Source: Giardia intestinalis (lineage: Eukaryota). From it: DNA of 64,000 nt. Where the stretch lies: assembly GCA_000002435.2 (NCBI GenBank), contig CM018793.1; one strand, given 5' to 3'. Shown piece after piece: positions 1 through 64,000 of the stretch. Under the pieces are notes generated by a model that had not been told where the DNA came from, did no database searches, and was given only the letters and a program-made list of their open reading frames with translations. The translations under genes and the position numbers were made by a program. Within the stretch, counting starts at the first letter, position 1. Every line of letters starts with the position of its first letter.

Positions 1-388
1 GCGAGTCGCTCAAAGCGAAGGCATGGTTCAGATCCTGCGGGTGCTTGACGCGCGAGTGCCTGCTGGCGGTCTCTGCAGCAGCCTGAATCCCGTTGAGGCG
101 GCGAGCAGTCTCGATGCGAACAGAATCGTTCAGGGGCTCCTCGTGGTGTCTGAACTCCCTGCGGACGTAGGAAATTCCGGATCTGTGCTCAGGTCTGGGA
201 TCAGCGTAACAGTTAAAGGTTTGCTCGAAGTTCATTATTTTTATTTTGGTGTGGCGCGTAAAGGAGGCTCCTGTTTTGCGCGCGTTTTCTTTTGCGCATA
301 AAAGAACGAATGGCTTTGCTGTGGACTATGGAGAAAAGAACCATTTGCAGTGGCGGGTTCGTGACTGTAAAGGTCTTTGACCAAGCCA

Positions 389-2422
389 TTACAGGGTTTG
401 ATGTCCGCCACCCATGATAGTTCTTATTGCATCTCCATCGTTCATCCTTATGTAGCTAGTACCTTTTGAAGACGCCTGTTTGGCAGGTTCTCGCCTTTTC
501 CCTCTGCAAGCAAGGAAGTATATGCAAAGCCCGCCTACGGTAAGAACTAGAAGAATAGGCACGATTACAGCCAGTGCTATCACGCTAGAGCTGGGGACGC
601 ACGTTATCCCATCAGAGCTCTTTTTAAATCCGTCCTTACAATTGCAGACATGCGTTCCAGTGTATGTTGATAGATCACAGACTCCACCCCCGCCGCAGAC
701 TTTCTCCGATTTAGACGACGCACCAAAGCATGCACTAGGCCAACACAGTCCCGTTGATGAATCAAGTCTATATGTATTTGCGCAACTACATTGCCATTCA
801 TCAGATCCTAAACTTGTCTCAAGACACTGCCCACCGATGCCACATGGGAGATTCCTTTCTCCACGCACCTCGATTGGACAACTAGGGTGCCAGCACTGAG
901 CACCTAGTAAGAGGTAGCCGGCTTCGCATACGCACCCAAAAGAATCGGAGGATTCGTCGTATGAACATGTCCCCCGATTGCTGCACACAAGGCCGTTGTA
1001 GAAGCAGGACTCGTGTGCACAAACACTAGCTTTAGTGCCATTGGAGAAAACCTGCGTAGCTAGTTCAGTCATCGTATCACATTCAGTGCAGAACTCGCCA
1101 GTATATCCCTTGGGACACATGCAAACAGTACTCCCAGCAGACCTAGAATCTCGCCCTTTGCGGTGAGTTAACAAACTTATCGAGTCGTATTCAGCTTGTT
1201 TTAGCAGCCCCAATTGGAGGGCGTTGGAGGCGTCTATGCATACTCCACCATTTAAGCACTCGTTTCCTGGAGTAAGACAGTCACGTAGTGAGCACACATC
1301 ACCCATTCTTCCCGGTCTACAATTGCATTTGGCAGACTCTCCGTCTTCGACACAAGTGCCATAACCGCTGCATGCAACACCTGCGTTATCTATTCCGCAC
1401 GGATTCACGGCACAATCATTACCATAGAAAAACTTTGGGCATAGTTTGCAGACCATGTCACCAGTTGTTTCTATTACACAAACCCCTCCGTTGCATGCGT
1501 TGGGACTAATATCACAATTAAATGTCTCGCATGCAGATCCATAATGCCCCACCCTGCATTCGCACTGATAGATCGGCATTTCATTCTCCAACTTTGACCC
1601 AACAATACAGACTCCAGAGCCTGAACAGAGCCTTATATCACCGGTCTGGTAATCCTGCTCAACACCGCATGAGTTCAGGCCACAGTCCAGCCCGCTGAAT
1701 CCCTCAAGACACTTGCAGTGCGACGTGCTAGAAATATAGGGAGACGTAGTGAAAAAGCACGTTCCCCCATTTAAGCACGAGGAGTCATTGACACAGTTGA
1801 ATTCCTGGCAAAATACGCCAGTGAAGTGTGCTCTGCACTGACATTGGTACTCTCCTTCTTCGGTTTCCACGCATGTTCCTCCGGCGTTGCAAAGTATCCA
1901 CTTGGGATTATCATATTCATCTATGTAATTATAATCGGCTTGGGCGCCACAGTATACATTTTCGCACTTAGGTCCAGAGAAGCCAGTCAAGCATCGACAG
2001 CCACCCGTTGTACATATCCCGCGCTCGTTGCATACTGTTTCATGGCTTCCATTAAAAGTCCTGCAATTCTCGTGATCTTCCTGTCCAACGTGTACATCAC
2101 ATATGGCGCCACTAAAGGAACTAAGGCATGTGCAGCTGAATTCGCTACCAGTATCGGAGGCGCTCCGCCTGCAAAGACCATTGCTCGAGCAGTAAGTGTA
2201 TGGGATATTAGCCTCTGGATCGTCAAGGAGGGTTGGGTCAGTGCCTTCTTTGAGAGATACGCCACACCTGTTTATCTCACAGCTACTACCTTGTACCCCG
2301 AAGGGACACTCACACTTACCATTGTCATTGCAGCGCCCTATCGATGAGCAGTCCTTATAGGATGTGCATCCACTCGCTAAGACAACGGCGATGAGTACCC
2401 ATGCTGGCAGATTTGGCAGCAT
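389..2422 (-). CDS. High-cysteine membrane protein (Giardia HCMP/VSP-like): N-terminal signal peptide, a large CXXC/EGF-like Cys-rich ectodomain, one C-terminal transmembrane helix and a cytoplasmic tail beginning CRGKRREPAKQ
   Basis: 677-aa ORF with a true ATG start. The N-terminus MLPNLPAWVLIAVVLASGC is hydrophobic, and about 12% of residues are Cys, arranged in CxxC and EGF-like spacings (e.g. GKCECPFGVQGSSCEINRC). A C-terminal transmembrane helix (VIALAVIVPILLVLTVGGLCIYFLA) is followed by CRGKRREPAKQ..., which matches the CRGK signature of Giardia VSP/HCMP families with the longer HCMP-type tail. An AT-rich initiator TTTTTAGATAGAAAATAAAAAGATCTAT lies directly upstream of the ATG on the minus strand. 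Confidence 0.85.
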   Translation of the reverse strand: MLPNLPAWVLIAVVLASGCTSYKDCSSIGRCNDNGKCECPFGVQGSSCEINRCGVSLKEGTDPTLLDDPEANIPYTYCSSNGLCRRSASDTGSEFSCTCLSSFSGAICDVHVGQEDHENCRTFNGSHETVCNERGICTTGGCRCLTGFSGPKCENVYCGAQADYNYIDEYDNPKWILCNAGGTCVETEEGEYQCQCRAHFTGVFCQEFNCVNDSSCLNGGTCFFTTSPYISSTSHCKCLEGFSGLDCGLNSCGVEQDYQTGDIRLCSGSGVCIVGSKLENEMPIYQCECRVGHYGSACETFNCDISPNACNGGVCVIETTGDMVCKLCPKFFYGNDCAVNPCGIDNAGVACSGYGTCVEDGESAKCNCRPGRMGDVCSLRDCLTPGNECLNGGVCIDASNALQLGLLKQAEYDSISLLTHRKGRDSRSAGSTVCMCPKGYTGEFCTECDTMTELATQVFSNGTKASVCAHESCFYNGLVCSNRGTCSYDESSDSFGCVCEAGYLLLGAQCWHPSCPIEVRGERNLPCGIGGQCLETSLGSDEWQCSCANTYRLDSSTGLCWPSACFGASSKSEKVCGGGGVCDLSTYTGTHVCNCKDGFKKSSDGITCVPSSSVIALAVIVPILLVLTVGGLCIYFLACRGKRREPAKQASSKGTSYIRMNDGDAIRTIMGGGHQTL

Positions 2423-2516
2423 AGATCTTTTTATTTTCTATCTAAAAAGAGTATGCGAAACACAGGTTTGCACTTGTATTAGTGCATTCGCATTAGTATC
2501 ATATCATTGGTACCCC

Positions 2517-3428
2517 TTATTCTGCTTTAATCAGTTCTTTTAAGGTTAAGCCCTTGAGCAGTATCTTATCATATGCTTCGCCAGGATGGAAGAACCCCAT
2601 TTCCACAAGGTCGCTGATGTAGATTCCTATGAGAGATGATGAAAATTGATGGGGAGTGATGATAGTACGTATGGTTCGTAGGCCCTTGTACTTGAACACA
2701 GGACTAAACGCAGGATCTGTGAGCATCCAAAGGCATCTACTAAGCCTAGTGAGAGGAGCAATTATCTTTTCTGTTATGTCAGCGTTGCTAATTCCTGCGC
2801 CTACTTGTTGGACCTTATTAAGGTGTGAAGGCTTAACAGCCATTAGAGCCAGGTTAAATAACACTGATAAAAGACAGTCGGAGTGAATCTCATTATTTAA
2901 AGGGTCAGCTCTGTAGCGGTCCCCGAGAGTTAGCACATTTTCTGTTAGACACTTTGTGAGAGGAAATGCTTCAAGAGGGAAGTCCAGAGCACCGTTTGAA
3001 ATTAGAATGACGTCAAGCACTGCAGATATCTTTGGTATAAACATGAAAAGAAAAGATTGGAGGTCTTTTGAAAAGCGGTTAATTACTAAGCTTCCGGCGG
3101 CTTTATGGGCGGCCAAAATATCTGATAAGATAAGGTCGTATGAGCTGTCGTCAATGGTTACGTGAAACATTAGGTCATCAGTAACACTGATTAATATTGA
3201 ATTGGGAAACAAAAACTGTTCTACAGCTCTAAGAATGTGGACAACGAAGCTTGTGATGCTATCTTGGTTGTCTAGCATCGTTTCTCCTGGGGCAGAAAAC
3301 TTCAAAATGGAGTATAGACGGCATGAAACAGGGTGTCTGTTGTAAGATAAACCGGGAACAGCTGCATATGCCAAGAGCCCATTTCTCCTCCAATCTAAAG
3401 CTTCCTTTGAACAAGTAAGCACCTCCAT
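2517..3428 (-). CDS. Hypothetical protein, 303 aa, no family recognised
   Basis: Long ORF with a true ATG and an AT-rich initiator (…CACAAAAATAAAAAGAG-ATG). Composition is protein-like. I found no recognisable motif. Confidence 0.5.
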   Translation of the reverse strand: MEVLTCSKEALDWRRNGLLAYAAVPGLSYNRHPVSCRLYSILKFSAPGETMLDNQDSITSFVVHILRAVEQFLFPNSILISVTDDLMFHVTIDDSSYDLILSDILAAHKAAGSLVINRFSKDLQSFLFMFIPKISAVLDVILISNGALDFPLEAFPLTKCLTENVLTLGDRYRADPLNNEIHSDCLLSVLFNLALMAVKPSHLNKVQQVGAGISNADITEKIIAPLTRLSRCLWMLTDPAFSPVFKYKGLRTIRTIITPHQFSSSLIGIYISDLVEMGFFHPGEAYDKILLKGLTLKELIKAE

Positions 3429-3543
3429 CTCTTTTTATTTTTGTGAAGTCGGCTAACTATCTCTCCCTGCACTTCTACGAGTGCAGGTCTATGCCCTGAA
3501 AAAACAAAATCTCGAAATAGACAAAATCTGGAATTGAGACTTT

Positions 3544-5109
3544 ATGGATTGCAAGACAGTGAACCTTTACACCACTAGCATGTCGGCAAACGAGCTTGCT
3601 GCGTGTCTTCGTGTAAAGGAGGTCAGCAGCTCCCACTCATCGCCTTATATAGGCAGGTATGTATCGTTACTTTCAGAGCCTAACCTTTCCCACAGAACGC
3701 GCCAGGATAATCCTTTTTTGACCCCCGTGCAACAAGTAGCTAAACAGATTGTGGAGCTACGGCCAGCTCCTGTCTCTGCTGTTGCGACTCTGTCGAATTC
3801 TGCGTTGTCTCGTCAGTCCGGTTATTCTTCTAATAAGCACTCGATGAATACTGTACTTTCTGCACGGAAAGAAACAGGTAAGCTAGCTGAGGGCTGTTCG
3901 CTAACGACCACTGGGCCATCATCTCGGGCAATTTCTAGTTACAAACCAGCAATCCGAAACCTATGTCCCCAACCAGAGTCACATCCTCGGGATTATAGTA
4001 CGCTTAAGATAGTCAGCAGACTGCCAAGTGCCTCAGACCATGTTCTTCGACCAACCACAACGGCTACTGCGCCTTATCTACTTGCTCCCGGAGGACAGTA
4101 TATTTCACAGTTAGTTATTTCTAGAAGTTCGTCGCAGCTCAACCGGCCATCAACAGGCTCTGGTTCTAGAGTACCTTCAATTCGTCCTGCCTCTTTCTCT
4201 ATGTCAACCAGTAATAGCACGACATCGTGCGTCTCACAAACTTCCCAGGCTACACATAGTTCACTAGTACCACTTAATACGCTTGAGAACGACGAGCTAG
4301 ATGCCCGTGAACGAGAATTAGAATTAGAGCTACAACGAATCCAAGTGGAGCGCCAAGCTCGAGCGGTAATTAAAGCATCAGCACAGCTACAGAAAGAACC
4401 ACCTGATCAGACAAATAACCCCCTTATAGATTTACCCGTTCGACTATCCGTGCCAGCAGAAGCTGCGAAGAGTAGTGCATCTACACGAACCATAGTAGAA
4501 TCAGCAAATATACACACAAACGATCCATTAGTAAGCTCCTTGACTGCGTTGTCAAGGTCTTCGTCTAGAAATGTGTTCTTGGAGTCATATGTAGCAGAGG
4601 AAACTGTACGCAGGTGTCTCCAGAGATCCAATATGACTGGGTCACAACCATTAGCCAGCCACAGTGGTGAAGACGTATGTTCCTCTCAAGCCAGCATCCT
4701 CACTGCTGTTCATTTAGAGCAAACAAACACAGAAGATCGAAGCAGCCCACAGGTGGCAGCATGCGCCCTAAAGAGATTGATTTCGGAGCTTCTGGAGCAC
4801 CCCCGGGCAATGTCCCCAACTGCGGACCGTTCAGGGACATTCACGAAGCAAAGTGTGGAATCTCAGTCAGAATCTAGCAGTCCATATCTAAATACGTATT
4901 CAGCGCGAGACTATGTGACACACGAAGACGTCCTCTCTGTTTTTGACGAAGACAACTCTTTGAATTTTAATCGGTTTAAGTACCTAGCAAAGAAATTCTA
5001 TGGACGTATAAGCAAAGCAAAACTCTGGTCCGTTGCAAAGGAGATAGACTTGATGGATAGCATAGACGAGAAGGTAGACTATTTGTATTCGTTCTTATTC
5101 AACAGGTGA
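3544..5109 (+). CDS. Hypothetical Ser/Thr-rich protein with a central coiled-coil segment
   Basis: 521-aa ORF with an ATG start preceded by AATCTGGAATTGAGACTTT. Long S/T-rich low-complexity tracts surround a heptad-like stretch (ELDARERELELELQRIQVERQARAVIKA). The 3' end overlaps the convergent gene at 5099..5887 by 11 bp. Confidence 0.55.
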   Translation: MDCKTVNLYTTSMSANELAACLRVKEVSSSHSSPYIGRYVSLLSEPNLSHRTRQDNPFLTPVQQVAKQIVELRPAPVSAVATLSNSALSRQSGYSSNKHSMNTVLSARKETGKLAEGCSLTTTGPSSRAISSYKPAIRNLCPQPESHPRDYSTLKIVSRLPSASDHVLRPTTTATAPYLLAPGGQYISQLVISRSSSQLNRPSTGSGSRVPSIRPASFSMSTSNSTTSCVSQTSQATHSSLVPLNTLENDELDARERELELELQRIQVERQARAVIKASAQLQKEPPDQTNNPLIDLPVRLSVPAEAAKSSASTRTIVESANIHTNDPLVSSLTALSRSSSRNVFLESYVAEETVRRCLQRSNMTGSQPLASHSGEDVCSSQASILTAVHLEQTNTEDRSSPQVAACALKRLISELLEHPRAMSPTADRSGTFTKQSVESQSESSSPYLNTYSARDYVTHEDVLSVFDEDNSLNFNRFKYLAKKFYGRISKAKLWSVAKEIDLMDSIDEKVDYLYSFLFNR

Positions 5110-5887
5110 ACATAAACTGTCCGCCCTCTTTCGCACGTCTATTGAAGGTGTCTAAGAGGGTGAGAATCTTCATCTGCTCTAGCTCTATGTCGAGAAGAAT
5201 GTGTTCTATTGATACGGGCTCGTCCGTCGCAGTGCCATCTCCAAAGACGAACGGGGCTCGTTCTCGTTTGCGCCCAGCCTTGAAGACGAACGGCGTGCTG
5301 GCCAAAAGGTTCGTAATGTCATATAAACGTCTTGTCTCTACTCCAGTCAGCTTATGCAGTTCATAAAAGGTTGCTTTTCCGCACCGCTGGAGCGCCTCAA
5401 CAACCTTTCTGGTCATAGCATCGAGCCCCTCATGCGCTCCCTGGCGTTGGGGACGTGTGCTCGATATACATGGGTATGCTCTTTTTGCAAGTGGCTCCAA
5501 CGATGATATTCCCTCAAAGACTTGGTGAGTAGCGCCCTCCCTGTTTGTGTTTGTTGTAGTTAGTGCACGTTTTGAACCAATCATACTAGCCATATCAGAT
5601 GCCTTTTGCTGGAGATTGGTGTCCAGATAGGCTGGCGTCGCGGGTCCCGGATGTGGATATATGTCTGTTATCATTTCCTCATGCCAGTGCATCGGGAACT
5701 GCACCGAATGAGAGAAGGAGGGAGGTCTGAATTCGTTTGTACAGCCAAGTAAATTAGCTGGGAAGTGAGATTCACAGACTGCCGAAAACGCATACAGGTC
5801 ATCACCGCCAACGGTGTGCTCAGATACATCTTGAATATAAGCCGGGGAGTCGCGGCCTGCAGATGGGCCGGGAGACTTGGTGGTCAT
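5099..5887 (-). CDS. E2F/DP-family winged-helix DNA-binding protein (putative transcription factor)
   Basis: The C-terminal region (…VVEALQRCGKATFYELHKLTGVETRRLYDITNLLASTPFVFKAGRKRERAPFVF…) matches the E2F/DP DNA-binding-domain core (…KRRIYDITNVLEGI…). True ATG with an AT-rich initiator (CATTTTATATTAAACCAA-ATG). Confidence 0.55.
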   Translation of the reverse strand: MTTKSPGPSAGRDSPAYIQDVSEHTVGGDDLYAFSAVCESHFPANLLGCTNEFRPPSFSHSVQFPMHWHEEMITDIYPHPGPATPAYLDTNLQQKASDMASMIGSKRALTTTNTNREGATHQVFEGISSLEPLAKRAYPCISSTRPQRQGAHEGLDAMTRKVVEALQRCGKATFYELHKLTGVETRRLYDITNLLASTPFVFKAGRKRERAPFVFGDGTATDEPVSIEHILLDIELEQMKILTLLDTFNRRAKEGGQFMFTC

Positions 5888-6769
5888 TTGGTTTAATATA
5901 AAATGTCTCGAGAGGTGCCAAAGCTATGATAGTAACCCATTGCATATTAATGCGACACTTATGAAGATTTCAGTGGATACCTTTCTTTTAAAAATGGAAA
6001 CCCAAAAGAATTAAAACCATTTTCTCTAATCCCGTGGATCAGTTGACCTGAAGGTGTGGGCGCCGGAATAGCTGTGGAATCTCCCTTATTATGGCCTTTC
6101 TGTGCTATAGTATCAGTGTTGGTCTTCTACCGCAGCTTTTTGTGTCTTTGCAAAGACTTACGAAGTCTACACAACTCAAGTAATCTATTGTATTAATCTA
6201 CCAAGTAGTCAACTAATGAAATTATTCTATCGCCACTGAGAAGCTATACAATTGTGGGCAGATGTGTGTTCTGTTTCTCTTCTTTTTATCTACGTTCTGA
6301 TTGAACCTGCTCTTTTGTTATCGAACTACTACACCTTAATGCAAGAACATTTTTTAATATCTGGTCTTTTGTGGCCATTAGTCGACGGGTATTTGGTCCT
6401 TATTAGTAGTTGCAGGAGACTATTGCCTCAGATTATGTTTATAGGGTGGATATAGATTGAAGTGAAAAAACCACTTTCAGAAGCAGAAGCCTGCAAGATA
6501 AAGAACTTCACTATCTTTGCAATTAGTCTAACGGACGGAAAAGATTTGAACAGTTGTTAAGAGCTTTTACATAACCCTCGTCACTGCTTAAGGCTTAACT
6601 ATCAAGAAATTATGGTTTCTTCTCCATCCTGTTGCACCAGGGCATAACGACGCAGTAGTTTTGGAAACGGCTGCATATAGTTCCGCTTAAGTGACGCGAT
6701 AGGCGCCTGCCAACGTTTGATCATTGTCTAAGTTCAGCTTCGTTTCCACATCGGCAAAGACTCCAGCAA

Positions 6770-7582
6770 ATGGAAAAGAAAATGGACAGCACTGCAGATA
6801 ATCTGATCATACGCCCAGACCACTTATCATCCACGCTGAGTATTTACGGTCCCTTGAGCCCGAGATACCCTTCCTCGCCATCACAGTATCTTCAGAAACA
6901 GATCCCCAGAGTGTCCTGTGCTGCTGATACTGCGTGTGCGTCGGTACTGCTGAAGCTTAAGTCCTCTCGGGTCATTAAGTTGTGGAGCCCTCAGGAGGAG
7001 GCCATGCTCATTTCCTTTTACGGTTATTTTCAGAGTAGCTGGAGTCTTTATCGTCCATACTTTGACCGTACAGTGTCGTCCATAAAGATGAAGTATCATA
7101 GCATCTCTAGAAACCGACGTAGTTTGGTCAGGAACGCTGCTACAACTTTCAAACCAGACGAGGATCGGGTGCAGTGCAGTGGACCATCCATACTTATGAC
7201 AAACAGACTCGAGGCAATGAGGTACATTGAGCGTCTAGAAACCGTGGCTGCAGGTAATCCTGCGCTAGCTCTTCAATTGATGCGCATCTGTGGAACCTCC
7301 GCAGAATTAGACCAATTTACACAACAATTTGCATGTGATCTGCAAAGAGCAGATATGCACGAGGTCCTCAGCTCAATACCGCCTCTTCAGTCCGGTGGCG
7401 CACCAGCTGGCTTCGGTGCTGGTATCGCATATCGACAGGGGGCCCAGACTGACTTTACTTCTTATTCTGTCAATCAGTGCAGCACGTCACCAACAAACTA
7501 CCCTGTAATAAGGGATCCTAGTGTATCTTTGTTCACAGCTGACTTTCTCTCGATGGATTCTGCCTATAATCCTGACCTGTGA
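6770..7582 (+). CDS. Myb/SANT-like domain protein (putative DNA-binding/chromatin factor)
   Basis: The segment LWSPQEEAMLISFYGYFQSSWSLYRPYFDRTVSSIKMKYHSI follows the SANT/Myb pattern W-x2-EE-x2-L…W…R-T…K-x-Y. The rest of the protein is unassigned. 270-aa ORF with an ATG start. Confidence 0.45.
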   Translation: MEKKMDSTADNLIIRPDHLSSTLSIYGPLSPRYPSSPSQYLQKQIPRVSCAADTACASVLLKLKSSRVIKLWSPQEEAMLISFYGYFQSSWSLYRPYFDRTVSSIKMKYHSISRNRRSLVRNAATTFKPDEDRVQCSGPSILMTNRLEAMRYIERLETVAAGNPALALQLMRICGTSAELDQFTQQFACDLQRADMHEVLSSIPPLQSGGAPAGFGAGIAYRQGAQTDFTSYSVNQCSTSPTNYPVIRDPSVSLFTADFLSMDSAYNPDL

Positions 7583-7587
7583 CATTT

Positions 7588-10500
7588 CTATACATTCATG
7601 CTTATCGCTGGGGCATCCATGGTGACCACGGTCTTATCTACGCCCTTCAATACCTCACCATTGATGATTATTTTGTTATTAGCGTTGTACTTCTGAATGG
7701 GTAAAAAGGGGGCTTCAAAGAGCATTGACAGACATGCGAGTAACGTGAAGAATACCATGCATTTTTCCGTAGCGAAGAATACTACGACACATATGAGAAT
7801 TATAATCACAGTAAGAAGCCGCTTTGTGAGTACATTTTGGAGATATGCGAACAGTCTGTATGGTCTGCCCGTCAACAGAGTAAACGGTATTAGTGATAGA
7901 GTACTACAACAGAGGAGTGCGGCTGCATCGTACAGGATGTATCCTAGATAACCTGTCGCATTGACACTCGCTCCACTGAGATGAAACGGTGCTCTGATAA
8001 TACTATACATGCACCGCAGTATTATGCTACCATACAACGCCACACAGACATTCGTTACTAGTTGCAATCTAGCCACATCACTAAGAGAAGACCCGCTTCC
8101 CCCCGTACCGAAGTACCCACCAATGGCACGCACACTAACAGGCGTACCACTGCTTGATCTAGAAGATCCTGGTGAAAGCTCAACTGCAGGAAGCAGAAGA
8201 GAGGTGAGGGACAAAAGAACGACAACAACCGGCGCATAGCTCCACATGGAAAGAAGCACACACGAAGTAGCGATAAATAGTCCCACATTGAGCCTCAGAT
8301 ATCGAAGTCCATTGGAAAGGCCGCCAATCCAATAGCATAGATATGTATCCCTCAGTTGAATGCTTCCATTAGGCTCCACAACAAACAAATCCCTAACAGT
8401 CCAGAGGCTATCTAACAAATCTGCAGAGGCCTTGACCTTTATCGTGGGATCCTTGTGTCCCTGTTCTACAAGCGGATAGAGAGCCATTCGTATGTAAAGC
8501 TCACGGTTAAACCACAATCTGGAAAGAAAGGCAAGCGCATTTGTGCTCCAAAGACCAAGTAAGTAGTCCTGAGGAACATAGAGTAACGATACTGCATTAA
8601 GCAGCTCTGGAACAAAACATAATGCTACGAACGCCAATCCAGCTACGGATGCAGGGAGGGTCATGATGCCCACCAGGCCTATGGTATAGACAATGGTTAT
8701 TGGATAACGAGATGACAACCCTATTAACATTAGCAGGAGTAGCACGCTTGATACAATAAAGAGCGTGGTTGAATTCAACAGCGTTACGAGCACAGGGGAG
8801 ATAGCAATACAGACCACAATTCCTAAGGAAATAGCCAACATTTCAGGGGTCAATACAGCTTCAGCTCCATAGAAGTGCAGCAGCGAGGGAGCAGTCAAGA
8901 ACATTCCAGCCAACGACCCTGTGATCAAGGCTATTAGACTAACTTGAAGATTTGGTAGGCTGAACAAACGCCTAAGGATGGTAGAATGAGAAAAAGTATC
9001 TTCCTTGGTATCCTTCTCTTTGCTGGAGGAATTGGTGGCCGCAAAAACACCAGATACACGCATTAGGCCATATAGCAATGAAGTCCAGATACACAGGCCA
9101 ACTAACGTCGTCAGTACGAAACGCAGCACTATCATTGTCTTCGGGTATGCAGTATACTGCTCGATGTGTGCACTGTGGAACCCACGATAGACAGTTAAAA
9201 GGAGCAGGCTTGGGTCACCCTGAGGGACATATCCTACCAGCATGAGAAAACCTGTGCAAAGTAAGGGAGTTATGTTGCAGAAAATTACTAGCAACAAACT
9301 TGCAAAAAGCGCAATCAAACCAAAGGATATCCTTGCAGCTTTCTTACGTCTTTGAGACGCGGCGGATAATGCAGCAAGTCCACTCTCAGAAAACGGAATA
9401 AAGAGCGAAATAAACAAGAGGACGTAGCACACTAAGCTAATTAACAAATAGCTACCACGTATTTTATATCCAATATGGCGTAGCTTCCCTACGTTGACAA
9501 GCGTTACCAGAATCATGAAGATGGCCCGTACAAATATAACAAAGAATAGCTTCAGTGCAAGCTCCTTTCCGGTATACTTGGAGAGAAACGAGAGACAGTA
9601 GTATCCGCCAGTAGCTATCAAGAGGAGGCCGCTCAGAAGCGCAGCCGTTCTGGACTGCGAATAAAGGGTAATGAAGAACACACAAAAACAATGCATAAGC
9701 GCGTGGTGCCTGAGTGTGGATTTTGCCTTTTGATATTGCTGCATTATGGATGTACTTTCGGGTCTCGTATCGCCCCTGCCATCACTAGTATTACCACTAT
9801 TGAGCTGAGACACTTTCTCTTGCAGGGCGTAGGCAGTGAGCACGCTATCAGACCATCCGGGGAGAGCTGCGGATGATAAGAATGCGTTGCATATCAAGTG
9901 GATAATAAAGTATGCCATATAATGGCGCCCAGGGCTGATGTTTATGGTCAGTGTGATGTACTCAGCCGCGAGAAATGCATAGGGTGCATAAGGTTTCCCT
10001 TCAGTCATGGCGGAGATTGCTTGCAAAGAGCATAGAATGGCTCCTCCCACTGCCGTAAAGGGATTGAATAGAGGGCTAAGCAATAAGAGAAGATAGAAGA
10101 CAGTGCTATTTGCGACCATTATGCACCTTGAGGAGAGGTATGAATAGATGGCAGTGCACGGAGCCAAGAAGAGAACAACCTCATAAGGCAATAGAGTTAA
10201 AGTGATGCAGAGATTGCAGCAAAATATGCAAGGAGCCCAGATAAGATCACCGAAGACGGGTTTGTGCAGCAAAAGAGAAACACCTATCTTTAGTTTTTCA
10301 AAACGCCTCTTGCTCGTGGCCGCTATAGTCTTCTCCTTACCATCTGGACTGAGTTCAGATTTGTATAAAACTTGCTGCTCTTTGGCTCGATCAGAAAATT
10401 TAACATAACCTTGCTTAAATATTCTTGGGGAGAGCTCCCGAAGATACAGGCCTTTCTTCATAAAGTAGAGGATAAGGGCGGAAAGGGAGAGTGTCAAGGT

Positions 10501-11235
10501 GGTAGAAACAATGCAGAGTGGCACTACTAAAAAGATACTGATTGGACGTGCATAGAAAAGGCTCAAAACAGGAAGGACATAGCTAATCGATATATAAGTG
10601 AGACCTCCTAACAACATAGAACACTTACGGGTCTTGTCCGCTTGAGATAAACCCTTGTGCATAATCATGCCCCTATTACCTACCCCGTCTGAATTGGTGA
10701 CTCCAAAGCCTGCGGTAAAAATGGAGTCGCCTGTGCAGTATAGCGTTAGTCCCTTGTTGATCAGCAACTCGTGCACGATCCTGCTGATAGGGAGAAGGAA
10801 AGCCAGTGCCAGAGGGTACCAGGCTCCAAAGAGAATCGGGGAAACACTGAGGAAGGAGAAGGCCAGAGTAAGAGAGGAGCAAAAACAGAGAGCTGCAAAT
10901 CCATAGGGAATGATCTGCCTGTCTCCGACTGCTAGTAATAGAGCCAGTACTGCTATGGCCAAACCAGCACCGAGCGCCAGGAAAAAGGCAAAGATATCAA
11001 ATCTTTCAAAGACAAGGCGATTGTGGACCCTGAACGACACGTAAAGCAAGTACTCTGCAAGGAAAGAAGCCAGCAAGTAAACTATATGTGTTTCGAAGTA
11101 GTTCGAGGAAATAAGATCTAGGATAAGCCCGGCAACAAGAGCCCGTAGCACCCCATCCCCTCCTGCAAGATATATAGAGGCTACGACTATCTGTGGCACG
11201 CAGACTAGTGTGCACGCTTTAGCCCAGCCCTTCAT
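7588..11235 (-). CDS. Large polytopic membrane protein (about 1215 aa, >20 predicted transmembrane segments), family not recognised
   Basis: Hydrophobic helices recur throughout with short loops. The track ORF starts at a TTG (11268); the first true ATG is codon 12 (11235). The gene begins only about 37 bp downstream of the acyltransferase gene stop on the same strand. No Walker or glycosyltransferase motifs were seen. Confidence 0.65.
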   Translation of the reverse strand: MKGWAKACTLVCVPQIVVASIYLAGGDGVLRALVAGLILDLISSNYFETHIVYLLASFLAEYLLYVSFRVHNRLVFERFDIFAFFLALGAGLAIAVLALLLAVGDRQIIPYGFAALCFCSSLTLAFSFLSVSPILFGAWYPLALAFLLPISRIVHELLINKGLTLYCTGDSIFTAGFGVTNSDGVGNRGMIMHKGLSQADKTRKCSMLLGGLTYISISYVLPVLSLFYARPISIFLVVPLCIVSTTLTLSLSALILYFMKKGLYLRELSPRIFKQGYVKFSDRAKEQQVLYKSELSPDGKEKTIAATSKRRFEKLKIGVSLLLHKPVFGDLIWAPCIFCCNLCITLTLLPYEVVLFLAPCTAIYSYLSSRCIMVANSTVFYLLLLLSPLFNPFTAVGGAILCSLQAISAMTEGKPYAPYAFLAAEYITLTINISPGRHYMAYFIIHLICNAFLSSAALPGWSDSVLTAYALQEKVSQLNSGNTSDGRGDTRPESTSIMQQYQKAKSTLRHHALMHCFCVFFITLYSQSRTAALLSGLLLIATGGYYCLSFLSKYTGKELALKLFFVIFVRAIFMILVTLVNVGKLRHIGYKIRGSYLLISLVCYVLLFISLFIPFSESGLAALSAASQRRKKAARISFGLIALFASLLLVIFCNITPLLCTGFLMLVGYVPQGDPSLLLLTVYRGFHSAHIEQYTAYPKTMIVLRFVLTTLVGLCIWTSLLYGLMRVSGVFAATNSSSKEKDTKEDTFSHSTILRRLFSLPNLQVSLIALITGSLAGMFLTAPSLLHFYGAEAVLTPEMLAISLGIVVCIAISPVLVTLLNSTTLFIVSSVLLLLMLIGLSSRYPITIVYTIGLVGIMTLPASVAGLAFVALCFVPELLNAVSLLYVPQDYLLGLWSTNALAFLSRLWFNRELYIRMALYPLVEQGHKDPTIKVKASADLLDSLWTVRDLFVVEPNGSIQLRDTYLCYWIGGLSNGLRYLRLNVGLFIATSCVLLSMWSYAPVVVVLLSLTSLLLPAVELSPGSSRSSSGTPVSVRAIGGYFGTGGSGSSLSDVARLQLVTNVCVALYGSIILRCMYSIIRAPFHLSGASVNATGYLGYILYDAAALLCCSTLSLIPFTLLTGRPYRLFAYLQNVLTKRLLTVIIILICVVVFFATEKCMVFFTLLACLSMLFEAPFLPIQKYNANNKIIINGEVLKGVDKTVVTMDAPAISMNV

Positions 11236-11272
11236 AGACAAAAGTGAAGGAAAGCAAACTAAAAGCAATTTA

Positions 11273-12289
11273 TTAACCGGCGACGTAATGCCCAGAACCA
11301 GACCTGCAGTCAGGGTACTGATCCCTCACAATTGTTGAGCACCTACTAACGTCATCAAGCTGTCTCCGATAGTATTGCTTGTCTGCACCTGTCATATTTA
11401 AGAGGGGAAGCCCAGACTGGACATGGAAGTAGTAGCGCACGTTTTCAGCGTAGAGATCAGGGTCCTTGGACTCCTCCGTTGTTGGCACATATCTTGGCAA
11501 ATAGCGGACAGTGCAAGTAGTCCTGAAGCACAGCATCATTTTGAGGATAGCCACCACCATGTTCTGGTGTGCGTCGCTGACGTCTAGTATTCTTCTGTCA
11601 TATGTGATATGGCAGGCGTGAACCGGTTTCCCGGGAACAAAGAGACCGCGTTTGAATGTTATAAAGACAGTCCCATTTGTTGTAGTTCCCTCGGGTGCGC
11701 CCGCAACAAGTGGCCACTCTCGGGGGAGTCCCAGAGGCCCAGAGGCTAAGAGTGTCCTCTCTTGAATAGCCTTCTGAATTTTCTTCTTCGAATCAGGATC
11801 GTTACGGTCGACAAACAGCCCTTGGTTTGATAGTTCTACAAGTCCAAAGATGGGCATGTTGCGAATACTAGCTTTGTTGATATGCGAAGTAAATCCTAGC
11901 ATCGCCAAGATTGCTCCATCGAGAGAGGTGGTGTGATTGTATATTAAGAGATGATCTACTTCGCTATTCGGCTTATTCTGCACATCCTTCTCTATAATCC
12001 TACAACCCGTTGACCAGACAAAGAGCCAAGTGACGAACATGGTCTGCGCCCGTATGAGGGTCCTCCGAAAAGGGTTGATAGGCCTTGTAAGATCTAGCTT
12101 CAAGGTTAGAATGCGCAGTGATACAAAGGCTATTATGAACGAGAGCACCATAGTTAATAATCTGAAGGGAAATAAAATCGGAGAGGCGATGAACTGCAAG
12201 CTCCAGAGATAATAATAACGCAGAGTCCTTTGAGGTCTAACGGGGACAAATGCATGCAAACCTTTCAGTTCCTTAGAAGGTGTGTCCAT
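11273..12289 (-). CDS. Lysophospholipid acyltransferase, LPCAT/AGPAT-like (PlsC family)
   Basis: PlsC motif I H-x4-D appears as IYNHTTSLDGAIL, and the motif III/LPCAT signature PEGTxTN appears as GAPEGTTTNGTVFITFKRG. An N-terminal hydrophobic anchor (LQFIASPILFPFRLLTMVLSFIIAFVSL) is present. The track ORF starts at a TTG (12346); the first true ATG is codon 20 (12289). Confidence 0.65.
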   Translation of the reverse strand: MDTPSKELKGLHAFVPVRPQRTLRYYYLWSLQFIASPILFPFRLLTMVLSFIIAFVSLRILTLKLDLTRPINPFRRTLIRAQTMFVTWLFVWSTGCRIIEKDVQNKPNSEVDHLLIYNHTTSLDGAILAMLGFTSHINKASIRNMPIFGLVELSNQGLFVDRNDPDSKKKIQKAIQERTLLASGPLGLPREWPLVAGAPEGTTTNGTVFITFKRGLFVPGKPVHACHITYDRRILDVSDAHQNMVVAILKMMLCFRTTCTVRYLPRYVPTTEESKDPDLYAENVRYYFHVQSGLPLLNMTGADKQYYRRQLDDVSRCSTIVRDQYPDCRSGSGHYVAG

Positions 12290-12403
12290 CCTTGGGTCAA
12301 AGACCGAAGAGCAAGGGGCCAAATAATTTGCACAACCCTTTTGCAATCTTTGTAAAAATGTCTTTTAATATTAAATTTCCATAGCTCTCCTACAAATCCT
12401 CTT

Positions 12404-14251
12404 ATGCCTTTCCACAATCTCTTGATGGCGACGCGGGCGGGAGCTCTCTACATCTCGGACCAGATGCTCACGGTGGACCTGCGGCCGACCATTCATTATG
12501 AACCCTTACTATCACTTTTGAGCCGCGCTACTGTATCTCTTCGAAACGAGCCAAACATAGTCAGGCTAGCGCTTGGAGATGCTCACCCAGGAATCGTTAC
12601 TTTAAACCGGCGCAAATGGGTGCTCTCTCGGGAGGCTATCGACTTTCATTGTTCTGAAAAGGTATATGTTGTTGGAGACCTCCATGGAAACTACTCTGCA
12701 TTAATAATCTTACTGTTAGAGGCAAACATTCTTCGCCGTAATGATGCTGGCTACCTCTCTATTGACCAGAATGCCTTCCAGTCCACGCATCTCGTCTTCT
12801 TAGGAGACTATGTGGATCGAATGTCCCACTCCATAGAGATCATTGCTCTCCTTTGTTATCTAAAGCTGTCCTATCCTAGCAAGATTACATTGTTGCGTGG
12901 AAATCACGAGACTATCGCAACGTCTATGGGAAACACCACTCACAAAGAGCTTTGCATCAAATACGGTAGGGAGCGCGGTGGTAACATCTACAGAATGCTG
13001 ACGAAGTTCTTCTGCTCTCTTCCACTGGCGTGTCTCATAAATTCCATTGCCCTATGCATTCATGGGGGAATACATGCCCCAGAGCCGGCTCGAATAGGTG
13101 ACCTGGACATAATAAACCGGTTTCGCGAGCCTGATCAATTAAGAAAGAAAGCAACTCCCTATTATGACCACCTACAGAATCTTCTATGGTCAGATTATGT
13201 TGATGAAGATCCTGACGAGGCAGACAAGGGGGGAATATGTCATAACGCCGATCGCGCTACCGGGATTCTATACGGTCCAACCGCGCTTCATTCTTTCATC
13301 AGCTCTAACGGGCTATCAATGATAATTAGGGGTCATGAGTGTGTCCCAGATGGCTTCCTCACCAATGAGTTTGGAGCTCATAACACGATATTCTCATCTC
13401 CTCTCTACGATGATAAAAACAGCGGTGCAATAATGCTTCTTATCAAGCCATCCGAAGCAGATATTCCTGCATCATACAGGCCTCAAAACATACATCTAAC
13501 TAAGAAGGAATTTATAGCCACATTTTCACTAGCATACACTAATATCTTTCAACACGATACAATGAAGATACATCCTCTCATATTAGCAAGATCTACTGGC
13601 CTAGTTCCAGTTCCTCAGCGAATATACAAGATAGCCAACGCCCTGGAGCCTCGTGAGCCTGTCTCTAAGCATCTTAATCTTGAGTGCACTACTACAGCTC
13701 TTAGCCAACAGCATCCTATAGTGTATGATTCTGTCTTGTGTTTGGACGGGTGCTTACTTGACATCCCTCCCGATCACAACCCTCTAGCTGGCACTCCTGC
13801 GCCACTGTATGAGCTTCACGGATGCGATGGATCTTTTATCCTGGCCATACCTAGTATCAGACGATTCATTCGCTTACTATCAGAGCTGTGCTTGCATCTT
13901 GGGATCCCCAACTATGCTGTGCTGAGTGCCGTAGCTGACCACTACAAATGGCTTGTTGCTCCGAATGGATATAAGTACGAGTTTACCAAGGTCGAGATAT
14001 CACAAGGGAGTATGCGGCACTACTATTTACAACTCGGAGAAAGGACTGTTTGTGTCCCAAGAGTTCTGTCCCAGCCCATATTCCCCCTCAAAACGCTGAT
14101 TCTCTTGGCCAGAAAGTCTGAGAAGAGCTTTCTACATGCCTTGGCATGTCTATCTAAGCTTCAAACCAAGCTCCTGGCCCTAAATACCAGTGTTGATGCC
14201 GGCCCATCTCTTTTCAATAAGTTGGCCTCCGTGCTCTTGGCTCACGCCTGA
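12404..14251 (+). CDS. Serine/threonine protein phosphatase, PPP family (calcineurin-like metallophosphoesterase) with a ~250-aa C-terminal extension
   Basis: Diagnostic PPP motifs occur in order: GDxHG (VVGDLHGNY), GDxVDRG (FLGDYVDRM), GNHE (LLRGNHETI), HGG (LCIHGGIHAP) and RG-H (IIRGHECV). ATG start with an AT-rich initiator (TAATATTAAATTTCCATAG…). Confidence 0.8.
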   Translation: MPFHNLLMATRAGALYISDQMLTVDLRPTIHYEPLLSLLSRATVSLRNEPNIVRLALGDAHPGIVTLNRRKWVLSREAIDFHCSEKVYVVGDLHGNYSALIILLLEANILRRNDAGYLSIDQNAFQSTHLVFLGDYVDRMSHSIEIIALLCYLKLSYPSKITLLRGNHETIATSMGNTTHKELCIKYGRERGGNIYRMLTKFFCSLPLACLINSIALCIHGGIHAPEPARIGDLDIINRFREPDQLRKKATPYYDHLQNLLWSDYVDEDPDEADKGGICHNADRATGILYGPTALHSFISSNGLSMIIRGHECVPDGFLTNEFGAHNTIFSSPLYDDKNSGAIMLLIKPSEADIPASYRPQNIHLTKKEFIATFSLAYTNIFQHDTMKIHPLILARSTGLVPVPQRIYKIANALEPREPVSKHLNLECTTTALSQQHPIVYDSVLCLDGCLLDIPPDHNPLAGTPAPLYELHGCDGSFILAIPSIRRFIRLLSELCLHLGIPNYAVLSAVADHYKWLVAPNGYKYEFTKVEISQGSMRHYYLQLGERTVCVPRVLSQPIFPLKTLILLARKSEKSFLHALACLSKLQTKLLALNTSVDAGPSLFNKLASVLLAHA

Positions 14252-14285
14252 TTGGTTTTCTAGTTAATGATGCCTGAAAACTACT

Positions 14286-15161
14286 CTAGAATAGGCTATG
14301 ACCCCGTCTTCGGCGACCGCTGTAACGACTAACGGGCTTAGCATCCTTTCCGTCTAGCCTAGCCTTGACTACTTGGTGCAGTTTCCACTCACGACTGAAT
14401 TTAGCAGGTTGTTGCCATTTTTTACCCTTAAGGAAACCTCCTGCGCGTCGCTTTTCAGCGTTACTCATTTGCCTAACCTTAGAGTACCCTATTTGCTCTT
14501 GCGCCTCAGTATCCCCAGTAGGGTCGTCTCCATCTAAAGCCGCAGGTAGCTGTTCAGGCTTATGCCCCGAGAATAAAAGGAGATAGAACTTCTTCGCCAT
14601 AGTACTGTTTGGATAATCGATAATAAGGCCGCCAGTGAAGCCCGCCTTGATGGCGCAGTCTTGCATAAGCGAAATCTGGTCATTATTTTCAGGATATATC
14701 TGCAGAGCTGCCCGTGCTCCATGACAGAGACACGAGTATAAACTCTGAAAGAACCGAATGAGCCTTGCACGGGGATTCTCGCTCTTCTTGTTAGAGTAGC
14801 AAAGCCACTGGAGAGCAGAAACAGAAATGCAGCCGTCAAAAAGACCGTGGGTAAACGTGAGGCCATCACCCACGTCTTGTTCGACAAGATGGGGATTGTC
14901 GTTTATGCTCAGCATTGCAGGTGAGATGTCAACGCCTATATGCTCATGACCAGCCTCAGTCAACACCTGACCAGATATCCCGGAGCCACACCCGACATCC
15001 AAAATCAAGCAGGGCTGATTGGGAGGTAAAGCGAGGAGCTGCAGTGCACGCTCTGCCATCTGTCGCTGGATATACATTATTCGTGTGTTCTGGGTGTATT
15101 TGGCGACTTCAAACTGATTGTAAAACAGGTCAGCAGGGCCTGAGGCCTCGGGTCTAGACAT
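14286..15161 (-). CDS. 18S rRNA (guanine-N7)-methyltransferase, Bud23/WBSCR22 family
   Basis: The N-terminus MSRPEASGPADLFYNQFEVAKYTQNTRIMYIQRQMAERALQLLALPPNQPCLILDVGCGSGISGQVLTEAGHEHIGVDISPAML is near-collinear with Bud23/WBSCR22 (MSRPE…PPE.FYN..EA.KYT…IQ..M..RALELL.L…LDIGCGSGLSG..L…GH.W.G.DIS..ML), including SAM motif I. The C-terminus is basic and KRR-rich. True ATG with a strong AT-rich initiator (CTTAAAAAATAATTGATTTATTTATCTT-ATG). Confidence 0.85.
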   Translation of the reverse strand: MSRPEASGPADLFYNQFEVAKYTQNTRIMYIQRQMAERALQLLALPPNQPCLILDVGCGSGISGQVLTEAGHEHIGVDISPAMLSINDNPHLVEQDVGDGLTFTHGLFDGCISVSALQWLCYSNKKSENPRARLIRFFQSLYSCLCHGARAALQIYPENNDQISLMQDCAIKAGFTGGLIIDYPNSTMAKKFYLLLFSGHKPEQLPAALDGDDPTGDTEAQEQIGYSKVRQMSNAEKRRAGGFLKGKKWQQPAKFSREWKLHQVVKARLDGKDAKPVSRYSGRRRRGHSLF

Positions 15162-15289
15162 AAGATAAATAAATCAATTATTTTTTAAGTTTAGAAGGAG
15201 CAAGCTCTCGTGTGATCGGGGGACTCGATGAGGTGTCTAAGAACAAGCTTACATACAATTAACAATATTTTAAGACTAAACAGAACACC

Positions 15290-15325
15290 TTTTTATAATT
15301 ATCGCAATCAGTCCCTTAAAACAAA
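15290..15325 (+). promoter_or_regulatory. AT-rich initiator/core promoter region immediately upstream of the Vps4 ATG
   Basis: TTTATAATTATCGCAATCAGTCCCTTAAAACAAA abuts the ATG. Giardia-type promoters are short AT-rich elements within about 50 bp of the start codon. The same pattern recurs upstream of most ATGs in this window. Confidence 0.5.
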
Positions 15326-16690
15326 ATGACCATTGTTCCTGGTCGAAACATTGACAAGGGATTTGCACTGATTAAGGAGGCCGTCGTAAGCGACAATGCC
15401 AAGAAGTATCCTGAGGCATATGAAAAGTATAAGAAAGGAATTGAGCTCATCTCCATTGGCCTTACGTCTGAGACCATAAAGGGTCGAAAGGAAAATCTAG
15501 AGAGTTATCTCGAAAAGGCCAGGTTTAGGATGAAACAACTTGAACAGGTCCTGGTTACCGCACGCGAAAAGGCCAACATGAAAGGTTTGGGACCAAAGCA
15601 AAGTCCTGCTCCTGCACAGCCAAAGAAAGATTTGACACCTCAAGAGCCTCGTAAGAATAATTCTGCCAACGACAGTGTAGAAGACTCAAAGCCAAAGAAA
15701 GCGATTAAGCAGAAGACTGGGGAGGATGACGCCCTCAAGGCTGCGATCTCTAATGTAATTATTCGCATGAAGCCTGATGTTAAATGGGATGACGTTGTTG
15801 GTCTTACAACGGCTAAAGAGGCCCTCAAAGAGGCTGTCATTCTGCCGTTTAAATTTCCCCAGCTTTTCCAAGGCAAGCGCGAGCCGTGGCGCGGGATCCT
15901 CCTGTACGGATGCCCCGGCACCGGCAAGTCGTTCCTCGCGAAGGCGGTCGCTGCAGAGTGCGACGCCACCTTCTTCTCTGTCTCGAGCTCGGACCTGGTG
16001 TCGAAGTACGTCGGCGAGTCTGCCCGCCTCATCAAGGCCCTCTTCGAGCTGGCCCGCGCAGAGAAGCAGGCCGTCATCTTCATCGACGAGATTGACGCCC
16101 TTGCCTCTGCTAGGGGCGGCGGAGAGGAGAGCGACGCGTCTCGCCAGATCAAGACCGAGTTCCTCGTGCAGATGCAGGGCGTCGGCAAGACCGGCGGGAA
16201 CGTCCTGGTTCTGGGCGCGACAAACTACCCGGAGGCGCTCGACAGCGCCATCCGCCGCCGCTTCGAGAAGCGCATCGAGATCGTCCTCCCAGACGCCGCT
16301 GCCAGAGCAAATATCATAAAGAATTGCATCGGCACTACGCCCAATGTGCTAGCAGATGAGGATATCACTGAGCTCGGACAGCAAACAGAAAACTACTCTG
16401 GCTCTGACCTCAGCATATTGTGCAAGGAAGCTCTCATGGACCCCGTGCGCGTGTTGCAGAAGGTGTCCTACTTCCGCCTCAATAAGATCACAGGCATGTA
16501 CGAGGTTTCAGCATCAGACATGCCCGGCGCTGAGAAGAAAGACTTTATGGATATTCCCAACGATAAGCTGACGGTTCCCTATGTCACTGTGAGTAGCCTG
16601 TTGCGTGCCAAGGCAGCCGTGAAGTCGAGCGTCTCCCAAGCTGACAAGTCGCGCATAGCGAAGTTCACAGCGGAGTTCGGCTCCACCTGA
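15326..16690 (+). CDS. Vps4/SKD1-type AAA ATPase (ESCRT-III disassembly) with an N-terminal MIT domain
   Basis: N-terminal MIT-like helices (FALIKEAVVSDNAKKYPEAYEKYKKGIELISIGL) precede the AAA core: Walker A ILLYGCPGTGKSFLAKAVAAE, Walker B AVIFIDEIDAL and SRH (GATNYPEALDSAIRRRFEKRIEI). The Vps4-type C-terminus ends …AKFTAEFGST. ATG preceded by TTATAATTATCGCAATCAGTCCCTTAAAACAAA. Confidence 0.9.
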   Translation: MTIVPGRNIDKGFALIKEAVVSDNAKKYPEAYEKYKKGIELISIGLTSETIKGRKENLESYLEKARFRMKQLEQVLVTAREKANMKGLGPKQSPAPAQPKKDLTPQEPRKNNSANDSVEDSKPKKAIKQKTGEDDALKAAISNVIIRMKPDVKWDDVVGLTTAKEALKEAVILPFKFPQLFQGKREPWRGILLYGCPGTGKSFLAKAVAAECDATFFSVSSSDLVSKYVGESARLIKALFELARAEKQAVIFIDEIDALASARGGGEESDASRQIKTEFLVQMQGVGKTGGNVLVLGATNYPEALDSAIRRRFEKRIEIVLPDAAARANIIKNCIGTTPNVLADEDITELGQQTENYSGSDLSILCKEALMDPVRVLQKVSYFRLNKITGMYEVSASDMPGAEKKDFMDIPNDKLTVPYVTVSSLLRAKAAVKSSVSQADKSRIAKFTAEFGST

Positions 16691-16717
16691 GCTGTTATAG
16701 CTCTGCCGTCATAGCCT

Positions 16718-17545
16718 TTACAGCCGCCTTTCCTCCAAGGTCGAAGTGAGATATCCAGTTGTCTGTGTCTGTGCGCTTATCAGTCTTCGTTTTTCTTTCT
16801 GATTGGGCCTATTAAGGCTGGAGCAGTCTACCGTGAAGTGACGCGTGGTCTCGATTGTATGGTCGTGCGAAAGCATTTCCAGTCGCAAGCACAGGCTTCC
16901 AACAACCTCCGAATCGAGGACGATTGGGTAGGTGTCGGATATTTGTGTAAACTGACGATCCTTATGTGTCATGTTCCTGCTGAATGTAAATGGGCGGGCC
17001 GCGACTTCACCGACCACTCGGGAGTCAGCACCTGGGACCGGCGCCGTGCAGAGCTGCAGCTTCACCAAGAGATAGTGCAAGGACTCAAGAAAGAGGGGCG
17101 GCGGGGGACAGAGCACGATGCACTCGTTGGGGATCTGGACGGAAGGTCCGTGGTTTGTCTGGATTCTGGTAAGAATGCGATTGGCGGCGTCGTTAGTCTT
17201 ACAGCGTGTGCCAAGCTCCGACCTGACTACGATGTTGTGGACCGATAGAAGAAGAGGGGCACAGGAGTTCACGCGCAGAGACACCCACCTTGGCAGTCCT
17301 GGCTGCACCGGGACGGTGGGGCAGATGTTTCCATGCCCATCCAGGTATAGTACATGCAAGGATGTCTCGGCCGAGGACGCCCGAGTCTGTGTCTCTTCGT
17401 CCACGGATACGCGGCTGTCTGCGAGACGCTCGGTGTGGTCCATAAGTCGTGTGCGCTGCCTTGCAAGCTTGTCATACCGTATCATGTATCCCTTGAGACG
17501 CTTCGCCCTCTGCTTGGCCTCCATGTTGTTTTCCAATCCACACAT
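16718..17545 (-). CDS. Hypothetical protein (coding strand uncertain)
   Basis: The track ORF starts at a TTG (17647). The first true ATG (MCGLENNMEAKQ…) is preceded by CATAATAAAAGC, a plausible initiator. Overlapping plus-strand ORFs (16838..17248, 17118..17558) exist and there are no recognisable motifs, so this call is weak. Confidence 0.3.
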   Translation of the reverse strand: MCGLENNMEAKQRAKRLKGYMIRYDKLARQRTRLMDHTERLADSRVSVDEETQTRASSAETSLHVLYLDGHGNICPTVPVQPGLPRWVSLRVNSCAPLLLSVHNIVVRSELGTRCKTNDAANRILTRIQTNHGPSVQIPNECIVLCPPPPLFLESLHYLLVKLQLCTAPVPGADSRVVGEVAARPFTFSRNMTHKDRQFTQISDTYPIVLDSEVVGSLCLRLEMLSHDHTIETTRHFTVDCSSLNRPNQKEKRRLISAQTQTTGYLTSTLEERRL

Positions 17546-17678
17546 GCTTTTATTATGACAGAGCCTCAATCCAACAATTTGGGTGTCACTGACCGCAAAA
17601 GACTCGTTTCTGCGGGGTGTCGATCGCCCTGCTACCTGTCTACGCAAGCGCTCTGTGGATTTACTAGCATATGCTAAT

Positions 17679-20600
17679 TCACATCGACGTAAGAAAATCG
17701 ACGAGGTCTTCCGAATCTACCGAACACCTTACCATATTGGCAAAGATACTGTCAGGCTTGTGAAACAGCACGCGCGGAGGACCCTGCTCGACTATTTGAC
17801 CACCGGCCATAACAATAACCCTATCCTGGTTGCAAACAGTGCGGAGTCTATGGGCTATCGTAATAATGATCTTTTGCTCCTTATATGCCCCCAGGGCATC
17901 CTGGATAGCCGTCTCTGCGGCACTATCCACGTGTGCTGTTACCTCGTCCAATAGGATGACTTCTGTGTCTCTGAGCAGCGCGTGGGCTACGCACAGAAGC
18001 TGTCGCTGTCCGAGCGAAAGGTTGCTGCCGTTATCAAAAAGGTGGTAGTCAAGTTGCTTTGACTGAGCTCGAAGTATTCACGCAAGTGCGTCTTCTCCAA
18101 GACACGCCACAGCTCCTCATCTGAGAACCGTCTATCCCCGGAGAGATAGGCTCGCAGTGTCCCGGAGAAAATAAAAGGATCCTGTGGTATCAGCGTCACC
18201 TTAGACCGTGCCTGATGTAAGCCCATCTTCAGCAGGTTCAGGCCATTCAAGAGAATCTCAGACCCGCCTCTGGCTCGACAAGTCTGAGAATCGCATTGAC
18301 AAGGGATGACTTGCCAGACCCTGTCTTTCCTATGATTGCAACGCGCTCTCCCTTGCCGCTGTGAATGAGATCCCATGAAGCACAACTGGCAAATGCTGTT
18401 GATAGCGTAGCGAAAGATCTTGCACAATAAGCCCGAGAGTAGAGTCTGCCGGCAGCTACTTGGGCTATGCGGAGCGCTTGTACTCTCTGGTTCAAGAGTA
18501 GCGTACTCTGCTACCCTTCCACGCTGGCCATAGAAAGATCCATTGCAACAATCCCGAAGCACATATCTATTAACATCATGACAACATCAAAGCCATTCAT
18601 GAGTACGGTACCTGAAAATATCTCTCCGTTAGCAAAAGAAGACGTTATGATAGTGGACACAGTAACTACTGCGGACACACAGATAGATAGAAGGGTAGTT
18701 GTAAAGTGTAGCCATCTGTAGAGGGAAACATCCATCCAAAATGCCGCCTCCATAGCTAGGACGGCTCTGGCGTAGTAGCTTGCCGCCTGGGCTTCATACC
18801 TATACGCTCTAAGAGATGCCAGGTTGTAGTATGTGTCTAGAATAAAGTTACACACATGGCTATTCAAGAGGGAGGTGGTGCGTCGCAAGAGGGGCGACAC
18901 AGCACGAAATCCCATGAACATCCAAAGGAACAGTCCCAGCAAGGGAACTAGCACAAACGTAGATGGCCAGCTCATCAGCAAAGTGGCCAGTAATGAACCC
19001 AGCACAAAGATGGAGTTCTCACATGTCGCTGCTAGGCCATTCTTCACCGTCAAATCACATGTACCTGTGTCTGCTATCAGGCGGTTAAGGATCCGTCCAA
19101 TGGGGTGTGCGTCATAGAACGACATCGATGTATTGATAAGCCCCTCTTCCATGCTGTAGTACAGCTTCTCTGCCGCCTTCCGTGTGAACAGCATATAGAA
19201 GAGCTGCCCAACGAAGAGGATCACCATAAATGCAAAGGAGAACGACAAGAACAGACCTATGCAACCACCTGTGCTCAGCCCTAGCCGCTGTCGGTCCAGA
19301 AGTTGATGAGCAGCGACGCCAGTTGCAACATAAGTATACAGAAGACCCACATGACAACATAAATGACGAATTCCAGGTCCCGCCTGCCTTGAACCATAGC
19401 TTGTAATATTTAGAATTAACAGATCCCAGCTCCGTGCATTCTCCTCCTTAAGCACTGCTGCCATTCGATGCACTTGATAGTCAGAGTCGTGTTTCTCTAC
19501 AGCCTGTATAGAGGTTAGTGAGGGACTTCTGCGACGGGCAGAGGAGAACAGTCTATATCTACGCTCTCTGGTGTCACTTCTTTGATCGTGCCAGCATCTA
19601 TAAATAGCACCTTTAAGCACGAACGAAAGTAATGCATCTGATTGGTCGCCAACACAACGGTCTTCCCCCTTGCAAGTAGATACCCTTTGATGGTCTCGCT
19701 CCATAACGACTTGCAAACATGAGAGTCCAGAGAGGCGAACGGATCATCAAACAAGTAAATATCCGCGTCGGAGTAGATGGCCCTGGCAATTGATAATCGA
19801 GCTTTCTGTCCTCCAGACAGTGTCACACCGCGGCTGCCAACAAGTGTGGCAAGCCCCCCTGGTAGTTCAGAAAGGTCCCCATCCAGACAGGAGAGCCGAG
19901 TTGCAAGCTGCATTTTCTCTTCATCATAGGGTAAGAATAACTGGATATTGAACTGTATGGTCCCTGTAACACGGACGGCACCTGCGAGCAGTATGCAATA
20001 CGGCCCACCGAGTGTATATGAGCGGAATCCGAACTACTTGATGTCGAAAGGGCCACCTCTCCCAGAATAGCCAATAGGAGCTCGACTTCCCGGAGCCAAC
20101 ACAGCCCCCCACCCCAACCAGGCACCCCCTAGGAATACTAAACTGCAAGGATCTAAGAACTGGCACGCACTCTGTCTCTAATTCGCGTACGGAAGACTGA
20201 AGTACGGTAATCTGCCTATGCATGGCTGCTAGCTCAACATAGTACTTCCTTAATCTGTCAGTTTGAGAGGAGCACCTGGAGGCATCAGGCGTTGCCGGCT
20301 GGGGCTTTGGAAGTAGGAGTCCATCGGGGGCATGGGGCTCGTCGCCCCTAGGAGAACCAGCGGCTGCCAGGGACGGCGTCTCGATCGGACCGTCCATTCC
20401 GCACCTACCAGCACATCTTCAGGAGCCTCTTCTCGAGTGCATTGTATGCGCCGAGCAGTTTAGAGCCGCCCTCATGGACAGCAATCTTCTGTTCCTGGCT
20501 TGTAAGATTGCTGTTAGAATTGAAAGAAGAGGGTATGTGTCTGTGGCACTGTCTCCCCCACGAATAACTCGGGTTGCCCACTGTCCATATAACAAACTGA

Positions 20601-21866
20601 GCCGCTGTGGAGTCGTTCTTTTCATGGAGCTTCCCACAATAATCGCCCTCGGGCAGAGTAAGAACCTGCCTCGCTCTGTGGCAGCTGACAATTGCAGAAC
20701 TCAATGAAGAGATCAAGTACGGTAAATCGATAATGACGCGAGCAAATATAGTGAATAGATACGCAGCCGTATAGGCGTGGCCGTGTAAGGTGCCCGCTTA
20801 GCACTGACAAGAAGGCACAGAGAAGCATGGCGGGCCAAGTCATGTAGCCCACCAAGTGGATGCATGATCGCGCAAGGGTCATCCTTCCCACGTATATGAG
20901 CTCTTGACGCCTACGTGGGTGCATTCGACTCCTGCACAGCTCCTGATAATTATAGGCCTTTATCACCCGTAGCCCTGCTATTACTTCGGTGACATGCCGT
21001 GCACGGACATCGCGCGCAGCAGCATATCGTTTTTCCAGAAAGAGATTGTACAGGGTCAGGAGACTAATGAAGGGGAGCGTAACGAGGATGCCCCCAAATC
21101 CAGCAAGAGCACTCCTATCAATTTGAAAAACCAGGAATAAAACAATCATCAACAACTTAAGTGGCACCGCTATCATCCTTGGTATGTTCGACACTAGATT
21201 AGAAATGGAGCGGGCATCACCACTAATGAAAGTAATCACCGCCGGAGATAAAACGTGCGTCGCTGCAACATTGGGAATGCGTATGAGCTTCTTGTACAAT
21301 AGCATCGAGATGGCCTGGGACACACGGATGCTCTGCTCAGCACAGATTGTTGATGCAATGGACTGGAAAAACGCCGTCAAAAGCTGTGCAACAAGGTTAA
21401 TAACTATCCATACCCATGCCTCGCGGAATAAGCCAACAAGCACACTGCTACTAGAGTCGCGGAGGTCAGCTATATGACCAGTATCTAAGACCTTAAGGAG
21501 CTCTGTCATAGTCTTTGGTTGCACAAAAGAAAGAAATACAGCAAGTCCCATTAGTATGGAAGACACAGCAAAGAAGGGCCAGCTCGTCTTCATGACTAGA
21601 GAGCCGATTCGGGCGGGTCTAGCAGTTGCCCGTGCCACCGCCAAAGTGCCTTCCAGCTTAGTCAAGACCTTACCATAATTCATGTTTGTTGGCAGAGAAG
21701 GAATGTCTGATGGTTTTAATACCCTCTGCTTTCTCGCTCTTGCCACGAATGGTGTCATCCATAGAAATGTATAGTAGAGGATGAATGGGCAGCGCTCGCT
21801 CTGCGGCCGTGCACTGGGAAACGCAGTAAACTCGTAGCTCTCATATCGCTCAGCCCTATCTGCCAT
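17679..21866 (-). pseudogene. ABCC/MRP-type full-length ABC transporter (TMD1-NBD1-TMD2-NBD2) disrupted by at least 8 frameshifts/stops; pseudogene or locally error-laden sequence
   Basis: Collinear fragments on the minus strand, in order from N- to C-terminus:
- 20622..21866: MRP-like N-terminus RCPFILYYTFLWMTPFV plus TMD1.
- 19924..20397: NBD1 Walker A, GCLVGVGGCVGSGKSS.
- 19823..20125: SLLLAILGEV…GRIAYCSQVP, the Q-loop region.
- 19515..19913: [35 protein letters not shown], i.e. signature, Walker B and D-loop.
- 18511..19716: TMD2.
- 18247..18495: NBD2 Walker A, VAIIGKTGSGKSSLVNAILRLVEPEAG.
- 17987..18562: ILLNGLNLLKMGLHQARSKVTLIPQDPFIFSGTLRAYL.
- 17679..17951, extended upstream in frame: [45 protein letters not shown]…IIITIAHRLRTV, i.e. 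signature, Walker B, D-loop and H-loop.
Every junction requires a +/-1 frame change. The one near 18075 is a 1-nt indel next to AGTCAAAGC. Confidence 0.7.
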
Positions 21867-22035
21867 ATGTCCCCTATCTGCCCGATTCTCGTCTGCCAGA
21901 GTCTAAGGGCTTTTATGGATTGGGGACAGAGGGGCGGCGAGGGGTCAGGCACGCGGAGCAGAGGCACCCCTCGCAGCCAGCCGTGCGCCGCTAGCGAATC
22001 CAGCAAGACGACGCCGGGGCCATGAAAACACAAAA

Positions 22036-25000
22036 ATGGGGGACAGAAACCTGGACTGGAACCGGACGACCGCCCCGCTCCCGTTCGTGTGGTCGGACAT
22101 GGAGCCGGCGATCTACGAGCTCAGCGAGTCGTTCCTCCCCGTGGACCTGTCCGCCTCCCACCTCGCGCTGGGCAGGTCGTCGTTCCTCTCGCTCTTCGAG
22201 GACGAGCTGGGCGCCGACGAGGCGAGGCGGGGCTACGACGGGCTTCTGCCGGAGAGGCCGGGACCCTGCACCCTGGCGGCCTCGCCCCTGCCGGCCAAGC
22301 GGGCGCACGTGAGCTCCCTACTGGCGGAGGCCAGGCGCGGCGCATTCGAGTCCCAGCTGGAGCGGAGCGTCCTGCCCAGCTCCACCGTCTTCGCGCGCCT
22401 GGAGCAGGCCCTCCAGCGACCCCCGGAGGGCAGCAAGGCGGCGCTCCAGGCGGCCCTGTTCTACGTGCTCGGCCTCCGCATAAGCTGCGCCCTGCCCCTC
22501 CCCCTGGACCCCGACACCGTGGTGAAGCGGGCGCTCCTCCTCTTCCTCCACAACGGCGGCTCCTTTTTCAGGCAGGTCCTCAAGCGGTTCGGCGTCCTCG
22601 CCGGCGAGTGCGCGGTCTCCCTCTCGGACTTGAGGGCGGAGTCGACGCAGAACGCAAGCAAGCAGCTCCCGCCTCCCCTGACCCACTGCATCCAGGTCCT
22701 GCATCTTGTGCTGACCTCCCTGAACCTGCGGGGGGTCACCGTCTTCGAGCACACCGTCTACGATCGCCTGGACGGCTCAGTCGACTGCTCGCCCTACCTC
22801 CACACCTTCGAAGGCTTCGTCAGGGCTCTGGTCCACCCCCTTGCGCTCCTACTCTCCAAGCTGATCCAGGCAGACGCAGGCCCGCACAACAACACCTTCA
22901 ACAACGCGATCGCCCGCTGCGTGGCTTGCTGCCGCCCGGTGGCCCTGCTGAGACAGGCGCTCCTCCTCCTCCTGGGCCCGCTGGGCGACCACAAGCAGGC
23001 CCGGAAGTGCCGGAGCATCCGCAGGATGGCCCTGGAGGAGCAGGGCAGCGCCGGGTCTTGCGCGATCAAGACCGTCAAGCGGCTTCCGCCCCCGCGCTTC
23101 CGTGGCTACGTCAACCCCACATCCTCGTCTGTCGCGGCCCTGCTGCGGTTCTTCGAGGGCTCGTTCAGGCCGAAGGACACCCCCTTCTCGTCCGGCAACG
23201 TCTCCCCCTACGCCGATAAAGGCGTCGCAGACCAGATGGCAGAGTGTGCAAGCGTCATTACGGCCTTCAACGCCCGCCAGCCCAACAGGCGGCGCCCGGG
23301 GCTCTTCCCGGGGCTCGCAGAGGAGTACGCCAACCGGAGGGACGAGGCCGCGCTAGGCCTCTTCCAGCTGCTCCCCAGGCCGGACGTGCGGATCGGCCTG
23401 CAGTCCCTGGCAGACCTCCACGGCGGGTACATGGCCATGCGGTACAGCTGCGACGCCAGAGAGTCAGTCATGTCGCGCTCCCAGGAGACCTCTGTCGGCG
23501 GCCGGAGCGACCTGGACGGCGGGTACGACGCCGAGCTGGAGCGCACCCTCGGCAACGTGGTGGTCACCAGCGACTACCGCATGTACCTCAACAGGGTCAA
23601 GCGGGGGCTGACCGCGTCCTTCCCGTTCTCGGGGAGGCCGGTTGCGAAGGGCAATCTGCCCTACTTCGAGCGGTGCATAGAGAAGGTGCTGTCCTTCAAC
23701 TACCACGAGGAGCGGTTCCGCAGCATCAAATACCACGAGCTGGTCAACGTGCTCACCTACGCGCTTCCCCTGGACGTCCAGCGGGCGATGCTCGTCAGCA
23801 TTTCCAACGAGGCCGACTGCGTCCTGGAGCACCAGTTCTACCACCTGATCCGAGAGGTCGACATGCCGGCGTTCCTCTCGTCGCTGCTCCGCCTGGCGCT
23901 GTGCGGGGTCCCCCACATGCTCGAGACGGTCCTGTCGGCCAAGGCGACTGCGGGCACGACGAAGGACGCTGAGAAGGGCGCGTTCTCCAACAACACCCCG
24001 TCGTCCACGCGGCACGTCCGGGAGTCTGTGCTGAAGAGCTGCCTCCACGTCCTTCTCCTCCTGCAGGCGAAGGCCCGCCAGGTCCACCCGAGCGTGGGCC
24101 TTTTCGTCTCCAGCATAATACAGCGGTGCAACGGTCAGGGGTGCGGGCTCGACGCCGTCATCGCCACCATGTGCCTGCCTGCGGCCGCGTACATAACGGG
24201 CGTGGACCCGCGGACCGCCGCGCTGGGCACGTGCCTTTTCCTCCCCGGCCAGGCCGCGGACGCGCTCGCTCCGGACGAGCGGGTGGCCGACGCAGGCGAG
24301 TTCCTCCAGGCCAGGCCCGCCAAGCAGGGCGCCCCGCCGGACCCGGCGCTAGACCCCGCGAGGCCCCTCCACAGCATGGCGAGCGGCAGGCGGCTGTTCT
24401 GCCTGCTGACGGCGTCGCGCTGCTTCTACGGCTACATCTCGCACTCCGCGTCCCGGGCCCAGGAGGCCCTCGCCCTCTACTCGAAGGTGAGCGCCAATTA
24501 CATCTCGTACATCCTGCAGTCCTCCAGCACGGCGGCCAGCCAGGGGTCTGCCGCTGCCGCCGCAAGCCAGGCCCTTCCAGACAACCTCAGCCAGACGACC
24601 GTCTTCACCAGGGGCGCCCTGCAGCGCAAGGCAGGGGCCGCGGCGCAGAGCGTCCCGGGCGGGGGCTCCAGGCCGCCGATGGCGTACATCCCGAACAACC
24701 TGGCCAACCTGATGGAGTTCCTGCGCGGAGACAATAGCACCAACAACCCCGCCAACATAAACACGGCGGGCACGCTCACGTGCAACTTCCCGGGGTACCA
24801 GCTGTCCAAGGTCAACAACCTTTCGTCCATCGTCGTGCTTCTGAAGATCGCCAAGCACATACTGCCCTTCGCGGCGGGGGACTACTCGCGCATATACGGG
24901 GTGTTCGAGCTGCAGGGCCTCCCCGCCTTCCGCGAGTACCTGACGAAGCTCATCTACCAGCTCTCCATAAGCCCGTGCAGCGAGGACAGCTGGCGCTGGA

Positions 25001-25224
25001 CGAGGGACGTCGTCGCGAAGAACGCGGCGATCTTCGCAGAGTTCGAGCGCGCCGCCTTAATAGCCTTCACCGAGAAGTACCTCCTGCCCGACCGCCACCC
25101 GTCGCTGGCCCACTACGGGTGGCTCTACGAGAGCAGCCTGCCCGACGCCCCGGAGCAGTACGCGGCGGAGGAGGCCGTTGCGCTCTCCCAGCTCCACGCG
25201 GGATGGCCCTGTAACCGCATCTGA
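22036..25224 (+). CDS. Large hypothetical protein (1062 aa) encoded in a very GC-rich (about 68% GC) segment
   Basis: Uninterrupted 3.2-kb ORF with an ATG after CAAAA. The amino-acid composition is diverse (F/Y/W/N/H present, not merely Ala/Pro/Arg), which argues for genuine coding. All other frames over this span carry long stop-free ORFs purely because of GC richness. No motif recognised. Confidence 0.6.
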   Translation: MGDRNLDWNRTTAPLPFVWSDMEPAIYELSESFLPVDLSASHLALGRSSFLSLFEDELGADEARRGYDGLLPERPGPCTLAASPLPAKRAHVSSLLAEARRGAFESQLERSVLPSSTVFARLEQALQRPPEGSKAALQAALFYVLGLRISCALPLPLDPDTVVKRALLLFLHNGGSFFRQVLKRFGVLAGECAVSLSDLRAESTQNASKQLPPPLTHCIQVLHLVLTSLNLRGVTVFEHTVYDRLDGSVDCSPYLHTFEGFVRALVHPLALLLSKLIQADAGPHNNTFNNAIARCVACCRPVALLRQALLLLLGPLGDHKQARKCRSIRRMALEEQGSAGSCAIKTVKRLPPPRFRGYVNPTSSSVAALLRFFEGSFRPKDTPFSSGNVSPYADKGVADQMAECASVITAFNARQPNRRRPGLFPGLAEEYANRRDEAALGLFQLLPRPDVRIGLQSLADLHGGYMAMRYSCDARESVMSRSQETSVGGRSDLDGGYDAELERTLGNVVVTSDYRMYLNRVKRGLTASFPFSGRPVAKGNLPYFERCIEKVLSFNYHEERFRSIKYHELVNVLTYALPLDVQRAMLVSISNEADCVLEHQFYHLIREVDMPAFLSSLLRLALCGVPHMLETVLSAKATAGTTKDAEKGAFSNNTPSSTRHVRESVLKSCLHVLLLLQAKARQVHPSVGLFVSSIIQRCNGQGCGLDAVIATMCLPAAAYITGVDPRTAALGTCLFLPGQAADALAPDERVADAGEFLQARPAKQGAPPDPALDPARPLHSMASGRRLFCLLTASRCFYGYISHSASRAQEALALYSKVSANYISYILQSSSTAASQGSAAAAASQALPDNLSQTTVFTRGALQRKAGAAAQSVPGGGSRPPMAYIPNNLANLMEFLRGDNSTNNPANINTAGTLTCNFPGYQLSKVNNLSSIVVLLKIAKHILPFAAGDYSRIYGVFELQGLPAFREYLTKLIYQLSISPCSEDSWRWTRDVVAKNAAIFAEFERAALIAFTEKYLLPDRHPSLAHYGWLYESSLPDAPEQYAAEEAVALSQLHAGWPCNRI

Positions 25225-25259
25225 AAAGGACCCGCGTGTCTTTAGCCAAACAAAATATA

Positions 25260-25520
25260 ATGAACAATGGGAAGCATCGGTTCTACAGTAAACCTTGTCT
25301 GGGTGGATTGATGGGAAAGAGGGTCAGGGTGGATCTTGGCTATGGCCGCTGGGTGGAGGGGGTGCTTGCAGAGGCAGACGTCTTCACAAATCTGGTCCTG
25401 TCAGACTGTCACGGGTCGCGTCCGCTGGCTCCTTCTGAGGCTGCACCAATCACCGTGTTTCCGTCCTGTGTGGTTCGTGGCGCAGCTATCAAAGCAATCC
25501 TACTGGTGAGCCCCGACTAG
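25260..25520 (+). CDS. Sm-like (LSm/Sm fold) small protein
   Basis: Sm1-like LMGKRVRVDLGYGRWVEGVLAEADVFTNLVLSDCHG and Sm2-like VVRGAAIKAILLV segments are present. The track ORF starts at a GTG (25236); the true ATG at 25260 is preceded by AAACAAAATATA (AT-rich initiator). About 86 aa. Confidence 0.55.
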   Translation: MNNGKHRFYSKPCLGGLMGKRVRVDLGYGRWVEGVLAEADVFTNLVLSDCHGSRPLAPSEAAPITVFPSCVVRGAAIKAILLVSPD

Positions 25521-25556
25521 GTGGACATCTGCAGTGCGTGGAGCGCCTCTTGGCGT

Positions 25557-26315
25557 TTACTTGAAGACCTCCATGAACTCCTCAACTGGCTTATTGCAAG
25601 CAGGACAGACCTTGCTGGCCACGTCCTTCCCGCAGTCCTTGCAGAGGACGTAGTGCTTGCACGGCATGCAGACCAGGTTGGGGGCGTTGGCGCGGCACTT
25701 CACGCACTTCGTGTACTTCTTCGAGTTGAGGAGCTTGCGGATCTCGCCCAGGCACTTCTCGAGGGACTTGTTCAGCTGCTCCTCCGAGATCTCCGCCCCC
25801 TGGTCGATCCCCGAGCAGGAGAGGAAGTAGAACGCCTCGAAGAACGAGCGGAAGATGGCCATGTTGTGGCTCTTGACCTCGGCCTGCTGCGACTTCTTGG
25901 CCATCTCGGTGTAGGTGGCCGCGACCCTCTGCCGGAGCTGCTCCAGCATCGCCGCGTCCATCGTCTCGATGGTCTTCAGCCGGAGGACCTTGGCCGCCTC
26001 GAACTGCTTCGCCCTGGAGGCGTGGTTGAGGGCGGAGAGCTTGCCGGCGTCCCGCAGCCTCCCCTCCTTCTCGAAAAGGGCCTGGATCAGCTCGAGGTTC
26101 CCCCTCTTTGCCGCCGCGATCAGCGCGAAGGACCCGTCGTTCGAGACCAGGCCCGCCTCTGCGTCGACCAGCTCCAGGGCGACGGCGGTGTGCCCGGCCT
26201 CGGCGGCCCACATGAGCGCCGTCTTCCCGTCTGCGTCCCTCTGGCCTGCGTCCGCGGCCTTGTGGGCCCTGACGTAGTCCAGCCTGTTCTCCTTGGCCGC
26301 CTCAATAAGTGCCAT
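25557..26315 (-). CDS. Ankyrin-repeat protein with a C-terminal C3HC4 RING finger (putative E3 ubiquitin ligase)
   Basis: N-terminal ankyrin repeats (GKTALMWAAEAGHTAVALELV; GSFALIAAAKRGNLELIQAL) are followed by a C-terminal CVKCRANAPNLVCMPCKHYVLCKDCGKDVASKVCPACNKPV, whose Cys/His spacing fits a RING finger. True ATG. Confidence 0.65.
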   Translation of the reverse strand: MALIEAAKENRLDYVRAHKAADAGQRDADGKTALMWAAEAGHTAVALELVDAEAGLVSNDGSFALIAAAKRGNLELIQALFEKEGRLRDAGKLSALNHASRAKQFEAAKVLRLKTIETMDAAMLEQLRQRVAATYTEMAKKSQQAEVKSHNMAIFRSFFEAFYFLSCSGIDQGAEISEEQLNKSLEKCLGEIRKLLNSKKYTKCVKCRANAPNLVCMPCKHYVLCKDCGKDVASKVCPACNKPVEEFMEVFK

Positions 26316-26477
26316 TCTTTGCCTCCCAATTGCGATCGCGGCTCTTCATAAGACATATTGATAGAAAACTTGGAGACGTTGTTTCATGGCACTTTGGCAC
26401 GGACCGGAAGCATGGGGCGCTGGTCCGTAAGGCCTGTTCTCCAGGGCCTTCTGCTTCTCGTGAAGGGAACGACGGGT

Positions 26478-28584
26478 TTACTCGTGAGATCGTGGAGCAG
26501 CTTGGCGGCTGTTGCGACCACCGAGGCCCGGTATACGGCTGTCCCTAAGGAAAGATGCTATCTCAGAGTAGCCCTTGGCCTCAAGCTTATCAAAGAGGGA
26601 TTCGTCAGACTTGTCTATTAGATGCCCCTCCTTTTCAAATAGCAGCTTCACTATCTCTAAGCGGCCGCCATACGCTGCGTGCGTGATAGCGGGTAAGCCA
26701 TGGGGATCCAGCATGCAGCCTTCGCGCTCCATCAACAGCTGCACTACTTCTGCATGATTCTCAGAGGCAGCCTTCATGAGGGCGGTCGCATTACAAGTAT
26801 TCCCTGGGCCACTCTCATATTGCATTAGCAGTTGTACTGCTGCTACGTGGCCGCATACTGCTGCTTGTATTAGCGCCGTCCCAGTATGTGTCCATCGCTT
26901 CTTCTGAATGGGTATAAGTGCGCTTACTGCTAATGTGTCGCTTATTTTTGCGGCTCGCATGAGCGCTGTGACGCCCCTATCATCGGTTGGGTCGAGAACC
27001 TCCACTACGTTTTCGTGTCCTGCCTCTGCCGCAAGGATCCGAGCCGTCTTGCCTTGTCTGTCGGTCAGGTCCTCCTCGTACGGAGCCAGAACAGAAGCAG
27101 CCTCCGCATGGCCCTCCTGTGCAGCAATCATCAGAGCAGTACGGCCGTTCTTGCTCTTCCTCCCATGCTCATGAGGGATGAGAATCCTAGCTACCTCAGG
27201 ATGGTTCCCGTGTGCGGCGTGCATGAGCGCGGTCCAGCCGTTTTTATCTTTGATACCCTTCTCCTTCTCAACAAGCAGCTCAACAGGCCCACCGTGCCCC
27301 TGCTGGGCCGCGTGCATGAGGGCCGTCATCCCCCGCTTGTCGCGCTGGCCGATACAATCTTTCTCGTTGGCCAGCATCCGGACGGTCTCCATGTCATTCG
27401 TGTGTGCAGCATATATTAGTTTGAACAAGGAGAGGTCCGTCTGGGTGCCAACCACTTTCATTTCACTATTGGATTGTGTAAACTTATCCTCCAGTGCTTT
27501 TATCCGGCCTTCAAGCGTGCCAATCCCGGTGGTCTTAACTCTGGGTTCTTGCCCCAAGGCGTTGGCTTCACTTGGCCTGCTCTCAAGAGCGCCCTTGAAA
27601 GAGGCAGTCTCAGCAGACTTGGCGTCGAGGACTGCCTCAAGAATAGCAATCCTAGCATTAGCATTATTCAGAGCAGTCTTCAGGGAGCCGCATTCGTACT
27701 TCAGCACCGCATATTGAGCCCCCAGCTCACTAACTGGGATGTCGAATGTAGCGAGCGTCTCATGCAGCTCCCTGGCCGTCGGCCTCCTCTCTGGCTCTAG
27801 TACAAAGATCCTCTCCAGAACATTCTGCATGAAGCCATCAGTGATGCCACTCAGGTCCGGCCTCCACCCATCGACGAAGACCTCTGCCGGCTCCTTGCCC
27901 CCCAAGAAGTCCGGTCTCCTCAAAGTAGTAAGCTCGTAGACGATGGCCCCGAGGTTCCACATGTCGGAGGCGGGGCTGGCCTCGTTGCGGAGGAGCACCT
28001 CGGGGGCCACGTATGCCATTATTCCCATGAGAGTGCTCCCACTCCACAGGGCGTCCTTGCAGAGGCCGAGGCCAGTGATGACGAAGTGTTCACCATCTGC
28101 GCTGATAAGGACGTTGGCAGGCCTGAGGTCACAGTGGACAAGTCTCTCGGTATCTGCCCCACTGGCCCCGTAGAGGTAGGCGAGGGCGGCGGCGACCTGC
28201 CTCAGGACGGAGAGAATCACAGCGATAGGGACGAGAGTCTTCCTTCGTTTGTGCTCGGTGAGGAGGTGCTCAAGGGTCTTGTCTTGGCGATCCGTAACGA
28301 CGTAGATGAGGCCTTCGTCCTCGACCACTTGATGGTGCTTGAGGACTCCTGGATGGGAGAGGTCGGGGAGGGCGGTCAGCCCACGCTTTAGCATCCACAC
28401 CGTGCTGACCCAGACCGTCGAGCCGGATCTCCTTCACAGTGAGGTAGGGGTATCCCCTGAGAGAGTAGACTGTTCCCGCGGCACTTTCACTAAGCACATC
28501 ATCCAGCCCCTCGTAGAGCTCCCTGGGGGTGAACTGCGGGGCACTGAGAGCCACCGTTGCAGACCCAGACGAGGCGGCGTACAT
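26478..28584 (-). pseudogene. NEK-type protein kinase with a C-terminal ankyrin-repeat array, interrupted by a single frameshift between kinase subdomains II and IV (pseudogene or indel error)
   Basis: The upstream ORF 28270..28584 has a true ATG, an AT-rich initiator, and the kinase N-lobe GTVYSLRGYPYLTVKEIRLDG (Gly-loop and VAVK-Lys region). The 640-aa ORF 26478..28400 begins at a GTG and starts mid-kinase (…LSHPGVLKHHQ…LIYVVTD…HCDLRPANVLIS…GIMAYVAPEVL), then continues into a coiled coil and at least 6 ankyrin repeats (GMTALMHAAQQGH…). The two frames overlap at 28270..28443, and the +/-1 shift lies within about 28395..28443. Confidence 0.65.
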
Positions 28585-28885
28585 CTTGGTTTCATTTTGG
28601 TAATCTACCGTTTTGGAAACGATCCGTTTTACATGGGTTCATATCTACAGGTCTACAGCAGTCCCGTGCCTGTAGGGGCTTCTGCATAAGAGATGAGAAG
28701 GCCACCTGTGCGACCATTTCACCCACCGGTGTCCCAGTGCTGACCGAGGGTGAGAAGGCCTGCTCCCCCTAGCCTCTGTGGAAACGGGTGGTTGTGTGCC
28801 TCACTGACAGCCACCACTTCATTAGGGTGTCTGTTCGCTGCACAACTGGAGGGAGATTCTATCCACCGCCGGATGCAACCAACAG

Positions 28886-29557
28886 TTAGGCGCGTTCACT
28901 CATGGACTTTCTGGGCGGCATCCGTAGCCGGGGCTCCGTCAGTCCAATACCCTCACTCTCAAGAAGGGACACCACCTCGGAATGACCCTCCATATCAGCT
29001 ACACAAAGAGCAGACTCCCCGCCTATGTCCTTCTCCTTCTCTAGTAGCAACTTAACACAATCTAGACGACCAAAGTATGCTGCAGCTGTGAGGGCGGTAA
29101 AGTCTTTGTCCTTCGTCATGCCTCCCTCAACATCCAGGAGTAACTTCACTACCTCGGTGCGACCGTTTGCTGCTGCCCACATGAGGGCCGTCAAGTCGTT
29201 GCTGCTCCTCATACCGCCTTCGCACCTCATCAGCAGCTTTACCGTCTCAACGTGTCCAAGCACTGCGGCGACCATCAGGGCCGTCCCGTCGTATATCTCT
29301 ACCATCCCTGCCGTAACAAACCTCGCCACCATCCTTGCTTGATAATGGATGTAGCGCTTCACCGCGTCCACGTCGTTCCTCTTAGCTGCCTCCATAAGTG
29401 TGGTGACGCCATCCTCGTCCACGCTGCCTTCATCATCCATTTCTGAAGGCTCAGTTGGGTTTCCTGCGCCCTCTTCGCTCGTGTCCTTCTCTGGTGCGAG
29501 GGGCGGGGTGTCGTCGTGCTCCTGAGAGCAGTGATCCGAATCATCTGCAGACGACAT
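28886..29557 (-). CDS. Ankyrin-repeat protein (Giardia 'protein 21.1'-like)
   Basis: Four to five ankyrin repeats (TTLMEAAKRNDVDAVKRYI; TALMVAAVLGHVETVKLLM; LTALMWAAANGRTEVVKLLL; TALTAAAYFGRLDCVKLLL; ESALCVADMEGHSEVVSLL). The track ORF begins at 29785, but an internal ATG at 29557 (MSSADDSDHC…) carries the canonical initiator GGAATAAAA-ATG. The upstream 76 aa lack protein-like character. Confidence 0.55.
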   Translation of the reverse strand: MSSADDSDHCSQEHDDTPPLAPEKDTSEEGAGNPTEPSEMDDEGSVDEDGVTTLMEAAKRNDVDAVKRYIHYQARMVARFVTAGMVEIYDGTALMVAAVLGHVETVKLLMRCEGGMRSSNDLTALMWAAANGRTEVVKLLLDVEGGMTKDKDFTALTAAAYFGRLDCVKLLLEKEKDIGGESALCVADMEGHSEVVSLLESEGIGLTEPRLRMPPRKSMSERA

Positions 29558-30646
29558 TTTTATTCCATGGCCACAAAGGAAACGCATGTACTGGTAAACT
29601 TGCGATTCACGGTATTGTTTACAGATCATCCAGATAGCGCACCAAACATGAACTGCATGCCCTGGGTTCCCTCTGCCCTTCTTGCCTTGTGTGGTAAGTG
29701 CCCAATGAGAGATGACTTCAATTGTGGAGTTGTAGTCTGCTGGGCACCAGTGCAGGGTGGGCACTAGAGCTTCGGACTTCTTCATTCCACCTACCAGTCA
29801 CCTTCAGCGTTGTGCTGCTAGGACCCTTGCCCACGAGCACACCCCAAGGATCCCGGGAGTAACTTCAGTCAATGCTCGATTGTGTCCGGAAACAGAAGCG
29901 AGTCGTGGTTAATAGAACAAGGGCTTCTCCGTTGCACTGCTGGAGGCCTGACTATCTTATCACCACCTTCTTTCTGCCGGGCCTCTGCTTCAAAAACCCA
30001 CCGTGATGTCGGGGAAGAAGCCTGACAGCCTGTAGTAAAACAGCTCCTGTGAACCGTAGACGTTGGGGATCCTCTTGGCCACCATCCATGCACATCGGCA
30101 AGGCCCTCTGACGTTCCCAGGGCCCAGCAGCTCGCCATGACTGGAGAGGAGGGCTTACTGGGTCCTGAGCAGCAGTGATTATGAATTCCTACTATCAAGC
30201 TTCCCTCTCCACAGTCTTGGAGCCGTTGAGATAGCCTCAGCAGATCATCGAAGAAGAGCATAAGCTCTGGCACTGCATCGGCAAGCTCTGGGGACTTCGC
30301 CTTCCCTTGCTGCAGGTCTTCAGGAGCAGTCTAGAGCTGTGGCTAGATGACTGCGTTGTTACTGCCTGGAGTGCCTACTCAATGGGCCTCTCGAAGGCAG
30401 GTTGCTAGACAGCAGCAGTGGCAAGTGTCGATCACAGATACTCTGTCCGCCACTTGTGGAGGCTTATCTCCATTTAGGTTTCCTTCTCATCCTTGCAGTG
30501 CTCACTCGAGCGAACCAGAGCCTGAGATTGATAAGCCCAGCGAGCCTAGTACAAACCTCAGAGGACTCAGGAGGTCATGGCTCCCTGGTGATTGCCATGT
30601 CGTTCTCCTCGCTCGGTTGACATGCACCCTGCTAGAGGGCCCTCAT

Positions 30647-32305
30647 TTACTCGAGCTCGTACATCCGCGCCGTGGTGATCTCTAAGAGCTCGGTTGTGAG
30701 CATGTTGGCCTTAACCCACGAGACGAAGGCGCTCTTGCAGTACGCCTCAAACGCCGCCTTCTGCTCGGCTGTCAACGAGGGATCCCGTATCTTCCTACCA
30801 AGCACGGTCAGCTTTTCAGACCTCTCCTTCATGGTCTGCCGGAAGACCGAGGGCAGAATGATCGGCAGCGCTTTGGTCTTTCCCGTCAGAAGCTTCGAGT
30901 CGAACGGGACCACCGCGGTGCAGTACGTCTTTGGATCCATGAATATCAGATTCTCACACACTCCCAGCCCCAGTGGGCTGTAGAGCTTCATCCCAAAGCT
31001 CTCGCCCTGCTGGCAGATGTCCGCTAGTCCTTGCTGCTGCAGGCAATCCTCCAGTGAGGGGAATATGTAATTGTAGGGGGCAATCTTATTCGTCTTTGTG
31101 TTGCTGTCATGCACACAGGAGTTCCGACTGGTGACATACATCAGACAGTTCTCAATGGTATTTGCCTTGAAGAAGTCCGCTACGGCAGAGAAGGTCATAC
31201 GCATGCAGTAGCACATGGAGACGGTCCCCGCCACGGTCCCCAGGACGATCTTTACGTTTCTGCAGTTGGCAATGACGACGTGTGAGCAGGGAGCAATCAG
31301 AAATATGGTGCAGTTGGCGCAGTTGGCAATGACAGCTGTGGGGGGTCTATGGGTAGCGGCAGCGAAGACCCCTATCCCTGCCTTGGAAAGGCTTCTGATG
31401 CGAATGTGGTTATAGCGATCATCATACTCATATGTGGGGATCCCCGATGCAGACGTACCTGGACGAGCCTGCGGGCATCCTGACGCCAGTGCTGGGCTAG
31501 CAGGGGCACTTAGCTGCGCCTTGGCTTCCAGTGTCGGCGTCGACAAGGTTCCCGAGGTACTTAAGACGTTAGACGAAGAAGACGACAGCTGAGGCTGATA
31601 GGAGCGAATAGGATCGGGAGCTGATGAAAATACAATATTTGCACAGTCGTACGTCGTGATGTTAAAGAAGCGAGAAATAGAGCTTGCTACAGTAAGAACT
31701 GGATCACCAATAGAAATCTCGAAAAATGCACAGAATGAGTCAACGAAATCTTCCTGCTGACTTGTCTCTGCCTGAAGCAATATATCCAGGCCTTCGATAG
31801 CATCCTTCGTCAGCGCAATATCAGCTCCATTGATAGATCCTGCTTGTACAGCTTCAGGGGTAAGGCAGAGCGCAGCAATGAGGATGTTGACATTGAGTGA
31901 AAAGTAGCTTTTTATCAGCGAGTCCAGATCTTCCCCGTTCATGCTCAATGGCCACGCATCATCCGTGGCCATGGCAGACTTCTTTGAGAGCATGGAGTGT
32001 CTAAATATCACGGAAAAGAGAAATACAATGAATCTGTGAACTGTGGGAAGACTGCGAATAACACCTCGAATCCCGCAAGCAAGCGTCGCCTCGAACAAAT
32101 TATAGATCATTGCAATCTCTTGTTCCTTAAGCCCGCAGCAGTCTGCGCCGACTTTTTGCCAGAGGGCAAAGGTCATCTTGTTCTGAAATTCGGTTGCACC
32201 CGTCAGACAAAGGGCTGCGATGCTTGCAAAGTTATCTAATGAGAGCCGGGACTTACTGCTGATGTTGAACAGGGTGAGGAAGATGACCTCTTCACGAAGC
32301 CGCAT
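30647..32305 (-). CDS. TBCC-domain (tubulin-binding cofactor C / CARP beta-helix) protein, TBCCD1-like
   Basis: Central repeats TAVIANCANCTIFLIAPCSHVVIANCRNVKIVLGTVAGTVSMCYC match the TBCC/RP2 beta-helix repeat (x-N-C-x-N-C-x-I-x-L). 552 aa, true ATG. Confidence 0.5.
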   Translation of the reverse strand: MRLREEVIFLTLFNISSKSRLSLDNFASIAALCLTGATEFQNKMTFALWQKVGADCCGLKEQEIAMIYNLFEATLACGIRGVIRSLPTVHRFIVFLFSVIFRHSMLSKKSAMATDDAWPLSMNGEDLDSLIKSYFSLNVNILIAALCLTPEAVQAGSINGADIALTKDAIEGLDILLQAETSQQEDFVDSFCAFFEISIGDPVLTVASSISRFFNITTYDCANIVFSSAPDPIRSYQPQLSSSSSNVLSTSGTLSTPTLEAKAQLSAPASPALASGCPQARPGTSASGIPTYEYDDRYNHIRIRSLSKAGIGVFAAATHRPPTAVIANCANCTIFLIAPCSHVVIANCRNVKIVLGTVAGTVSMCYCMRMTFSAVADFFKANTIENCLMYVTSRNSCVHDSNTKTNKIAPYNYIFPSLEDCLQQQGLADICQQGESFGMKLYSPLGLGVCENLIFMDPKTYCTAVVPFDSKLLTGKTKALPIILPSVFRQTMKERSEKLTVLGRKIRDPSLTAEQKAAFEAYCKSAFVSWVKANMLTTELLEITTARMYELE

Positions 32306-32431
32306 TCCAGGGAATTTTACCAGAGAGGCGAGTTGTTTGTTGCTTTTTCAAATTGCAATGGCTAAATATAAATGAACAAATACAATAGTAAAAGGCCAAA
32401 TCATTTGCCGCTCAAATCTTTTTAATAAGAC

Positions 32432-32956
32432 ATGTCCTTTTGGAACACGAGAAGCGACTTCCGGCTAAACCACAGCACCGCTCGACCTCTGCTGACACAT
32501 GAAAAGGCCTTCTACCTAGACACGATTCATCCGGTAACACAAGATTACATTACGCCGACCAGGCTCTTCCCAGTTGTTAGGCATAAAGCCCGGACGACTG
32601 CCGAAATGCGCCAAGAGATACTAGACGCTTGGGAGGAGGTGCGAGTGAAGAGCGCTGAAAAAGAACGAGAGCAGCGTTTGCTCGTTATGAAGGAAGAGGC
32701 CAAGACCCGCAAGGATACTGCGCAGCGCAGGCGCGAGGAGGCCGAGCGGCAGAGACAAATTGCGCAACGCAATGCAAAGCAAATCAGGTGCGGACGCGTC
32801 TTCTCTGAGATCTCAAGGGATCTTCGGGACTATACATTGGAGCAAATCTCTGCAGACCCAGAGCTCCAGGATCGCCTCCTTTCTATTCTACCAGGATTGC
32901 TTGCCCAGAATGCGCAGCGTATCGCGTCCCTCAAAGAAATGCTTGGCGATAAGTAA
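32432..32956 (+). CDS. Hypothetical charged coiled-coil protein (174 aa)
   Basis: ATG with a strong AT-rich initiator (CTCAAATCTTTTTAATAAGAC-ATG). Contains a KE/R-rich helix (EKEREQRLLVMKEEAKTRKDTAQRRREEAERQRQIAQRNAKQ). Confidence 0.5.
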   Translation: MSFWNTRSDFRLNHSTARPLLTHEKAFYLDTIHPVTQDYITPTRLFPVVRHKARTTAEMRQEILDAWEEVRVKSAEKEREQRLLVMKEEAKTRKDTAQRRREEAERQRQIAQRNAKQIRCGRVFSEISRDLRDYTLEQISADPELQDRLLSILPGLLAQNAQRIASLKEMLGDK

Positions 32957-33023
32957 ACGGTCTTTGGGCCTTACGCAAGGCCGTTGCTTTTAGATATTTA
33001 AAATTTCAGTTTCCTACATTCCC

Positions 33024-35537
33024 ATGGCGCGCAGGGAGGACGCCAACTTCAGAGTAGTCGTGCGGATACGGCCCCTCATAGACAGAGAAAAGAGCGCTGG
33101 AGATAGGATTATTGTCTCCGCGAATGATACTCAAGTAGTGATAAAAGAGCAAACAGGGAATCCTGCTATTGACGCATATGCACCTCAGCATCGCTTCACA
33201 TTTGACCGGGTTTTTGGTCCATCAACAACACAGGAAGAAATATTTGACAGCTACGTAAAGGATACCGTTGAACTAGTTCTCCAAGGCATCAACTCCACGA
33301 TCTTCACGTACGGCCAGACGTCGTCTGGAAAGACGTATACCATGGTCGGGGGTTCTAGTCCACAAACGCTTGGAATTGTTCCTAGAGCTGTTGTCAAAAT
33401 CTTTGATCTCATCGCCCTCCAAAGCGGAGACAAAACAGTTCCCTATTCTCGTGAGCTTGCTGAGGAGGAACACTTGCAGATCAATGCGCAGGATGGGGAC
33501 CTTTTAAGGGTTCGCAGAAAATATCTCCTCTGGGTCAGCTACATGCAGATATACAACGAATCTATCAATGATTTGCTAAGCCAGGACCCCACAAAGGACA
33601 TTAAAGTGCGTGAAAATTCAAAGAACGAAACCTTCTGTGACGGACTTACTGAACACATATGCAAAACCCCAGCTGATATCCTGCGGCTTGTCCAGCGTGG
33701 AAACTCGGTACGCTCAACAGAACTGACGCGTATGAACGAGCTCAGCTCACGCTCGCACGCAATACTTTCCATTGCTGTCGAGCAAGCAGTTCAGGTCAAG
33801 AATACGTCGGACAGGACCTCCGAGCCAACGGAAATCTTCAAGATGGCTAAGTTAAATTTGGTCGATTTGGCAGGCTCTGAGCGTGTTTCTCAGTCAAAGG
33901 TGGACGGGCAACGACTAGAAGAAGCCAAGCGAATTAACTCCAGCCTTACAGTCTTGGGCAATGTAATAAGCGCGCTAATAGCCCAATCACAGGGGAAGCG
34001 TAGCCATATTCCCTACAGGGACTCCAAGCTCACACGGGTCCTGCAGGACTCACTGGGCGGGAACTGCATATCCGTTCTGTGTACCAATATTAGCCCCGCC
34101 TCCAGTTGCTTCCAAGAGAGCCTTAATACGCTTAAATTTGCGGATCGGGCGAAGCAAATTAAAAACAAGGTCGGGGTTAATGAAACAGTTGATGATAACA
34201 CCCTTTTGAAAAGATATGAGACTGAGATAAGAACTTTGCGGAGCGAACTAGAAAGAAGACGGGTGTCAACATCTGGCGCATTCTCATTGGGCCAAGAGCA
34301 ACCAGCAAAACCCTTACAGTATTCCAAGCTTACTCCGACATTTTCCAATGCTGACGGCTTTAGTGATCCTGGTTATGGAATAATCTTGGCAACTCTCGAG
34401 CAGAGGACACGGGAGTCTCTTCAAGAAAAGAAGGAACGGCGCCTCCTTGAGGAGAAGATAGCAACGTTAGAGAGCCAGATAGGCTCCACTGGGCTAAAGG
34501 GTGCTCTTGAGCGCAACCTCTCCGCCTCAGAAGCGGATATTACAAAGACCAACAGTCTTCCGTGCAGCCCGCAGACAGCTCAGGCAAAGGCCAGAGATTA
34601 TACCCGTATGAAGCAGGAGTATGAGCGCCGGCTACATTTACTAGAAAAGGAGAGGAAGGCTGTCTCTGGAGGGTCACTAGCCCTCTACGAGAATGTGCTT
34701 ATGAAGCAGAAGGACCTGTTACTCGCTATTTCAGAGAGGCTATCTGATCGTGAAGAGGCAATTGAGACGTGCACAGAAGAGCTGACGCAGAGGCGCACTT
34801 ATGAGAGAGTGCTGAACTGTAAGGCCTCTATGCTAAAGGAGGCTCTTCGAATCCTTCAGGGAAAAGTACAAAAGATGCTTCCTGAAGCAGGACTACCAAC
34901 CTTTGTTTACGATGATGAGACCCTCAATGCAGGTGCTCTGGCTAAGATAAGTGGTGAGACAGGAGAAGAAGTGAGCTTTGATGAGCTCTCAGGTTCTGCT
35001 AGTAGTGATAGATTCTCGCGGTCCAAGAGCATTGGTAAGCTGGCAGTATTAATGGAAGCAAACCTCCAGGCTTTGAGGGAGGCTGATAGTAATCTAAGAA
35101 AGAACGACTCCGGGGCATATACTGATTTATTAGAAAAACAGTGTGATAGGATAGAGGAAAGTGTTGAAAAGTTGACCGAAGAGCTTGCTAGTCGAAGAGC
35201 TGAACTGACACGTCTCCAGAAGCTGATGACCCCCGATGGACAGGTAGAGCTAGTGAAGTTTAAAGCAACCGGTGACTACCCTGCCTTGCTGACTCATCTT
35301 TCTACTAACGCAGAGCTTCTTCCTCTACGCAACAAGATCACCGCTTATTCCAAGGAATCTACTGCTCTCCAGACAGTCATAGATAAAAAGATAGCCCCTT
35401 TGGTAACTGCTATGAAGCAGTATGCAGCACAAGAGAATCAGCAGAACCTTTGTGCATGTTACCAAAAGCTAACGACTCTGATTGATGCAACCGTCTCCGC
35501 CCTAAATGTGACTGCCGGGGACTATTCTGCAGAATAG
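33024..35537 (+). CDS. Kinesin motor protein (N-terminal motor domain plus a long coiled-coil stalk), possibly kinesin-7/CENP-E-like or kinesin-2-like
   Basis: Motor motifs are all present: FRVVVRIRPL, P-loop GQTSSGKTYTM, switch I NELSSRSHAI and switch II LVDLAGSER. The neck reads KNKVGVNETVDDNTLLKRYETEIRTLRSEL, which resembles CENP-E (…ALLKRYRKEI…). About 470 aa of coiled coil follow. ATG start. Confidence 0.9.
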   Translation: MARREDANFRVVVRIRPLIDREKSAGDRIIVSANDTQVVIKEQTGNPAIDAYAPQHRFTFDRVFGPSTTQEEIFDSYVKDTVELVLQGINSTIFTYGQTSSGKTYTMVGGSSPQTLGIVPRAVVKIFDLIALQSGDKTVPYSRELAEEEHLQINAQDGDLLRVRRKYLLWVSYMQIYNESINDLLSQDPTKDIKVRENSKNETFCDGLTEHICKTPADILRLVQRGNSVRSTELTRMNELSSRSHAILSIAVEQAVQVKNTSDRTSEPTEIFKMAKLNLVDLAGSERVSQSKVDGQRLEEAKRINSSLTVLGNVISALIAQSQGKRSHIPYRDSKLTRVLQDSLGGNCISVLCTNISPASSCFQESLNTLKFADRAKQIKNKVGVNETVDDNTLLKRYETEIRTLRSELERRRVSTSGAFSLGQEQPAKPLQYSKLTPTFSNADGFSDPGYGIILATLEQRTRESLQEKKERRLLEEKIATLESQIGSTGLKGALERNLSASEADITKTNSLPCSPQTAQAKARDYTRMKQEYERRLHLLEKERKAVSGGSLALYENVLMKQKDLLLAISERLSDREEAIETCTEELTQRRTYERVLNCKASMLKEALRILQGKVQKMLPEAGLPTFVYDDETLNAGALAKISGETGEEVSFDELSGSASSDRFSRSKSIGKLAVLMEANLQALREADSNLRKNDSGAYTDLLEKQCDRIEESVEKLTEELASRRAELTRLQKLMTPDGQVELVKFKATGDYPALLTHLSTNAELLPLRNKITAYSKESTALQTVIDKKIAPLVTAMKQYAAQENQQNLCACYQKLTTLIDATVSALNVTAGDYSAE

Positions 35538-35712
35538 CTGCTACACTCCTACACACAAACAAGGATCCCATTAATGAACCAAAGATAGTTCACTTGGAGT
35601 ATAGCTGAACTGACAGGCCCTTGGTTGCCCTTTATAACGTACCAAGAGGGGAATGTTAGAGGAGGAGTCCACAGAATAGGATAAAAAGTAGGCGGAGCAG
35701 TGTGGAGAAGGC

Positions 35713-37218
35713 TCAAATGAAATAAGACATCTCTCCTTCGCGTTTCCCACTGACAATGTTTATAGCTTCTACAAAGTCTTCATGCACAACGGCTTCTCCG
35801 TGGCGGCGAAGACATACTAGTCCAGCCTCCATACAGACGGCCTTGAGCATAGCTCCACTATATTCATTAGTGGACTTGGCTATTTCCTGCAAACCAACAG
35901 CACCTGGCCTGTCACATGTTTCGGGGTCATCACTTCTTCCTATGAGCTTAATTTTCTTGCTATGAATGCACAGGATATCATATCTTCCTTTCTCGTTGGG
36001 GTAGGTAAACTCTATCTTTCTATCGAACCTACCTGACCTGGTTAATGCAGGGTCAAGGATGTCCACCCTGTTTGTGCTGGCAAGAACCTTGATGCGCTCG
36101 TCACAATCAAACCCATCCAGACAGTTTAACAGGGTGAGCATGGTCCTGGTTGAGTCTCGATCGTAGCCACCTGTGTCGGAGCGACGCCCTCCAATAGCAT
36201 CTATCTCGTCAATGTAGATTATGCAACCAGCATCCATGTTCCCCTTGAGCGTGCGCTCCTTTTCAATGAGCGACTTAGCAAGATTGAATGTTTCAATAAC
36301 CATTGCAGAGCCATCCCCGATATACAACTGAACCAGCTGGGTGGCCGTCAATTGTAGGAAGGAGCAGTTTGCTTCGTGTGCTAGTGCACGGGCAAGAGCT
36401 GTCTTTCCAGTCCCTGGGACACCGTACAGAAGTACGCCTTTAGAGGGCTTGATGCCAATTTTCTTAAGAAGATCAGGACGCTGCAGTGGCAGCAAGAAGC
36501 TCTCTTTGATCTGAGATATTTGTTGATCAATACCACCAAGGTCTTCAAATTTGTCCATAGGACGTTCAGTGACCTCCATAGTCTTAACACGAGCATCAAC
36601 CGCTGACGGAAGCTTTTCATAAATAAAATATGTATCTTTGTTGACTGCCACCAGGTCTGTAGGGCGTAGCATCTTGCGTGGAACTGCCCCTGTTGAGGCT
36701 AAGAAGACATAGGTTTTGGAAGATGTTTTAATAATTACTCCCTCTGTTACTGTCGAGCTAGGCTTTGATCGAAGTGCCTGAGTAACCTCTCCATCAAGGC
36801 CCAGCGTGGCACGATCACTGTCTGCAAACTCCTCTTCTTTGAGCATGGCTTCCAAGGAGGAATCTGTGTTCTTTGCTGTACTTTCAGAGTCTCGATCTAT
36901 GAGACTTTTCAGCTGCCGCTCGTAGGTCTTCTTTGTGGTGGCAGTTACTTCATAGTTCAGATTCAAGTGATCCTCTGAGATCTCCACAAACTCTGAGACT
37001 GTTGCTACAAGGAGTGGCAAACGCTTTGAGTTCTCTAGGTCCCTTCTATTCTTTTCTAAAAGGCCCGTGGCCTCCCGGATAATGCTCTGGTAACGTTCAT
37101 GTTCACGTCTCAAAAACATGGCCTCGGACTTGATCGCTTCTATGCGCTGCGACAGCATAGCATCATCGAAGCTCTGTATCTCGGGATCGATGGGAATTTC
37201 GGGGAAGTCTTGAGACAT
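35713..37218 (-). CDS. 26S proteasome regulatory-particle AAA ATPase (Rpt family)
   Basis: An N-terminal coiled coil precedes the AAA core: GVLLYGVPGTGKTALARALAHE (Walker A), IIYIDEIDAIGGRR (Walker B), and TNRVDILDPALTRSGRFDRKIEFTYPNEKGRYDIL, which is Rpt-specific SRH/arginine-finger context. True ATG with initiator CAAAATAAAAATAG. Confidence 0.8.
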   Translation of the reverse strand: MSQDFPEIPIDPEIQSFDDAMLSQRIEAIKSEAMFLRREHERYQSIIREATGLLEKNRRDLENSKRLPLLVATVSEFVEISEDHLNLNYEVTATTKKTYERQLKSLIDRDSESTAKNTDSSLEAMLKEEEFADSDRATLGLDGEVTQALRSKPSSTVTEGVIIKTSSKTYVFLASTGAVPRKMLRPTDLVAVNKDTYFIYEKLPSAVDARVKTMEVTERPMDKFEDLGGIDQQISQIKESFLLPLQRPDLLKKIGIKPSKGVLLYGVPGTGKTALARALAHEANCSFLQLTATQLVQLYIGDGSAMVIETFNLAKSLIEKERTLKGNMDAGCIIYIDEIDAIGGRRSDTGGYDRDSTRTMLTLLNCLDGFDCDERIKVLASTNRVDILDPALTRSGRFDRKIEFTYPNEKGRYDILCIHSKKIKLIGRSDDPETCDRPGAVGLQEIAKSTNEYSGAMLKAVCMEAGLVCLRRHGEAVVHEDFVEAINIVSGKREGEMSYFI

Positions 37219-37259
37219 CCACTCCGGCCCTCTATTTTTATTTTGAAAGAGTCATCGGC

Positions 37260-37694
37260 TCACGCTACTCCTTTCATCCACATGTAATTTACTAGAATAT
37301 CAGGTTCTCTGCTAAGCGTGGTGACTGCCTGTTCTCGTGCGAGGACCTCAAGAAGAAGATTACGCAGGCGAGTGTACTGGTTTTTCAGTCGTCTGTAGCG
37401 GTCTTCTAGATCAAACGTAGACCTCTTCAGAGGAACAGATGCCGATCTCCCCACCCCCGTATGGTGCACGAGTCTTTGGTGTGCAGTGTAAGGCCGTTCT
37501 CTGAAGGAGGTGGAGCATATCAGACGCAAATTGTTCTCTGCGTCACATCTCCGGGCCTGATCAACATAGGTATCAAGCACAGGTCCAACTACTTGACTAA
37601 CAAGTGCATAAAGTGCACTGGAAGATGTGTGCACAGGAAAAGACAAGGAAGGAAGAAGCCCACAGTCAGACGCATCTCCCTCTGCTCCAATCAT
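37260..37694 (-). CDS. Hypothetical protein (144 aa)
   Basis: True ATG with a very canonical initiator (GCTAATTAAAAA-ATG). Divergent from the giant gene at 37747, whose ATG is about 53 bp away. No motif recognised. Confidence 0.45.
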   Translation of the reverse strand: MIGAEGDASDCGLLPSLSFPVHTSSSALYALVSQVVGPVLDTYVDQARRCDAENNLRLICSTSFRERPYTAHQRLVHHTGVGRSASVPLKRSTFDLEDRYRRLKNQYTRLRNLLLEVLAREQAVTTLSREPDILVNYMWMKGVA

Positions 37695-37746
37695 TTTTTA
37701 ATTAGCCCCCTGGTATATAAACTTCCACGTTAGCCCGCCTCGTTTG

Positions 37747-40700
37747 ATGAAGCCGCGGAGTAGTAGATCAGATGTACATCCGAAGAAAGATCTGGTTTAC
37801 CCTAACCCCTTTTGGCCTCCAACGGGGGCCTGTTGTCTACAATCGCCCTTTTCTCTGGATTACCAGGACGCCATGCTTCTGTTGTTTAGGGCCTTGGAGA
37901 GAGCTGTTAATCTCCCCATACTCCGCATGGACGATATGGCGGCCTGCTATACAGTGGCTTTTCAACGTCTTTCACTTTTAAGCTTAGACCATGACAAACT
38001 CAATATCTCATTTACGGACCCCGATAGTGATGCAGATCTACGTATGAAGAAGTCGGCTTCTGATGCCATCTCTTCTGAGGGACCGATAAGCTTTTCCAAC
38101 GCCATTCCTCTCAGACGTTCCACATTACAGGTACTCACAAGTAACCCCTTGGATCTTCTTAACTTGGCCACACAGTTTTATGACTTTCTAAAGTTTCAAA
38201 CAAGACTCCACAGTGAAATTTTGGCACTAATCTATTGTATTCATCGCATCCAAACATGGTCAAACTCTAGCTCAGCACAGGAATCTAATGCATCGTTTCG
38301 CAAACGATCGCATGAGTATTTTAGCTCTTATCTTTCTACATCTTTACAAAACATCAACACTATGATACGGGATTGTCCGCTATTGGTTGATGCCTATCTG
38401 TCCAAAATGGTGTGCATTTCTCTATTACGGTGCTTAGAGCCACAGATTGATACGGGACATAAGGATATGCTAAAGGAATTATTGGGTGTGGCTAACTCAG
38501 GTATTGAAAACGGTAGTGTGCTGCTTGCCCTGTACGATCAGGTGGAATACTACTCTACCAATGAATTCACTGGAGTATACAGTGAGTCTTACCTAATGCA
38601 TCTTACCAATACAATGAAGTCCCTTACACACGGGCTTCTGCTTGGCTGGCACACACTGCGAGCATACAGAGTCAATCTCCTAAGGCAATTGGGAAGGTTT
38701 GATGATGCTTGTACCGAGGCCCGAGAACTCATTAAGCTAACCATTACGACCATGCAAGGCGAGAAGCACCTTTCTGCTTCTCTTTGTACTTGTGTGTCAG
38801 ATACTCTCACTCTTGAACCCTTAGATCCTATCATGTTTGTTGCCCAGCAAACTAATTTTGTCCCCGTGCATTCAAAAGGGTACAATGGATTTGTTCAGCT
38901 CCCACCTCCCTTTCAGTTAGAGTTGGATAATTCCTTATCTTCATTCAGTAGTCAAAATGCTATGGGCAATACAACGACAATCAAGTTTCCCTCACTAAGA
39001 GATATCTACATGTCCTCGCCAATTGGCACTAGTCTGCCACCTGAGCCAGAAAGCTCCAACTCTAATGACCCCGTCAACACCTCAATCAACGTACCCATAA
39101 ACGTAGACCAGTCCGCTTCTTTTACTGATAAGATGAGTAGTCGGCAGAAGACAAACGCCCAGGCTGCAAACACTAAGGCTAAAGATTTAAGCCACAAGGG
39201 CAGATCCCTGTCAGATACTAGTAATATGGGATGCCCAATCCATAGCGCAAGCTCTAAGCATCTAGACTATCGCTTGACTTACTTATTGGCAGTTTTGGAA
39301 GCAGGCTATGATGACGAAGCCTTCGAATACCTCATGTCTGGGGTTTTCCGCAGCAGGCTTTTCTCAAGGCTTAAGGCCAATTTGGATTACGGCACCATTT
39401 ATACCACTCCCAAGAAGTCCGATTATATTAGGTTTGAAGTTCAGAACGACGAAAAGTATCACTACCATACTACTGCCACCTCTGTCAATCCTTCGCCCGT
39501 GCACTACCCAACTTATTATAGGCATTACTCAGAGGGTCTGAATCACAAGTGTGTTGACGACTATTTTGCCAATGGCCCGCAACCTGTATGTAAGGACTGC
39601 ACGAAGAGGACATCTCATGGAGCGCGTCCGCATTTCGTTGTTAGGAATGATGGTGCCTACAATCAGTATACTATGCATAGCTTCCTAGCACGACACAACA
39701 AACTCTTGACCAATATACTGTATCAACGCGCCTACAAGCACATCAACCACATGTTTACAAGCAAGCACGGTACCATTCATAATAGGAAGCCACTCAGCAA
39801 ACTCTCACTTGGTCGCCTGAAGCCGTCGACAAACTTCGTTCACAATCTGAGGATGTCATTCGATCCCAAACTTCTTACTATTATCAATTGTTACTTTTCG
39901 AGTCAGATACGTGGACCTCTGTCTCGCATTCTCTTCTACGGGCCATACTACCAGTTTAGATGCACAAGCGATAAGCCCTATACATCCTTTGAAGACATCC
40001 AGGACGTGATTGATATAATATCATCTTCTAGTCACCACGCTGAACAGCTGCAAGCTCAAGCAATATGGTTTAATTACCATGCGCACAACAACCAAGTAGG
40101 CACCACCACACCTGTGTCTTACTCTATCATTGATTCCCCAGCAAGCATATTCCTATGCACATCAGAGACTAAGGCGACCAACTCACTATTGCGCACAACT
40201 CCACTGACCACTACGGTAACAACCTATACACTATTATTCTTACTTCTGAAGAGGAGGGCAACATGGGCTAATAAGCTTGCGCAGTCGATCTTTGCCGAAA
40301 GGATGCTCGGTTGCAATTGTGCGCGGTCCTCTATGCTTTTCAAGAGGTCCATGAATGTGATGGACCTAGCTATGGCATGGCCAAAGAAGTGTCTGCATCT
40401 TAAGATTATGCCTTCCATGTTGCTCACGGATTTGGGAGTACGGCCTGCAATACCGTCTACCAAGCTGCTACAACTGGCTTTCTCAACAAATCCGTACGTC
40501 GTTGAGTATCTGTTAGCAAAGGCGGTCTTGCCAAGCAAGGTGGCGTTATATGGCCTGACCCTTCTATTCGATGCCAGCGCCTGTGAAGACCCAGATTGCC
40601 TTCTGGTTGCCCAGTATCCCAACGAGGACCTTCAGCTTAGTACATACAGACATGCCGTGCGTGCGTGGCAGGATCGCTACTGCAGGTCATCAGAGGAGAA

Positions 40701-43700
40701 GCAAGGCACATATACTATCGACCCAAAAGCTGCCTCGTGCACAGAAGCCAGGGACAAGGACATGAGGAAAACTGCCTCGCGACTGCGCCTATCAGAACGT
40801 CGTAGGGCTCTTTTCCAGCTAGTGCAGGATCAGCGTAAGCTGGAGGCAGCAATCTACGCTTCAGAATTTGGTGGTTTATGGGGATCAAACGCTCTCTATT
40901 TGCAAATATATGCACTTGCAGAGAAGCTAGCGACGGAAGACGGTATAATGGCCGGTATTCCTTTCTCGTTTTATATTCGCTCTTTGCGGATAATCACTTT
41001 GGGGGCTTGTGATGAGTGTGGGAACAGCTTCCTCAATGGAAAGGGAGTGCAGCTATCCTCGCATGGATATCTGCATATAGCCTCATTAGACTTCTTGCTA
41101 CAGGCATATGTGCAGTATTTGCAATTCGAAGCGGCCAGCACTCTGAGATCTTTAGCAATTCATACGTCTATTACAGCAAAGTCATATCCCGCAGACATTA
41201 TAGATACCACGGATGCCTTGGACACTAAGGATATTAAGGACACAAGCACATCGCTACGAGAAGCATTCTTCAAGAGATGGAGGCTAATATGGAGGGCGAC
41301 GCTACTGCAATTCAAGGGATACCCGCCATACCTATCTCTTCGCTCAGCCCAAGCCATGAAGGAGCTATTTTATAACATGATATTCACTCACAGAAACGTA
41401 TCTACTCCCGATAAGCCTGGCATGCTCAGTTACGTTAACCCTCTGTTGTGTCTTCTAAACACAAATTCACAGTTCCTAGACATCATGACACTTGCATCTA
41501 CAGCCGCGAATGACAAGAATGGCTTACTGTCGCTTCTCCAGAGCTATCTGGTGGCATTCATGTCTGGCAATCAGAAGGAGCTATTTTCTGTCTCAGCTAT
41601 AGAATCTCAGCCAACAAATGTCTATTTCGATATGCCTATCTTTGTCGTATTCTTTTCGTTGACAATTATTTCCATTTTAGAGTTCAAGCCCTCTTTCGCA
41701 CCTGGCAGCCTTCTGTCGGAGTTCACCAGACTTACTACTTTCTCGCCTATTACCGACGCAACCACATCTGCAGGACTACTATTTTATTCTGCAAATGACT
41801 TAAGCCACCACTATATTAGTCCAATGAGCAAGACAAAGAAGCATATATCTTTAACACTATTGAATTGCATGGCTCTCGGTATGCTGTCCAGGAAGGAGGA
41901 CGCCTCTAACGCCCAGATAATAGGCAACAACGCCACGTCATCGAGCGCAGCAACATTCATAGCAAATCGTGATGCATACAAAGCGCTGCAAGGCTCGACT
42001 TGTGATACCCTTGACAAGTGGCTGTCTACTAAAGTCTTAGCCACAAGCAAAATATCATCTCTATCGTTTCAATCAGGATCTAATACCCAGCATGATGTGC
42101 GAGGAAAACGCAAACCTGCGCGTTATATGAAATCATTAAGCTACCAGCACAAGCGATCACCACCGCCGTCGCGTGCACTCGAGCCACATCATTCGCAGAA
42201 TATTGACGATATATTGCTGTCTTCGTTCTATATTGATGATGAGAATAGGCTTTATAGGAGCTTTCTTCGTAACCCCGGTCTTTCCTTGCGTCTTTCTAGG
42301 CTTCAGCGAACTCAGTACTTTGGACTGGCAACATTAAATACTATACTGGAGATGGAGGACATCATTGAGCGCATGTTTGTTACAGTTAACTATAGCGTCT
42401 CAGATCTTATTCTCATATACTTCATGGCACACTCTTTCGATCATACAAGTAGAAAGGCTAATCTGTCCTATATTTACGACTCGGACGCGGTTCTAAACTA
42501 CCGATGCCCAATATCTTCTTTTGGAACGGCCAACATGCCACCTATCTACTATCTTGTGGAGACGGGACAAGATGAAGTCTTTATGCTGCTTATGGAACGA
42601 GTGATATCAGCACTTTCTTATAGAAACCACCTTTCTACCTTAGAGGAGAACTCCACCTCTACCGCCAGCGATTGTCCTGTCCTTCCCGAAGAGTTTTGTG
42701 GATATTCCTTTTCACTGGCCGAAGATATGGTCCTGAAAGTAGACCATGAAGATAGTGACGTGGTGTTAGAGGCTGATTCTAATTCACCACTTCTAACGTA
42801 CTTGGCGGCACGACGAAAGGCCAGACTAGGACCATCCTCTGATCTAGATTTGGATGCGTTTGTTACCCCTAGTACAATCTCCTTCGGTGGAACTCACAAG
42901 ATAGCAATCTATGAGGCTCAAGCAAAGATCTTGAATATCCCCTTATCTAGAGCCGAGATTGATGCCCTCTATACCGCCAAAACGTTATCTAAACAAGAAA
43001 TTGAAACCTGCCTGAACCCCCTGTGGGCAAACATAGTTGGATCCACCAAGCTACTGCGCAGTAGTATTGATAGCTTGGTCCACTGCTGCTACAAAGGAGA
43101 GACGCTGCTTCATGCTGCATCTAAGAGGGATCACCTACATATTATTGAGCTAATTCTATTAATTTTTCCAGTAGATTGTTATGATCTATTACGCTCTTTT
43201 TATGCAGCTCTTCTGAATCACTCGTCGGGCGCTCTTCGTCTCTTTCTTCCCAGTCCACTTCATCCATCTCTTGAAGGTGTTAGAGATATAGCAGCAGATA
43301 TAAAAGAGGGCATTTCCACAATCACCACAGAGACTCCGGAGTGCAAGTACTTACTGAAGCACTCCATAGCCGCTGCCTCTGCTCTCTCTGATATGTCTAA
43401 TATTCTACTGAACTCGTTTTCGTACGATGTCAATCCGCTCTTGAAACTTGGCTCAGGCGAGTCTCCTTTCTCGCCTTTAGCCAACCATGAACAGCTAGCC
43501 GATAAGCTTCAAGAGTTCCAGCAGCTCGTCTCATCCAGTCAGTATTACTCCTTTCTTGCATGGGCACACCTTGTTAGGACATTGCGGCCATTCTGCTCTG
43601 GCACTACAGGCGGTGTCTCCTGCTTACACTGTCATCATGCTAAGTCGAGCCCCTGCAAGAAGAGCAATCTCCTTAAATATCTGTCGTTCGCGAAGACTCA

Positions 43701-46251
43701 CTCAGCTACGAGTGAAAAGACTGAGAAAAGGCACCAGCTATCTACCATGCAAAAATTGCTTGCCCAGCAATGCTACTTTTCCGGTCACTCTCTCCATGGA
43801 TGCATAGATTTACTGCTAAGCGCTAACATAGATATACGGATATGTGCCATGCAAAATATGGAACTATATAATATGCTCAGCACATTCAACAGAGCTTTTG
43901 TTATGGAACAACTGCCAATTAAAACGTCCGAGCAGCGGACAGAAATCTCTTACCCAGACCCCATAGTCTTGTTGAAATATCTTTCATATGTTTACCAAGT
44001 ATTTGGTACAAGAGGATTGCCGAGTAGCAATAATAATCTGAATAGTATAGTCTTTGATCGCTTCTGCACTCCTATGTCAACGCCCTTGATTATGGCAGCC
44101 CAGTATGGAAGTCCTGTTTGTCATATACTTTGCGCCATCATAAACTCTCTGACAAAGTCTACCACTGCTGAAAGGGTGCTCAGCAATCCAAGTACACTGA
44201 GCGCATACGTCAATCATAGAGATGCATATGGACTCACCGCCCTTCATCATGCAACTATTCTGTTCATTCGAGCATTTGTTTCCATCATCAAGCATAGCCT
44301 TTCACCTATCATCTCACTAGGTCTTAGCCTTACAGCCTCTTTCCCAGCCATACATAAACCAGAAACGGTAATCTTTGATCATGAATTTGCTTGTAGTATC
44401 TTGGCCCTGTCACGGGCAAATGTTAAGGCCCTAATGCTGGCTGGAGCTGACCCTGGAATACCCGATGCCACAGGAGTGCGCTGCTGTGATAGACTCATTG
44501 CTATGTTGCTAGAGATGAATATGATACTGTTTCCACCAGAGTATGTAGTTGAGCGCTTTCATAAGGATCAGCCGACTGACATACTTATGCATCTAATACT
44601 GTGGTCAGAGAAGCACCACAAGCCTTCGCGTAGTGATGCAACTTTGAACCCTGACTCTTCTTTGACCGTTCGCATACCAATCTTAATCGAGGCTAAACAC
44701 GTTAATTGGAGAGAGGAATTAGTGAAACTACAGCTCAGACAATTGCAAAGATCTGGACACCTTACAAAGGATGTGTTGTCTACTGATCGCACATCTCCAC
44801 CACTAGCCCTTGATCTACGTGTCCAGATTAGCGTTGAGGTGCACCCGAAAATCTCTTCTGTATCCTCTGCCATGCAGGTCATAATACAATCCAATTGTAC
44901 CCGTGTGATCTCCGAACTGTCTATCGTGCTATCAATATTCCTCGGGCTTCCCGAATATCAAGATCGCAACCAGGCCTTTTCTAATGATATCATTACCACA
45001 TCCACTACCACCTTCATTCCTACCCCTGCGGAGATTGTTCCTCTCCCTTTTTGTAGTGTTAGTGCAGAGGGCATTCAGCACTATCTCGAACTCTGGTCCT
45101 CAGTGCCGGTCTTGGAGATAACGAAGCAGCCACCCCTCTCTTCACCTATGCCACCTATGCCAATGCAAGAACTACTTCTTTGGGCATACAGTCTGTACTC
45201 TGTCTATGGTCTCCGGGACTGTAGGTTCATTGACGAGTTTCATTCTAAATGGGCCACGACAGGTAACGCTTTCATTCCGTGGGATACTCAGGTGTACAGT
45301 TCCGACGCATCTGCAGAGGAAACCGTTACTTGTTCATCAGCTACAATACCTGCAGTTGACCAGCTGCCGCCTCTACTGCACTCTCTCTCACTAGAGTCTG
45401 CTATCGGCAGACTAGCACTTGGGGACAGTAGGGTGGTATACACTCGGAAATATAATTTAAAATTTTACAATAATCAATCTAATTGTCAATATTTTTCTGT
45501 ACATAGATTTAGAAATCAGGTGTGGAGGCGGATATTGGGGAACTTAAGAGCTAAGCCTTCAATATGTAATGAAAGCGTACACATCCAACACATAGACTTA
45601 GACAAGACAGGGTCTGCCATAGTCGATACCATAACGATGTCCGTGTCGCACACACTACTTCAGAGCTCACTACTGGACTTTCCGAACCAGATGCTATCCA
45701 CTGCAGACATCTTCACTCTTCTCAAGGAGTCCTTAGTTATATGCTTCCATGAAGAGGAAGCGTGTATAGAGTCTGAAGGCCGTGACTCACTGTGCGCCAC
45801 TGTTACCTACAGAGATGTACTCGGTCTTTCTAGCTCAGCTGACGACTCCGTTCTTCTGGATCTTCGAACGATATTTCGTCGTGCTAGGGTGCTCTCTATT
45901 TTGGCTGACAACATCTGCCCGCGATCGACTCTTCTATTCTGTTCGCCCGATGATCTGTGCTTCCCATCTGCGTGGATGCTGTCTCAGTGTTTCGCGGGGT
46001 CGAAGGTGTTCCTTGAGTCACTTTACTCAAGCAACTGCAACAACGATCTAGCGGAGGGCATAGACGAACTGTACGCTCCAAAGATTCCTCTGTTGGACGC
46101 TATGATTGATAGAACACTCCAGTCTACCAAAATATGTTCCACCCTCTTTGACGGCAGAGTCACAGAGGAAGCGGAGCCCGTAGACAAAAGAACTGTACTG
46201 TTCACACCGAATCGGCTAGGCTTCGCTAGGCTGCAAAATAAACACATTTAG
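37747..46251 (+). CDS. Giant hypothetical protein (about 2834 aa)
   Basis: Uninterrupted 8.5-kb ORF. A few ankyrin-like stretches occur (ETLLHAASKRDHLHIIELIL; LTALHHATILFIRAF). I saw no catalytic motifs. The true ATG is at 37747; the track's first codon is a TTG. Confidence 0.7.
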   Translation: MKPRSSRSDVHPKKDLVYPNPFWPPTGACCLQSPFSLDYQDAMLLLFRALERAVNLPILRMDDMAACYTVAFQRLSLLSLDHDKLNISFTDPDSDADLRMKKSASDAISSEGPISFSNAIPLRRSTLQVLTSNPLDLLNLATQFYDFLKFQTRLHSEILALIYCIHRIQTWSNSSSAQESNASFRKRSHEYFSSYLSTSLQNINTMIRDCPLLVDAYLSKMVCISLLRCLEPQIDTGHKDMLKELLGVANSGIENGSVLLALYDQVEYYSTNEFTGVYSESYLMHLTNTMKSLTHGLLLGWHTLRAYRVNLLRQLGRFDDACTEARELIKLTITTMQGEKHLSASLCTCVSDTLTLEPLDPIMFVAQQTNFVPVHSKGYNGFVQLPPPFQLELDNSLSSFSSQNAMGNTTTIKFPSLRDIYMSSPIGTSLPPEPESSNSNDPVNTSINVPINVDQSASFTDKMSSRQKTNAQAANTKAKDLSHKGRSLSDTSNMGCPIHSASSKHLDYRLTYLLAVLEAGYDDEAFEYLMSGVFRSRLFSRLKANLDYGTIYTTPKKSDYIRFEVQNDEKYHYHTTATSVNPSPVHYPTYYRHYSEGLNHKCVDDYFANGPQPVCKDCTKRTSHGARPHFVVRNDGAYNQYTMHSFLARHNKLLTNILYQRAYKHINHMFTSKHGTIHNRKPLSKLSLGRLKPSTNFVHNLRMSFDPKLLTIINCYFSSQIRGPLSRILFYGPYYQFRCTSDKPYTSFEDIQDVIDIISSSSHHAEQLQAQAIWFNYHAHNNQVGTTTPVSYSIIDSPASIFLCTSETKATNSLLRTTPLTTTVTTYTLLFLLLKRRATWANKLAQSIFAERMLGCNCARSSMLFKRSMNVMDLAMAWPKKCLHLKIMPSMLLTDLGVRPAIPSTKLLQLAFSTNPYVVEYLLAKAVLPSKVALYGLTLLFDASACEDPDCLLVAQYPNEDLQLSTYRHAVRAWQDRYCRSSEEKQGTYTIDPKAASCTEARDKDMRKTASRLRLSERRRALFQLVQDQRKLEAAIYASEFGGLWGSNALYLQIYALAEKLATEDGIMAGIPFSFYIRSLRIITLGACDECGNSFLNGKGVQLSSHGYLHIASLDFLLQAYVQYLQFEAASTLRSLAIHTSITAKSYPADIIDTTDALDTKDIKDTSTSLREAFFKRWRLIWRATLLQFKGYPPYLSLRSAQAMKELFYNMIFTHRNVSTPDKPGMLSYVNPLLCLLNTNSQFLDIMTLASTAANDKNGLLSLLQSYLVAFMSGNQKELFSVSAIESQPTNVYFDMPIFVVFFSLTIISILEFKPSFAPGSLLSEFTRLTTFSPITDATTSAGLLFYSANDLSHHYISPMSKTKKHISLTLLNCMALGMLSRKEDASNAQIIGNNATSSSAATFIANRDAYKALQGSTCDTLDKWLSTKVLATSKISSLSFQSGSNTQHDVRGKRKPARYMKSLSYQHKRSPPPSRALEPHHSQNIDDILLSSFYIDDENRLYRSFLRNPGLSLRLSRLQRTQYFGLATLNTILEMEDIIERMFVTVNYSVSDLILIYFMAHSFDHTSRKANLSYIYDSDAVLNYRCPISSFGTANMPPIYYLVETGQDEVFMLLMERVISALSYRNHLSTLEENSTSTASDCPVLPEEFCGYSFSLAEDMVLKVDHEDSDVVLEADSNSPLLTYLAARRKARLGPSSDLDLDAFVTPSTISFGGTHKIAIYEAQAKILNIPLSRAEIDALYTAKTLSKQEIETCLNPLWANIVGSTKLLRSSIDSLVHCCYKGETLLHAASKRDHLHIIELILLIFPVDCYDLLRSFYAALLNHSSGALRLFLPSPLHPSLEGVRDIAADIKEGISTITTETPECKYLLKHSIAAASALSDMSNILLNSFSYDVNPLLKLGSGESPFSPLANHEQLADKLQEFQQLVSSSQYYSFLAWAHLVRTLRPFCSGTTGGVSCLHCHHAKSSPCKKSNLLKYLSFAKTHSATSEKTEKRHQLSTMQKLLAQQCYFSGHSLHGCIDLLLSANIDIRICAMQNMELYNMLSTFNRAFVMEQLPIKTSEQRTEISYPDPIVLLKYLSYVYQVFGTRGLPSSNNNLNSIVFDRFCTPMSTPLIMAAQYGSPVCHILCAIINSLTKSTTAERVLSNPSTLSAYVNHRDAYGLTALHHATILFIRAFVSIIKHSLSPIISLGLSLTASFPAIHKPETVIFDHEFACSILALSRANVKALMLAGADPGIPDATGVRCCDRLIAMLLEMNMILFPPEYVVERFHKDQPTDILMHLILWSEKHHKPSRSDATLNPDSSLTVRIPILIEAKHVNWREELVKLQLRQLQRSGHLTKDVLSTDRTSPPLALDLRVQISVEVHPKISSVSSAMQVIIQSNCTRVISELSIVLSIFLGLPEYQDRNQAFSNDIITTSTTTFIPTPAEIVPLPFCSVSAEGIQHYLELWSSVPVLEITKQPPLSSPMPPMPMQELLLWAYSLYSVYGLRDCRFIDEFHSKWATTGNAFIPWDTQVYSSDASAEETVTCSSATIPAVDQLPPLLHSLSLESAIGRLALGDSRVVYTRKYNLKFYNNQSNCQYFSVHRFRNQVWRRILGNLRAKPSICNESVHIQHIDLDKTGSAIVDTITMSVSHTLLQSSLLDFPNQMLSTADIFTLLKESLVICFHEEEACIESEGRDSLCATVTYRDVLGLSSSADDSVLLDLRTIFRRARVLSILADNICPRSTLLFCSPDDLCFPSAWMLSQCFAGSKVFLESLYSSNCNNDLAEGIDELYAPKIPLLDAMIDRTLQSTKICSTLFDGRVTEEAEPVDKRTVLFTPNRLGFARLQNKHI

Positions 46252-46271
46252 CCGGACATAGACACCGAAAC

Positions 46272-47231
46272 TTAGTTTTTGTACACCGAAGACGCATCTT
46301 GGTCCATCTGAGGGAACATGACTGCTTGATATGGCTGGCCGAAGCCAGCGCCAGGGGGCACACCCATTACCGGCTGACCACTGCCAGCAGCCGGGAGCCA
46401 ATACATTAACCACTGGTATGGTACCGATGGATGATTTAAGAATCCAGGGCCTGCAACTGGCGTCTGAAGAGACAGCTGTTGCCATGCAGTAGGCACAACT
46501 GGCCCCTGGCTTGGAGCTGGCGAGGTAGAGGCAGCAGCAGCAGCAGTTGCCGTTGCAGCGGTCGTGGGGGGAGAGAAGGCCGAAAGGCCCACTGGAAACA
46601 CCGGCTGCGAGACCATTTGGGAAGAGGAAAAAGGTGGTTGTTGTGTAAACGAGTTCGTCGCCGGCTGATCAGCTGAGTTGGCAGTACCGTCAGTCGCAAG
46701 GGCAGCAAGAGTCGGCTTCTGATCGGCCGGATGTTGCCTCGTTTTTGACACAATAGAAACCGCGTGACGCTTAGTAGGAAGCGTAATTTTCTTGCGGCTC
46801 AGAATACGCTGTATGTCACGGCTTCTGAGCATGTTGTTGTAAGTCATCATAATCTCCTGTCGAGGATACTTGGACTCAAATAGATTACGAATTGTAAGTT
46901 GAAAACCATCCTCTAAAATTGTTTGAGTCTCAATCCCCTGGATAATAGCGTCCTTAATTATTTTCTTGTCTTCTGCTGACATCTTAATACCGGATATGCG
47001 ACGCAGATGCGTTTCGTTATACCAATGATAGACACTTGCGCGGGTCATGCCCAAATCCTTAGCGATACTTGGCCAGTTAACACGCATTTTGGAAACATAA
47101 CTATGAAGCGTTACCGGATTTTTAATAAGCTGCTCCATCGAGTGCTGGGGATCTAGCGTGGCGATGACTTGTACAGCAAGGGCACGCAATACTGCACGAT
47201 GAACATCGTTATAATCATCCGGTACAAGCAT
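46272..47231 (-). CDS. Putative Myb-like/helix-turn-helix DNA-binding protein with a Q/P/A-rich C-terminal low-complexity region
   Basis: NWPSIAKDLGMTRASVYHWYNETHLRR resembles a Myb/SANT third helix (W..IA..L..RT…W…L). The C-terminal 130 aa are a P/Q/A/T-rich tract (…TTAATATAAAAASTSPAPSQGP…). The track ORF starts at a TTG; the true ATG at 47231 is preceded by TTGAATTGAAAAAA. Confidence 0.45.
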   Translation of the reverse strand: MLVPDDYNDVHRAVLRALAVQVIATLDPQHSMEQLIKNPVTLHSYVSKMRVNWPSIAKDLGMTRASVYHWYNETHLRRISGIKMSAEDKKIIKDAIIQGIETQTILEDGFQLTIRNLFESKYPRQEIMMTYNNMLRSRDIQRILSRKKITLPTKRHAVSIVSKTRQHPADQKPTLAALATDGTANSADQPATNSFTQQPPFSSSQMVSQPVFPVGLSAFSPPTTAATATAAAAASTSPAPSQGPVVPTAWQQLSLQTPVAGPGFLNHPSVPYQWLMYWLPAAGSGQPVMGVPPGAGFGQPYQAVMFPQMDQDASSVYKN

Positions 47232-47360
47232 TTTTTTCAATTCAAGACCGTTAATATATTTTGTGGTCTTTAACAGTCAATGTGCCCTAGAAGCCGCTAT
47301 CCCGTTAAAGCGCCTCTTTCAGTTTATAACCGAGCAAAAAGCTTCGTTCAGGCCCTCGAG

Positions 47361-47390
47361 TCATGTACTAATCATGTACTGTCATGTACT
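47361..47390. repeat. Three copies of TCATGTACT spaced 11 and 10 bp apart (helically phased), about 130-160 bp upstream of the 46272..47231 gene
   Basis: The direct sequence is TCATGTACTAATCATGTACTGTCATGTACT. The motif contains the palindromes CATG and GTAC, and it sits in a 680-bp ORF-free intergenic region. Confidence 0.6.
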
Positions 47391-47909
47391 ATTTGAGTTG
47401 TAATTCGTGCAGTCAAGAAGTCATGACCGGCTCAACCCTCTGCTGTAAATCTCGAAGCATATGTCACCGCGTCGTGTGGTCTTCTTGACCGAGCATCTAA
47501 ATATTTTCGATGACAAACCTTTAGCTAATTTATAAAGGGTTTCTGTTTAGGCAGTATCTTTGGCACGATTCTCCTCTTCGCCCTCTGGGCCCTGTCTATT
47601 TTCCCCTGTCAGAATGGTTTATGTATGGCATATCAAATTTTTGTCAAATTATATAGACCATTCAGCTTAGAATCTTGCTTAAGGAAGTGTGCTTCCGGTC
47701 TAGACGGTGAAGGTTTACTTCGCTAGTATTTACTAGTAATTTCTTTCGGTATAATCTTATGAGATCTCCTACTCTTGAAGAGTACATCTCTTACTTTCGT
47801 TCTTTGCAAAGTGCAAAAGCTTTTGCCTTTCTCTTATGACTGCAGAGGGCTGTAAGGATGGGATGGCCGAAGAGCTTTGAGGAGGTTTTTGGGGGACCTC
47901 GGGCTATGG

Positions 47910-50900
47910 CTATAGCCTCAGAAACAGGTCTGCGCAGCCATAGTCAAGATGCTGTCTTCTTCCGACTGTCCATTCCAGCACTGATACGCTCGACTTTGGA
48001 GGATGCGCCATGTTCTGCGGCTGCAGGCAGGCAGGAGATGAGGCCAATAGTTCATCCATGCTGGGCGCAAAAAGGTCTATAGCCAGTCCACTGTATAGTT
48101 TAGCTGAATCACATGTTAATTTATATGCCTGTCTAACTCTGTGTGCCACATGGAATAGACCTGCAAACAGAAACGAGGAGGCTACGCCAGCTCCAAACCG
48201 ATAATAGAGCGCCTCGAATAGCCCCTGAAAAGCGTCAGAAAGCGTCCTATCACATAAGTCTAAGATGTTGGGGAAGGCCATCGAAATTAGATGGTCCAGC
48301 AGAGGAGACCCTTGCTGAATAGGGACACACGATAGCATCATGCTCTCTGCCACCCGCATACCCATCAAGCGCATAGACCCGTCTCTCTCTGCAAGCGCAT
48401 GCGATGCAACTCCAACCGTACCCTCCAAGAGTGCCATGTATGTGGTGCACCTTGTTTCACAGCTCTCTCTACTGCTCTCAGGCAACATCTGTGTACTTGT
48501 TAGTGATACCATGTTAAATGCGTAGGTTATTGTGCGAAGTATTGACAATTTAATGGCCCGATCCGGTAGTGCGCCATATTGAACGAGCAGGAACGGGAGA
48601 GCAGCACCAACTCCAGCAGAGAGCAAGACTGCAGCAGCTGCATGACACAAGACTAGTCTTGTTGATCTAGAAACAGTACCTTCGGTGATAAAGAGTGCCC
48701 AAAAGAGATCGTGAAGTGGACACACCTTACTTGCCTGTACTACTGCTTCTACTGCTAATTGCTCCAAGACACGAACACTGACGCTCTCTAGTGCATCGGG
48801 AATCAGACGCAAGCATTGAAGGATGTCTGGTCCCATGTTCTCTACCAGACTAGAGTGCAGCTCAAATTTCGAGAGATGCTTGTGTGCCTGAGAACTGACT
48901 GTTTCGAACACCTTATATGTCGCACACAAGTAGCTACATGCATCTTTCTTATCTGCTTTCATCCGCTCAGAAATCATGGTCTCGTGGATCTGGGCACATA
49001 TAACAGGTAGAAACGACACCAGTGGCCGTATCTGAGTGTGCGAAAAGGAGATGCCAGAGTTCATGATATCTACTAGGAGCTCACACACGATACTGAACCG
49101 CAATGCATCTGTGTCTGGCCTGAGGAGTTGAAATTGAGAAGCTATGAGGACAAATGCCCTTTCAAATAGCTCAGCAACCCCACTAATAGTAACATCTTCT
49201 AGGCTCTTTGATTCCACCAATAAGCGCAAGTAGATGGACAAGGGACCCAGGTACTGCGCAAAATCATTGCTGCACAGGTACTGCCTGAATTGCGGTAAGA
49301 CGTGCTCAACTATGAGCACGCGCAATACACCAGGCGTAAGACTAGCTACACTGATGAGACCCTGATGAATATCATGTAACAGTGAAAGGAATCCGTGATC
49401 AGTCCGGTGAATGGCCAGGATCAGTCTCTCCAGTGATTGTAGGAGCTGGAGAAGGACTGGTTTGGATAATGATTGATGCTTAGTTGAAGAGAAGCGTCGG
49501 AGGGCAAGCATTATTATGGAAAGAAGCGTTTTATCTGATGCTAGGTTGTGCATTTGTCCCTGTCTGCGTCTTAGAAGCAGGAGAAAAGCATTGAAGATAA
49601 TCTCAGGGAACAGAAGCGCAAGGTCTTGGAACACAGATGTAAAATGAAAATAAACATCACCAGGATAGTCTGACTTAGGAAGTAGGCATAGCCCTAAGAT
49701 ATTAGCTCCTTTTCGTTCAAGAAATCCATACACTTTCTCTCTAAAAGACTCGGCAACTGGAGCTATTCTCAAAAAGGCATTGAGAAGGAAGCAAACAGAA
49801 CGGATTCCGTGGGCAGAAAAGACTTGATTAACACTGCTAAATTTGTTACCAAGAGTGTCAATAGCGGACGAGAAAAACGCACAAAGGCGGTAATCCAAAC
49901 CACATATAATGGTGTGTGCATGCACAGACCAGCATATGGCCTCAATGTAAACCAATCCGTGTCTTATTAATGAGTTTGGGTGGGAAGCCAGCGTCACGAA
50001 GTGCTCATGCATTACAGAGATAGCATCTGGCGTTTCCCCTAAGCACAGCAGAATTTTCAGTATCTCTTGTGCCTGAGGGAGAGTTTTATCTAACTTTTGA
50101 CAGAGACAGCTGCACAAAGTCAGGTAGTCAGTCCAGGCAATGGTTGTGACGCAGTTATGACTCTTCAGCATCCAAGTGGTGAAGAAGTGCAGGCCATCGA
50201 TAACAGTTTCGCATGAGAATGAGACAGACTTTGAGAATCCATCATCATCCTTTCTATTGTTCTTAATGAATGTGGTAGTTAGTTCTTGAACAAGCCAATC
50301 AATGAAAAATGGGTTATATGCCTGCTGCATGCGTAGAACAAAGCGGAAGAAGAACGAAGCGTAGAGGTCAATAGCCATCGATGAGTCCGGTCCGGTCTCT
50401 GCCTTAATGCCCTCAAGTTGCTCTTTAATGAAGGATAGAACAAGCGAGATAAACGTGGTCATTGGGGTTGTTGTTTCAAGGACAGTGAAAAGAGTCGCAG
50501 ACAACTTTCCAAAGGTAGCGATGCCAGCCTTACGGTCGAGCCGAGAGAATGCGGTCTTTAAGATGGAAAAGCGAGAAGACTGCCTTACGATATGGTGAAT
50601 GTATTCACGATACGGCAGTTTTTTGCTTATGATGGCAGATAAAAGATCAAGTTGACTATCTATCTTATCGCCAAGTGGGTGCCGGCAAAGTCTTGCTATC
50701 AGCTTCTTAAGAATTTGCATGTGGATATTTGTGCTGCACTCGGGAATATAATCTGCTAGGATGCTGCAGATATCTTTAGAGCTATTGCGGCGAATAAATT
50801 CATCATAAAGGGTGTTTGGGCCCAAGGAGCCATTTTTGGCTTGTAAAGCTGCATCTGTAACAAAAAACCTAACAAGTTTTCCATGGGTGCTACACTTAAG

Positions 50901-50933
50901 TGCTGGTTCGATTGTCGCTGGTCCCGGCAGCAT
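47910..50933 (-). CDS. Large hypothetical protein (1007 aa), predicted helical-repeat (HEAT/ARM-like) character
   Basis: True ATG with initiator GGGAGTTCTTTTTAAA-ATG. Leucine-rich alpha-helical composition throughout. No motif recognised. Confidence 0.65.
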   Translation of the reverse strand: MLPGPATIEPALKCSTHGKLVRFFVTDAALQAKNGSLGPNTLYDEFIRRNSSKDICSILADYIPECSTNIHMQILKKLIARLCRHPLGDKIDSQLDLLSAIISKKLPYREYIHHIVRQSSRFSILKTAFSRLDRKAGIATFGKLSATLFTVLETTTPMTTFISLVLSFIKEQLEGIKAETGPDSSMAIDLYASFFFRFVLRMQQAYNPFFIDWLVQELTTTFIKNNRKDDDGFSKSVSFSCETVIDGLHFFTTWMLKSHNCVTTIAWTDYLTLCSCLCQKLDKTLPQAQEILKILLCLGETPDAISVMHEHFVTLASHPNSLIRHGLVYIEAICWSVHAHTIICGLDYRLCAFFSSAIDTLGNKFSSVNQVFSAHGIRSVCFLLNAFLRIAPVAESFREKVYGFLERKGANILGLCLLPKSDYPGDVYFHFTSVFQDLALLFPEIIFNAFLLLLRRRQGQMHNLASDKTLLSIIMLALRRFSSTKHQSLSKPVLLQLLQSLERLILAIHRTDHGFLSLLHDIHQGLISVASLTPGVLRVLIVEHVLPQFRQYLCSNDFAQYLGPLSIYLRLLVESKSLEDVTISGVAELFERAFVLIASQFQLLRPDTDALRFSIVCELLVDIMNSGISFSHTQIRPLVSFLPVICAQIHETMISERMKADKKDACSYLCATYKVFETVSSQAHKHLSKFELHSSLVENMGPDILQCLRLIPDALESVSVRVLEQLAVEAVVQASKVCPLHDLFWALFITEGTVSRSTRLVLCHAAAAVLLSAGVGAALPFLLVQYGALPDRAIKLSILRTITYAFNMVSLTSTQMLPESSRESCETRCTTYMALLEGTVGVASHALAERDGSMRLMGMRVAESMMLSCVPIQQGSPLLDHLISMAFPNILDLCDRTLSDAFQGLFEALYYRFGAGVASSFLFAGLFHVAHRVRQAYKLTCDSAKLYSGLAIDLFAPSMDELLASSPACLQPQNMAHPPKSSVSVLEWTVGRRQHLDYGCADLFLRL

Positions 50934-50964
50934 TTTAAAAAGAACTCCCTATCGCTCCCCAGGA
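50934..50964. promoter_or_regulatory. Ultra-compact bidirectional promoter: 31 bp between divergent start codons (minus ATG ending 50933, plus ATG at 50965), centred on TTTTAAAAAG
   Basis: The sequence CAT-TTTAAAAAGAACTCCCTATCGCTCCCCAGGA-ATG lies between the two ATGs. The shared AT-rich element can act as an initiator in both orientations. Confidence 0.55.
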
Positions 50965-53079
50965 ATGAGCTATGGGTTTATTATGGGACTTTGCATGGCC
51001 TGTACAATGCTCGGGGTCTCTATGAAGGTCAATGCAGTGGAAAAGATGATTGCAGAAGGCCCGTTGTCGCTATATGACGTCATCATATACAGGCCTAATA
51101 GTGGTCCGCTAATGCTCCTAGCCATCTATGTACTCCGAAGGCTGGGTCCCTACAGTCTGCTTCTTCATTTCCTTTGGCCGGTTACCCTTGATCTTGTCGT
51201 TGGAGCCTTGTATGAGCACACAGCAAAGAAGTTTTTTAGAGAGATGGCTCGGTTGCTTAACCGGTATCTCAAGGAGCCCGACAAGCAGCCCTATAAACGT
51301 AAGACTCTCTCCCTAGTAGTATCTTGCTTCACAGCTCCCGGGGTCTCTGTTTTGGTCTACATTCAGAGGAAGATGATGATCACGGAGCTTTTCCTTCTCA
51401 ATGTCTACTTCTACTTGCTGCAGGGCTCCCATGCTCCATACACGGCCTGCATCAGCACGGCCCTGGTAATGTTAGACTCTAATTACTTTCCGATAGCGGT
51501 GTTTACCTCCGTTTACTGCCTCTCATGGACGTTCCTTGTGCCACGAGCTTCTACGAGGCGCTACAGGAATTACATATTTAAGGTTGCTGGAAGACTTCTG
51601 CACATTGTTATTCTTCAACTGGTCCTTATTGCAGTGCTCATTGTCCCTTTTGCTCTGATGCATGATGATCCTGCAGAACTGTTAGGATTTATTGGTAGCA
51701 GGTTGCATGCCATGTTTGTTGTAAGACCAGAATCGGTGGCACATTCCGGAAACAATATGCACGACCCTCACTCCATACCCCTTCCTTCCTTCTGGGACAT
51801 TGTATGCTTCCTGAAGGCCATGACATCGGGCAGATTTGATGATCTAACAGATTACATAGAAGATAATAGTCTTTGGGTGTGGAGCGCAGTGACCGTCATA
51901 ATATTCGTTGGGATTAATCTTTCAATCATGTTCGCGTGGATGCGGCGACACGCAAGTGTAGAACCCATACATCAAGTCCTATTGTGTTTTAGTACACTAA
52001 TGAGTTTCGTTGTGTTTATCCCAGAGCGGAGTTTCACGATTATTTTGCCGGTGTTGACAGCAATATATTACATTTTATTGGATCTCATTTCCACAACCTC
52101 ACAAACGGCAACACAGAAGGGTCTGGAGCATGCTGTGGCAACGGAAAGGACGCATCTTGGTTTGCACCCTATTGCTACCCAGCGGGGGTTGATGAGACAA
52201 AGCAGGGTGACAGGAAGGTGCAGATGTACAGGGACAAGCACCAGCCTGAAGGACGTAGTCAACATTATTCCTACTAGCTTGGCATCTATCAGCGATACTC
52301 CATTTGCCTGTTTAAAGAACGAAAATTCAAGCTTTGACACTGGTACCAGCACCAACAACGATCCTCAAAAACAGCTTCATCAAAAGTGGTTGAAGAATTA
52401 TAACAATCTTCGCTACAAGCATCTTTCACAGAAGATTTTGGCAAATCGTAATCACATGATTACACACCCCTTCAATGACCTCTTCGTGACCAATGATCTG
52501 ATTCTCGGTAGCAACGTCTATAGAACTTTAAGCACAAGGGATAAGTGGAAGAGAGCAGATCAGACGTCGAAGAATAGAGCAGATGAAAGTCAATCAGCGC
52601 TCAAGTACATAAGGGACGAGAGAGCGGATAGTCTTTTCGGGAACGATGAGGCTCTATGCAGTTGTTTCTCTGGAACGCACCTGGCGTACTTCAACAAAAA
52701 CATCAGAAACGGAATAGACACGGCCGGGTCTCACTTCTTGGACTTTCTTGAAGAATACAGAGACAGGCTCTCTCACTTGCTTCCATTGATTCTCCAGATG
52801 CTTTTTGCCTTCTACAACATGTATTCATCCGTCCAGAACACGGGAATAGTGCGCAGGTATAGCCAAGTGTTTAACGTAGCGTCATTCCTTGCGCTTCGCA
52901 GGGCGTTCAAAGAGAACGAGAAAACCTTAATGTGGTCTCTGCCGTTCTTGTGCATTGATCTCTTTGGAGTGGAGTGGGTTCTGCTCAACAGAGGCGTCAA
53001 GATGATTCTGGCCCTCTTTATGATCATGTGCAACACGGCTCTTCTGGCATTTGTCGGCTTTAAGTTTCTGGAAATTTAA
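50965..53079 (+). CDS. Hypothetical multi-pass membrane protein (about 705 aa): N-terminal ~400 aa polytopic, C-terminal soluble region
   Basis: The track ORF begins at a GTG (50812) and overlaps the divergent gene. The first true ATG is at 50965 (MSYGFIMGLCMACTMLGV…). About 9-10 hydrophobic helices are followed by a polar C-terminal half. Confidence 0.6.
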   Translation: MSYGFIMGLCMACTMLGVSMKVNAVEKMIAEGPLSLYDVIIYRPNSGPLMLLAIYVLRRLGPYSLLLHFLWPVTLDLVVGALYEHTAKKFFREMARLLNRYLKEPDKQPYKRKTLSLVVSCFTAPGVSVLVYIQRKMMITELFLLNVYFYLLQGSHAPYTACISTALVMLDSNYFPIAVFTSVYCLSWTFLVPRASTRRYRNYIFKVAGRLLHIVILQLVLIAVLIVPFALMHDDPAELLGFIGSRLHAMFVVRPESVAHSGNNMHDPHSIPLPSFWDIVCFLKAMTSGRFDDLTDYIEDNSLWVWSAVTVIIFVGINLSIMFAWMRRHASVEPIHQVLLCFSTLMSFVVFIPERSFTIILPVLTAIYYILLDLISTTSQTATQKGLEHAVATERTHLGLHPIATQRGLMRQSRVTGRCRCTGTSTSLKDVVNIIPTSLASISDTPFACLKNENSSFDTGTSTNNDPQKQLHQKWLKNYNNLRYKHLSQKILANRNHMITHPFNDLFVTNDLILGSNVYRTLSTRDKWKRADQTSKNRADESQSALKYIRDERADSLFGNDEALCSCFSGTHLAYFNKNIRNGIDTAGSHFLDFLEEYRDRLSHLLPLILQMLFAFYNMYSSVQNTGIVRRYSQVFNVASFLALRRAFKENEKTLMWSLPFLCIDLFGVEWVLLNRGVKMILALFMIMCNTALLAFVGFKFLEI

Positions 53080-53126
53080 TAAAATTAAATTGAATTCTTG
53101 CAAGCGAAAAGCGGCTCAGGCGAGCT

Positions 53127-53411
53127 ATGGCCAAGAGGACTAAAAAGGTTGGTCTCACCGGGAAGTACGGCACTCGCTATGGGAGGGCTGCCCGCAAGCA
53201 GCTCCTCAAGATAGAGACCAGCCAGAAGGCGAAGTACACATGCCCTTTCTGCGCCAAGGACAAGGTGCGTAGGACGGCCTGCGGGATCTGGACCTGCAGG
53301 TCCTGCTCCAAGACGATGGCCGGCGGCGCGTACAGCCTCCACACAGAGCCTGCCAACGCAGCCAGGGCCACGATCCGCCGCCTCCGTCTGGCCCGTGAAG
53401 ACGCACAGTAA
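53127..53411 (+). CDS. RPL37A: 60S ribosomal protein L37a (eL43), C4 zinc ribbon
   Basis: [26 protein letters not shown]…[33 protein letters not shown] is a near-canonical eL43 sequence with the CPFC…CRSC zinc ribbon. Third codon positions are extremely GC-rich, typical of highly expressed genes. The stop is immediately followed by AGTAAAC. Confidence 0.9.
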
Positions 53412-53418
53412 AGTAAAC
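53412..53418 (+). terminator. Giardia-type polyadenylation signal AGTAAAC (AGTRAAY) directly abutting the L37a stop codon
   Basis: The sequence …GCACAG-TAA-AGTAAAC-AG… is seen directly in the sequence. Confidence 0.6.
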
Positions 53419-53463
53419 AGAGTGGACCTGGCACTGCGGTTTGCAACTGTCTGCATAGCTCGT

Positions 53464-53829
53464 TTACTCGTCCTCGAGCCAGTTGCTGTCCCGGATGAAG
53501 GTCAACATCTCGAGCACAAGGGAGTCCGTACTGTGGATGCTTGCGTAGAGGAGGCGGTCCATGAGGGATGGAGGCTTCTCCACAAGAAGCACCTGAGACC
53601 GCCTGCCACGCTCGACCATCCTTTGGGTATACCCCTGCTTGAAGCGGTTTGTCTCTGGAGGACTCGTGTATGCCCCAGATTCTCGGAGGCGTCGTCGTGC
53701 ATCCTCGCGCTCCTGCTTGTTACGCGCCGTAGGATAGTTTCTTTTGCGCTCACTAGTCCATGTTTCACCTCCCTCTCGCTGCTGTGGGGTCAGGCGCCGC
53801 ACGGTCGCCGGTATGAGCTCGCTAGACAT
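53464..53829 (-). CDS. Hypothetical small basic protein (121 aa)
   Basis: True ATG preceded by CAAAATTAGTGGATTAA. Arg/Lys-rich N-terminal half, hydrophobic C-terminal third. The ATG directly follows, in frame, the TAA stop of the 53830..54033 ORF. Confidence 0.45.
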   Translation of the reverse strand: MSSELIPATVRRLTPQQREGGETWTSERKRNYPTARNKQEREDARRRLRESGAYTSPPETNRFKQGYTQRMVERGRRSQVLLVEKPPSLMDRLLYASIHSTDSLVLEMLTFIRDSNWLEDE

Positions 53830-54033
53830 TTAATCCACTAATTTTGCTGCGTGCTCAAGCCTCCTGTTATACAGTTCCATCAGGGTGTCGTACTCCGAGT
53901 CTGCAAAAGGGTCGGTGTCTGGCACTGCTTGCGGGGGCTGCATCTGTGCAGGCGCAGGTGGGGCAGGTATATATTTCTGGCATCCATCGACCATGTAACA
54001 CAGCGGCTCGAAGGAGGCAGTCGGCCGATCCAT
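53830..54033 (-). CDS. Possible small protein (67 aa), or the 5' part of the downstream ORF separated from it by one in-frame TAA
   Basis: True ATG with the initiator CATCTTTAATTTTCT-ATG, which is shared divergently with the plus-strand gene at 54045. Pro/Gln-rich, then an acidic helix (DTDPFADSEYDTLMELYNRRLEHAAKL). Weak call. Confidence 0.3.
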   Translation of the reverse strand: MDRPTASFEPLCYMVDGCQKYIPAPPAPAQMQPPQAVPDTDPFADSEYDTLMELYNRRLEHAAKLVD

Positions 54034-54044
54034 AGAAAATTAAA
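54034..54044. promoter_or_regulatory. 11-bp bidirectional AT-rich initiator AGAAAATTAAAG between divergent ATGs at 54033 (minus) and 54045 (plus)
   Basis: The local sequence is …CCGATCCAT-AGAAAATTAAAG-ATGCACGTT…. Confidence 0.5.
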
Positions 54045-54429
54045 GATGCACGTTGAGGTTAGGGTCGGACAACCCGTGCCCGCCAGCCTCCAGAGTGCTT
54101 TCGATATTCAGATACGGCCCGCCCCAAACCTGGGCCTGGCAGTAGAGCAGGCGGCCGAGATCCAAAGCTTCCTGGAGTCTGCTCTCCCGCCGTGCGTGGC
54201 CATGGAAGAGCTGCGAGGATTCCAGACGGCGATTACCGTCTACATTATGCTCGTAGACGACGCCTCTACGGATGCGTTCGCAAACCTCCTGGGAAGCGTG
54301 CTGCGCGCACTCGAGCGGGCAGGAGTCCCCGTCCTGGGCATCCCCGTCGCGCAGCCGCTCTGGGGGTCCTTCACAGCCCTGACGCTCCCCGGCACAGACC
54401 TAGTCGTCAGTGTCCAGCGCGGGAAGTGA
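54045..54429 (+). CDS. Small GC3-rich hypothetical protein (about 128 aa); weak resemblance to the L7Ae/L30e fold
   Basis: ATG preceded by AAAATTAAAG. Strongly GC3-biased, like L37a and ferredoxin, which suggests high expression. AITVYIMLVDDASTDAFANLLGSVLRALERAGVPVLGI loosely resembles an L7Ae core (this is unverified). The stop overlaps AGTGAAC. Confidence 0.45.
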
Positions 54430-54431
54430 AC
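54425..54431 (+). terminator. Polyadenylation signal AGTGAAC overlapping the TGA stop of the 54045..54429 gene
   Basis: The sequence …GGGA-AGTGAAC-TGCAGG… is seen directly. The TGA at 54427-54429 sits inside the motif. Confidence 0.55.
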
Positions 54432-54441
54432 TGCAGGGCTT

Positions 54442-54448
54442 GTTTACT
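54442..54448 (-). terminator. Polyadenylation signal AGTAAAC on the minus strand, about 10 nt downstream of the ferredoxin stop
   Basis: Plus-strand GTTTACT at 54442-54448 is the reverse complement of AGTAAAC. The ferredoxin stop is the reverse complement of TTA at 54458-54460. Confidence 0.55.
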
Positions 54449-54457
54449 GGGCGGGGC

Positions 54458-54637
54458 TTAGAGCTCGAGGGCTCCCTCCGGGCAGGCGGACACGCAGGCG
54501 CCGCACTCGACGCAGGCGTCGATGTTCGGGGTCAGGACCACCTTGGCGCCTTGGGGAAGCTCGAAGACAGAGACGGGGCACGCGTCGACGCAGGCGCCGG
54601 CGGCAGAGCACTTGGAGGCAGTGAGCTTGATGGGCAT
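54458..54637 (-). CDS. Small bacterial-type ferredoxin (about 59 aa) with two Fe-S cluster-binding motifs (one 3-Cys, one 4-Cys)
   Basis: MPIKLTASKCSAAGACVDACPVSVFELPQGAKVVLTPNIDACVECGACVSACPEGALEL. The first motif C-x5-C-x3-CP has 3 Cys (a possible [3Fe-4S] site). The second, C-x2-C-x2-C-x3-CP, is a complete [4Fe-4S] site. The track ORF (54458..54979) has a long non-conserved N-terminal extension; the internal ATG at 54637 is preceded by CGATTTTAAA. GC3-rich. Confidence 0.8.
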   Translation of the reverse strand: MPIKLTASKCSAAGACVDACPVSVFELPQGAKVVLTPNIDACVECGACVSACPEGALEL

Positions 54638-54805
54638 TTTAAAATCGCCATAAAAGTAAAAACTCCTTTTTGTGGCACCACAAATTTTAAGCACCCGGAC
54701 AGTTTGGCGATTTCGCAATATTGAGTGTATCGTGGGCCGGCTTTCATCATAGCCCATTAGGTACATAAAAACAGAGTTTTTACTTTTTGAACACGCTTTA
54801 TACTC

Positions 54806-55243
54806 ATGCGCGGAGTCCTCTCTGCTCTCCCCAGCACTTTCCACAGCCACTTTGTCCCACCATCCGTGGCACCGCTTCCTAGTGCTGGGCCTAAAAGTGC
54901 CTCGGAACCTTCTCTCCCCCTCGTTGGAGACCACCTGCATACTCTCGAACCATATGCACAGCAGCTCACAGCACAACAACAGAAGCGTCCTCGGTTCCGG
55001 CTGCTGGTGGCAAAGCTTCCCCGGGGAACGAGCCCTCTCCAGCTAACAACACCACTAGAGCAGGCCTTTCCATGTAGTGTGGATAATATTACACTACCCT
55101 CCAGTAAGCACGGAAAGCGCCCAAGGAATTTTGCCATAATCGACTTGCACTACAGAATCGATCTCTCTAAAGCTCAAGAGGTTTATAGACAGGCCAATCT
55201 AACCATTAAGATGAAGGCTGTGGACGTCAAGGAATCTGTGTAA
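54806..55243 (+). CDS. Possible small protein (145 aa); weak call
   Basis: ATG preceded by TTTTACTTTTTGAACACGCTTTATACTC. Its 3' end overlaps the convergent coiled-coil gene by 45 bp. Antisense ORFs cover the same span, so the coding strand is ambiguous. Confidence 0.3.
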   Translation: MRGVLSALPSTFHSHFVPPSVAPLPSAGPKSASEPSLPLVGDHLHTLEPYAQQLTAQQQKRPRFRLLVAKLPRGTSPLQLTTPLEQAFPCSVDNITLPSSKHGKRPRNFAIIDLHYRIDLSKAQEVYRQANLTIKMKAVDVKESV

Positions 55244-56794
55244 TTCCTTTAGCTTTTGATCAACGCTCATTAAGTCGGCGTCCCCAGCATAGCTCCCGAA
55301 GCTATAGTCATACGTTAGTGATTGTTCCAACAAGGCGTTGACCTTGTCCAGAATCTGCCCCTCCGGCTTATCTGTAGTGACTGTGGGGCTGCTCAGCACC
55401 AACCCCGGCTCATCTGTATGATAGCTATCCCCATTGTTCTCGTCATTGTCGTGCACGCGCAGGATTGCTGGGGTTTCTCTCACGTCAATCCCATCTTTCT
55501 CTCGTGCAGTGGCGTACATTGACTGCAATTCTGTGCTCATCACCTCTGGGATCTCGCTAGAGATGATCAAGTCGCAGATTTTCAATATCTTCTGCTCATC
55601 TGTGCAGCCATCGTTAGAGTTGATGACGTTCTTGGATATCTCGATAATCAGGTCTATCATTTTCTGACACTTGGGGGCCATGTCCTTCAACAGGGCTGTC
55701 ATGGAATCAATTTCATTTCCAAATTTAGCGTTCAAGCTTGCGTTTTCTGCCTCCAAAGCGCCGATTTTCTCTGCTTGCTCATCTACCTTAGACCTTTCTT
55801 CCAAGATCTGCCCATTGATCCATGTGAGCTCATCATTTAAGCGATTGATCTCTGCTTTTAATTTATCTCTTTCCTTATATAGGCCTATACACGTTTGACA
55901 GGTGGCGTCTAGAGTCTTGCTGCCCTCGCCAAAATCGGTGTTCAACACTATTCTTTCAACCAAGCTGCTGATGGTCTGGCTCTTGTCTAGCCCGACACCA
56001 TAGGACGGTGCCCCACTGCCACTGGCATCCAATTGCTCCACATCGAGCGCGCTTGATATGATATCCTGGTGGTCTGCTGGAACCGGCGTCAGCGGTGATG
56101 TTTGAATGCTCTTGTCACCGCCTTCTGTGCTCACGGGACCAGAATAGGCAGTCTTTGCTTTCAGAGAAAGAGATGCGGAGTCGTGCTCTTCCTTCCAACG
56201 AAGCAGTTCTTCATACTTGTCCCTCAGTTGGCCATGCTCGACAAGGAAGTCGTTCTGAACGGCTTGTAAACTATTATTCAACTGCACGGCGGTAGCATTC
56301 TCCTCCAGTAGCTTGTGAACCTTGTCCTCTAAGTGATCCTTTCTCTCGGTTAGTTGCCGGATTTCTGTTAAAAGAAGTTCATTGCTATTTTTCTGTCTGT
56401 GCATCTCCAGCAGCTGGGCTCTCAGATGCTTCACTTCCTCTTGCCTCTCTGCTAGCGCATCCCTTGCAATTTTAGTGGCATTAGTAATTTCAGTTATAAG
56501 TTGCTTGCACGTAGCGTTCTTGACGCGAAGCTGCTGATTTTCAATCTCAAGATTTGCTATTTGCTTTCTTTCCTTGCAGCCGTTTAGAATGGCAAATAAC
56601 ACACGTTCATCCACTTTCAAATCAGATGCTCGTGCCTTAAGGGCCATTTTCAGTCTGACAATGTACTCTTCTTGGAATTTAAGCTCTCTAGTCTGCTCAG
56701 CTGCAGCCTGCTGTACCTTGAGGAGGTCTGTCTTCAAGGACGAAATCTGTGCTTCTTTTGCCACGATGTCCTTGCGCAGTGCCTGGACGTCCAT
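55199..56794 (-). CDS. Long coiled-coil protein (531 aa), cytoskeleton-associated type
   Basis: Heptad-rich along nearly its entire length (…LKTDLLKVQQAAAEQTRELKFQEEYIVRLKMALKARASDLK…; …LRAQLLEMHRQKNSNELLLTEIRQLTERKDHLEDKVHKLLEE…). True ATG. Confidence 0.6.
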   Translation of the reverse strand: MDVQALRKDIVAKEAQISSLKTDLLKVQQAAAEQTRELKFQEEYIVRLKMALKARASDLKVDERVLFAILNGCKERKQIANLEIENQQLRVKNATCKQLITEITNATKIARDALAERQEEVKHLRAQLLEMHRQKNSNELLLTEIRQLTERKDHLEDKVHKLLEENATAVQLNNSLQAVQNDFLVEHGQLRDKYEELLRWKEEHDSASLSLKAKTAYSGPVSTEGGDKSIQTSPLTPVPADHQDIISSALDVEQLDASGSGAPSYGVGLDKSQTISSLVERIVLNTDFGEGSKTLDATCQTCIGLYKERDKLKAEINRLNDELTWINGQILEERSKVDEQAEKIGALEAENASLNAKFGNEIDSMTALLKDMAPKCQKMIDLIIEISKNVINSNDGCTDEQKILKICDLIISSEIPEVMSTELQSMYATAREKDGIDVRETPAILRVHDNDENNGDSYHTDEPGLVLSSPTVTTDKPEGQILDKVNALLEQSLTYDYSFGSYAGDADLMSVDQKLKELHRFLDVHSLHLNG

Positions 56795-56858
56795 TTTCTT
56801 GGTGAAGAAAGAGTAAAGCCGAGTTTTTTACTAGAGTGCAATCTTACTACAAAAGCAG

Positions 56859-57230
56859 CTAGACGAGTATGATGTCTGTAGGGTCATCTGGGCGCTTGCA
56901 TCGCTGCCAGAAGCCTATCACTGATGTTGTAAGCACGAAGGTAGTCGCAATTGCCCCCATGGCGGCAACTAGAGTGTCTCTGCTAAAAACAGGCCCTGTC
57001 CACTTCACATTTAGTAAGTCAGGCACTTGGTACACAGTGGCGAATGGGACATCTACACATTTCTTTTCATTTCCATACAAAGGCAGGCAGTACTGCGTGC
57101 GGGTTGGAATCACAAGAGGCACGAACGTGTCCCAACAATAGTGTTCACCAGTGTAGTCAACCACGGGCACTCCAGTCCCGCAGGATTCGCAGTTTACACA
57201 GGCAACCAAAAGGAGTAGGCAGCCAAACAT
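56859..57230 (-). CDS. Small Cys-rich type-I membrane protein (123 aa): signal peptide, 9-Cys ectodomain, one transmembrane helix and a short basic tail
   Basis: Signal peptide MFGCLLLLVACVNC…, Cys-rich core, transmembrane helix LVAAMGAIATTFVLTTSVIGFW, then the tail QRCKRPDDPTDIILV. True ATG. Confidence 0.35.
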   Translation of the reverse strand: MFGCLLLLVACVNCESCGTGVPVVDYTGEHYCWDTFVPLVIPTRTQYCLPLYGNEKKCVDVPFATVYQVPDLLNVKWTGPVFSRDTLVAAMGAIATTFVLTTSVIGFWQRCKRPDDPTDIILV

Positions 57231-57344
57231 TCTCGACGCTCAGAAGGTTCTAAAATGGCCCCAAAATGCTTTATTTAGCTCATCGGCTGAAACGGTAAAC
57301 AAGTGAAGCTAGTACACAAATACAGCTTACATGCCGAAGCGCCA

Positions 57345-58955
57345 CTAGAACTCAAAGTCGCCAAATTCATCCTCCTGTATATTTTCATAGTTAAACCCGG
57401 CAATTGGCTGAGTGTCGTTGCTAATGGTGACTCCGAGGCTTAGATCACCGTAGTTATCAAGAGTATAGTCGCCCTGCGAAGGCTGGGCTTGCTGCGCGGG
57501 CTTAGTGCGCTCCAGCACGATTCCAGAGACAAAGTCGCCACCGGCCATGAACTCCGAGTTGAGACTGGGATGTGGTCTCGTTGAGATTGCGTCATCCGTA
57601 GCAGCGTGGATGCTGCTGATGTCTTTAATATCGTTTAGCTCTGATGCGGCATTGGTTAAAATGCTTGTTGTTCCCTCTGGCATGCCAATCAGCCGTGCTG
57701 CCGCTTTCCCCGCCACCAGGGCCGAGTCCACAGCAGCGCTTTCTCCCATTGCACTGAGGTTGCTGTCGCCAGTCAAGATAGAGTCGGCACTCGGCCCAGG
57801 CTTCTGAACCATTGAACCAGGACCAAACCCAGAGTGAATCGTGCTATCTGCGGGTGTGATGGTGCTGTCGTACGCCTGCATATCTCGGCCTACTGCGTCC
57901 AGCAAGTTTAGTGTGGCTTGGCGGGTTGGTCCGCCCGTTGATTCGGTGATCGCGCTGCTTAACGACTCAGTATAGCCAGAGCCCGCCTTACTGAGGGTAT
58001 CGTCCTGCTGGAGTTTTGCTAACGACTTTATCCCTCTACTAGAAGAGCTGCCAGATGCAGATACATCGCTGTCCTCAACTAGAAGGGCGCTTTGAAGATA
58101 TGCATGACTGCTGTTGTCATACATACACGGATCAGGAACAACGAGCTCGGTCACAAGATGCTCGCTGTGTGCAGCTGACTCTGCATTCTCCTGCGCCTTC
58201 GTAGGAGACATAGTCAGATCTCTATTAAGCTTCCCCTGGATCTCAGCGGCTCTACGGGCATGCGCAGCTGTGTCGGGCGAAAGCATGGAATTTCGCGCCA
58301 AACTTCTATCTGCATATTTGAACGAGAAGTCAGTCATCCTGCTGGGGCTTTGCCTACTGCTTGAGGTTTCGTCTGGACCAAGGGAAACCCCCGGGGCCAT
58401 GCTGGCGTTCGAGATGGTGAGATTGGCTTCCTGAGACTGATCATCTCCAAATGGATTATCTTGCTTGAGAGTGAACGCAGACCCCTTTACCGGCTGAGTC
58501 GGGATAATTTTCTCACAGTCATCGTGGCGCCTAGGTGAGGCGGTGTTTCGGGCGGGGCTCGTGTACTCAGAAATAGGCTCCATGCTCATATCGGAGAATG
58601 CAGCACCAATATCGGAATGGCCTGGAGAGTGCGTGCCGGGAGAAGACATAAATTCATAACTGTCCACCTCTGGCAAATCACTAAACGGTCTTCCAGATTC
58701 TAATTCAAGGACCTTCAAGGTGTTCACCATTCCTTTGTCTGTGAGCCACTTCACCAGATATGCAAGGACCTTGAGATCCTCGTCACAAATAAAGTTCGCT
58801 GCCTGTAGCAGGGGATCTACCTCGTTCAGTTCCCGGTGATGAAGGATGCCCCAAACCTGTGCGTACATGAAGGCCTTAACCTTAGCTAGCACCCCAGCAG
58901 TGTCTAGCGCTGCAAAAACGCCGCGCTTAAGATCCGGGGACTCATCAAGACTCAT
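57345..58955 (-). CDS. FOP (FGFR1OP/CEP43)-like centrosomal/basal-body protein: N-terminal FOP-dimerisation/LisH-like domain, Ser-rich middle, acidic C-terminus
   Basis: DLKRGVFAALDTAGVLAKVKAFMYAQVWGIL matches the FOP N-terminal motif (…L…L…GVL.R.KAELRAAVF.AL), followed by a LisH-like KVLAYLVKWLTDKGMVNTLKVLELE. The C-terminus is acidic (…YENIQEDEFGDFEF). The track ORF starts at 59084 (a true ATG, but overlapping the neighbouring gene). I prefer the internal ATG at 58955, preceded by CAAAAAGCCA, which places the FOP domain at the N-terminus. Confidence 0.5.
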   Translation of the reverse strand: MSLDESPDLKRGVFAALDTAGVLAKVKAFMYAQVWGILHHRELNEVDPLLQAANFICDEDLKVLAYLVKWLTDKGMVNTLKVLELESGRPFSDLPEVDSYEFMSSPGTHSPGHSDIGAAFSDMSMEPISEYTSPARNTASPRRHDDCEKIIPTQPVKGSAFTLKQDNPFGDDQSQEANLTISNASMAPGVSLGPDETSSSRQSPSRMTDFSFKYADRSLARNSMLSPDTAAHARRAAEIQGKLNRDLTMSPTKAQENAESAAHSEHLVTELVVPDPCMYDNSSHAYLQSALLVEDSDVSASGSSSSRGIKSLAKLQQDDTLSKAGSGYTESLSSAITESTGGPTRQATLNLLDAVGRDMQAYDSTITPADSTIHSGFGPGSMVQKPGPSADSILTGDSNLSAMGESAAVDSALVAGKAAARLIGMPEGTTSILTNAASELNDIKDISSIHAATDDAISTRPHPSLNSEFMAGGDFVSGIVLERTKPAQQAQPSQGDYTLDNYGDLSLGVTISNDTQPIAGFNYENIQEDEFGDFEF

Positions 58956-59008
58956 TGGCTTTTTGGTCCTTGGGTTTTTGATTTCTTCAGGTTCTTCGGT
59001 TCCTTCGC

Positions 59009-60307
59009 TTAATGAGAGTGAGTGATCAACCCATCTGGTATGCGCGGTATTACAAGAGAACATGCAGAGAGAAATTCGCTCCATAGAAGATGCAAGATTG
59101 TCTCCTTCTGGGTCAAGGCCAAGACGATCCTGGTAGAAACGTGAGAGCCCCAGCTGATCCCCAGGCTGGGTGTAACCAGTCTATTAGAGGACATTACCAC
59201 GTCGCGTGAAAACGTGCGGTCACTTTTGTAAGATATTTGCACGGTTTCTGGGAAGAGTAGAGAAGTGAACGGTACCACCATAGACTCCGAAATGAGAGTG
59301 GACTGAGAATCGTTAGGGTCACCATGGATTAGTAGCTGATTGCTAACTCTATCTTCTCCACAATCACTGACACCCGGGATTACTGGCGTATAGACATAGA
59401 GCTGATCAGTTGGAAGAGTGTTAGTAGGAAGCCGGGGAAGAGCATTGGGAATAGATTGCCCCGGGAACTGATGTCTTCTAGAATGCTGCTGTGCAGATGA
59501 GGCTAATTGAGGAGTTGCAATGTAATCTCCCACGTGATTAGTCAACAGCACGGCGAGGTTCTTCAAACACGCAATGTTGAGCAAAGCCTGTCCCATCTCA
59601 TACCCCGGATTATTGAGCTGAGACTCACTGGAGTTTGGCTTAGTGTAGAGAATGCGCAGGAAGCCAATACTGTCTACGCAGATAAGCTTCAATGCAGGAC
59701 ACTGTCTGCACAACTCCCAGACTTGGCCCGATGATTCAAAGAGCTTTACAAGGCCAGTAGGGGATAGTTCACGCAAGAAGTACAGTCTCTTCAGAACCAT
59801 CGTTGTATTCACTTGAGTGTCAGTGAGAAAGGGGGAAAGATAGGTCAGGAGATCAACGAGGGTGCTGAGGACGTCTTCTACCGATGTTACTATTAAGGCT
59901 ATGTAATGCTCCGTCGTCAAGAGCACCACGGAGATGACGTACAGCAGTATGCGCGTCTTACCCGTGCCAGATTCCCCTGCAATCTCAGTTATGTGCTGCT
60001 CTCGTATAACGTTTGCCAAGACCAGATCAAATGGTGACATAGTCTTTAGGTGCTTAAAGTTGGGAATAAACAAACTAGACTCCGGCCTTAACCCTGATCC
60101 TGCCGAGGCGAACAATCTAACAATGCCGCACGCATCACAGATTTTAGACTTAATTTCTTCAATCTCTCGGACTGATTTATTCTGTTTGACGGCCAATTCA
60201 TAGCTGTCAGAATTTAGAAAGTTTGCAATTGTGAGACCACCAAGCTTTGTCAAGAAAGATGCGCGTAGGGCCTCGCCAAAATCTAATTCATATTTGTGCC
60301 TATTCAT
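59009..60307 (-). CDS. RecA/Rad51-family paralogue (Rad51C/XRCC3-like ATPase) with a C-terminal extension
   Basis: HhH-like N-terminus (LTKLGGLTIANFLNSDSYELA), Walker A ITEIAGESGTGKTRILLYV, Walker B-like LKLICVDSIGFL, and AVLLTNHVGDYIATP, which resembles Rad51 AVVITNQV. The track ORF starts at a TTG (60322); the true ATG at 60307 is preceded by CTTGTCATTTATTAAA. Confidence 0.6.
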   Translation of the reverse strand: MNRHKYELDFGEALRASFLTKLGGLTIANFLNSDSYELAVKQNKSVREIEEIKSKICDACGIVRLFASAGSGLRPESSLFIPNFKHLKTMSPFDLVLANVIREQHITEIAGESGTGKTRILLYVISVVLLTTEHYIALIVTSVEDVLSTLVDLLTYLSPFLTDTQVNTTMVLKRLYFLRELSPTGLVKLFESSGQVWELCRQCPALKLICVDSIGFLRILYTKPNSSESQLNNPGYEMGQALLNIACLKNLAVLLTNHVGDYIATPQLASSAQQHSRRHQFPGQSIPNALPRLPTNTLPTDQLYVYTPVIPGVSDCGEDRVSNQLLIHGDPNDSQSTLISESMVVPFTSLLFPETVQISYKSDRTFSRDVVMSSNRLVTPSLGISWGSHVSTRIVLALTQKETILHLLWSEFLSACSLVIPRIPDGLITHSH

Positions 60308-60377
60308 TTTAATAAATGACAAGCTTTGTGTCGTCCTTTTAAGAATTAAAAAACACCCTCCCAGCGCTTACCCAGAT

Positions 60378-61505
60378 ATGGTAAACTTTGAGGATTGCTC
60401 GTTCAGCAATCCAGTCACAGTTTCGGCCAAGAAGAATACCTACCTACAAGATAAAGCCAAGATAGAGCTGTCCCTTTCTTGTAACTCTGACGGCACCCTG
60501 ACTCTAGAATCCAGGGGCAGGCAGCGAACCAAAATTTCTAAGGTAGTTGCAAGCAAGGTGGGATTCTTGAGGGCTGAAGGAAGTGACGCCAGCGGCGTCT
60601 TGCAGATTGCCACCCACTTGAAGATTATATTCACGGACAACAAAATCGTGGATAGCGGCTACGACCTCCTGTCCATTAAGTTTAATTTTGCAGGCTTCAC
60701 ACCAGACATTAATAACATGAAATACTTACTGAGCGTTCTGAAGGACTTGCCAACGGACAAATCTACTTTGCCGGGGAACCGGCAATCCACTTCCTCAGAC
60801 ATGACGACAGCCGCTGTAAACTCTGCGGTCACTAGATTGCCCTTGGCACAAGATCAGTCCATCTACACCTTCTTGATGGAGAGAAATGTGCAATGTGAAA
60901 CGCTCCCTTCTTGCACCATTATGGCTGCAGACGATGAGTCGGCCGGCTACGATGAGAGTTGTGAGATGAACGCACTGTATGTCGAGCTGGCCAATTATGA
61001 GCCGGTGCGATTGAGTGGAGCCAATTCCTCACAAAACGAAGGCTATCTCTGTGCAGATCCTGACCCAGATCTCAGTAACATAGGCTTTAGACTCATATTT
61101 CCCAAGGCTAGCATAGTAGAATGCGCACAAGGAGGTGACAGAGGTTCACTCACAAAAGCCGACAGTGATGAAGGAGAGAATCCTTGGCTTAAGCTGGTAA
61201 GACTCGCAGAGAATACTTCCTTCAAGGGAGCTCCAGAGTTAGTATCGGAGTCTGGCCCTATCTACCCTGATCTGGAGCAGGAGCCTAGCTCTCAAGAAGA
61301 AATGCCCGTTGAAGATGCATCCTTATCGACCTCCTTGCCCGTTAGTAATATGGTGAGGGCTAGCAAACCAAACACTCAAGCCACCTTCAGGCAAGAGTCT
61401 ATCAAGTCAACTGATGGTAACAATAGTGAGCAGCAGGAACCTGACAGAGCCTTGGTGTCCTACTTCTCGAGTGGTAAGAACTTACAATCCTTTTATAAAC
61501 ATTAG
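60378..61505 (+). CDS. Hypothetical protein (about 375 aa); the N-terminal region has PH/GRAM-like beta-sandwich flavour (unverified)
   Basis: The track ORF begins at a GTG (60231) and overlaps the upstream gene. The first true ATG at 60378 (MVNFEDCSF…) has AATTAAAAAAC about 30 nt upstream. The C-terminal half is acidic and Ser-rich. Confidence 0.5.
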   Translation: MVNFEDCSFSNPVTVSAKKNTYLQDKAKIELSLSCNSDGTLTLESRGRQRTKISKVVASKVGFLRAEGSDASGVLQIATHLKIIFTDNKIVDSGYDLLSIKFNFAGFTPDINNMKYLLSVLKDLPTDKSTLPGNRQSTSSDMTTAAVNSAVTRLPLAQDQSIYTFLMERNVQCETLPSCTIMAADDESAGYDESCEMNALYVELANYEPVRLSGANSSQNEGYLCADPDPDLSNIGFRLIFPKASIVECAQGGDRGSLTKADSDEGENPWLKLVRLAENTSFKGAPELVSESGPIYPDLEQEPSSQEEMPVEDASLSTSLPVSNMVRASKPNTQATFRQESIKSTDGNNSEQQEPDRALVSYFSSGKNLQSFYKH

Positions 61506-61532
61506 TACGAGGACTTTGGTCCGCACTAACCG

Positions 61533-62084
61533 TTATTCTGTCTTGCTCGTTAACATATCCTGGACCACTTGGCACAGCGGCTCAAAATCGCGCTCGACGT
61601 TTTCTCCAACAAGATCTCCGTCCACATTATAATACTCGCCTATACTCTTCTCTAGGAGTAAATTCTCCTTGTGCTTGACCGTATACAGTCCTGTCCGGGG
61701 GCAGAGGCGTCCGGAAATTCGCACCGTCCGACCCTTCGCATCAGTGAGTACGAAGATGGTGCTGTCCTTAGCCTCCAGAACCTTGTGGATTAGATAGAGA
61801 GACCAAAACAGAAGTAGACCAACGACAATCGATATGCGGCGAGTCTCTAATGGCACTTTCAAGACCGTCGGAATTCCAATAAATACGCCGGCTGCCAGGA
61901 CCGAAGACCAGCCAAAGGCCAGGGCTGGAACTCTAGGATCGTACTTGGAACGAATATTATGGCGTGCAAAGAGCTCCACAATTGCAGAAGTTAAAACACG
62001 GACAACTTCAAGATTGTTATCGAGGTTGACGTGTGTCCGGTCGACGCTCAATGTGGACTTGCAGAACGAGGGCTTGGGCGGCAT
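61533..62084 (-). CDS. Hypothetical protein with one transmembrane segment (about 183 aa)
   Basis: The track ORF starts at a TTG. The true ATG (MPPKPSFCK…) is preceded by AAGGATAAATTGTTTTGAAACTGAAA. A transmembrane helix is present (LAFGWSSVLAAGVFIGIPTVL). Divergent from the Mrt4 gene, about 86 bp between ATGs. Confidence 0.4.
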   Translation of the reverse strand: MPPKPSFCKSTLSVDRTHVNLDNNLEVVRVLTSAIVELFARHNIRSKYDPRVPALAFGWSSVLAAGVFIGIPTVLKVPLETRRISIVVGLLLFWSLYLIHKVLEAKDSTIFVLTDAKGRTVRISGRLCPRTGLYTVKHKENLLLEKSIGEYYNVDGDLVGENVERDFEPLCQVVQDMLTSKTE

Positions 62085-62170
62085 TTTCAGTTTCAAAACA
62101 ATTTATCCTTTAGTACAGCCATTTTCATCTGTAATTTCTAATGATTTATTTTTTGAAGTGCAATTTATTG

Positions 62171-62896
62171 ATGCCCCGCTCGAAGAGGTCTAAGACAGTG
62201 GTCCTTGCAAAAGTGGAGAAGAAAACACGAGAGGCCAAGCAGGAGATTATCAAGCAGATTAGGGAGGCATTCGACACATACGACACCGTCTATGTGATTG
62301 ACTCTCATAACATGACTAGCTCGTCATGGCAGCAGCTTCGCACGAGCATGAAGGGGTATGCGCGTATTTTTATGGGTAAGAATCAGCTTATGCGATATGC
62401 CCTCGGTAAAACTGAGGAGGAGAGCTATCGGACTAAGACGTGGCAGCTGGGACGCCTCCTCAAAGGCATGACCGGCCTTCTCTTCACTAGCGCGCCGGAG
62501 GAGAAGGTGCGGTCAGCCCTTGCGTCTGTTGCGCGGCCTTGTTTGGCCAGGGGCGGGGACGTTGCCACCAAAACGATCGTAATCCCACAGGGCCCTCTGG
62601 ATAGAGACAAGTATTCATTTGCGTTAGAGCCAGAACTGCGTAAGCTTGGACTACCAACGAGTCTGCAGAACACAGTCATCCATGTCCTCTGCGACCATGT
62701 GCTGTGCAAGGAGGGCGATGTTTTGACATCTGCTCAGGCAAGACTTCTGAAGCATTTCGATCATGTGTTGTCAGAGTCTAGTGTCACGCTCCGGGGCGTC
62801 TGGCACAAGGAAACAGAGGATCTTGACGTCCTAGACCCCAACTGTCTCTACCTTCTGGACACGGCTCCTGCAGAAGAGGATGAGCAGAGCGATTGA
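62171..62896 (+). CDS. MRT4: mRNA turnover protein 4 / ribosome assembly factor Mrt4 (uL10/P0-like)
   Basis: MPRSKRSKTVVLAKVEKKTREAKQEIIKQIREAFDTYDTVYVIDSHNMTSSSWQQLRTSMKGYARIFMGKNQLMRYALG is collinear with the Mrt4 N-terminus (MPKSKRDKKVSLTKT.KKG.E.KQ.LI…R…D.Y…F.F.V.NMRN..L…R…K.SR.F.GKNKVM..ALG). True ATG at 62171, preceded by CAATTTATTG. An AGTAAAT motif lies about 50 nt after the stop. Confidence 0.8.
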   Translation: MPRSKRSKTVVLAKVEKKTREAKQEIIKQIREAFDTYDTVYVIDSHNMTSSSWQQLRTSMKGYARIFMGKNQLMRYALGKTEEESYRTKTWQLGRLLKGMTGLLFTSAPEEKVRSALASVARPCLARGGDVATKTIVIPQGPLDRDKYSFALEPELRKLGLPTSLQNTVIHVLCDHVLCKEGDVLTSAQARLLKHFDHVLSESSVTLRGVWHKETEDLDVLDPNCLYLLDTAPAEEDEQSD

Positions 62897-62947
62897 TCTG
62901 CGCTCCCCTCTCTGGGGCATCTTGCCAGACCACAGAAACCACATAAA

Positions 62948-62954
62948 GAGTAAA
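62948..62954 (+). terminator. Possible polyadenylation signal AGTAAAT about 52 nt downstream of the Mrt4 stop
   Basis: The sequence …CATAAAG-AGTAAAT-GCTG… matches the motif, but the distance from the stop is longer than usual, so this is tentative. Confidence 0.3.
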
Positions 62955-63047
62955 TGCTGTGACCCTTTTGGAACCTTTCGTCTGCGCATGGCTTACTGAA
63001 GAAGCGGCAGACTGCAACCGGATGAAAAAATAGTTTTCTGCGCGGGA

Positions 63048-64000
63048 ATGTCCGGCTCAGATAACAGGAGGCTACAGAGCGAGGTGACTAAACTGGTGCG
63101 GATTCTTCAGGAGCTTGGTTATCCAGCAAGATCCCTGGGCCCCCTTCAAGACAATCTTTTGCCCCCGAACAGGTTCGAATTCACCTCACTTGCCTTGTTG
63201 ACCCTAATCCGATGGCTAGAAACAGATTCCCTTCCAATCTACACTTCGTTTCTTTGCGAGTATGTCGTAGACCCGAGAACGATTCCGGATCAGACGGTTA
63301 TTTACTTAATGTACAACGCTCTCATCGATATCCTTCACTATGAGCCGAAGCTGTCTGCAGAGGCCTTTCTAGATAAGATAGGCGGTACCATAACTGGTGA
63401 GCTGCGAGATCTCCATTACTATCGCGTACGAACGGTGAGAATCTTTGCTAAACTCTTACATGATCTTCAGCTAAGATGGATTAGGCACTCCTCAGAACGT
63501 ATGCGCGGAACAGACGGTTTTATCGTTTTGCTCCCTCCGTCCTTGAAGCCGCAAATGCCTTATGTAGCTCAACGCTGGACCTCTCACCCGGCGGTCATCA
63601 TGCATCAGCCAGAGAATGCAGCATATCGAGGCATTGTTTCGGAGACTCCGGCAGATATGCCTAGAATTCATCGCGCCCCATCTTTTCCTGGCCTACAACC
63701 TCACTATTATCCTGATCCAGCACATAATGCATCACATCAAATTAACCATCTCGTTGATATTACTCGCAATGCCGTAGCTGCTCACTCCCATCCCTCGTCT
63801 TTTGACGTGGCTGTTGGCATGGACAAGCTCCCCGGTGACATTCAAAGACGCCTCCACAGTCAGTTTTCTAGTCAGTCAAGGAAGCATAAGAGACACCATT
63901 CAAGCAGATCTTCATCACGGAAGAACGAGTTGGCTAGGAGAGAAGCCAGAACTCGCTCTAGCCAGGCAGGCCGTCATCGTAGACGTGCATCGTCAACCTC
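63048..64000 (+). CDS. Hypothetical protein, 5' partial within this window (ORF open to the window end, at least 317 aa)
   Basis: ATG at 63048 (MSGSDNRRLQSEVTKLVRILQELGYPARSLGPLQDN…). There is no stop in frame through position 64000, so the ORF track omits it. The C-terminal portion seen so far is basic and Ser/Arg-rich (…SRKHKRHHSSRSSSRKNELARREARTRSSQAGRHRRRASST). Confidence 0.45.
   Translation, partial: MSGSDNRRLQSEVTKLVRILQELGYPARSLGPLQDNLLPPNRFEFTSLALLTLIRWLETDSLPIYTSFLCEYVVDPRTIPDQTVIYLMYNALIDILHYEPKLSAEAFLDKIGGTITGELRDLHYYRVRTVRIFAKLLHDLQLRWIRHSSERMRGTDGFIVLLPPSLKPQMPYVAQRWTSHPAVIMHQPENAAYRGIVSETPADMPRIHRAPSFPGLQPHYYPDPAHNASHQINHLVDITRNAVAAHSHPSSFDVAVGMDKLPGDIQRRLHSQFSSQSRKHKRHHSSRSSSRKNELARREARTRSSQAGRHRRRASST

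Follow-up and report, generated by a model that had tools for sequence, protein, structure and literature searches.

Recurrent gene conversion between two old Vps4 paralogues of Giardia, and a GC3-rich block that coincides with the tract

Introduction

Ectopic gene conversion, the copying of sequence between dispersed duplicates, can leave its mark on base composition. GC content is raised by ectopic conversion in the mammalian Hsp70 and histone paralogues and in duplicates of yeast and Arabidopsis, and in paralogues of the Hsp70/histone type the rise is attributed to GC-biased mismatch repair. That ectopic conversion raises the GC content of duplicates was reportedly found by Galtier in 2003, by Kudla et al. 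in 2004 and by Benovoy et al. in 2005. The locus that we describe here, the Vps4a gene of Giardia intestinalis, resembles these cases in that GC3 is raised in the converted DNA relative to unconverted flanks or single-copy relatives, silent sites included. It differs from them in three ways: the tract is limited to one subdomain in a two-member family, its edges are reproducible to about 30 nt across four lineages, and one lineage, Giardia muris, converts without GC enrichment.

A study of the fungal Hsp70 genes SSA and SSB is said to describe concerted evolution of old paralogues that is limited to one domain. There, as in Vps4, the duplicates of a species are made uniform over their conserved catalytic part but not in the regions that confer their specific functions, and trees built from the conserved part falsely suggest recent, lineage-specific duplications. 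The Vps4 case concerns another protein family in another organism, and it is coupled to a sharp step in composition.

Within Giardia, non-reciprocal gene conversion is known from the G. duodenalis sub-assemblages AI and AII, where the median event is 3.3 kb, VSP genes are enriched, and the genes involved are GC-enriched (median GC 0.541 vs 0.488; PMC12669663). The Vps4 case shares with these events the organism, the GC enrichment and a process of conversion rather than crossing-over. However, the AI/AII events are allelic or between strains, whereas Vps4 conversion is interlocus: it takes place between two genes of a single genome, spans about 0.43 kb and has recurred over a far longer evolutionary time, G. 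muris included. In 2010, a survey of duplicated genes in Giardia left conversion out of account because its mechanism in Giardia was "still unresolved" (PMC2829556), and we found no earlier description, in the literature searched, of ectopic conversion between housekeeping paralogues of a diplomonad. Codon usage has been treated at the level of whole genes: in G. duodenalis each of the 26 "optimal" codons has G or C at its third position, and GC3 is correlated with CAI (PMC8393687). The bias in Vps4a has the same direction, towards G- and C-ending codons. The gene-level model predicts a property of the gene as a whole, but in Vps4a the bias turns on and off inside the ORF, where a recombination tract begins and ends, and conservation does not explain it.

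Results and discussion

The Vps4a gene and its GC3 mosaic

The gene lies in a 64-kb stretch of the G. intestinalis WB genome (64,000 nucleotides; the window), to which all coordinates refer. An exact-sequence look-up identified the ORF as Vacuolar protein sorting 4a of G. intestinalis WB, and the sequences of the published glvps4a primers are found at 15326-15345 and 16676-16695. Pfam finds, in order, MIT (aa 9-73, E=2.7e-11), AAA (191-319, 8.2e-41), AAA_lid_3 (344-375, 1.2e-9) and Vps4_C (399-452, 4.2e-11), and the protein matches yeast and human Vps4 structures over its full length with E about 1e-104 (5e-104 for yeast Vps4, PDB 5uie). Judged by these matches, the ORF encodes a bona fide Vps4 (SKD1), a meiotic-clade AAA ATPase that disassembles ESCRT-III, with an MIT domain, a single AAA cassette, a lid and a C-terminal helix. 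K201, D254/E255 and R310-R312 occupy invariant columns in an alignment of 20 eukaryotic Vps4 sequences. Walker A reads GCPGTGKS; the usual form is GPPGTGKS. The features of the gene are as follows.

15326..16690, plus strand: Vps4a coding sequence (GL50803_101906; XP_001705076.1 / KAE8305545.1), 454 aa and a stop codon, from the ORF list, Pfam, PDB and exact-sequence look-up
15326..15757, plus strand: MIT domain and linker, paralogue-specific and unconverted by paralogue distance and informative sites, GC3 about 0.47
15758..15865, plus strand: conserved block adjoining the tract upstream, aa 145-180, not homogenised in assemblage A by pS and informative sites
15866..16306, plus strand: gene-conversion tract shared with Vps4b (GL50803_16795), which is also the GC3-rich block; aa 181-327, large alpha/beta AAA subdomain
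15866..16006, plus strand: 5' sub-block of the tract, less completely or less recently homogenised, GC3 eroded in E and B
15908..15931, plus strand: Walker A GCPGTGKS, aa 195-202, in the tract, from the sequence; G195, P197, G198, T199, G200 and K201 invariant
15961, plus strand: sole base difference between Vps4a and Vps4b within the tract in assemblage A, from the alignment
16007..16279, plus strand: 3' core of the tract, with a single paralogue difference in E and none in A or B
16073..16090, plus strand: Walker B VIFIDE, aa 250-255, in the tract; F252, I253, D254 and E255 invariant
16253..16261, plus strand: arginine-finger/SRH arginines R310-R312, in the tract; all three invariant
16307..16690, plus strand: AAA lid and Vps4_C, paralogue-specific and unconverted by distance and informative sites, GC3 about 0.67

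Composition changes twice along the ORF. GC and GC3 are 0.453 and 0.47 over 15326-15868, 0.651 and 0.86 over 15869-16318, and 0.527 and 0.68 over 16319-16690, with only a modest rise of GC1 and GC2 in the block. A preliminary description of this DNA, made from its letters, had reported a GC3-rich block confined to part of the Vps4 ORF, at 15870-16320. This holds, with GC3 of 0.47 before the block, 0.86-0.90 within it and about 0.67 after it, and the coordinates, the quoted sequence and the 45% GC given for the 5' part were all accurate. A three-segment maximum-likelihood fit places the change-points at 15872 and 16288, with segment GC3 of 0.47, 0.90 and 0.66, and gains 35.8 log-likelihood units against a maximum of 14.0 over 100 shuffles. 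The 64-kb window holds 33 non-overlapping ORFs that reach 150 aa or more, and in 100-codon windows Vps4a has the widest intragenic range of GC3 among them (0.46; the next are 0.43 and 0.35).

A tract homogenised between Vps4a and Vps4b

The preliminary description had proposed that the block was a gene-conversion tract from a GC3-rich AAA paralogue and that a near-identical tract might be found in another gene of the genome. Such a tract is present in Vps4b of the same strain: over 15866-16306 the two genes are identical at 440 of 441 positions, and the flanks differ at about half of all bases (46-53%). Elsewhere in the 64-kb window the tract does not recur. The same arrangement occurs in the other lineages, with tract edges at 15857-16296 in E, 15854-16279 in B and 15840-16275 in G. 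muris. Within a genome, paralogue p-distances in the tract are as low as 0.002 in A and reach 0.005 in B, 0.010 in G. muris and 0.012 in E, an identity of 98.8-99.8% with silent sites included; in the flanks they are 0.44-0.54 (G. intestinalis) or 0.38-0.46 (G. muris). The tracts of different lineages are further apart, at 0.036-0.041 (A-E), 0.08 (A-B) and 0.24 (G. intestinalis vs G. muris).

Phylogenetic signal reverses at the edges of the tract. All 32 informative sites that sort in the tract group the sequences by genome (0 by paralogue), whereas in the flanks 226 group them by paralogue and 19 by genome. The flanking signal is spread over the three unconverted segments: 113 sites by paralogue and 9 by genome over 15326-15700, where the Vps4a/Vps4b nucleotide distance is about 0.64; 20 and 3 over 15701-15865; and 93 and 7 over 16307..16690, where the distance is 0.46. 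In the block just upstream of the tract (15758..15865) the paralogues of assemblage A have a pS of 0.86. Neighbour-joining trees group the tract by genome, in all four lineages, and the flanks by paralogue (all 4a and all 4b of G. intestinalis), with 100% bootstrap support. In the 5' flank of G. muris the two copies pair together at 99%, which makes the orthology of each copy less clear. Synteny is kept at each Vps4 locus. Since the flanks have the opposite topology, that of orthology, the Vps4a/Vps4b duplication is old.

Silent sites tell the same story. Between paralogues, dS is 0.01-0.05 within the tract and saturated beyond it in G. intestinalis; between orthologues, it is 0.18-2.3 within the tract. 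Because the identity of the paralogues reaches silent sites, selection at the level of the protein cannot account for it. Substitutions polarised to the A and B branches are common to both paralogues, so conversion took place in each lineage after the two had split. From these alignments and trees we conclude that the tract has undergone recurrent ectopic (interlocus) gene conversion, with concerted evolution, between the old paralogues Vps4a and Vps4b, and that its homogenisation has happened repeatedly, and separately, in assemblage A, in E, in B and in G. muris.

An assembly artefact, in which similar genes are collapsed or their reads mixed into one consensus, might mimic homogenisation, since short reads do not span a near-identical repeat of 441 bp and several loci were taken from assemblies of short reads or of metagenomes. 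We consider this explanation scarcely credible. The pattern occurs in independent assemblies (the WB reference, a Logan assembly, P15, GS_b, an ENA metagenome and G. muris) and in seven independent data sets in all, including the chromosome-scale assemblies of WB and G. muris; every pair retains 1-5 paralogue-specific differences within the tract; and both genes of each lineage carry the silent substitutions particular to that lineage (32 between A and B). Published protein records of both WB genes have the common core, and the GC3 step is present in the window sequence itself, independent of any other assembly. We encountered no substantive evidence against conversion itself.

The tract is not uniform. 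Eight differences separate the paralogues within the genomes of A, E and B, and seven of them fall in 15866..16006 (p=0.003). GC3 in this 5' sub-block drops from 0.87-0.89 in A to 0.79-0.83 in E and 0.62-0.64 in B, and in the 3' core (16007-16279) it is 0.87-0.92 in all G. intestinalis lineages. The best-fit GC3-rich segment in both B copies is 16007-16273, and ten C>T/G>A changes of lineage B are clustered at 15901-16006 (permutation p=1.5e-4). By this distribution, conversion events have had differing end-points, with 16007-16279 the most thoroughly homogenised part and 15866-16006 less so. At the ends of the tract the residues become paralogue-specific (PFKF vs PMMF upstream, ARANIIKNCIG vs ARKNILRSGIG downstream). 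The tract may stop where these residues start either because divergence blocks extension of the heteroduplex or because selection purges conversions that overwrite them.

The GC3 excess belongs to the tract in both genes

GC enrichment and the conversion tract are co-located in both genes of assemblage A. The change-points of Vps4a are offset by 6 nt and 18 nt from the edges of conversion at 15866 and 16306, and the GC3-rich step of Vps4b spans 15857-16288. Across A, E, B and a further lineage, X, GC3 is 0.82-0.91 in the tract and 0.39-0.67 in the flanks. The excess is thus a property of the tract in both genes, which carry the same mosaic. The preliminary description had taken a GC3 step in orthologues as a sign against conversion, but the step is present in the E and B orthologues and in the Vps4b of lineage X, and conversion holds as well; a long history of repeated conversion in every lineage is the probable reason that the orthologues carry the step.

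The donor that had been proposed fares less well than the tract. A paralogous Vps4 partner exists, but it is not GC3-rich: GC3 in Vps4b of WB is 0.49 upstream of the tract and 0.43 downstream. Since Vps4b is GC3-poor beyond the tract, the composition does not appear to have been brought in from a GC3-rich donor. One could still suppose that a uniformly GC3-rich donor (Vps4c, GL50803_15469, or another, possibly foreign, Vps4) replaced the core in a single event in the ancestor of the G. intestinalis complex, that the excess is a slowly decaying relic, and that later Vps4a/Vps4b conversion only keeps the copies identical. The lack of an excess in G. muris agrees with an origin on the G. intestinalis branch, some decay is occurring (21 raw S>W changes vs 5 W>S in the tract, and an implied equilibrium GC3 of 0.73, below the present 0.88), and the AT-ward patch of ten changes in lineage B resembles a single event from another template. 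However, the sole identified partner is GC3-poor outside the tract (0.39-0.52), and no other Giardia protein with a near-identical core is found among the best 120 matches to full-length Vps4a. In addition, GC3 is still 0.85-0.91 in A, E and X despite silent divergence of 0.18-0.65, and the per-site S>W rate in the tract is half that of the flanks while the W>S rate is at least equal, which argues for active maintenance rather than free decay to 0.5. A chimeric or foreign origin, also raised in the preliminary description, finds no support: the tract encodes an unremarkable Vps4 core, which shares 65-73% identity with fragments of eukaryotic Vps4, and the tree of the tract agrees with the Giardia lineages. 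We therefore regard a one-off import as improbable.

Codon-usage selection and amino-acid conservation

Selection on codon usage, for the efficiency or accuracy of translation of the catalytic core, could produce the GC3 excess with conversion coincident and not causal. In a variant, conversion provides local recombination, and weak selection for GC-ending codons thereby gains in efficacy in a genome that is mostly clonal. That the reported optimal codons all end in G or C (PMC8393687) favours such selection, as do milder domain-linked rises of GC3 in other genes of the window, namely TBCC (0.72-0.85) and the kinase domain of a NEK (0.70-0.85 vs near 0.5 in linkers). The silent sites of the tract are constrained, with orthologue dS 2-8 times lower than in the flanks, and in G. 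muris conversion proceeds without a GC3 excess, so that conversion alone is insufficient.

Other observations do not fit codon selection. An effect linked to expression should span the whole gene, yet the first 181 codons of Vps4a have a GC3 of 0.47; a bias that scales with conservation over the whole gene, which expression- or accuracy-linked selection requires, is not seen in Vps4a. For example, the block at aa 145-180 is as conserved as the tract (mean conservation 0.72 vs 0.71) but has a GC3 of 0.38. In a logistic model, the tract given conservation dominates (chi2=33.8, p=6e-9), and conservation given the tract retains a small independent effect (p=0.037), a point in favour of codon selection. 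Among sites at least 90% conserved, GC3 is 0.90 inside the tract and 0.58 outside it (p=3e-4). Amino-acid conservation does not explain the GC3 excess of the tract. Edges of GC3 that match the edges of conversion to 6-18 nt in both paralogues are likewise not what codon selection predicts. Four-fold codons in the tract favour C over G more than those of the GC3-rich genes of the window (0.71 vs 0.54), as codon selection might predict, but C/(C+G) in the rest of Vps4a is the same (0.67), so the preference for C is not specific to the tract, and C- versus G-ending codons do not discriminate between the hypotheses. On balance we judge codon-usage selection unlikely as the cause.

GC-biased conversion as the likeliest cause

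We favour a different account, and think it probable though well short of certain: the GC3-rich block is the footprint of recurrent Vps4a/Vps4b conversion together with an accompanying fixation bias that favours GC. Such a bias would both make the GC3 excess and keep it in place; this second step is the less certain of the two. Its most likely form would be GC-biased repair of heteroduplex mismatches, or GC-biased gene conversion (gBGC), which is the likeliest, although not a proven, cause of the excess.

The substitution pattern is consistent with such a bias. At third positions of the tract, S>W changes occur at 0.094 and W>S changes at 0.25 per site (ratio 2.7, implied GC3* 0.73), and in the flanks at 0.201 and 0.209 (ratio 1.04, implied GC3* 0.51); the per-site W>S bias of the tract is marginal (p=0.047) and rests on small counts (5 W>S on 20 sites). 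The bias would halve the silent GC-to-AT substitution rate within the tract of both genes. There is also a relation resembling a dose-response, in that the better-homogenised 3' core holds its high GC3 and the 5' block is eroded to 0.62-0.83 in B and E. In lineage B, fixed changes common to both paralogues are 10-12 S>W vs 0-1 W>S, and because they are AT-ward in both genes, conversion seems to have spread AT-ward changes there.

Several findings count against gBGC. Besides the AT-ward changes of lineage B, they include the raw counts in the tract, where S>W changes outnumber W>S changes (21 vs 5), an implied equilibrium GC3 (0.73) lower than the present 0.88, and the milder domain-linked rises of GC3 in other genes of the window. 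G. muris is a further one. Its tract is as homogenised as those of G. intestinalis but has a GC3 of 0.65, not above its flanks (0.63-0.79) or neighbouring genes, and a change-point fit on it gives no significant GC3 step. The contrast could reflect a difference between lineages in repair bias. We suspect that the bias is specific to the G. intestinalis complex and weakens where conversion is rarer. Since the tract is wholly coding, gBGC is inseparable in it from selection for GC-ending codons.

Implications

The sequences of four lineages give evidence of ectopic homologous recombination between dispersed housekeeping paralogues in Giardia, an organism whose sexuality is still debated (PMC12669663). 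Conversion of Vps4 acts between different chromosomes in G. muris, and has been ongoing since before G. muris and G. intestinalis split. In WB, to judge by accession numbers, the two loci would share a 4.02-Mb contig with some 48 genes between them.

GlVps4a and GlVps4b are reported to differ in localisation and partners (PMC12611102). Since their ATPase engines are identical, these differences must reside in the MIT domain and linker and in the lid and C-terminus. There are practical consequences as well. Clustering of sequences at 90% merges Vps4a and Vps4b, and not only such clustering but also trees, dating of the duplication by dS, primers, RNAi or morpholino reagents and antibodies will be misled when they target the core. 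The Vps4 tract also offers a natural experiment on the GC bias of conversion in a deep-branching eukaryote, with its flanks as an internal control and G. muris as a contrast.

A broader possibility, which we put forward as speculation and think rather unlikely, is that recurrent ectopic conversion that favours GC is a general force on codon usage in the G. intestinalis complex and that the Vps4a and Vps4b cores are kept identical by selection. If so, much of the "optimal codon" bias, with gene GC3 from 26% to 99%, would be a footprint of homogenisation in multi-copy or conversion-prone DNA. Identity of the cores would be selected because Vps4a and Vps4b co-assemble into mixed hexamers, and conversion would be maintained for the compatibility of subunits and not by accident.

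Other features of the tract and window

Candidate RNAs and overlapping genes were considered and rejected. The sole Rfam match, mir-485, is at chance level (20 bits vs a gathering threshold of 70, E=0.32), and the folding z-score of -0.61 does not indicate a structured or embedded non-coding RNA. Two overlapping ORFs, at 15640..16188 on the minus strand and 15777..16319 on the plus strand, have no Pfam match and are expected because GC-rich DNA is poor in stop codons. Elsewhere in the window, the most GC3-rich of the small genes (GC3 0.94) is a member of a family that has six or more copies at 90% identity or higher in WB.

A GC-rich core within Vps4a

Solved structures of yeast and human Vps4 align end to end with the product of the ORF at 15326..16690 (E ~1e-104), and published cloning primers identify the gene as GlVps4a (matches at 15326-15345 and 16676-16695). 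Third-position GC (GC3) is 0.47 in 15326-15868, 0.86 in 15869-16318 and 0.68 in the remainder of the gene, with total GC of 0.453, 0.651 and 0.527, respectively. A three-segment likelihood fit placed change-points at 15872 and 16288 (GC3 of 0.47, 0.90 and 0.66). The intragenic mosaic noted in the preliminary description is real and statistically strong, with a log-likelihood gain of 35.8 vs at most 14.0 in 100 shuffles, and the internal GC3 range of Vps4a is the greatest among the 33 long ORFs in the window.

Features of Vps4a
15326..16690, + strand, GlVps4a (GL50803_101906), a 454-aa Vps4 (MIT, aa 9-73; AAA, 191-319; AAA lid, 344-375; Vps4_C, 399-452)
15866-16306, + strand, the tract, encoding aa 181-327 (large alpha/beta ATPase subdomain) and ending before the lid
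15908-15931, + strand, Walker A, inside the tract
16073-16090, + strand, Walker B, inside the tract
16253-16261, + strand, SRH arginines, inside the tract

All Giardia copies of Vps4a and its paralogue Vps4b have lineage-specific changes in two otherwise near-invariant motifs: Walker A is GCPGTGKS (GPPGTGKS in other eukaryotes; 15908-15931) and pore loop 1 is SKYVGES (consensus SKW-GES, yeast SKWMGES; ~16001-16021).

Concerted evolution of Vps4a and Vps4b

We compared Vps4a of the window, which is from G. intestinalis WB (assemblage A), with syntenic orthologues from assemblage E (P15, L007) and assemblage B (GS_b, L009; metagenome contig L001), with Vps4b DNA from assemblages A (L003, GL50803_16795), E (L008) and B (L002) and a further lineage, X (L006), and with both Vps4 genes of G. 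muris (L004, L005). In nucleotide-level codon alignments, near-identity of the two paralogues within a genome coincides exactly with the GC3-rich block and occurs nowhere else. The proposal that this block is a gene-conversion tract involving a Vps4 paralogue was borne out by Vps4b of assemblage A, which has a single mismatch (15961) in the 441 nt of 15866-16306. The paralogues have 5 mismatches in P15 (15857-16296), 2 in GS_b (15854-16279) and 3 in G. muris (15840-16275). Directly beyond these limits mismatches return to approximately 1 base in 3, and paralogue divergence across the entire flanks is 44-54% for G. intestinalis and 38-46% for G. muris.

The tract groups by genome and, in G. intestinalis, the flanks group by gene. 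Between lineages the tract diverges by 3.6-4.1% (A-E), 8% (A-B), 13% (A-X) and 24% (G. intestinalis vs G. muris). For the quartet of both paralogues from A and B, 32 informative sites in the tract support grouping by genome and 0 by paralogue, vs 19 and 226, respectively, in the flanks. In neighbor-joining trees, every within-genome pair has 100% bootstrap support in the tract; in both flanks, the G. intestinalis sequences separate into an "all Vps4a" and an "all Vps4b" group, each supported at 100%. Paralogue dS is 0.01-0.05 inside the tract and saturated outside it (G. intestinalis), whereas orthologue dS inside the tract is 0.18 (A-E), 0.38 (A-B) and >2 (to G. muris), indicating that silent differences build up between lineages and are then common to both genes of a lineage. 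Changes polarised to the A branch and to the B branch are also common to Vps4a and Vps4b, and thus conversion continued in each lineage after the split. Judged from these sequence comparisons, the tract almost certainly reflects concerted evolution through recurrent ectopic gene conversion between Vps4a and Vps4b.

Two other explanations for the identity were rejected. Selection on the protein does not account for silent sites that are also near-identical, and an assembly artefact is contradicted by the recurrence of the pattern in 7 independent data sets, in which each pair has a few paralogue-specific bases.

Origin of the GC3 excess

The preliminary description attributed the composition to a GC3-rich donor or a chimeric origin. 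Vps4b is not such a donor: it is the same mosaic, its GC3 being 0.49 on the upstream side of the tract and 0.43 on the downstream side, with a step fitted at 15857-16288 (assemblage A). A chimeric origin of the core was unsupported, and a single import from an unseen GC3-rich donor seems improbable. The step is present in E, B and X as well (tract GC3 of 0.85/0.86, 0.82-0.83 and 0.91, respectively).

Several observations tie the excess to the tract itself. When GC3 was fitted by logistic regression to tract membership and per-site conservation (from 20 eukaryotic Vps4 sequences), tract membership dominated (chi2=33.8, p=6e-9) and conservation contributed little (p=0.037). Among sites conserved at 90% or more, GC3 is 0.90 within the tract vs 0.58 elsewhere (p=3e-4), and the block at aa 145-180 is as conserved as the tract, yet its GC3 is 0.38. 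Conservation-linked codon selection is therefore not sufficient to explain tract GC3. Silent sites in the tract are under constraint: relative to the flanks, orthologue dS is reduced 2-8-fold, and it is also below that of the aa 145-180 block. Third-position GC-to-AT changes have a per-site rate of 0.094 in the tract vs 0.201 in the flanks, and AT-to-GC changes one of 0.25 vs 0.209; the implied equilibrium GC3 is 0.73 for the tract and 0.51 for the flanks, the latter in agreement with the observed value. There is also a dose-response, in which the best-homogenised 3' core holds GC3 of 0.87-0.92 in all G. intestinalis lineages and the less homogenised 5' block has dropped to 0.79-0.83 (E) and 0.62-0.64 (B). 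Together, the model, constraint, rates and dose-response point to a fixation bias in favour of GC that is tied to the tract. The simplest mechanism would be GC-biased repair in the course of conversion. On balance, we lean toward the GC3 excess being a by-product of biased conversion between Vps4a and Vps4b, with GC-biased gene conversion (gBGC) as the probable, though unproven, mechanism.

Some of the data count against gBGC. The G. muris tract is homogenised without a GC3 excess (0.65 vs flanks of 0.63-0.79, no significant step), and the per-site AT-to-GC bias is based on 5 events (p=0.047). In both paralogues, lineage B fixed 10-12 GC-to-AT changes vs 0-1 opposite changes, so conversion there spread AT-ward changes, or another template supplied a patch. 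Ten of the GC-to-AT changes, third-position C>T/G>A changes common to both paralogues of assemblage B (L001, L002, L009), lie in the 106 nt of 15901-16006; the cluster (permutation p=1.5e-4) resembles a single patch copied from a different template, or a local burst of mutation that conversion then spread.

Localised codon selection, possibly helped by conversion as local recombination, is an unlikely source of the excess. All G/C-ending codons count as "optimal" in Giardia (PMC8393687) and the tract is wholly coding, and thus gBGC and codon selection make the same prediction here. Milder domain-linked GC3 rises in other genes of the window also argue against gBGC. In a TBCC-family protein (30647-32305, - strand; internal range 0.43), the TBCC domain and C-terminus have the higher GC3, as does the kinase domain in a NEK kinase (26478-28394, - strand; 0.35). 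Either pattern may stem from paralogue conversion or from domain-linked selection.

As context, two observations agree with gBGC. In G. duodenalis, genes affected by conversion events between sub-assemblages are GC-enriched (PMC12669663). "Ankyrin repeat protein 2" (KAE8305549.1; 25557-26315, - strand), with ankyrin repeats and a RING finger, has GC3 of 0.94, and at least 6 distinct WB copies on 3 contigs fall in its 90%-identity cluster; this multi-copy family is extremely GC3-rich and homogenised, and is a candidate for the same link between conversion and GC. Separately, GL50803_00114497 (22036-25224, + strand), a 1062-aa hypothetical protein without a Pfam match, has a uniform GC3 of 0.92.

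Tract limits and genomic context

The tract edges agree across lineages to within 26 nt (5') and 31 nt (3') and adjoin paralogue-specific residues (PFKF vs PMMF upstream; ARANIIKNCIG vs ARKNILRSGIG downstream). Extension of heteroduplex may be limited there by divergence or by selection. Homogenisation is uneven: 7 of the 8 within-genome mismatches of A, E and B fall in 15866-16006 (p=0.003), and in the 3' core (16007-16279) the paralogues are identical in A and B, with 1 mismatch in E. G. muris has an extra near-identical block upstream (~15721-15804, 1 mismatch), separated from the main tract by a diverged island (15805-15839). This unevenness and the extra block imply several conversion events with differing end-points. 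The tract matches no Rfam family and has no excess of RNA structure (folding z=-0.61), two long ORFs overlapping it match no family, and there is no second copy of it within the window.

In WB, the two genes appear to share a contig; the distance is taken from their protein accession numbers, which are 48 apart. In G. muris they are on different chromosomes. Comparison of the G. muris Vps4a locus (L004) with the window and the Vps4b loci of B and E (L002/L008) revealed mixed neighbours. Its 131-aa upstream neighbour is homologous to the 135-aa neighbour of G. intestinalis Vps4b (34% identity, E=4e-18), and downstream it has the neighbours of G. intestinalis Vps4a (methyltransferase, Metallophos) in inverted arrangement. 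This mixture implies a rearrangement with a breakpoint at or adjoining a Vps4 gene, which the shared tract could conceivably have mediated. The ORF immediately 3' of Vps4a (GL50803_00137699; 16718-17545, - strand) has a paralogue of at least 90% identity, GL50803_00137692 (KAE8301234), on another contig and 2 accession numbers from an "Ankyrin repeat protein 2" copy (KAE8301232). The pair suggests a segmental duplication that took in DNA adjoining Vps4a.

Relation to known systems

Interlocus conversion that affects just the conserved portion of old duplicates has ample precedent, and so does GC enrichment in converted paralogues (Hsp70, histones, yeast and plant duplicates). The Giardia tract is a fresh example of this phenomenon. 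The two ESCRT papers in which GlVps4a, b and c are defined mention neither conversion, concerted evolution nor an identical core, and no description of tract conversion in Giardia Vps4 appears in the open literature searched. A 2010 survey of Giardia duplicates put conversion aside, its mechanism in Giardia being "still unresolved" (PMC2829556). The 2025 G. duodenalis population study (PMC12669663) concerns conversion between strains, whereas the Vps4 tract reflects conversion between paralogues. The tract is relevant to cell biologists working on the Giardia Vps4 paralogues and to studies of how putatively asexual protists recombine and use codons.

Database records for the two genes are uneven. 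Because their core is identical, Vps4a (454 aa) and Vps4b (483 aa) fall into one cluster at 90%. Older names are "Topoisomerase II" for Vps4b and "SKD1 protein" or "Putative AAA family protein" for Vps4a, and the annotated start of Vps4b varies among records (519 aa vs 483 aa).

Follow-up and report, generated by a model that had tools for sequence, protein, structure and literature searches.

A 2-nt deletion between the beta-3 strand and helix alpha-C in GL50803_42657, an ankyrin-repeat Nek-GL4 pseudokinase gene of Giardia intestinalis

The Neks of Giardia form a family in which critical catalytic residues have been lost in all but 56 of 198 members, and TALM ankyrin repeats are absent from the core (non-Nek) kinases of the organism (Manning et al. 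2011, Genome Biol 12:R66). The same study listed 30 kinase pseudogenes of strain WB, extended from fragmentary predictions, 29 of which are assigned to the Nek-GL4 group. Nek-GL4 is peculiar to Giardia and turns over rapidly, and its genes encode a kinase-like domain at the N-terminus, followed by a linker and TALM ankyrin repeats. GL50803_42657 (GK092; row G103 of Table S1) was there classed as Nek-GL4 with orthology class 'C', was credited with nine Ank repeats, and was described as a frameshifted pseudogene, with the reconstruction MYAASSGSATVALSAPQFTPRELYEGLDDVLSESAAGTVYSLRGYPYLTVKEIRLDGLGQHGVDAxLKRGLTALPDLSHPGVLKHH... (Manning et al. 2011, Genome Biol 12:R66). The 638-aa 3' ORF continues to be presented in the reference annotation (KAE8305550.1 / XP_001706022.1) as a regular 'Kinase, NEK', and expression, ChIP, and SNP studies go on listing the gene as a Nek kinase. 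In common with canonical NEK (NIMA-related) kinases, the locus encodes the Pkinase fold, its assignment to the Nek family being that of Manning et al. Unlike them, it lacks the DFG Asp and the alpha-C Glu, has a degenerate Gly-loop, and carries TALM ankyrin repeats.

The DNA analysed here, referred to as the window, is a 64,000-nt stretch of the G. intestinalis contig CM018793.1 (assembly GCA_000002435.2). A minus-strand 640-aa ORF in the window is 100% identical, in both protein search and tblastn, to the 638-aa protein KAE8305550.1 (P0001; XP_001706022.1; UniProt A8BN42) of Giardia intestinalis ATCC 50803 / WB clone C6, whose gene resides on a 4,018,654-bp scaffold. The annotated CDS (26478..28394, minus strand; 638 aa) begins with an internal Met located within the alpha-C region. 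Judged from this identity, the locus is GL50803_42657, a NEK-ankyrin pseudokinase gene with a frameshift. Both flanking genes are exact WB models: a 252-aa RING-ankyrin ORF (25557..26315) corresponds exactly in sequence to KAE8305549.1 / XP_037902296.1 ('Ankyrin repeat protein 2'), and a 299-aa ankyrin ORF (28886..29785, minus strand) to the earlier model XP_001706021.1 ('Protein 21.1'). On re-annotation the start codon of the latter was shifted, and the newer model, XP_001706021.2 / KAE8305551.1 ('Ankyrin repeat protein 1'), has only 223 aa. The best protein matches of the window gene are all Giardia NEKs, with 58–78% identity over the full length, and Nek-GL4 membership is apparent from the clustering, the combination of an N-terminal kinase with TALM ankyrin repeats, and the strain-variable copy. 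Among the intact GL4 paralogues, P0011 (KAE8306053.1, 697 aa, WB), P0003 (ESU35023.1, 696 aa, DH), and P0002 (KAE8301251.1, WB) are colinear with GL50803_42657 from Met1 to the C-terminal ...APRSHE, with an identical domain order, and remain in frame at the junction where the window gene is broken.

The gene is divided between two frames of the minus strand. Frame A extends from an ATG at 28584 to a stop at 28272-28270 (104 aa in the ORF list). Frame B, following a TGA at 28436-28434, is open from 28433 to a stop at 26480-26478, with its first ATG at 28394. The first 65 codons of frame A (28390..28584), delimited by tblastn with P0011, P0003, and a further paralogue (P0019) and by alignment, constitute an in-frame remnant of the kinase N-lobe, and include the start Met, the sequence SESAAGTVY at 28491-28465, and the beta-3 strand LTVKEI with its Lys at 28443-28426, ending in ...GVDA. 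The 39 codons that follow, with the stop (28270..28389, ORF list), form a P/R-rich out-of-frame tail (KAWADRPPRPLPSRS...; tail peptide of the frame-A product, AWADRPPRPLPSR...), which is the frame-A reading of DNA coding in frame B, and tblastn revealed no paralogue match in frame A beyond 28390. The rest of the kinase domain is encoded in frame B at 27765..28388, as defined by alignment and by the Pfam Pkinase match at residues 10-212 of the 640-aa ORF, and contains KRGLTAL (a remnant of alpha-C), SHPGVLKHH, HCDLRPAN (28136-28113), TGLG (28076-28065), and APE (28007-27999). This match scores 82.1 bits (cut-off, 31.7), but begins only at position 51 of the 263 in the profile, showing that the N-lobe is missing. 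The kinase portion is followed by a linker (27420..27764), the length of which varies among paralogues and for which a weak Pfam Cast match (residues 240-337) and no predicted coiled coil were obtained; a coiled coil within the linker is plausible. The TALM-type ankyrin array (26600..27419) is identified by Pfam Ank_2 (1.4e-48), by other Ank models, and by the positions of seven TALM/TALI/TARI motifs, which start at residues 359, 390, 421, 452, 478, 508, and 539 of the 640-aa ORF with a spacing of 26-31 residues.

The kinase nature of the upstream piece was established through the intact paralogues. Residues 1-65 of P0011 matched 28584..28390 in frame -2 with 77% identity (tblastn E, 2.5e-23), and residues 67-697 matched 28388..26481 in frame -3. 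The same frame switch was found with P0003, P0019, and P0002, the identity of residues 1-65 of P0011, P0003, and P0019 to 28584..28390 ranging from 57 to 77% in tblastn. As residues 36-275 of P0011 align to positions 12-258 of the Pfam Pkinase profile, the upstream piece corresponds by homology to the Gly-loop/beta-3 part of a kinase N-lobe, and on these alignments its match to the N-lobe is far above chance. In the repaired kinase domain, the Pkinase match begins at profile position 44, little earlier than the 51 of the unrepaired ORF, so that recognition of the upstream piece as a kinase derives from the homology to P0011 and not from Pfam directly. The 104-aa ORF by itself gave no Pfam match and no match in a homology search, although tblastn reveals clear homologues; the empty search is attributed to a limit of word-index searching and is not counted as evidence. 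These results agree with the initial annotation in that the ORF at 28270..28584 encodes an N-lobe with the beta-3 Lys before entering a nonsense frame, homology to P0011 extending to 28390 only, and in that the kinase resumes in another frame together with an ankyrin array, as seen from the Pkinase and Ank models in the 640-aa ORF. The Gly-loop region it had named is present, but the motif itself (SESAAGTVY) is degenerate, and the possibility it had raised that the upstream ORF is unrelated to kinases is contradicted by the P0011 homology.

The junction was resolved by aligning the window DNA with two loci of isolate DH, L001 (AHGT01000107, gene P0003) and L002 (AHGT01000038, gene P0004). In both alignments a 2-nt gap is present in the window only (GTGGATGCTA--AAGCGTGGGCTGACC versus ...CCATCAGAC... 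and ...CCATTAGAC...); paralogue homology confines the break to 28393-28379, and the tblastn frame switch falls between 28390 and 28388. The DH paralogue DNAs, together with the related GL4 sequences that read GVDAIK at the junction in Table S1 of Manning et al. (2011, Genome Biol 12:R66), identify GCT ATC AAG as the ancestral state. The lesion (28389..28390, minus strand) is the loss of 'TC' from the Ile codon, converting GCT ATC AAG into GCT A AAG, and the window accordingly reads GCTAAAG where the intact form would read GCTATCAAG. Re-insertion of TC produced a single ORF of 702 aa (...GLGQHGVDAIKRGLTALPDLSHPGVLKHH...) that is colinear with the 696-698-aa paralogues and gapless at the junction. 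The break separates subdomain II (beta-3 Lys) from helix alpha-C, lies outside any homopolymer run, and is the only lesion, with no second one in the 2.1 kb. The lesion, its position, and its uniqueness to this copy are results of the present analysis, as is the family membership described above; the pseudogene as such was already published in 2011 and is here traced to the loss of 2 nt at 28390/28389 (ATC to A), the 'x' in row G103 having been set one residue earlier in the junction of the same locus. A single +/-1 event within 28395-28443, restoring a NEK of about 700 aa, had been proposed in the initial annotation. A single frameshift, separating the beta-3 Lys strand from the HPGVLKHH strand, and the restored protein were borne out, the same fusion having been published by Manning et al. 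in 2011, but the event is a deletion of 2 nt, and its site lies five bases 3' of the proposed interval, yet still within the wider region (28270-28443) to which the break had been assigned.

In the protein encoded by GL50803_42657, the beta-3 Lys (LTVKEI) is present, though in the detached upstream ORF, and the HRD-type Asp is kept (HCDLRPAN). The DFG motif is replaced by TGLG, with no Asp, and the Glu found in alpha-C of the paralogues (IRLELATL) is replaced by Gly. The K, D, D set taken by Manning et al. as the criterion for an active kinase is thus incomplete, the DFG Asp being absent. The GLG replacement is shared with the closest relatives, P0002 and P0003, while P0011 keeps DFG. The absence of the DFG Asp and the alpha-C Glu, together with the GLG common to P0002 and P0003, indicates that the ancestor was already a pseudokinase. 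Even a repaired protein would, from its residues, still be a pseudokinase, and phosphorylation by it is not expected.

The ARP-1 / NEK / ARP-2 block containing the locus (25601..30660) represents a duplicated unit of ~5 kb, with a nucleotide identity of 87% to L002 and 81% to L001. These DH loci were considered as positional orthologues and rejected, owing to this degree of identity and to the homology ceasing at the edges of the ~5-kb unit, and no positional orthologue by which to date the deletion was found in another isolate. Additional NEK + ARP-2 pairs (KAE8301231/32 and KAE8301250/51) occur on a 1.49-Mb WB scaffold. L002 has the same gene order, ARP-1 / NEK / ARP-2, as the window, but its NEK gene (P0004; ESU36827.1) is interrupted at a different position by a separate 1-nt deletion after ...STLYSLK (L002 9795..10080, AHGT01000038.1), which detaches the first ~43 codons, frame 0 stopping after 49. 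The deposited 648-aa P0004 model begins downstream of this break and carries no pseudogene flag. In WB, another Nek-GL4 pseudogene of the same architecture, GL50803_137735, bears a leading stop and is frameshifted after ...FHP, independently of the lesion in GL50803_42657. The separate lesion of L002 in the same domain indicates that such decay is routine in Nek-GL4, and N-lobe frameshifts that arose independently in sister copies are consistent with birth-and-death turnover. Measured against L001, dN/dS was 0.33 in the N-lobe piece, 0.35 in the remaining kinase domain, and 0.62 in the ankyrin array. With a single lesion, and with similar dN/dS values in both halves of the kinase and no extra decay in the N-lobe, the deletion looks recent. 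Also in comparison with L001, the ankyrin array (26481..27419) has a dS of 0.18, far below the 0.45-0.70 of the kinase and linker, a difference suggestive of gene conversion between copies or of a mosaic history.

Upstream of the ATG at 28584, a putative promoter (28585..28680, minus strand) was located by a motif scan and as a block conserved in the DH paralogues. It contains three Myb2-like motifs, CTACAG at 28675-28670 and CTGTAG at 28658-28653 and 28650-28645, which are positioned 66-91 nt upstream of the ATG, and the A-rich stretch CCAAAATGAAACCAAG directly precedes the ATG; this region may have served as the promoter of the original gene. By contrast with this arrangement, no Myb2-like motifs were detected by the scan near the ATG at 28394, the bases just before it are G+C-rich (cagcacggtgtggATG), and three AUGs would be met before it on a transcript begun at the native start. 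In Giardia, mRNA leaders are as a rule very short, and translation begins at the first AUG. Given these features, the 104-aa peptide is predicted to be the main product, and the 638-aa protein would be poorly made, if at all. As a separate observation, residues 1-49 of the P0002 model (805 aa) match 28676..28822 (minus strand), the non-coding 5' flank of the window gene, in a third frame with 80% identity. The true Met of P0002 (MHAASSGS...) probably lies downstream of the modelled start, the model being over-extended, and the putative promoter region is conserved between the copies.

Pseudogene status, transcription, and Myb2 binding are taken from the literature. GL50803_42657 is a GlMyb2 ChIP-seq target (4.6-fold; Myb2 site, 'Yes'), the transcript of which was tracked by qPCR during encystation (PMC9547401), and a non-synonymous SNP (R578H) in the gene was recorded in metronidazole-resistant lines by a transcriptomics study (PMC5355454). 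In our judgement, a recent and real pseudogenising 2-bp deletion in a fast-turnover Nek-GL4 gene is very probably the correct explanation of the locus. The deletion falls in the loop that connects the beta-3 Lys strand to helix alpha-C and moved the reading frame by +1, so that a transcript from the native promoter would give a 104-aa product consisting of 65 N-lobe residues and a 39-residue nonsense tail, and the remaining 638 codons would be deprived of their natural start. Since the ancestor was already a pseudokinase, what was lost would have been a scaffold protein and not an enzyme. The significance of such a loss extends little beyond annotation hygiene, the locus being a further example of Nek-GL4 birth-and-death turnover (Manning et al. 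2011).

Against pseudogenisation stands the downstream ORF of 1.9 kb, which is fully open, is kept as protein-coding in the reference, and has detected transcripts. It is conceivable, though unlikely, that the deletion is real and the intact 638-aa ORF is translated from ATG 28394, through an internal transcription start or reinitiation, to work as a pseudokinase/ankyrin scaffold devoid of the N-lobe. The promoter-like elements lie upstream of the ATG at 28584 instead, and the G+C-rich bases and three earlier AUGs before 28394, combined with the short leaders and first-AUG initiation general in Giardia, disfavour translation from that codon. The pseudogene class assigned by Manning et al. (2011) is likewise in conflict with a working truncated gene, even if the catalytically dead ancestor means that loss of the N-lobe may have cost little, and many 21.1/ARP proteins of Giardia are ankyrin arrays without a kinase domain (Manning et al. 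2011). Less probable again, and in our estimate improbable, is that the frameshifted copy remains under a Myb2-responsive promoter in encystation and yields a functional product, for which there would be three candidates: the 104-aa N-lobe fragment with its P/R-rich tail, an ankyrin scaffold that starts at ATG 28394 and lacks the N-lobe, or a full-length pseudokinase produced by +1 frameshifting. If true, GL4 'pseudogenes' would be a reservoir of new ankyrin-scaffold proteins.

We consider it very improbable that the real gene is an intact 702-aa NEK and that the frameshift arose as an artefact of sequencing or assembly or is restricted to some allelic copies. A multi-copy family with paralogous units 81-87% identical does complicate assembly, and look-ups with exact products (the 638-aa CDS, P0001, and the 252-aa ARP-2) returned no contigs in other assemblies. 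Nevertheless, Manning et al. (2011, Genome Biol 12:R66) saw the same break in the sequence of GiardiaDB release 2.3, and it recurs in the window, whose models match the 2020 annotation. The 2020 WB assembly was built from PacBio reads, polished with Quiver, and then corrected for indels with 100x Illumina reads, a correction aimed at gene-truncating PacBio homopolymer errors that fixed 85 indels in 38 genes; a 2-nt gap off homopolymers is unlike this type of error. Furthermore, no protein from any other isolate with more than 78% identity was present in a collection of 5.8 billion proteins, and a search with the first 198 residues of the repaired protein, a weak test for an intact allele, gave no fragment above 74% identity. 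A genuine lesion is therefore favoured by the agreement of GiardiaDB 2.3 with the matching 2020 models, by the Illumina-corrected assembly, and by the non-homopolymer gap.

There is hardly any chance that the two ORFs are joined at expression, by programmed +1 frameshifting (for example, tRNA-Lys moving from AAA to AAG at GCU-AAA-GCG), a tiny intron, or RNA editing: the required shift is indeed +1, the context at 28389-28386 is A-AAG, and the product would read ...GVDAKRGLTAL... (junction peptide, GVDAKRGLTALPDLSHPGVLK), one residue shorter than the paralogues, but the junction has no stop, obvious pause codon, or known shifty heptamer, frame A continues for 39 codons, and all compared paralogues are in frame, so that the site is not conserved. 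Programmed ribosomal frameshifting was rejected for these reasons and for the lack of an Rfam element, no family having been matched in the whole window. An intron was likewise rejected, because the sole frame-restoring GT..AG pair spans 13 nt, which is too short for an intron, and no Giardia-type splice motifs were seen. The 29 other GL4 copies, a figure from Manning et al. (2011), are plain pseudogenes.

The initial annotation had also counted the locus, together with an ABC locus in the same window, as the second frameshifted gene in or next to a G+C-rich island. The ABC transporter gene (17679..21866, minus strand) is in fact split over at least six ORFs. Pfam identifies two ABC_membrane pieces, of 414 aa (20622..21866) and 401 aa (18511..19716), and NBD fragments lie at 19924..20397 (Walker A-like GSGKS), 19515..19913 (LSGGQ and Walker B), 17987..18562, and 17679..17951, all on the minus strand, such that Walker A, signature/Walker B, and H-loop-like motifs are in separate ORFs. 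From this arrangement the ABC locus looks like a multiply disrupted pseudogene and is not comparable to the single frameshift of the NEK gene. No mechanistic link of either the ABC or the NEK lesion to the G+C-rich gene was found. That gene (22036..25224, plus strand) is a 1062-aa ORF without a Pfam match, with 67-69% G+C as compared with 45-50% in its flanks. Long shadow ORFs are numerous in its remaining frames and on the opposite strand, as a consequence of the G+C content.

What the first reader, a model, noticed from the sequence alone, without database searches (positions are those of the whole stretch)
47361..47390. Helically phased triple TCATGTACT repeat upstream of a Myb-like gene
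Three exact copies of TCATGTACT lie at 47361, 47372 and 47382, a spacing of 11 and 10 bp, which is about one helical turn, so all three face the same side of the DNA. The motif embeds the palindromes CATG and GTAC. It sits 130-160 bp upstream of the Myb-like or HTH Q/P/A-rich gene (ATG at 47231), inside a 680-bp ORF-free region. Most promoters in this genome appear to be shorter than 60 bp, so a phased array this far upstream is a candidate transcription-factor binding cluster, possibly autoregulatory for the adjacent Myb-like factor.
Basis: seen in the sequence. Interest (0 to 1): 0.5.

Follow-up and report, generated by a model that had tools for sequence, protein, structure and literature searches.

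The report
Conserved triple repeat upstream of Giardia gene
Three copies of a 9-base motif, spaced one DNA turn apart about 150 bases upstream of a Giardia gene, have been held nearly unchanged across distant Giardia lineages while the surrounding DNA drifted freely, so they are most likely a protein-binding control element placed unusually far from the gene for this parasite.

Summary
TCATGTACT occurs exactly three times in the 64-kb window, all at 47361, 47372 and 47382. It is the only phased triple repeat in the window, and none appears in 200 shuffles.

The window is Giardia duodenalis WB (assemblage A). The array lies at -130 to -159 from the ATG of GL50803_13948.

Orthologous loci from assemblages A, E and B and two further lineages show the following:
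- The 678-bp spacer as a whole evolves at the neutral rate (22.7% invariant columns against 23.4% at 4-fold sites).
- The array keeps 20 of 31 positions (P about 1e-6).
- It has no indels and the same 10/11-bp spacing in four of the five lineages.
- At a strict threshold it is the only constraint island besides the core promoter.

The conserved core is TAYRTG, not the CATG/GTAC palindromes. Assemblage B has a fixed two-unit version.

The spacer shows no ncRNA signature, no conserved ORF and no RNA structure.

The neighbouring protein has a confident all-helical N-terminal domain with only weak HTH/Myb-like similarity. Four paralogue promoters lack the motif, so autoregulation is untested.

Best reading: a conserved distal cluster of protein-binding sites. 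It is a new example of a known kind of element and of moderate interest.

The parts
47382..47390 (-). Repeat unit 1 in gene orientation (AGTACATGA; -151 to -159 from the ATG)
   Evidence: Exact copy. Kept as AGTACATGA in assemblage E and locus L005, and as AGTACGTGA in L006-8. Deleted in assemblage B.
47372..47380 (-). Repeat unit 2 (AGTACATGA; -141 to -149)
   Evidence: Exact copy. Orthologous units are AGTACATGA (E), GATATGTGA (L005), AGTACGTGA (L006) and GATACGTGG (B).
47361..47369 (-). Repeat unit 3 (AGTACATGA; -130 to -138)
   Evidence: Exact copy. Orthologous units are AATACATGA (E, L005), TGTATATGG (L006) and ACACGTG displaced by 2 bp (B).
47370..47396 (-). Distal constraint island (alignment columns 612-638). 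It covers units 1 and 2 and the 5' flank. It is the only island in the spacer apart from the core promoter at the threshold of at least 10 of 15 invariant columns.
   Evidence: 17 of 27 columns invariant in four lineages; 20 of 31 invariant over the whole array against a neutral 23.4% (P = 1.3e-6). No gap columns fall in the array, against 153 of 735 in the spacer.
47232..47265 (-). Core promoter island with the AT-rich initiator (TATATTAAC...AATTGAAAAAA directly before the ATG)
   Evidence: 23 of 36 columns invariant. This fits the Giardia core promoter described in PMC1885649.
46272..47231 (-). Downstream gene GL50803_13948 (319 aa): a confident all-helical N-terminal domain (residues 1-150) and a disordered Q/P/A-rich tail
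   Evidence: identity. (AlphaFold2: pLDDT above 90 for residues 11-150). (only weak HTH/Myb-like similarity).
47910..50933 (-). Upstream gene on the same strand (1007 aa, no Pfam family). The spacer lies downstream of its stop codon.
   Evidence: Synteny is conserved in all orthologous loci.
47232..47909 (.). The 678-bp non-coding spacer. As a whole it evolves at the neutral rate.
   Evidence: Invariant fraction is 0.227 against 0.234 at 4-fold sites. It has no conserved ORF, no Rfam family and no Giardia ncRNA 3' processing motif.

Best explanation
The three AGTACATGA units (gene orientation) are a homotypic cluster of binding sites for one sequence-specific DNA-binding protein. They form a distal upstream control element of GL50803_13948. 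The recognised core is the hexamer TA-YR-TG with flanking purines. The 10/11-bp spacing puts the three sites on one face of the helix, so three protomers (or one multi-domain protein) could bind side by side and cooperatively, then act on the core promoter about 110 bp downstream.

Shown here: the repeat is real, non-random and unique in the window; it is ancient (older than the split of assemblages A, E and B and two further lineages); it is under purifying selection in sequence, copy spacing and position; and the spacer carries no RNA-gene or coding signal.

Inferred, not shown: that a protein binds it, which protein that is, whether it activates or represses, and that the target is the downstream gene.
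For: (1) The array is real and non-random: the only three copies in 64 kb, and the only phased triple repeat in the window, with 0 of 200 shuffles producing one.
(2) Constraint: identity to the window is 0.80 in both distant lineages, against a spacer mean of 0.37-0.42 and 4-fold-site identity of 0.42-0.43. This places it in the top 0.2-1.4% of spacer segments.
(3) 20 of 31 positions are invariant in four lineages against a neutral 23.4% (P = 1.3e-6). All 12 TA..TG positions are invariant.
(4) The spacer overall is neutral (22.7% invariant). At a strict threshold only two islands exist, the core promoter and the array.
(5) Spacing of 10/11 bp and position (-134 to -161) are kept in four lineages. 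There are no indels in the array, although 21% of spacer columns carry gaps.
(6) There is no copy-number variation within lineages: 9 assemblage A, 3 E and 4 B assemblies.
(7) All substitutions inside the hexamer fall on the central YR step, as expected for a degenerate position in a binding site.
(8) Alternatives were tested and found empty: no Rfam family, no ncRNA 3' motif, no conserved ORF, no RNA structure.
(9) Giardia transcription factors with sites in their own promoters are documented (Myb2, WRKY, Pax2; PMC3280250), so a regulated regulator gene has precedent.
Against: No binding, transcription-start or expression data could be obtained; the RNA-seq table held is truncated. Assemblage B has lost exactly one unit, and its remaining two cores are 13 bp apart, so three phased copies are not indispensable. 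The motif is at chance frequency elsewhere in the window and absent from four paralogue promoters, so no regulon is visible. A genome-wide test was impossible. The two most distant lineages share ancestry (0.61 identity at 4-fold sites), so they are not fully independent witnesses. The 12-of-12 core statistic was chosen after seeing the data. Known Giardia promoter elements lie within about 50-90 bp of the start codon (PMC1885649), so a working element at -150 would be atypical.
Confidence: 0.55

Rival explanations
1. The array is a protein-bound boundary element rather than an activator site. In this reading it is a roadblock terminator or insulator that stops read-through transcription from the upstream 1007-aa gene (same strand) from entering the promoter of GL50803_13948. 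This would resemble arrays of Reb1/TTF-I (Myb-like) terminator sites.
For: The two genes are in tandem on the same strand, with the array between them. Transcripts spanning intergenic regions are reported to be continuously generated throughout the Giardia genome (PMC1885649). AGTAAA-type hexamers that could be poly(A) signals lie about 175-200 nt after the upstream stop codon in all lineages, upstream of the array. The constraint evidence fits this reading equally well.
Against: There is no evidence for roadblock termination in Giardia. The array does not resemble Reb1 or Sal-box sites. The position is kept relative to the downstream ATG (-134 to -161), while the distance to the upstream stop varies by about 100 bp between lineages.
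Confidence: 0.12
2. The array works through DNA mechanics. Three in-phase runs of alternating pyrimidine-purine steps (TA-YR-TG) would form a bendable hinge or nucleosome-positioning signal that shapes promoter chromatin without a dedicated sequence-specific factor.
For: What is conserved is exactly an alternating Y-R hexamer. All observed changes inside it are transitions that keep the Y-R pattern. The 10/11-bp period equals the helical repeat. That Y-R steps are the most flexible is my own knowledge.
Against: Transitions are also the commonest mutations, so the pattern may be mutational. The outer T, A, T and G are invariant in 12 of 12 positions, although a purely structural signal would tolerate CA/TG/TA exchange there too. 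Three turns are short for positioning a nucleosome.
Confidence: 0.1
3. The element acts as RNA. It could be repeated protein-binding sites in a long 3' UTR or read-through transcript of the upstream gene, or part of an unannotated non-coding RNA.
For: Some Giardia 3' UTRs run to several hundred nt or more, and 3' UTR lengths are largely conserved between assemblages (PMC3610916). The array is about 520-550 nt downstream of the stop of a gene on the same strand.
Against: There is no Rfam family and no Giardia ncRNA 3' processing motif. There is no stable or conserved structure: consensus folding term -0.3 kcal/mol, z-scores +1.36 and -0.05. The rest of the putative UTR evolves neutrally. AGTAAA-type hexamers lie well upstream of the array.
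Confidence: 0.08
4. The array is a functionless tandem duplication (a short minisatellite) that happens to have survived.
For: Tandem duplication by slippage readily makes 10-11-bp triplets. One lineage (B) lost exactly one unit, as slippage would predict. The motif has no detectable partners elsewhere.
Against: The array predates the divergence of five lineages whose 4-fold sites are down to 0.32-0.47 identity in the most divergent comparisons, yet it keeps 20 of 31 positions (P about 1e-6) and its spacing. There is no copy-number polymorphism in 20 assemblies. The surrounding spacer is neutral and full of indels.
Confidence: 0.07

Closest known systems
Proximal cis-elements of Giardia promoters (AT-rich initiator; Myb2, GARP-like, WRKY and E2F sites in cwp/myb2 promoters)
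   Same: These are short sequence-specific elements upstream of a Giardia gene. Some Giardia factor genes carry sites for their own product (Myb2, WRKY, Pax2; PMC3280250).
   Different: The known elements lie in the proximal upstream region and around the transcription start, and the core promoter lies within about 50 bp (PMC1885649). The array is at -130 to -159, consists of three same-orientation copies at helical spacing, and matches neither C(T/A)ACAG nor the AT-rich initiator. Full-text searches pairing Giardia with GTACATG or TACGTG returned no title pointing to a promoter element; the hit passages were not opened.
Homotypic clusters of transcription-factor sites and helically phased direct repeats bound cooperatively (for example OmpR/PhoB-type 10-11-bp direct repeats, or the FOX homotypic cluster in the TP53 promoter, PMC9410875 as listed)
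   Same: Several copies of one motif lie in the same orientation at about one helical turn, so bound proteins share a DNA face. This is the mechanism proposed here.
   Different: No binding protein is known for this array. The bacterial response regulators are unrelated to anything found at this locus. The comparison is functional only and rests on my own knowledge, not on a test.
E-box / hypoxia-response-type hexamers (CANNTG; TACGTG)
   Same: The conserved core TA-YR-TG reads TACGTG in the L006-8 lineage (units 1 and 2). Assemblage B has TACGTG plus CACGTG. This looks like an asymmetric E-box.
   Different: In assemblages A and E the core is TACATG, which lacks the CG that bHLH and bZIP proteins contact. 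No bHLH protein was sought or found here. The resemblance is recalled from memory and is only a lead.
Arrays of Reb1 / TTF-I (Myb-like) terminator sites between tandem transcription units
   Different: There is no sequence similarity to those sites, the structural hits are not significant, and such termination has not been shown in Giardia.

Membership tests
Homotypic cluster of transcription-factor binding sites (upstream regulatory element) | Three or more copies of one short motif, same orientation, within a few tens of bp, beyond chance | tested here: met
   Three exact 9-mers within 30 bp. It is the only phased triple in 64 kb, and 0 of 200 shuffles have one.
Homotypic cluster of transcription-factor binding sites (upstream regulatory element) | Purifying selection relative to neutral sites and to flanking non-coding DNA | tested here: met
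   20 of 31 positions invariant against 23.4% at 4-fold sites (P = 1.3e-6), with the spacer at 22.7%. Top 0.2-2% of spacer segments in 3 of 4 comparisons. One of only two islands in the spacer.
Homotypic cluster of transcription-factor binding sites (upstream regulatory element) | Spacing and position of the sites conserved | tested here: met
   Spacing of 10/11 bp at -134 to -161 in A, E, L005 and L006-8. Exception: assemblage B has 2 units 13 bp apart.
Homotypic cluster of transcription-factor binding sites (upstream regulatory element) | Same motif recurs at other (co-regulated) promoters | tested here: inconclusive
   GTAYRTGA occurs 10 times in the window against 7.3 expected; 7 of the 10 lie outside the array. 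Four paralogue promoters have none. The metagenome scan returned only unrelated minisatellites, none from Giardia. The whole genome was not available.
Homotypic cluster of transcription-factor binding sites (upstream regulatory element) | Bound by a sequence-specific protein, and mutation changes transcription | not testable with these tools
   Needs EMSA, ChIP or DAP-seq, and reporter assays.
Myb-binding sites (Giardia Myb2 C(T/A)ACAG; canonical YAACNG) | Unit contains the consensus on either strand | tested here: not met
   Direct reading of 47355-47400 on both strands. The nearest strings are TGACAG at the unit 1/2 junction and CAACTC in the flank; neither fits.
Neutral micro- or minisatellite | Copy-number polymorphism among close isolates, and units decaying at the neutral rate | tested here: not met
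   Identical three-unit array in 9 assemblage A assemblies. Fixed states in 3 E, 4 B and 4 other assemblies. Decay is far below neutral.
Giardia small non-coding RNA gene (sno/snRNA type) | 12-nt 3' processing motif HCMTTYHHTHAA downstream of the RNA (PMC3510501) | tested here: not met
   No match in 47232-47909 on either strand (the motif is taken).
Giardia small non-coding RNA gene (sno/snRNA type) | Match to a curated RNA family, or a conserved secondary structure | tested here: not met
   No relevant Rfam match at E of 1 or less. RNAalifold folding term -0.3 kcal/mol. Single-sequence z-scores +1.36 and -0.05.
Myb/SANT or homeodomain-like HTH protein (the neighbouring gene product) | Scores above the curated threshold of a Myb or homeodomain Pfam model | tested here: not met
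   HTH_23 14.8 bits (cut-off 24.6); Myb_DNA-bind_8 11.6 (27); Myb_DNA-bind_6 11.9 (22.9). Only 1-2 of 35 family members reach E below 0.01. A profile search of PDB sequences found nothing.
Myb/SANT or homeodomain-like HTH protein (the neighbouring gene product) | Significant structural similarity of the confident domain to tri-helical HTH repeats | tested here: inconclusive

The most novel reading that the evidence does not exclude
GL50803_13948 is the founding member of a multigene family of double-HTH transcription factors so far seen only in Giardia duodenalis. On this reading the triple TA-YR-TG array is its own operator: the protein binds cooperatively to three in-phase sites 150 bp upstream of its gene and autoregulates. 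That would give Giardia its first defined distal regulatory element and a new factor-site pair in an organism thought to rely on minimal, loosely specified promoters.
Probability: 0.1. Interest if true: 0.6.

Novelty: new member of a known kind. Interest (0 to 1): 0.35.

Why it matters
Giardia is usually described as having minimal, relaxed promoters of about 50 bp, with regulation thought to be mostly post-transcriptional (PMC3091692, PMC1885649). This is a sequence-specific element at -150 that has resisted change across assemblages whose neutral sites are close to saturation. It shows that at least some Giardia genes carry distal, selectively maintained DNA signals.

The locus also offers a natural experiment. 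Assemblage B has a two-unit version, while A, E and two further lineages have three units. The element is small enough (31 bp) for clean reporter, EMSA and pull-down work. If the binding protein were the adjacent uncharacterised helical protein, a new family of Giardia regulators would be defined.

It remains a single locus without expression or binding data, so the finding is a good experimental lead rather than a surprise for the field.

Tried and rejected
(1) Known RNA family in or near the spacer. An Rfam E-value search of 46000-49000 found only a chance lncRNA hit inside the coding region. There are no tRNAs in the window.

(2) Giardia ncRNA 3' processing motif (HCMTTYHHTHAA / CCTTYNHTHAA, PMC3510501). 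It is absent from the spacer; the three to four matches in the window all lie elsewhere.

(3) Hidden small protein. Stop-to-stop segments of the spacer were searched by tblastn against four orthologous spacers. Hits to P15 appear in all frames, which reflects DNA similarity. Nothing is frame-specific in the distant lineages, and the ATG-ORFs (at most 44 aa) are not conserved.

(4) Structured RNA. RNAalifold and single-sequence folds of both strands gave nothing. The 9-bp inverted repeat 47412-47420 / 47481-47489 is not kept in P15.

(5) Other arrays in Giardia. None of the 120 loci has DNA or protein similarity to the window.

(6) Motif in promoters of paralogues (GL50803_38275, GL50581_3964, GL50581_3707 and the P0008 paralogue). 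There is no array, only one isolated GTACATG at -246.

(7) Expression and 3' UTR data for the gene from the RNA-seq supplement of PMC3610916. The stored table is cut and lacks the gene and its orthologue IDs.

(8) Literature on the gene number or the motif. Only primer-like or reference-list matches turned up.

(9) Puf-type UGUA sites on the + strand RNA. Rejected because UGUA becomes CGUA in other lineages and no + strand gene has its 3' UTR here (reasoning).

(10) WRKY W-box and TALE TGACAG readings of the unit junctions. These are not conserved across lineages.

Full report
**What is there**

The + strand carries TCATGTACT at 47361, 47372 and 47382, with spacing 11 and 10. These are the only copies in the 64-kb window, where 0.43 would be expected. 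Tandem Repeats Finder sees the array with period 10-11. A direct count shows it is the only place in the window where any 7-, 8- or 9-mer occurs three times at 9-12-bp spacing. None of 200 dinucleotide-preserving shuffles produces such a triple.

**Organism and context**

The window is Giardia duodenalis (intestinalis/lamblia). The ORF 46272-47231 on the minus strand is 100% identical to GL50803_13948 of isolate WB, assemblage A.

The next gene upstream on the same strand (47910-50933, 1007 aa) ends 678 bp before this ATG. In gene orientation the units read AGTACATGA and lie at -130 to -159.

Directly before the ATG is a typical AT-rich Giardia initiator (AATTGAAAAAA-ATG). [quoted passage not shown] An element at -150 is therefore outside the usual promoter.

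**Comparative evidence**

I retrieved the orthologous locus from the following sources:
- 9 assemblage A assemblies, including DH/AII
- 3 assemblage E assemblies (P15)
- 4 assemblage B assemblies (GS, GS_B, BAH15c1 and a metagenome)
- two further lineages with 67% protein identity (L005; L006-8). I did not verify which assemblages these belong to.

Gene order and a long spacer (572-686 bp) are kept everywhere.

Neutral divergence was measured at 4-fold degenerate sites of the gene. Identity to the window is 0.73 (E), 0.54 (B) and 0.43/0.42 (the two distant lineages).

Against that background the array is 0.93, 0.80 and 0.80 identical to the window in E and the two distant lineages. This places it in the top 2%, 0.2% and 1.4% of all 30-column segments of the spacer.

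Across the four three-unit lineages:
- 23.4% of 4-fold sites in the two flanking genes are invariant.
- 22.7% of all spacer columns are invariant, so the spacer as a whole is neutral.
- 20 of 31 array positions are invariant (binomial P = 1.3e-6).

With a threshold of at least 10 invariant columns in 15, the spacer contains exactly two islands: the core promoter (-34 to 0) and the array (-165 to -139). No alignment gap falls in the array, although 153 of 735 spacer columns carry gaps.

Unit starts are at:
- -158/-148/-137 in A and E
- -161/-151/-140 in L005
- -155/-145/-134 in L006-8

So the 10/11-bp spacing is kept exactly. The apparent shift in DH is only a different annotated start codon.

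**What exactly is conserved**

The units in other lineages include AGTACGTGA, GATATGTGA, AATACATGA and TGTATATGG. The invariant positions are T, A, T and G of the hexamer TA-YR-TG, in 12 of 12 positions in the four lineages. This subset was chosen after seeing the data, so the P value of 2.7e-8 is only indicative. All change inside the hexamer is at the central YR step.

Assemblage B is the exception. All four assemblies lack exactly one 10-bp unit. They retain ATACGTG at -149 and ACACGTG at -136, 13 bp apart. Within each lineage there is no copy-number variation, so this is not an unstable microsatellite.

**What it is not**

- No Rfam family reaches even E = 1 in the spacer, and there are no tRNAs.
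- The 12-nt processing motif that marks Giardia sno/snRNA genes and trans-spliced intron halves (PMC3510501) is absent.
- No reading frame is conserved in the distant lineages.
- The array region has no stable or conserved RNA fold: RNAalifold folding term -0.3 kcal/mol, z-scores +1.36 and -0.05.
- The unit matches neither the Giardia Myb2 site C(T/A)ACAG nor YAACNG (direct reading).
- Literature searches pairing Giardia with GTACATG or TACGTG returned no title that points to a promoter element; I did not open the hit passages.

**Is it part of a wider motif system?**

Within the window the degenerate unit GTAYRTGA occurs 10 times (7 outside the array) against 7.3 expected, which is chance level. 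A metagenome scan for degenerate triple arrays was swamped by unrelated minisatellites, and none of the 120 loci is Giardia.

**The neighbouring protein**

Pfam gives only sub-threshold HTH_23 and Myb hits. A full HMMER search found 58 cluster representatives sharing the N-terminal domain of about 150 residues. All ten clusters whose members I looked up belong to G. duodenalis and represent several paralogues per genome, for example GL50803_38275 and GL50581_1998/3964/3707/3044.

A DNA-binding HTH protein is plausible, but 'Myb-like' is not established. The promoters of four paralogues carry no such array. Autoregulation has precedent in Giardia (Myb2, WRKY, Pax2; PMC3280250), but nothing here tests it.

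**Interpretation**

The best-supported reading is a distal, selectively maintained cluster of three binding sites for one sequence-specific protein. The sites are placed on one helical face and act on the promoter of GL50803_13948 (confidence about 0.55). Constraint, spacing, position and the absence of RNA or coding signals are shown. Binding, the identity of the factor, the direction of the effect and the target gene are inferred.

The rivals are:
- a roadblock or insulator between the two tandem genes (0.12)
- a DNA-mechanical element made of in-phase alternating pyrimidine-purine steps (0.10)
- an RNA-level element in a long 3' UTR or unannotated RNA (0.08)
- a functionless duplication (0.07, disfavoured by the conservation test)

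**Caveats**

- The two most distant lineages share part of their history.
- 4-fold sites may not be fully neutral. If they are constrained, the test is conservative.
- Alignment of diverged non-coding DNA is uncertain outside the islands.
- Assemblage B shows that the third unit and exact phasing are dispensable in at least one lineage.

**Verdict**

This is a new example of a known kind of element (a homotypic upstream binding-site cluster), unusual for Giardia in its distance from the gene and its conservation. It is of moderate interest as a compact, testable lead.

Noticed in passing
window 47599-47618 (minus strand ACCATTCTGACAGGGGAAAA; CTGACAG = 47606-47612): This is the best-conserved block in the middle of the spacer (mean pairwise identity 0.77). 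It holds a 7-bp palindrome with a free centre, CTG-N-CAG. A, E and B have CTGACAG. L005 has CTGTCAG, which is the exact reverse complement produced by one central change. L006-8 have lost it. It may be a second binding site, for a dimer.
   Followed up: partly
window 47713-47719 and 47728-47734 (minus strand AGTAAAC, AGTAAAT): AGTAAA-type hexamers of the kind reported as Giardia poly(A) signals lie about 175-200 nt after the stop of the upstream 1007-aa gene. An equivalent hexamer (AGTAAAT, AGTAAAC or AATAAAC) lies at about the same aligned place in every lineage. If it is used, the upstream mRNA would end well before the repeat array.
   Followed up: partly
gene 46272-47231 (-) and its homologues P0008-P0063: GL50803_13948 belongs to an uncharacterised multigene family, so far seen only in G. 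duodenalis. Members share a confident all-helical N-terminal domain of about 150 aa (invariant W53 and N133; motif YHWYxETHxR) and have variable low-complexity tails. The family has no Pfam model and no significant structural neighbour. I did not check whether it extends to G. muris or other diplomonads.
   Followed up: partly
loci L015-L017, L020-L023, L026, L031-L032, L040-L063 and others (metagenome contigs ERZ808278, ERZ808245, SAMEA104315439, UEQL01, OGRD01): An 11-bp repeat, (TTAGTATGTGA)n with 3 or more copies, is dispersed over dozens of contigs of about 50% GC, some up to 250 kb, from a few gut metagenomes. It is often preceded by ATGNNATT and often sits near a contig end. The source looks like an unidentified eukaryote and is unrelated to Giardia (no similarity to the window).
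   Followed up: no
window 22001-28000: A strongly GC-rich stretch (0.57-0.68, against about 0.47 elsewhere). It contains a 1062-aa ORF (22036-25224, +) with no Pfam family and a protein kinase with ankyrin repeats (26478-28400, -).
   Followed up: partly
locus L129:2702-2725 (upstream of paralogue P0008): A different short direct repeat (GGCGTTTCCTT / GGCGTTTTCTT, 13 bp apart) lies about 300 bp upstream of a paralogous gene, which also has a long (433-bp) upstream spacer. Its conservation was not examined.
   Followed up: no
window 47813-47826: A perfect 14-bp palindrome, GCAAAAGCTTTTGC, lies about 85-100 nt downstream of the stop of the upstream gene, in a moderately conserved block (CAAAA..TTT..ACTTTACAAA in other lineages). 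The palindrome itself is kept only in assemblages A and E.
   Followed up: no
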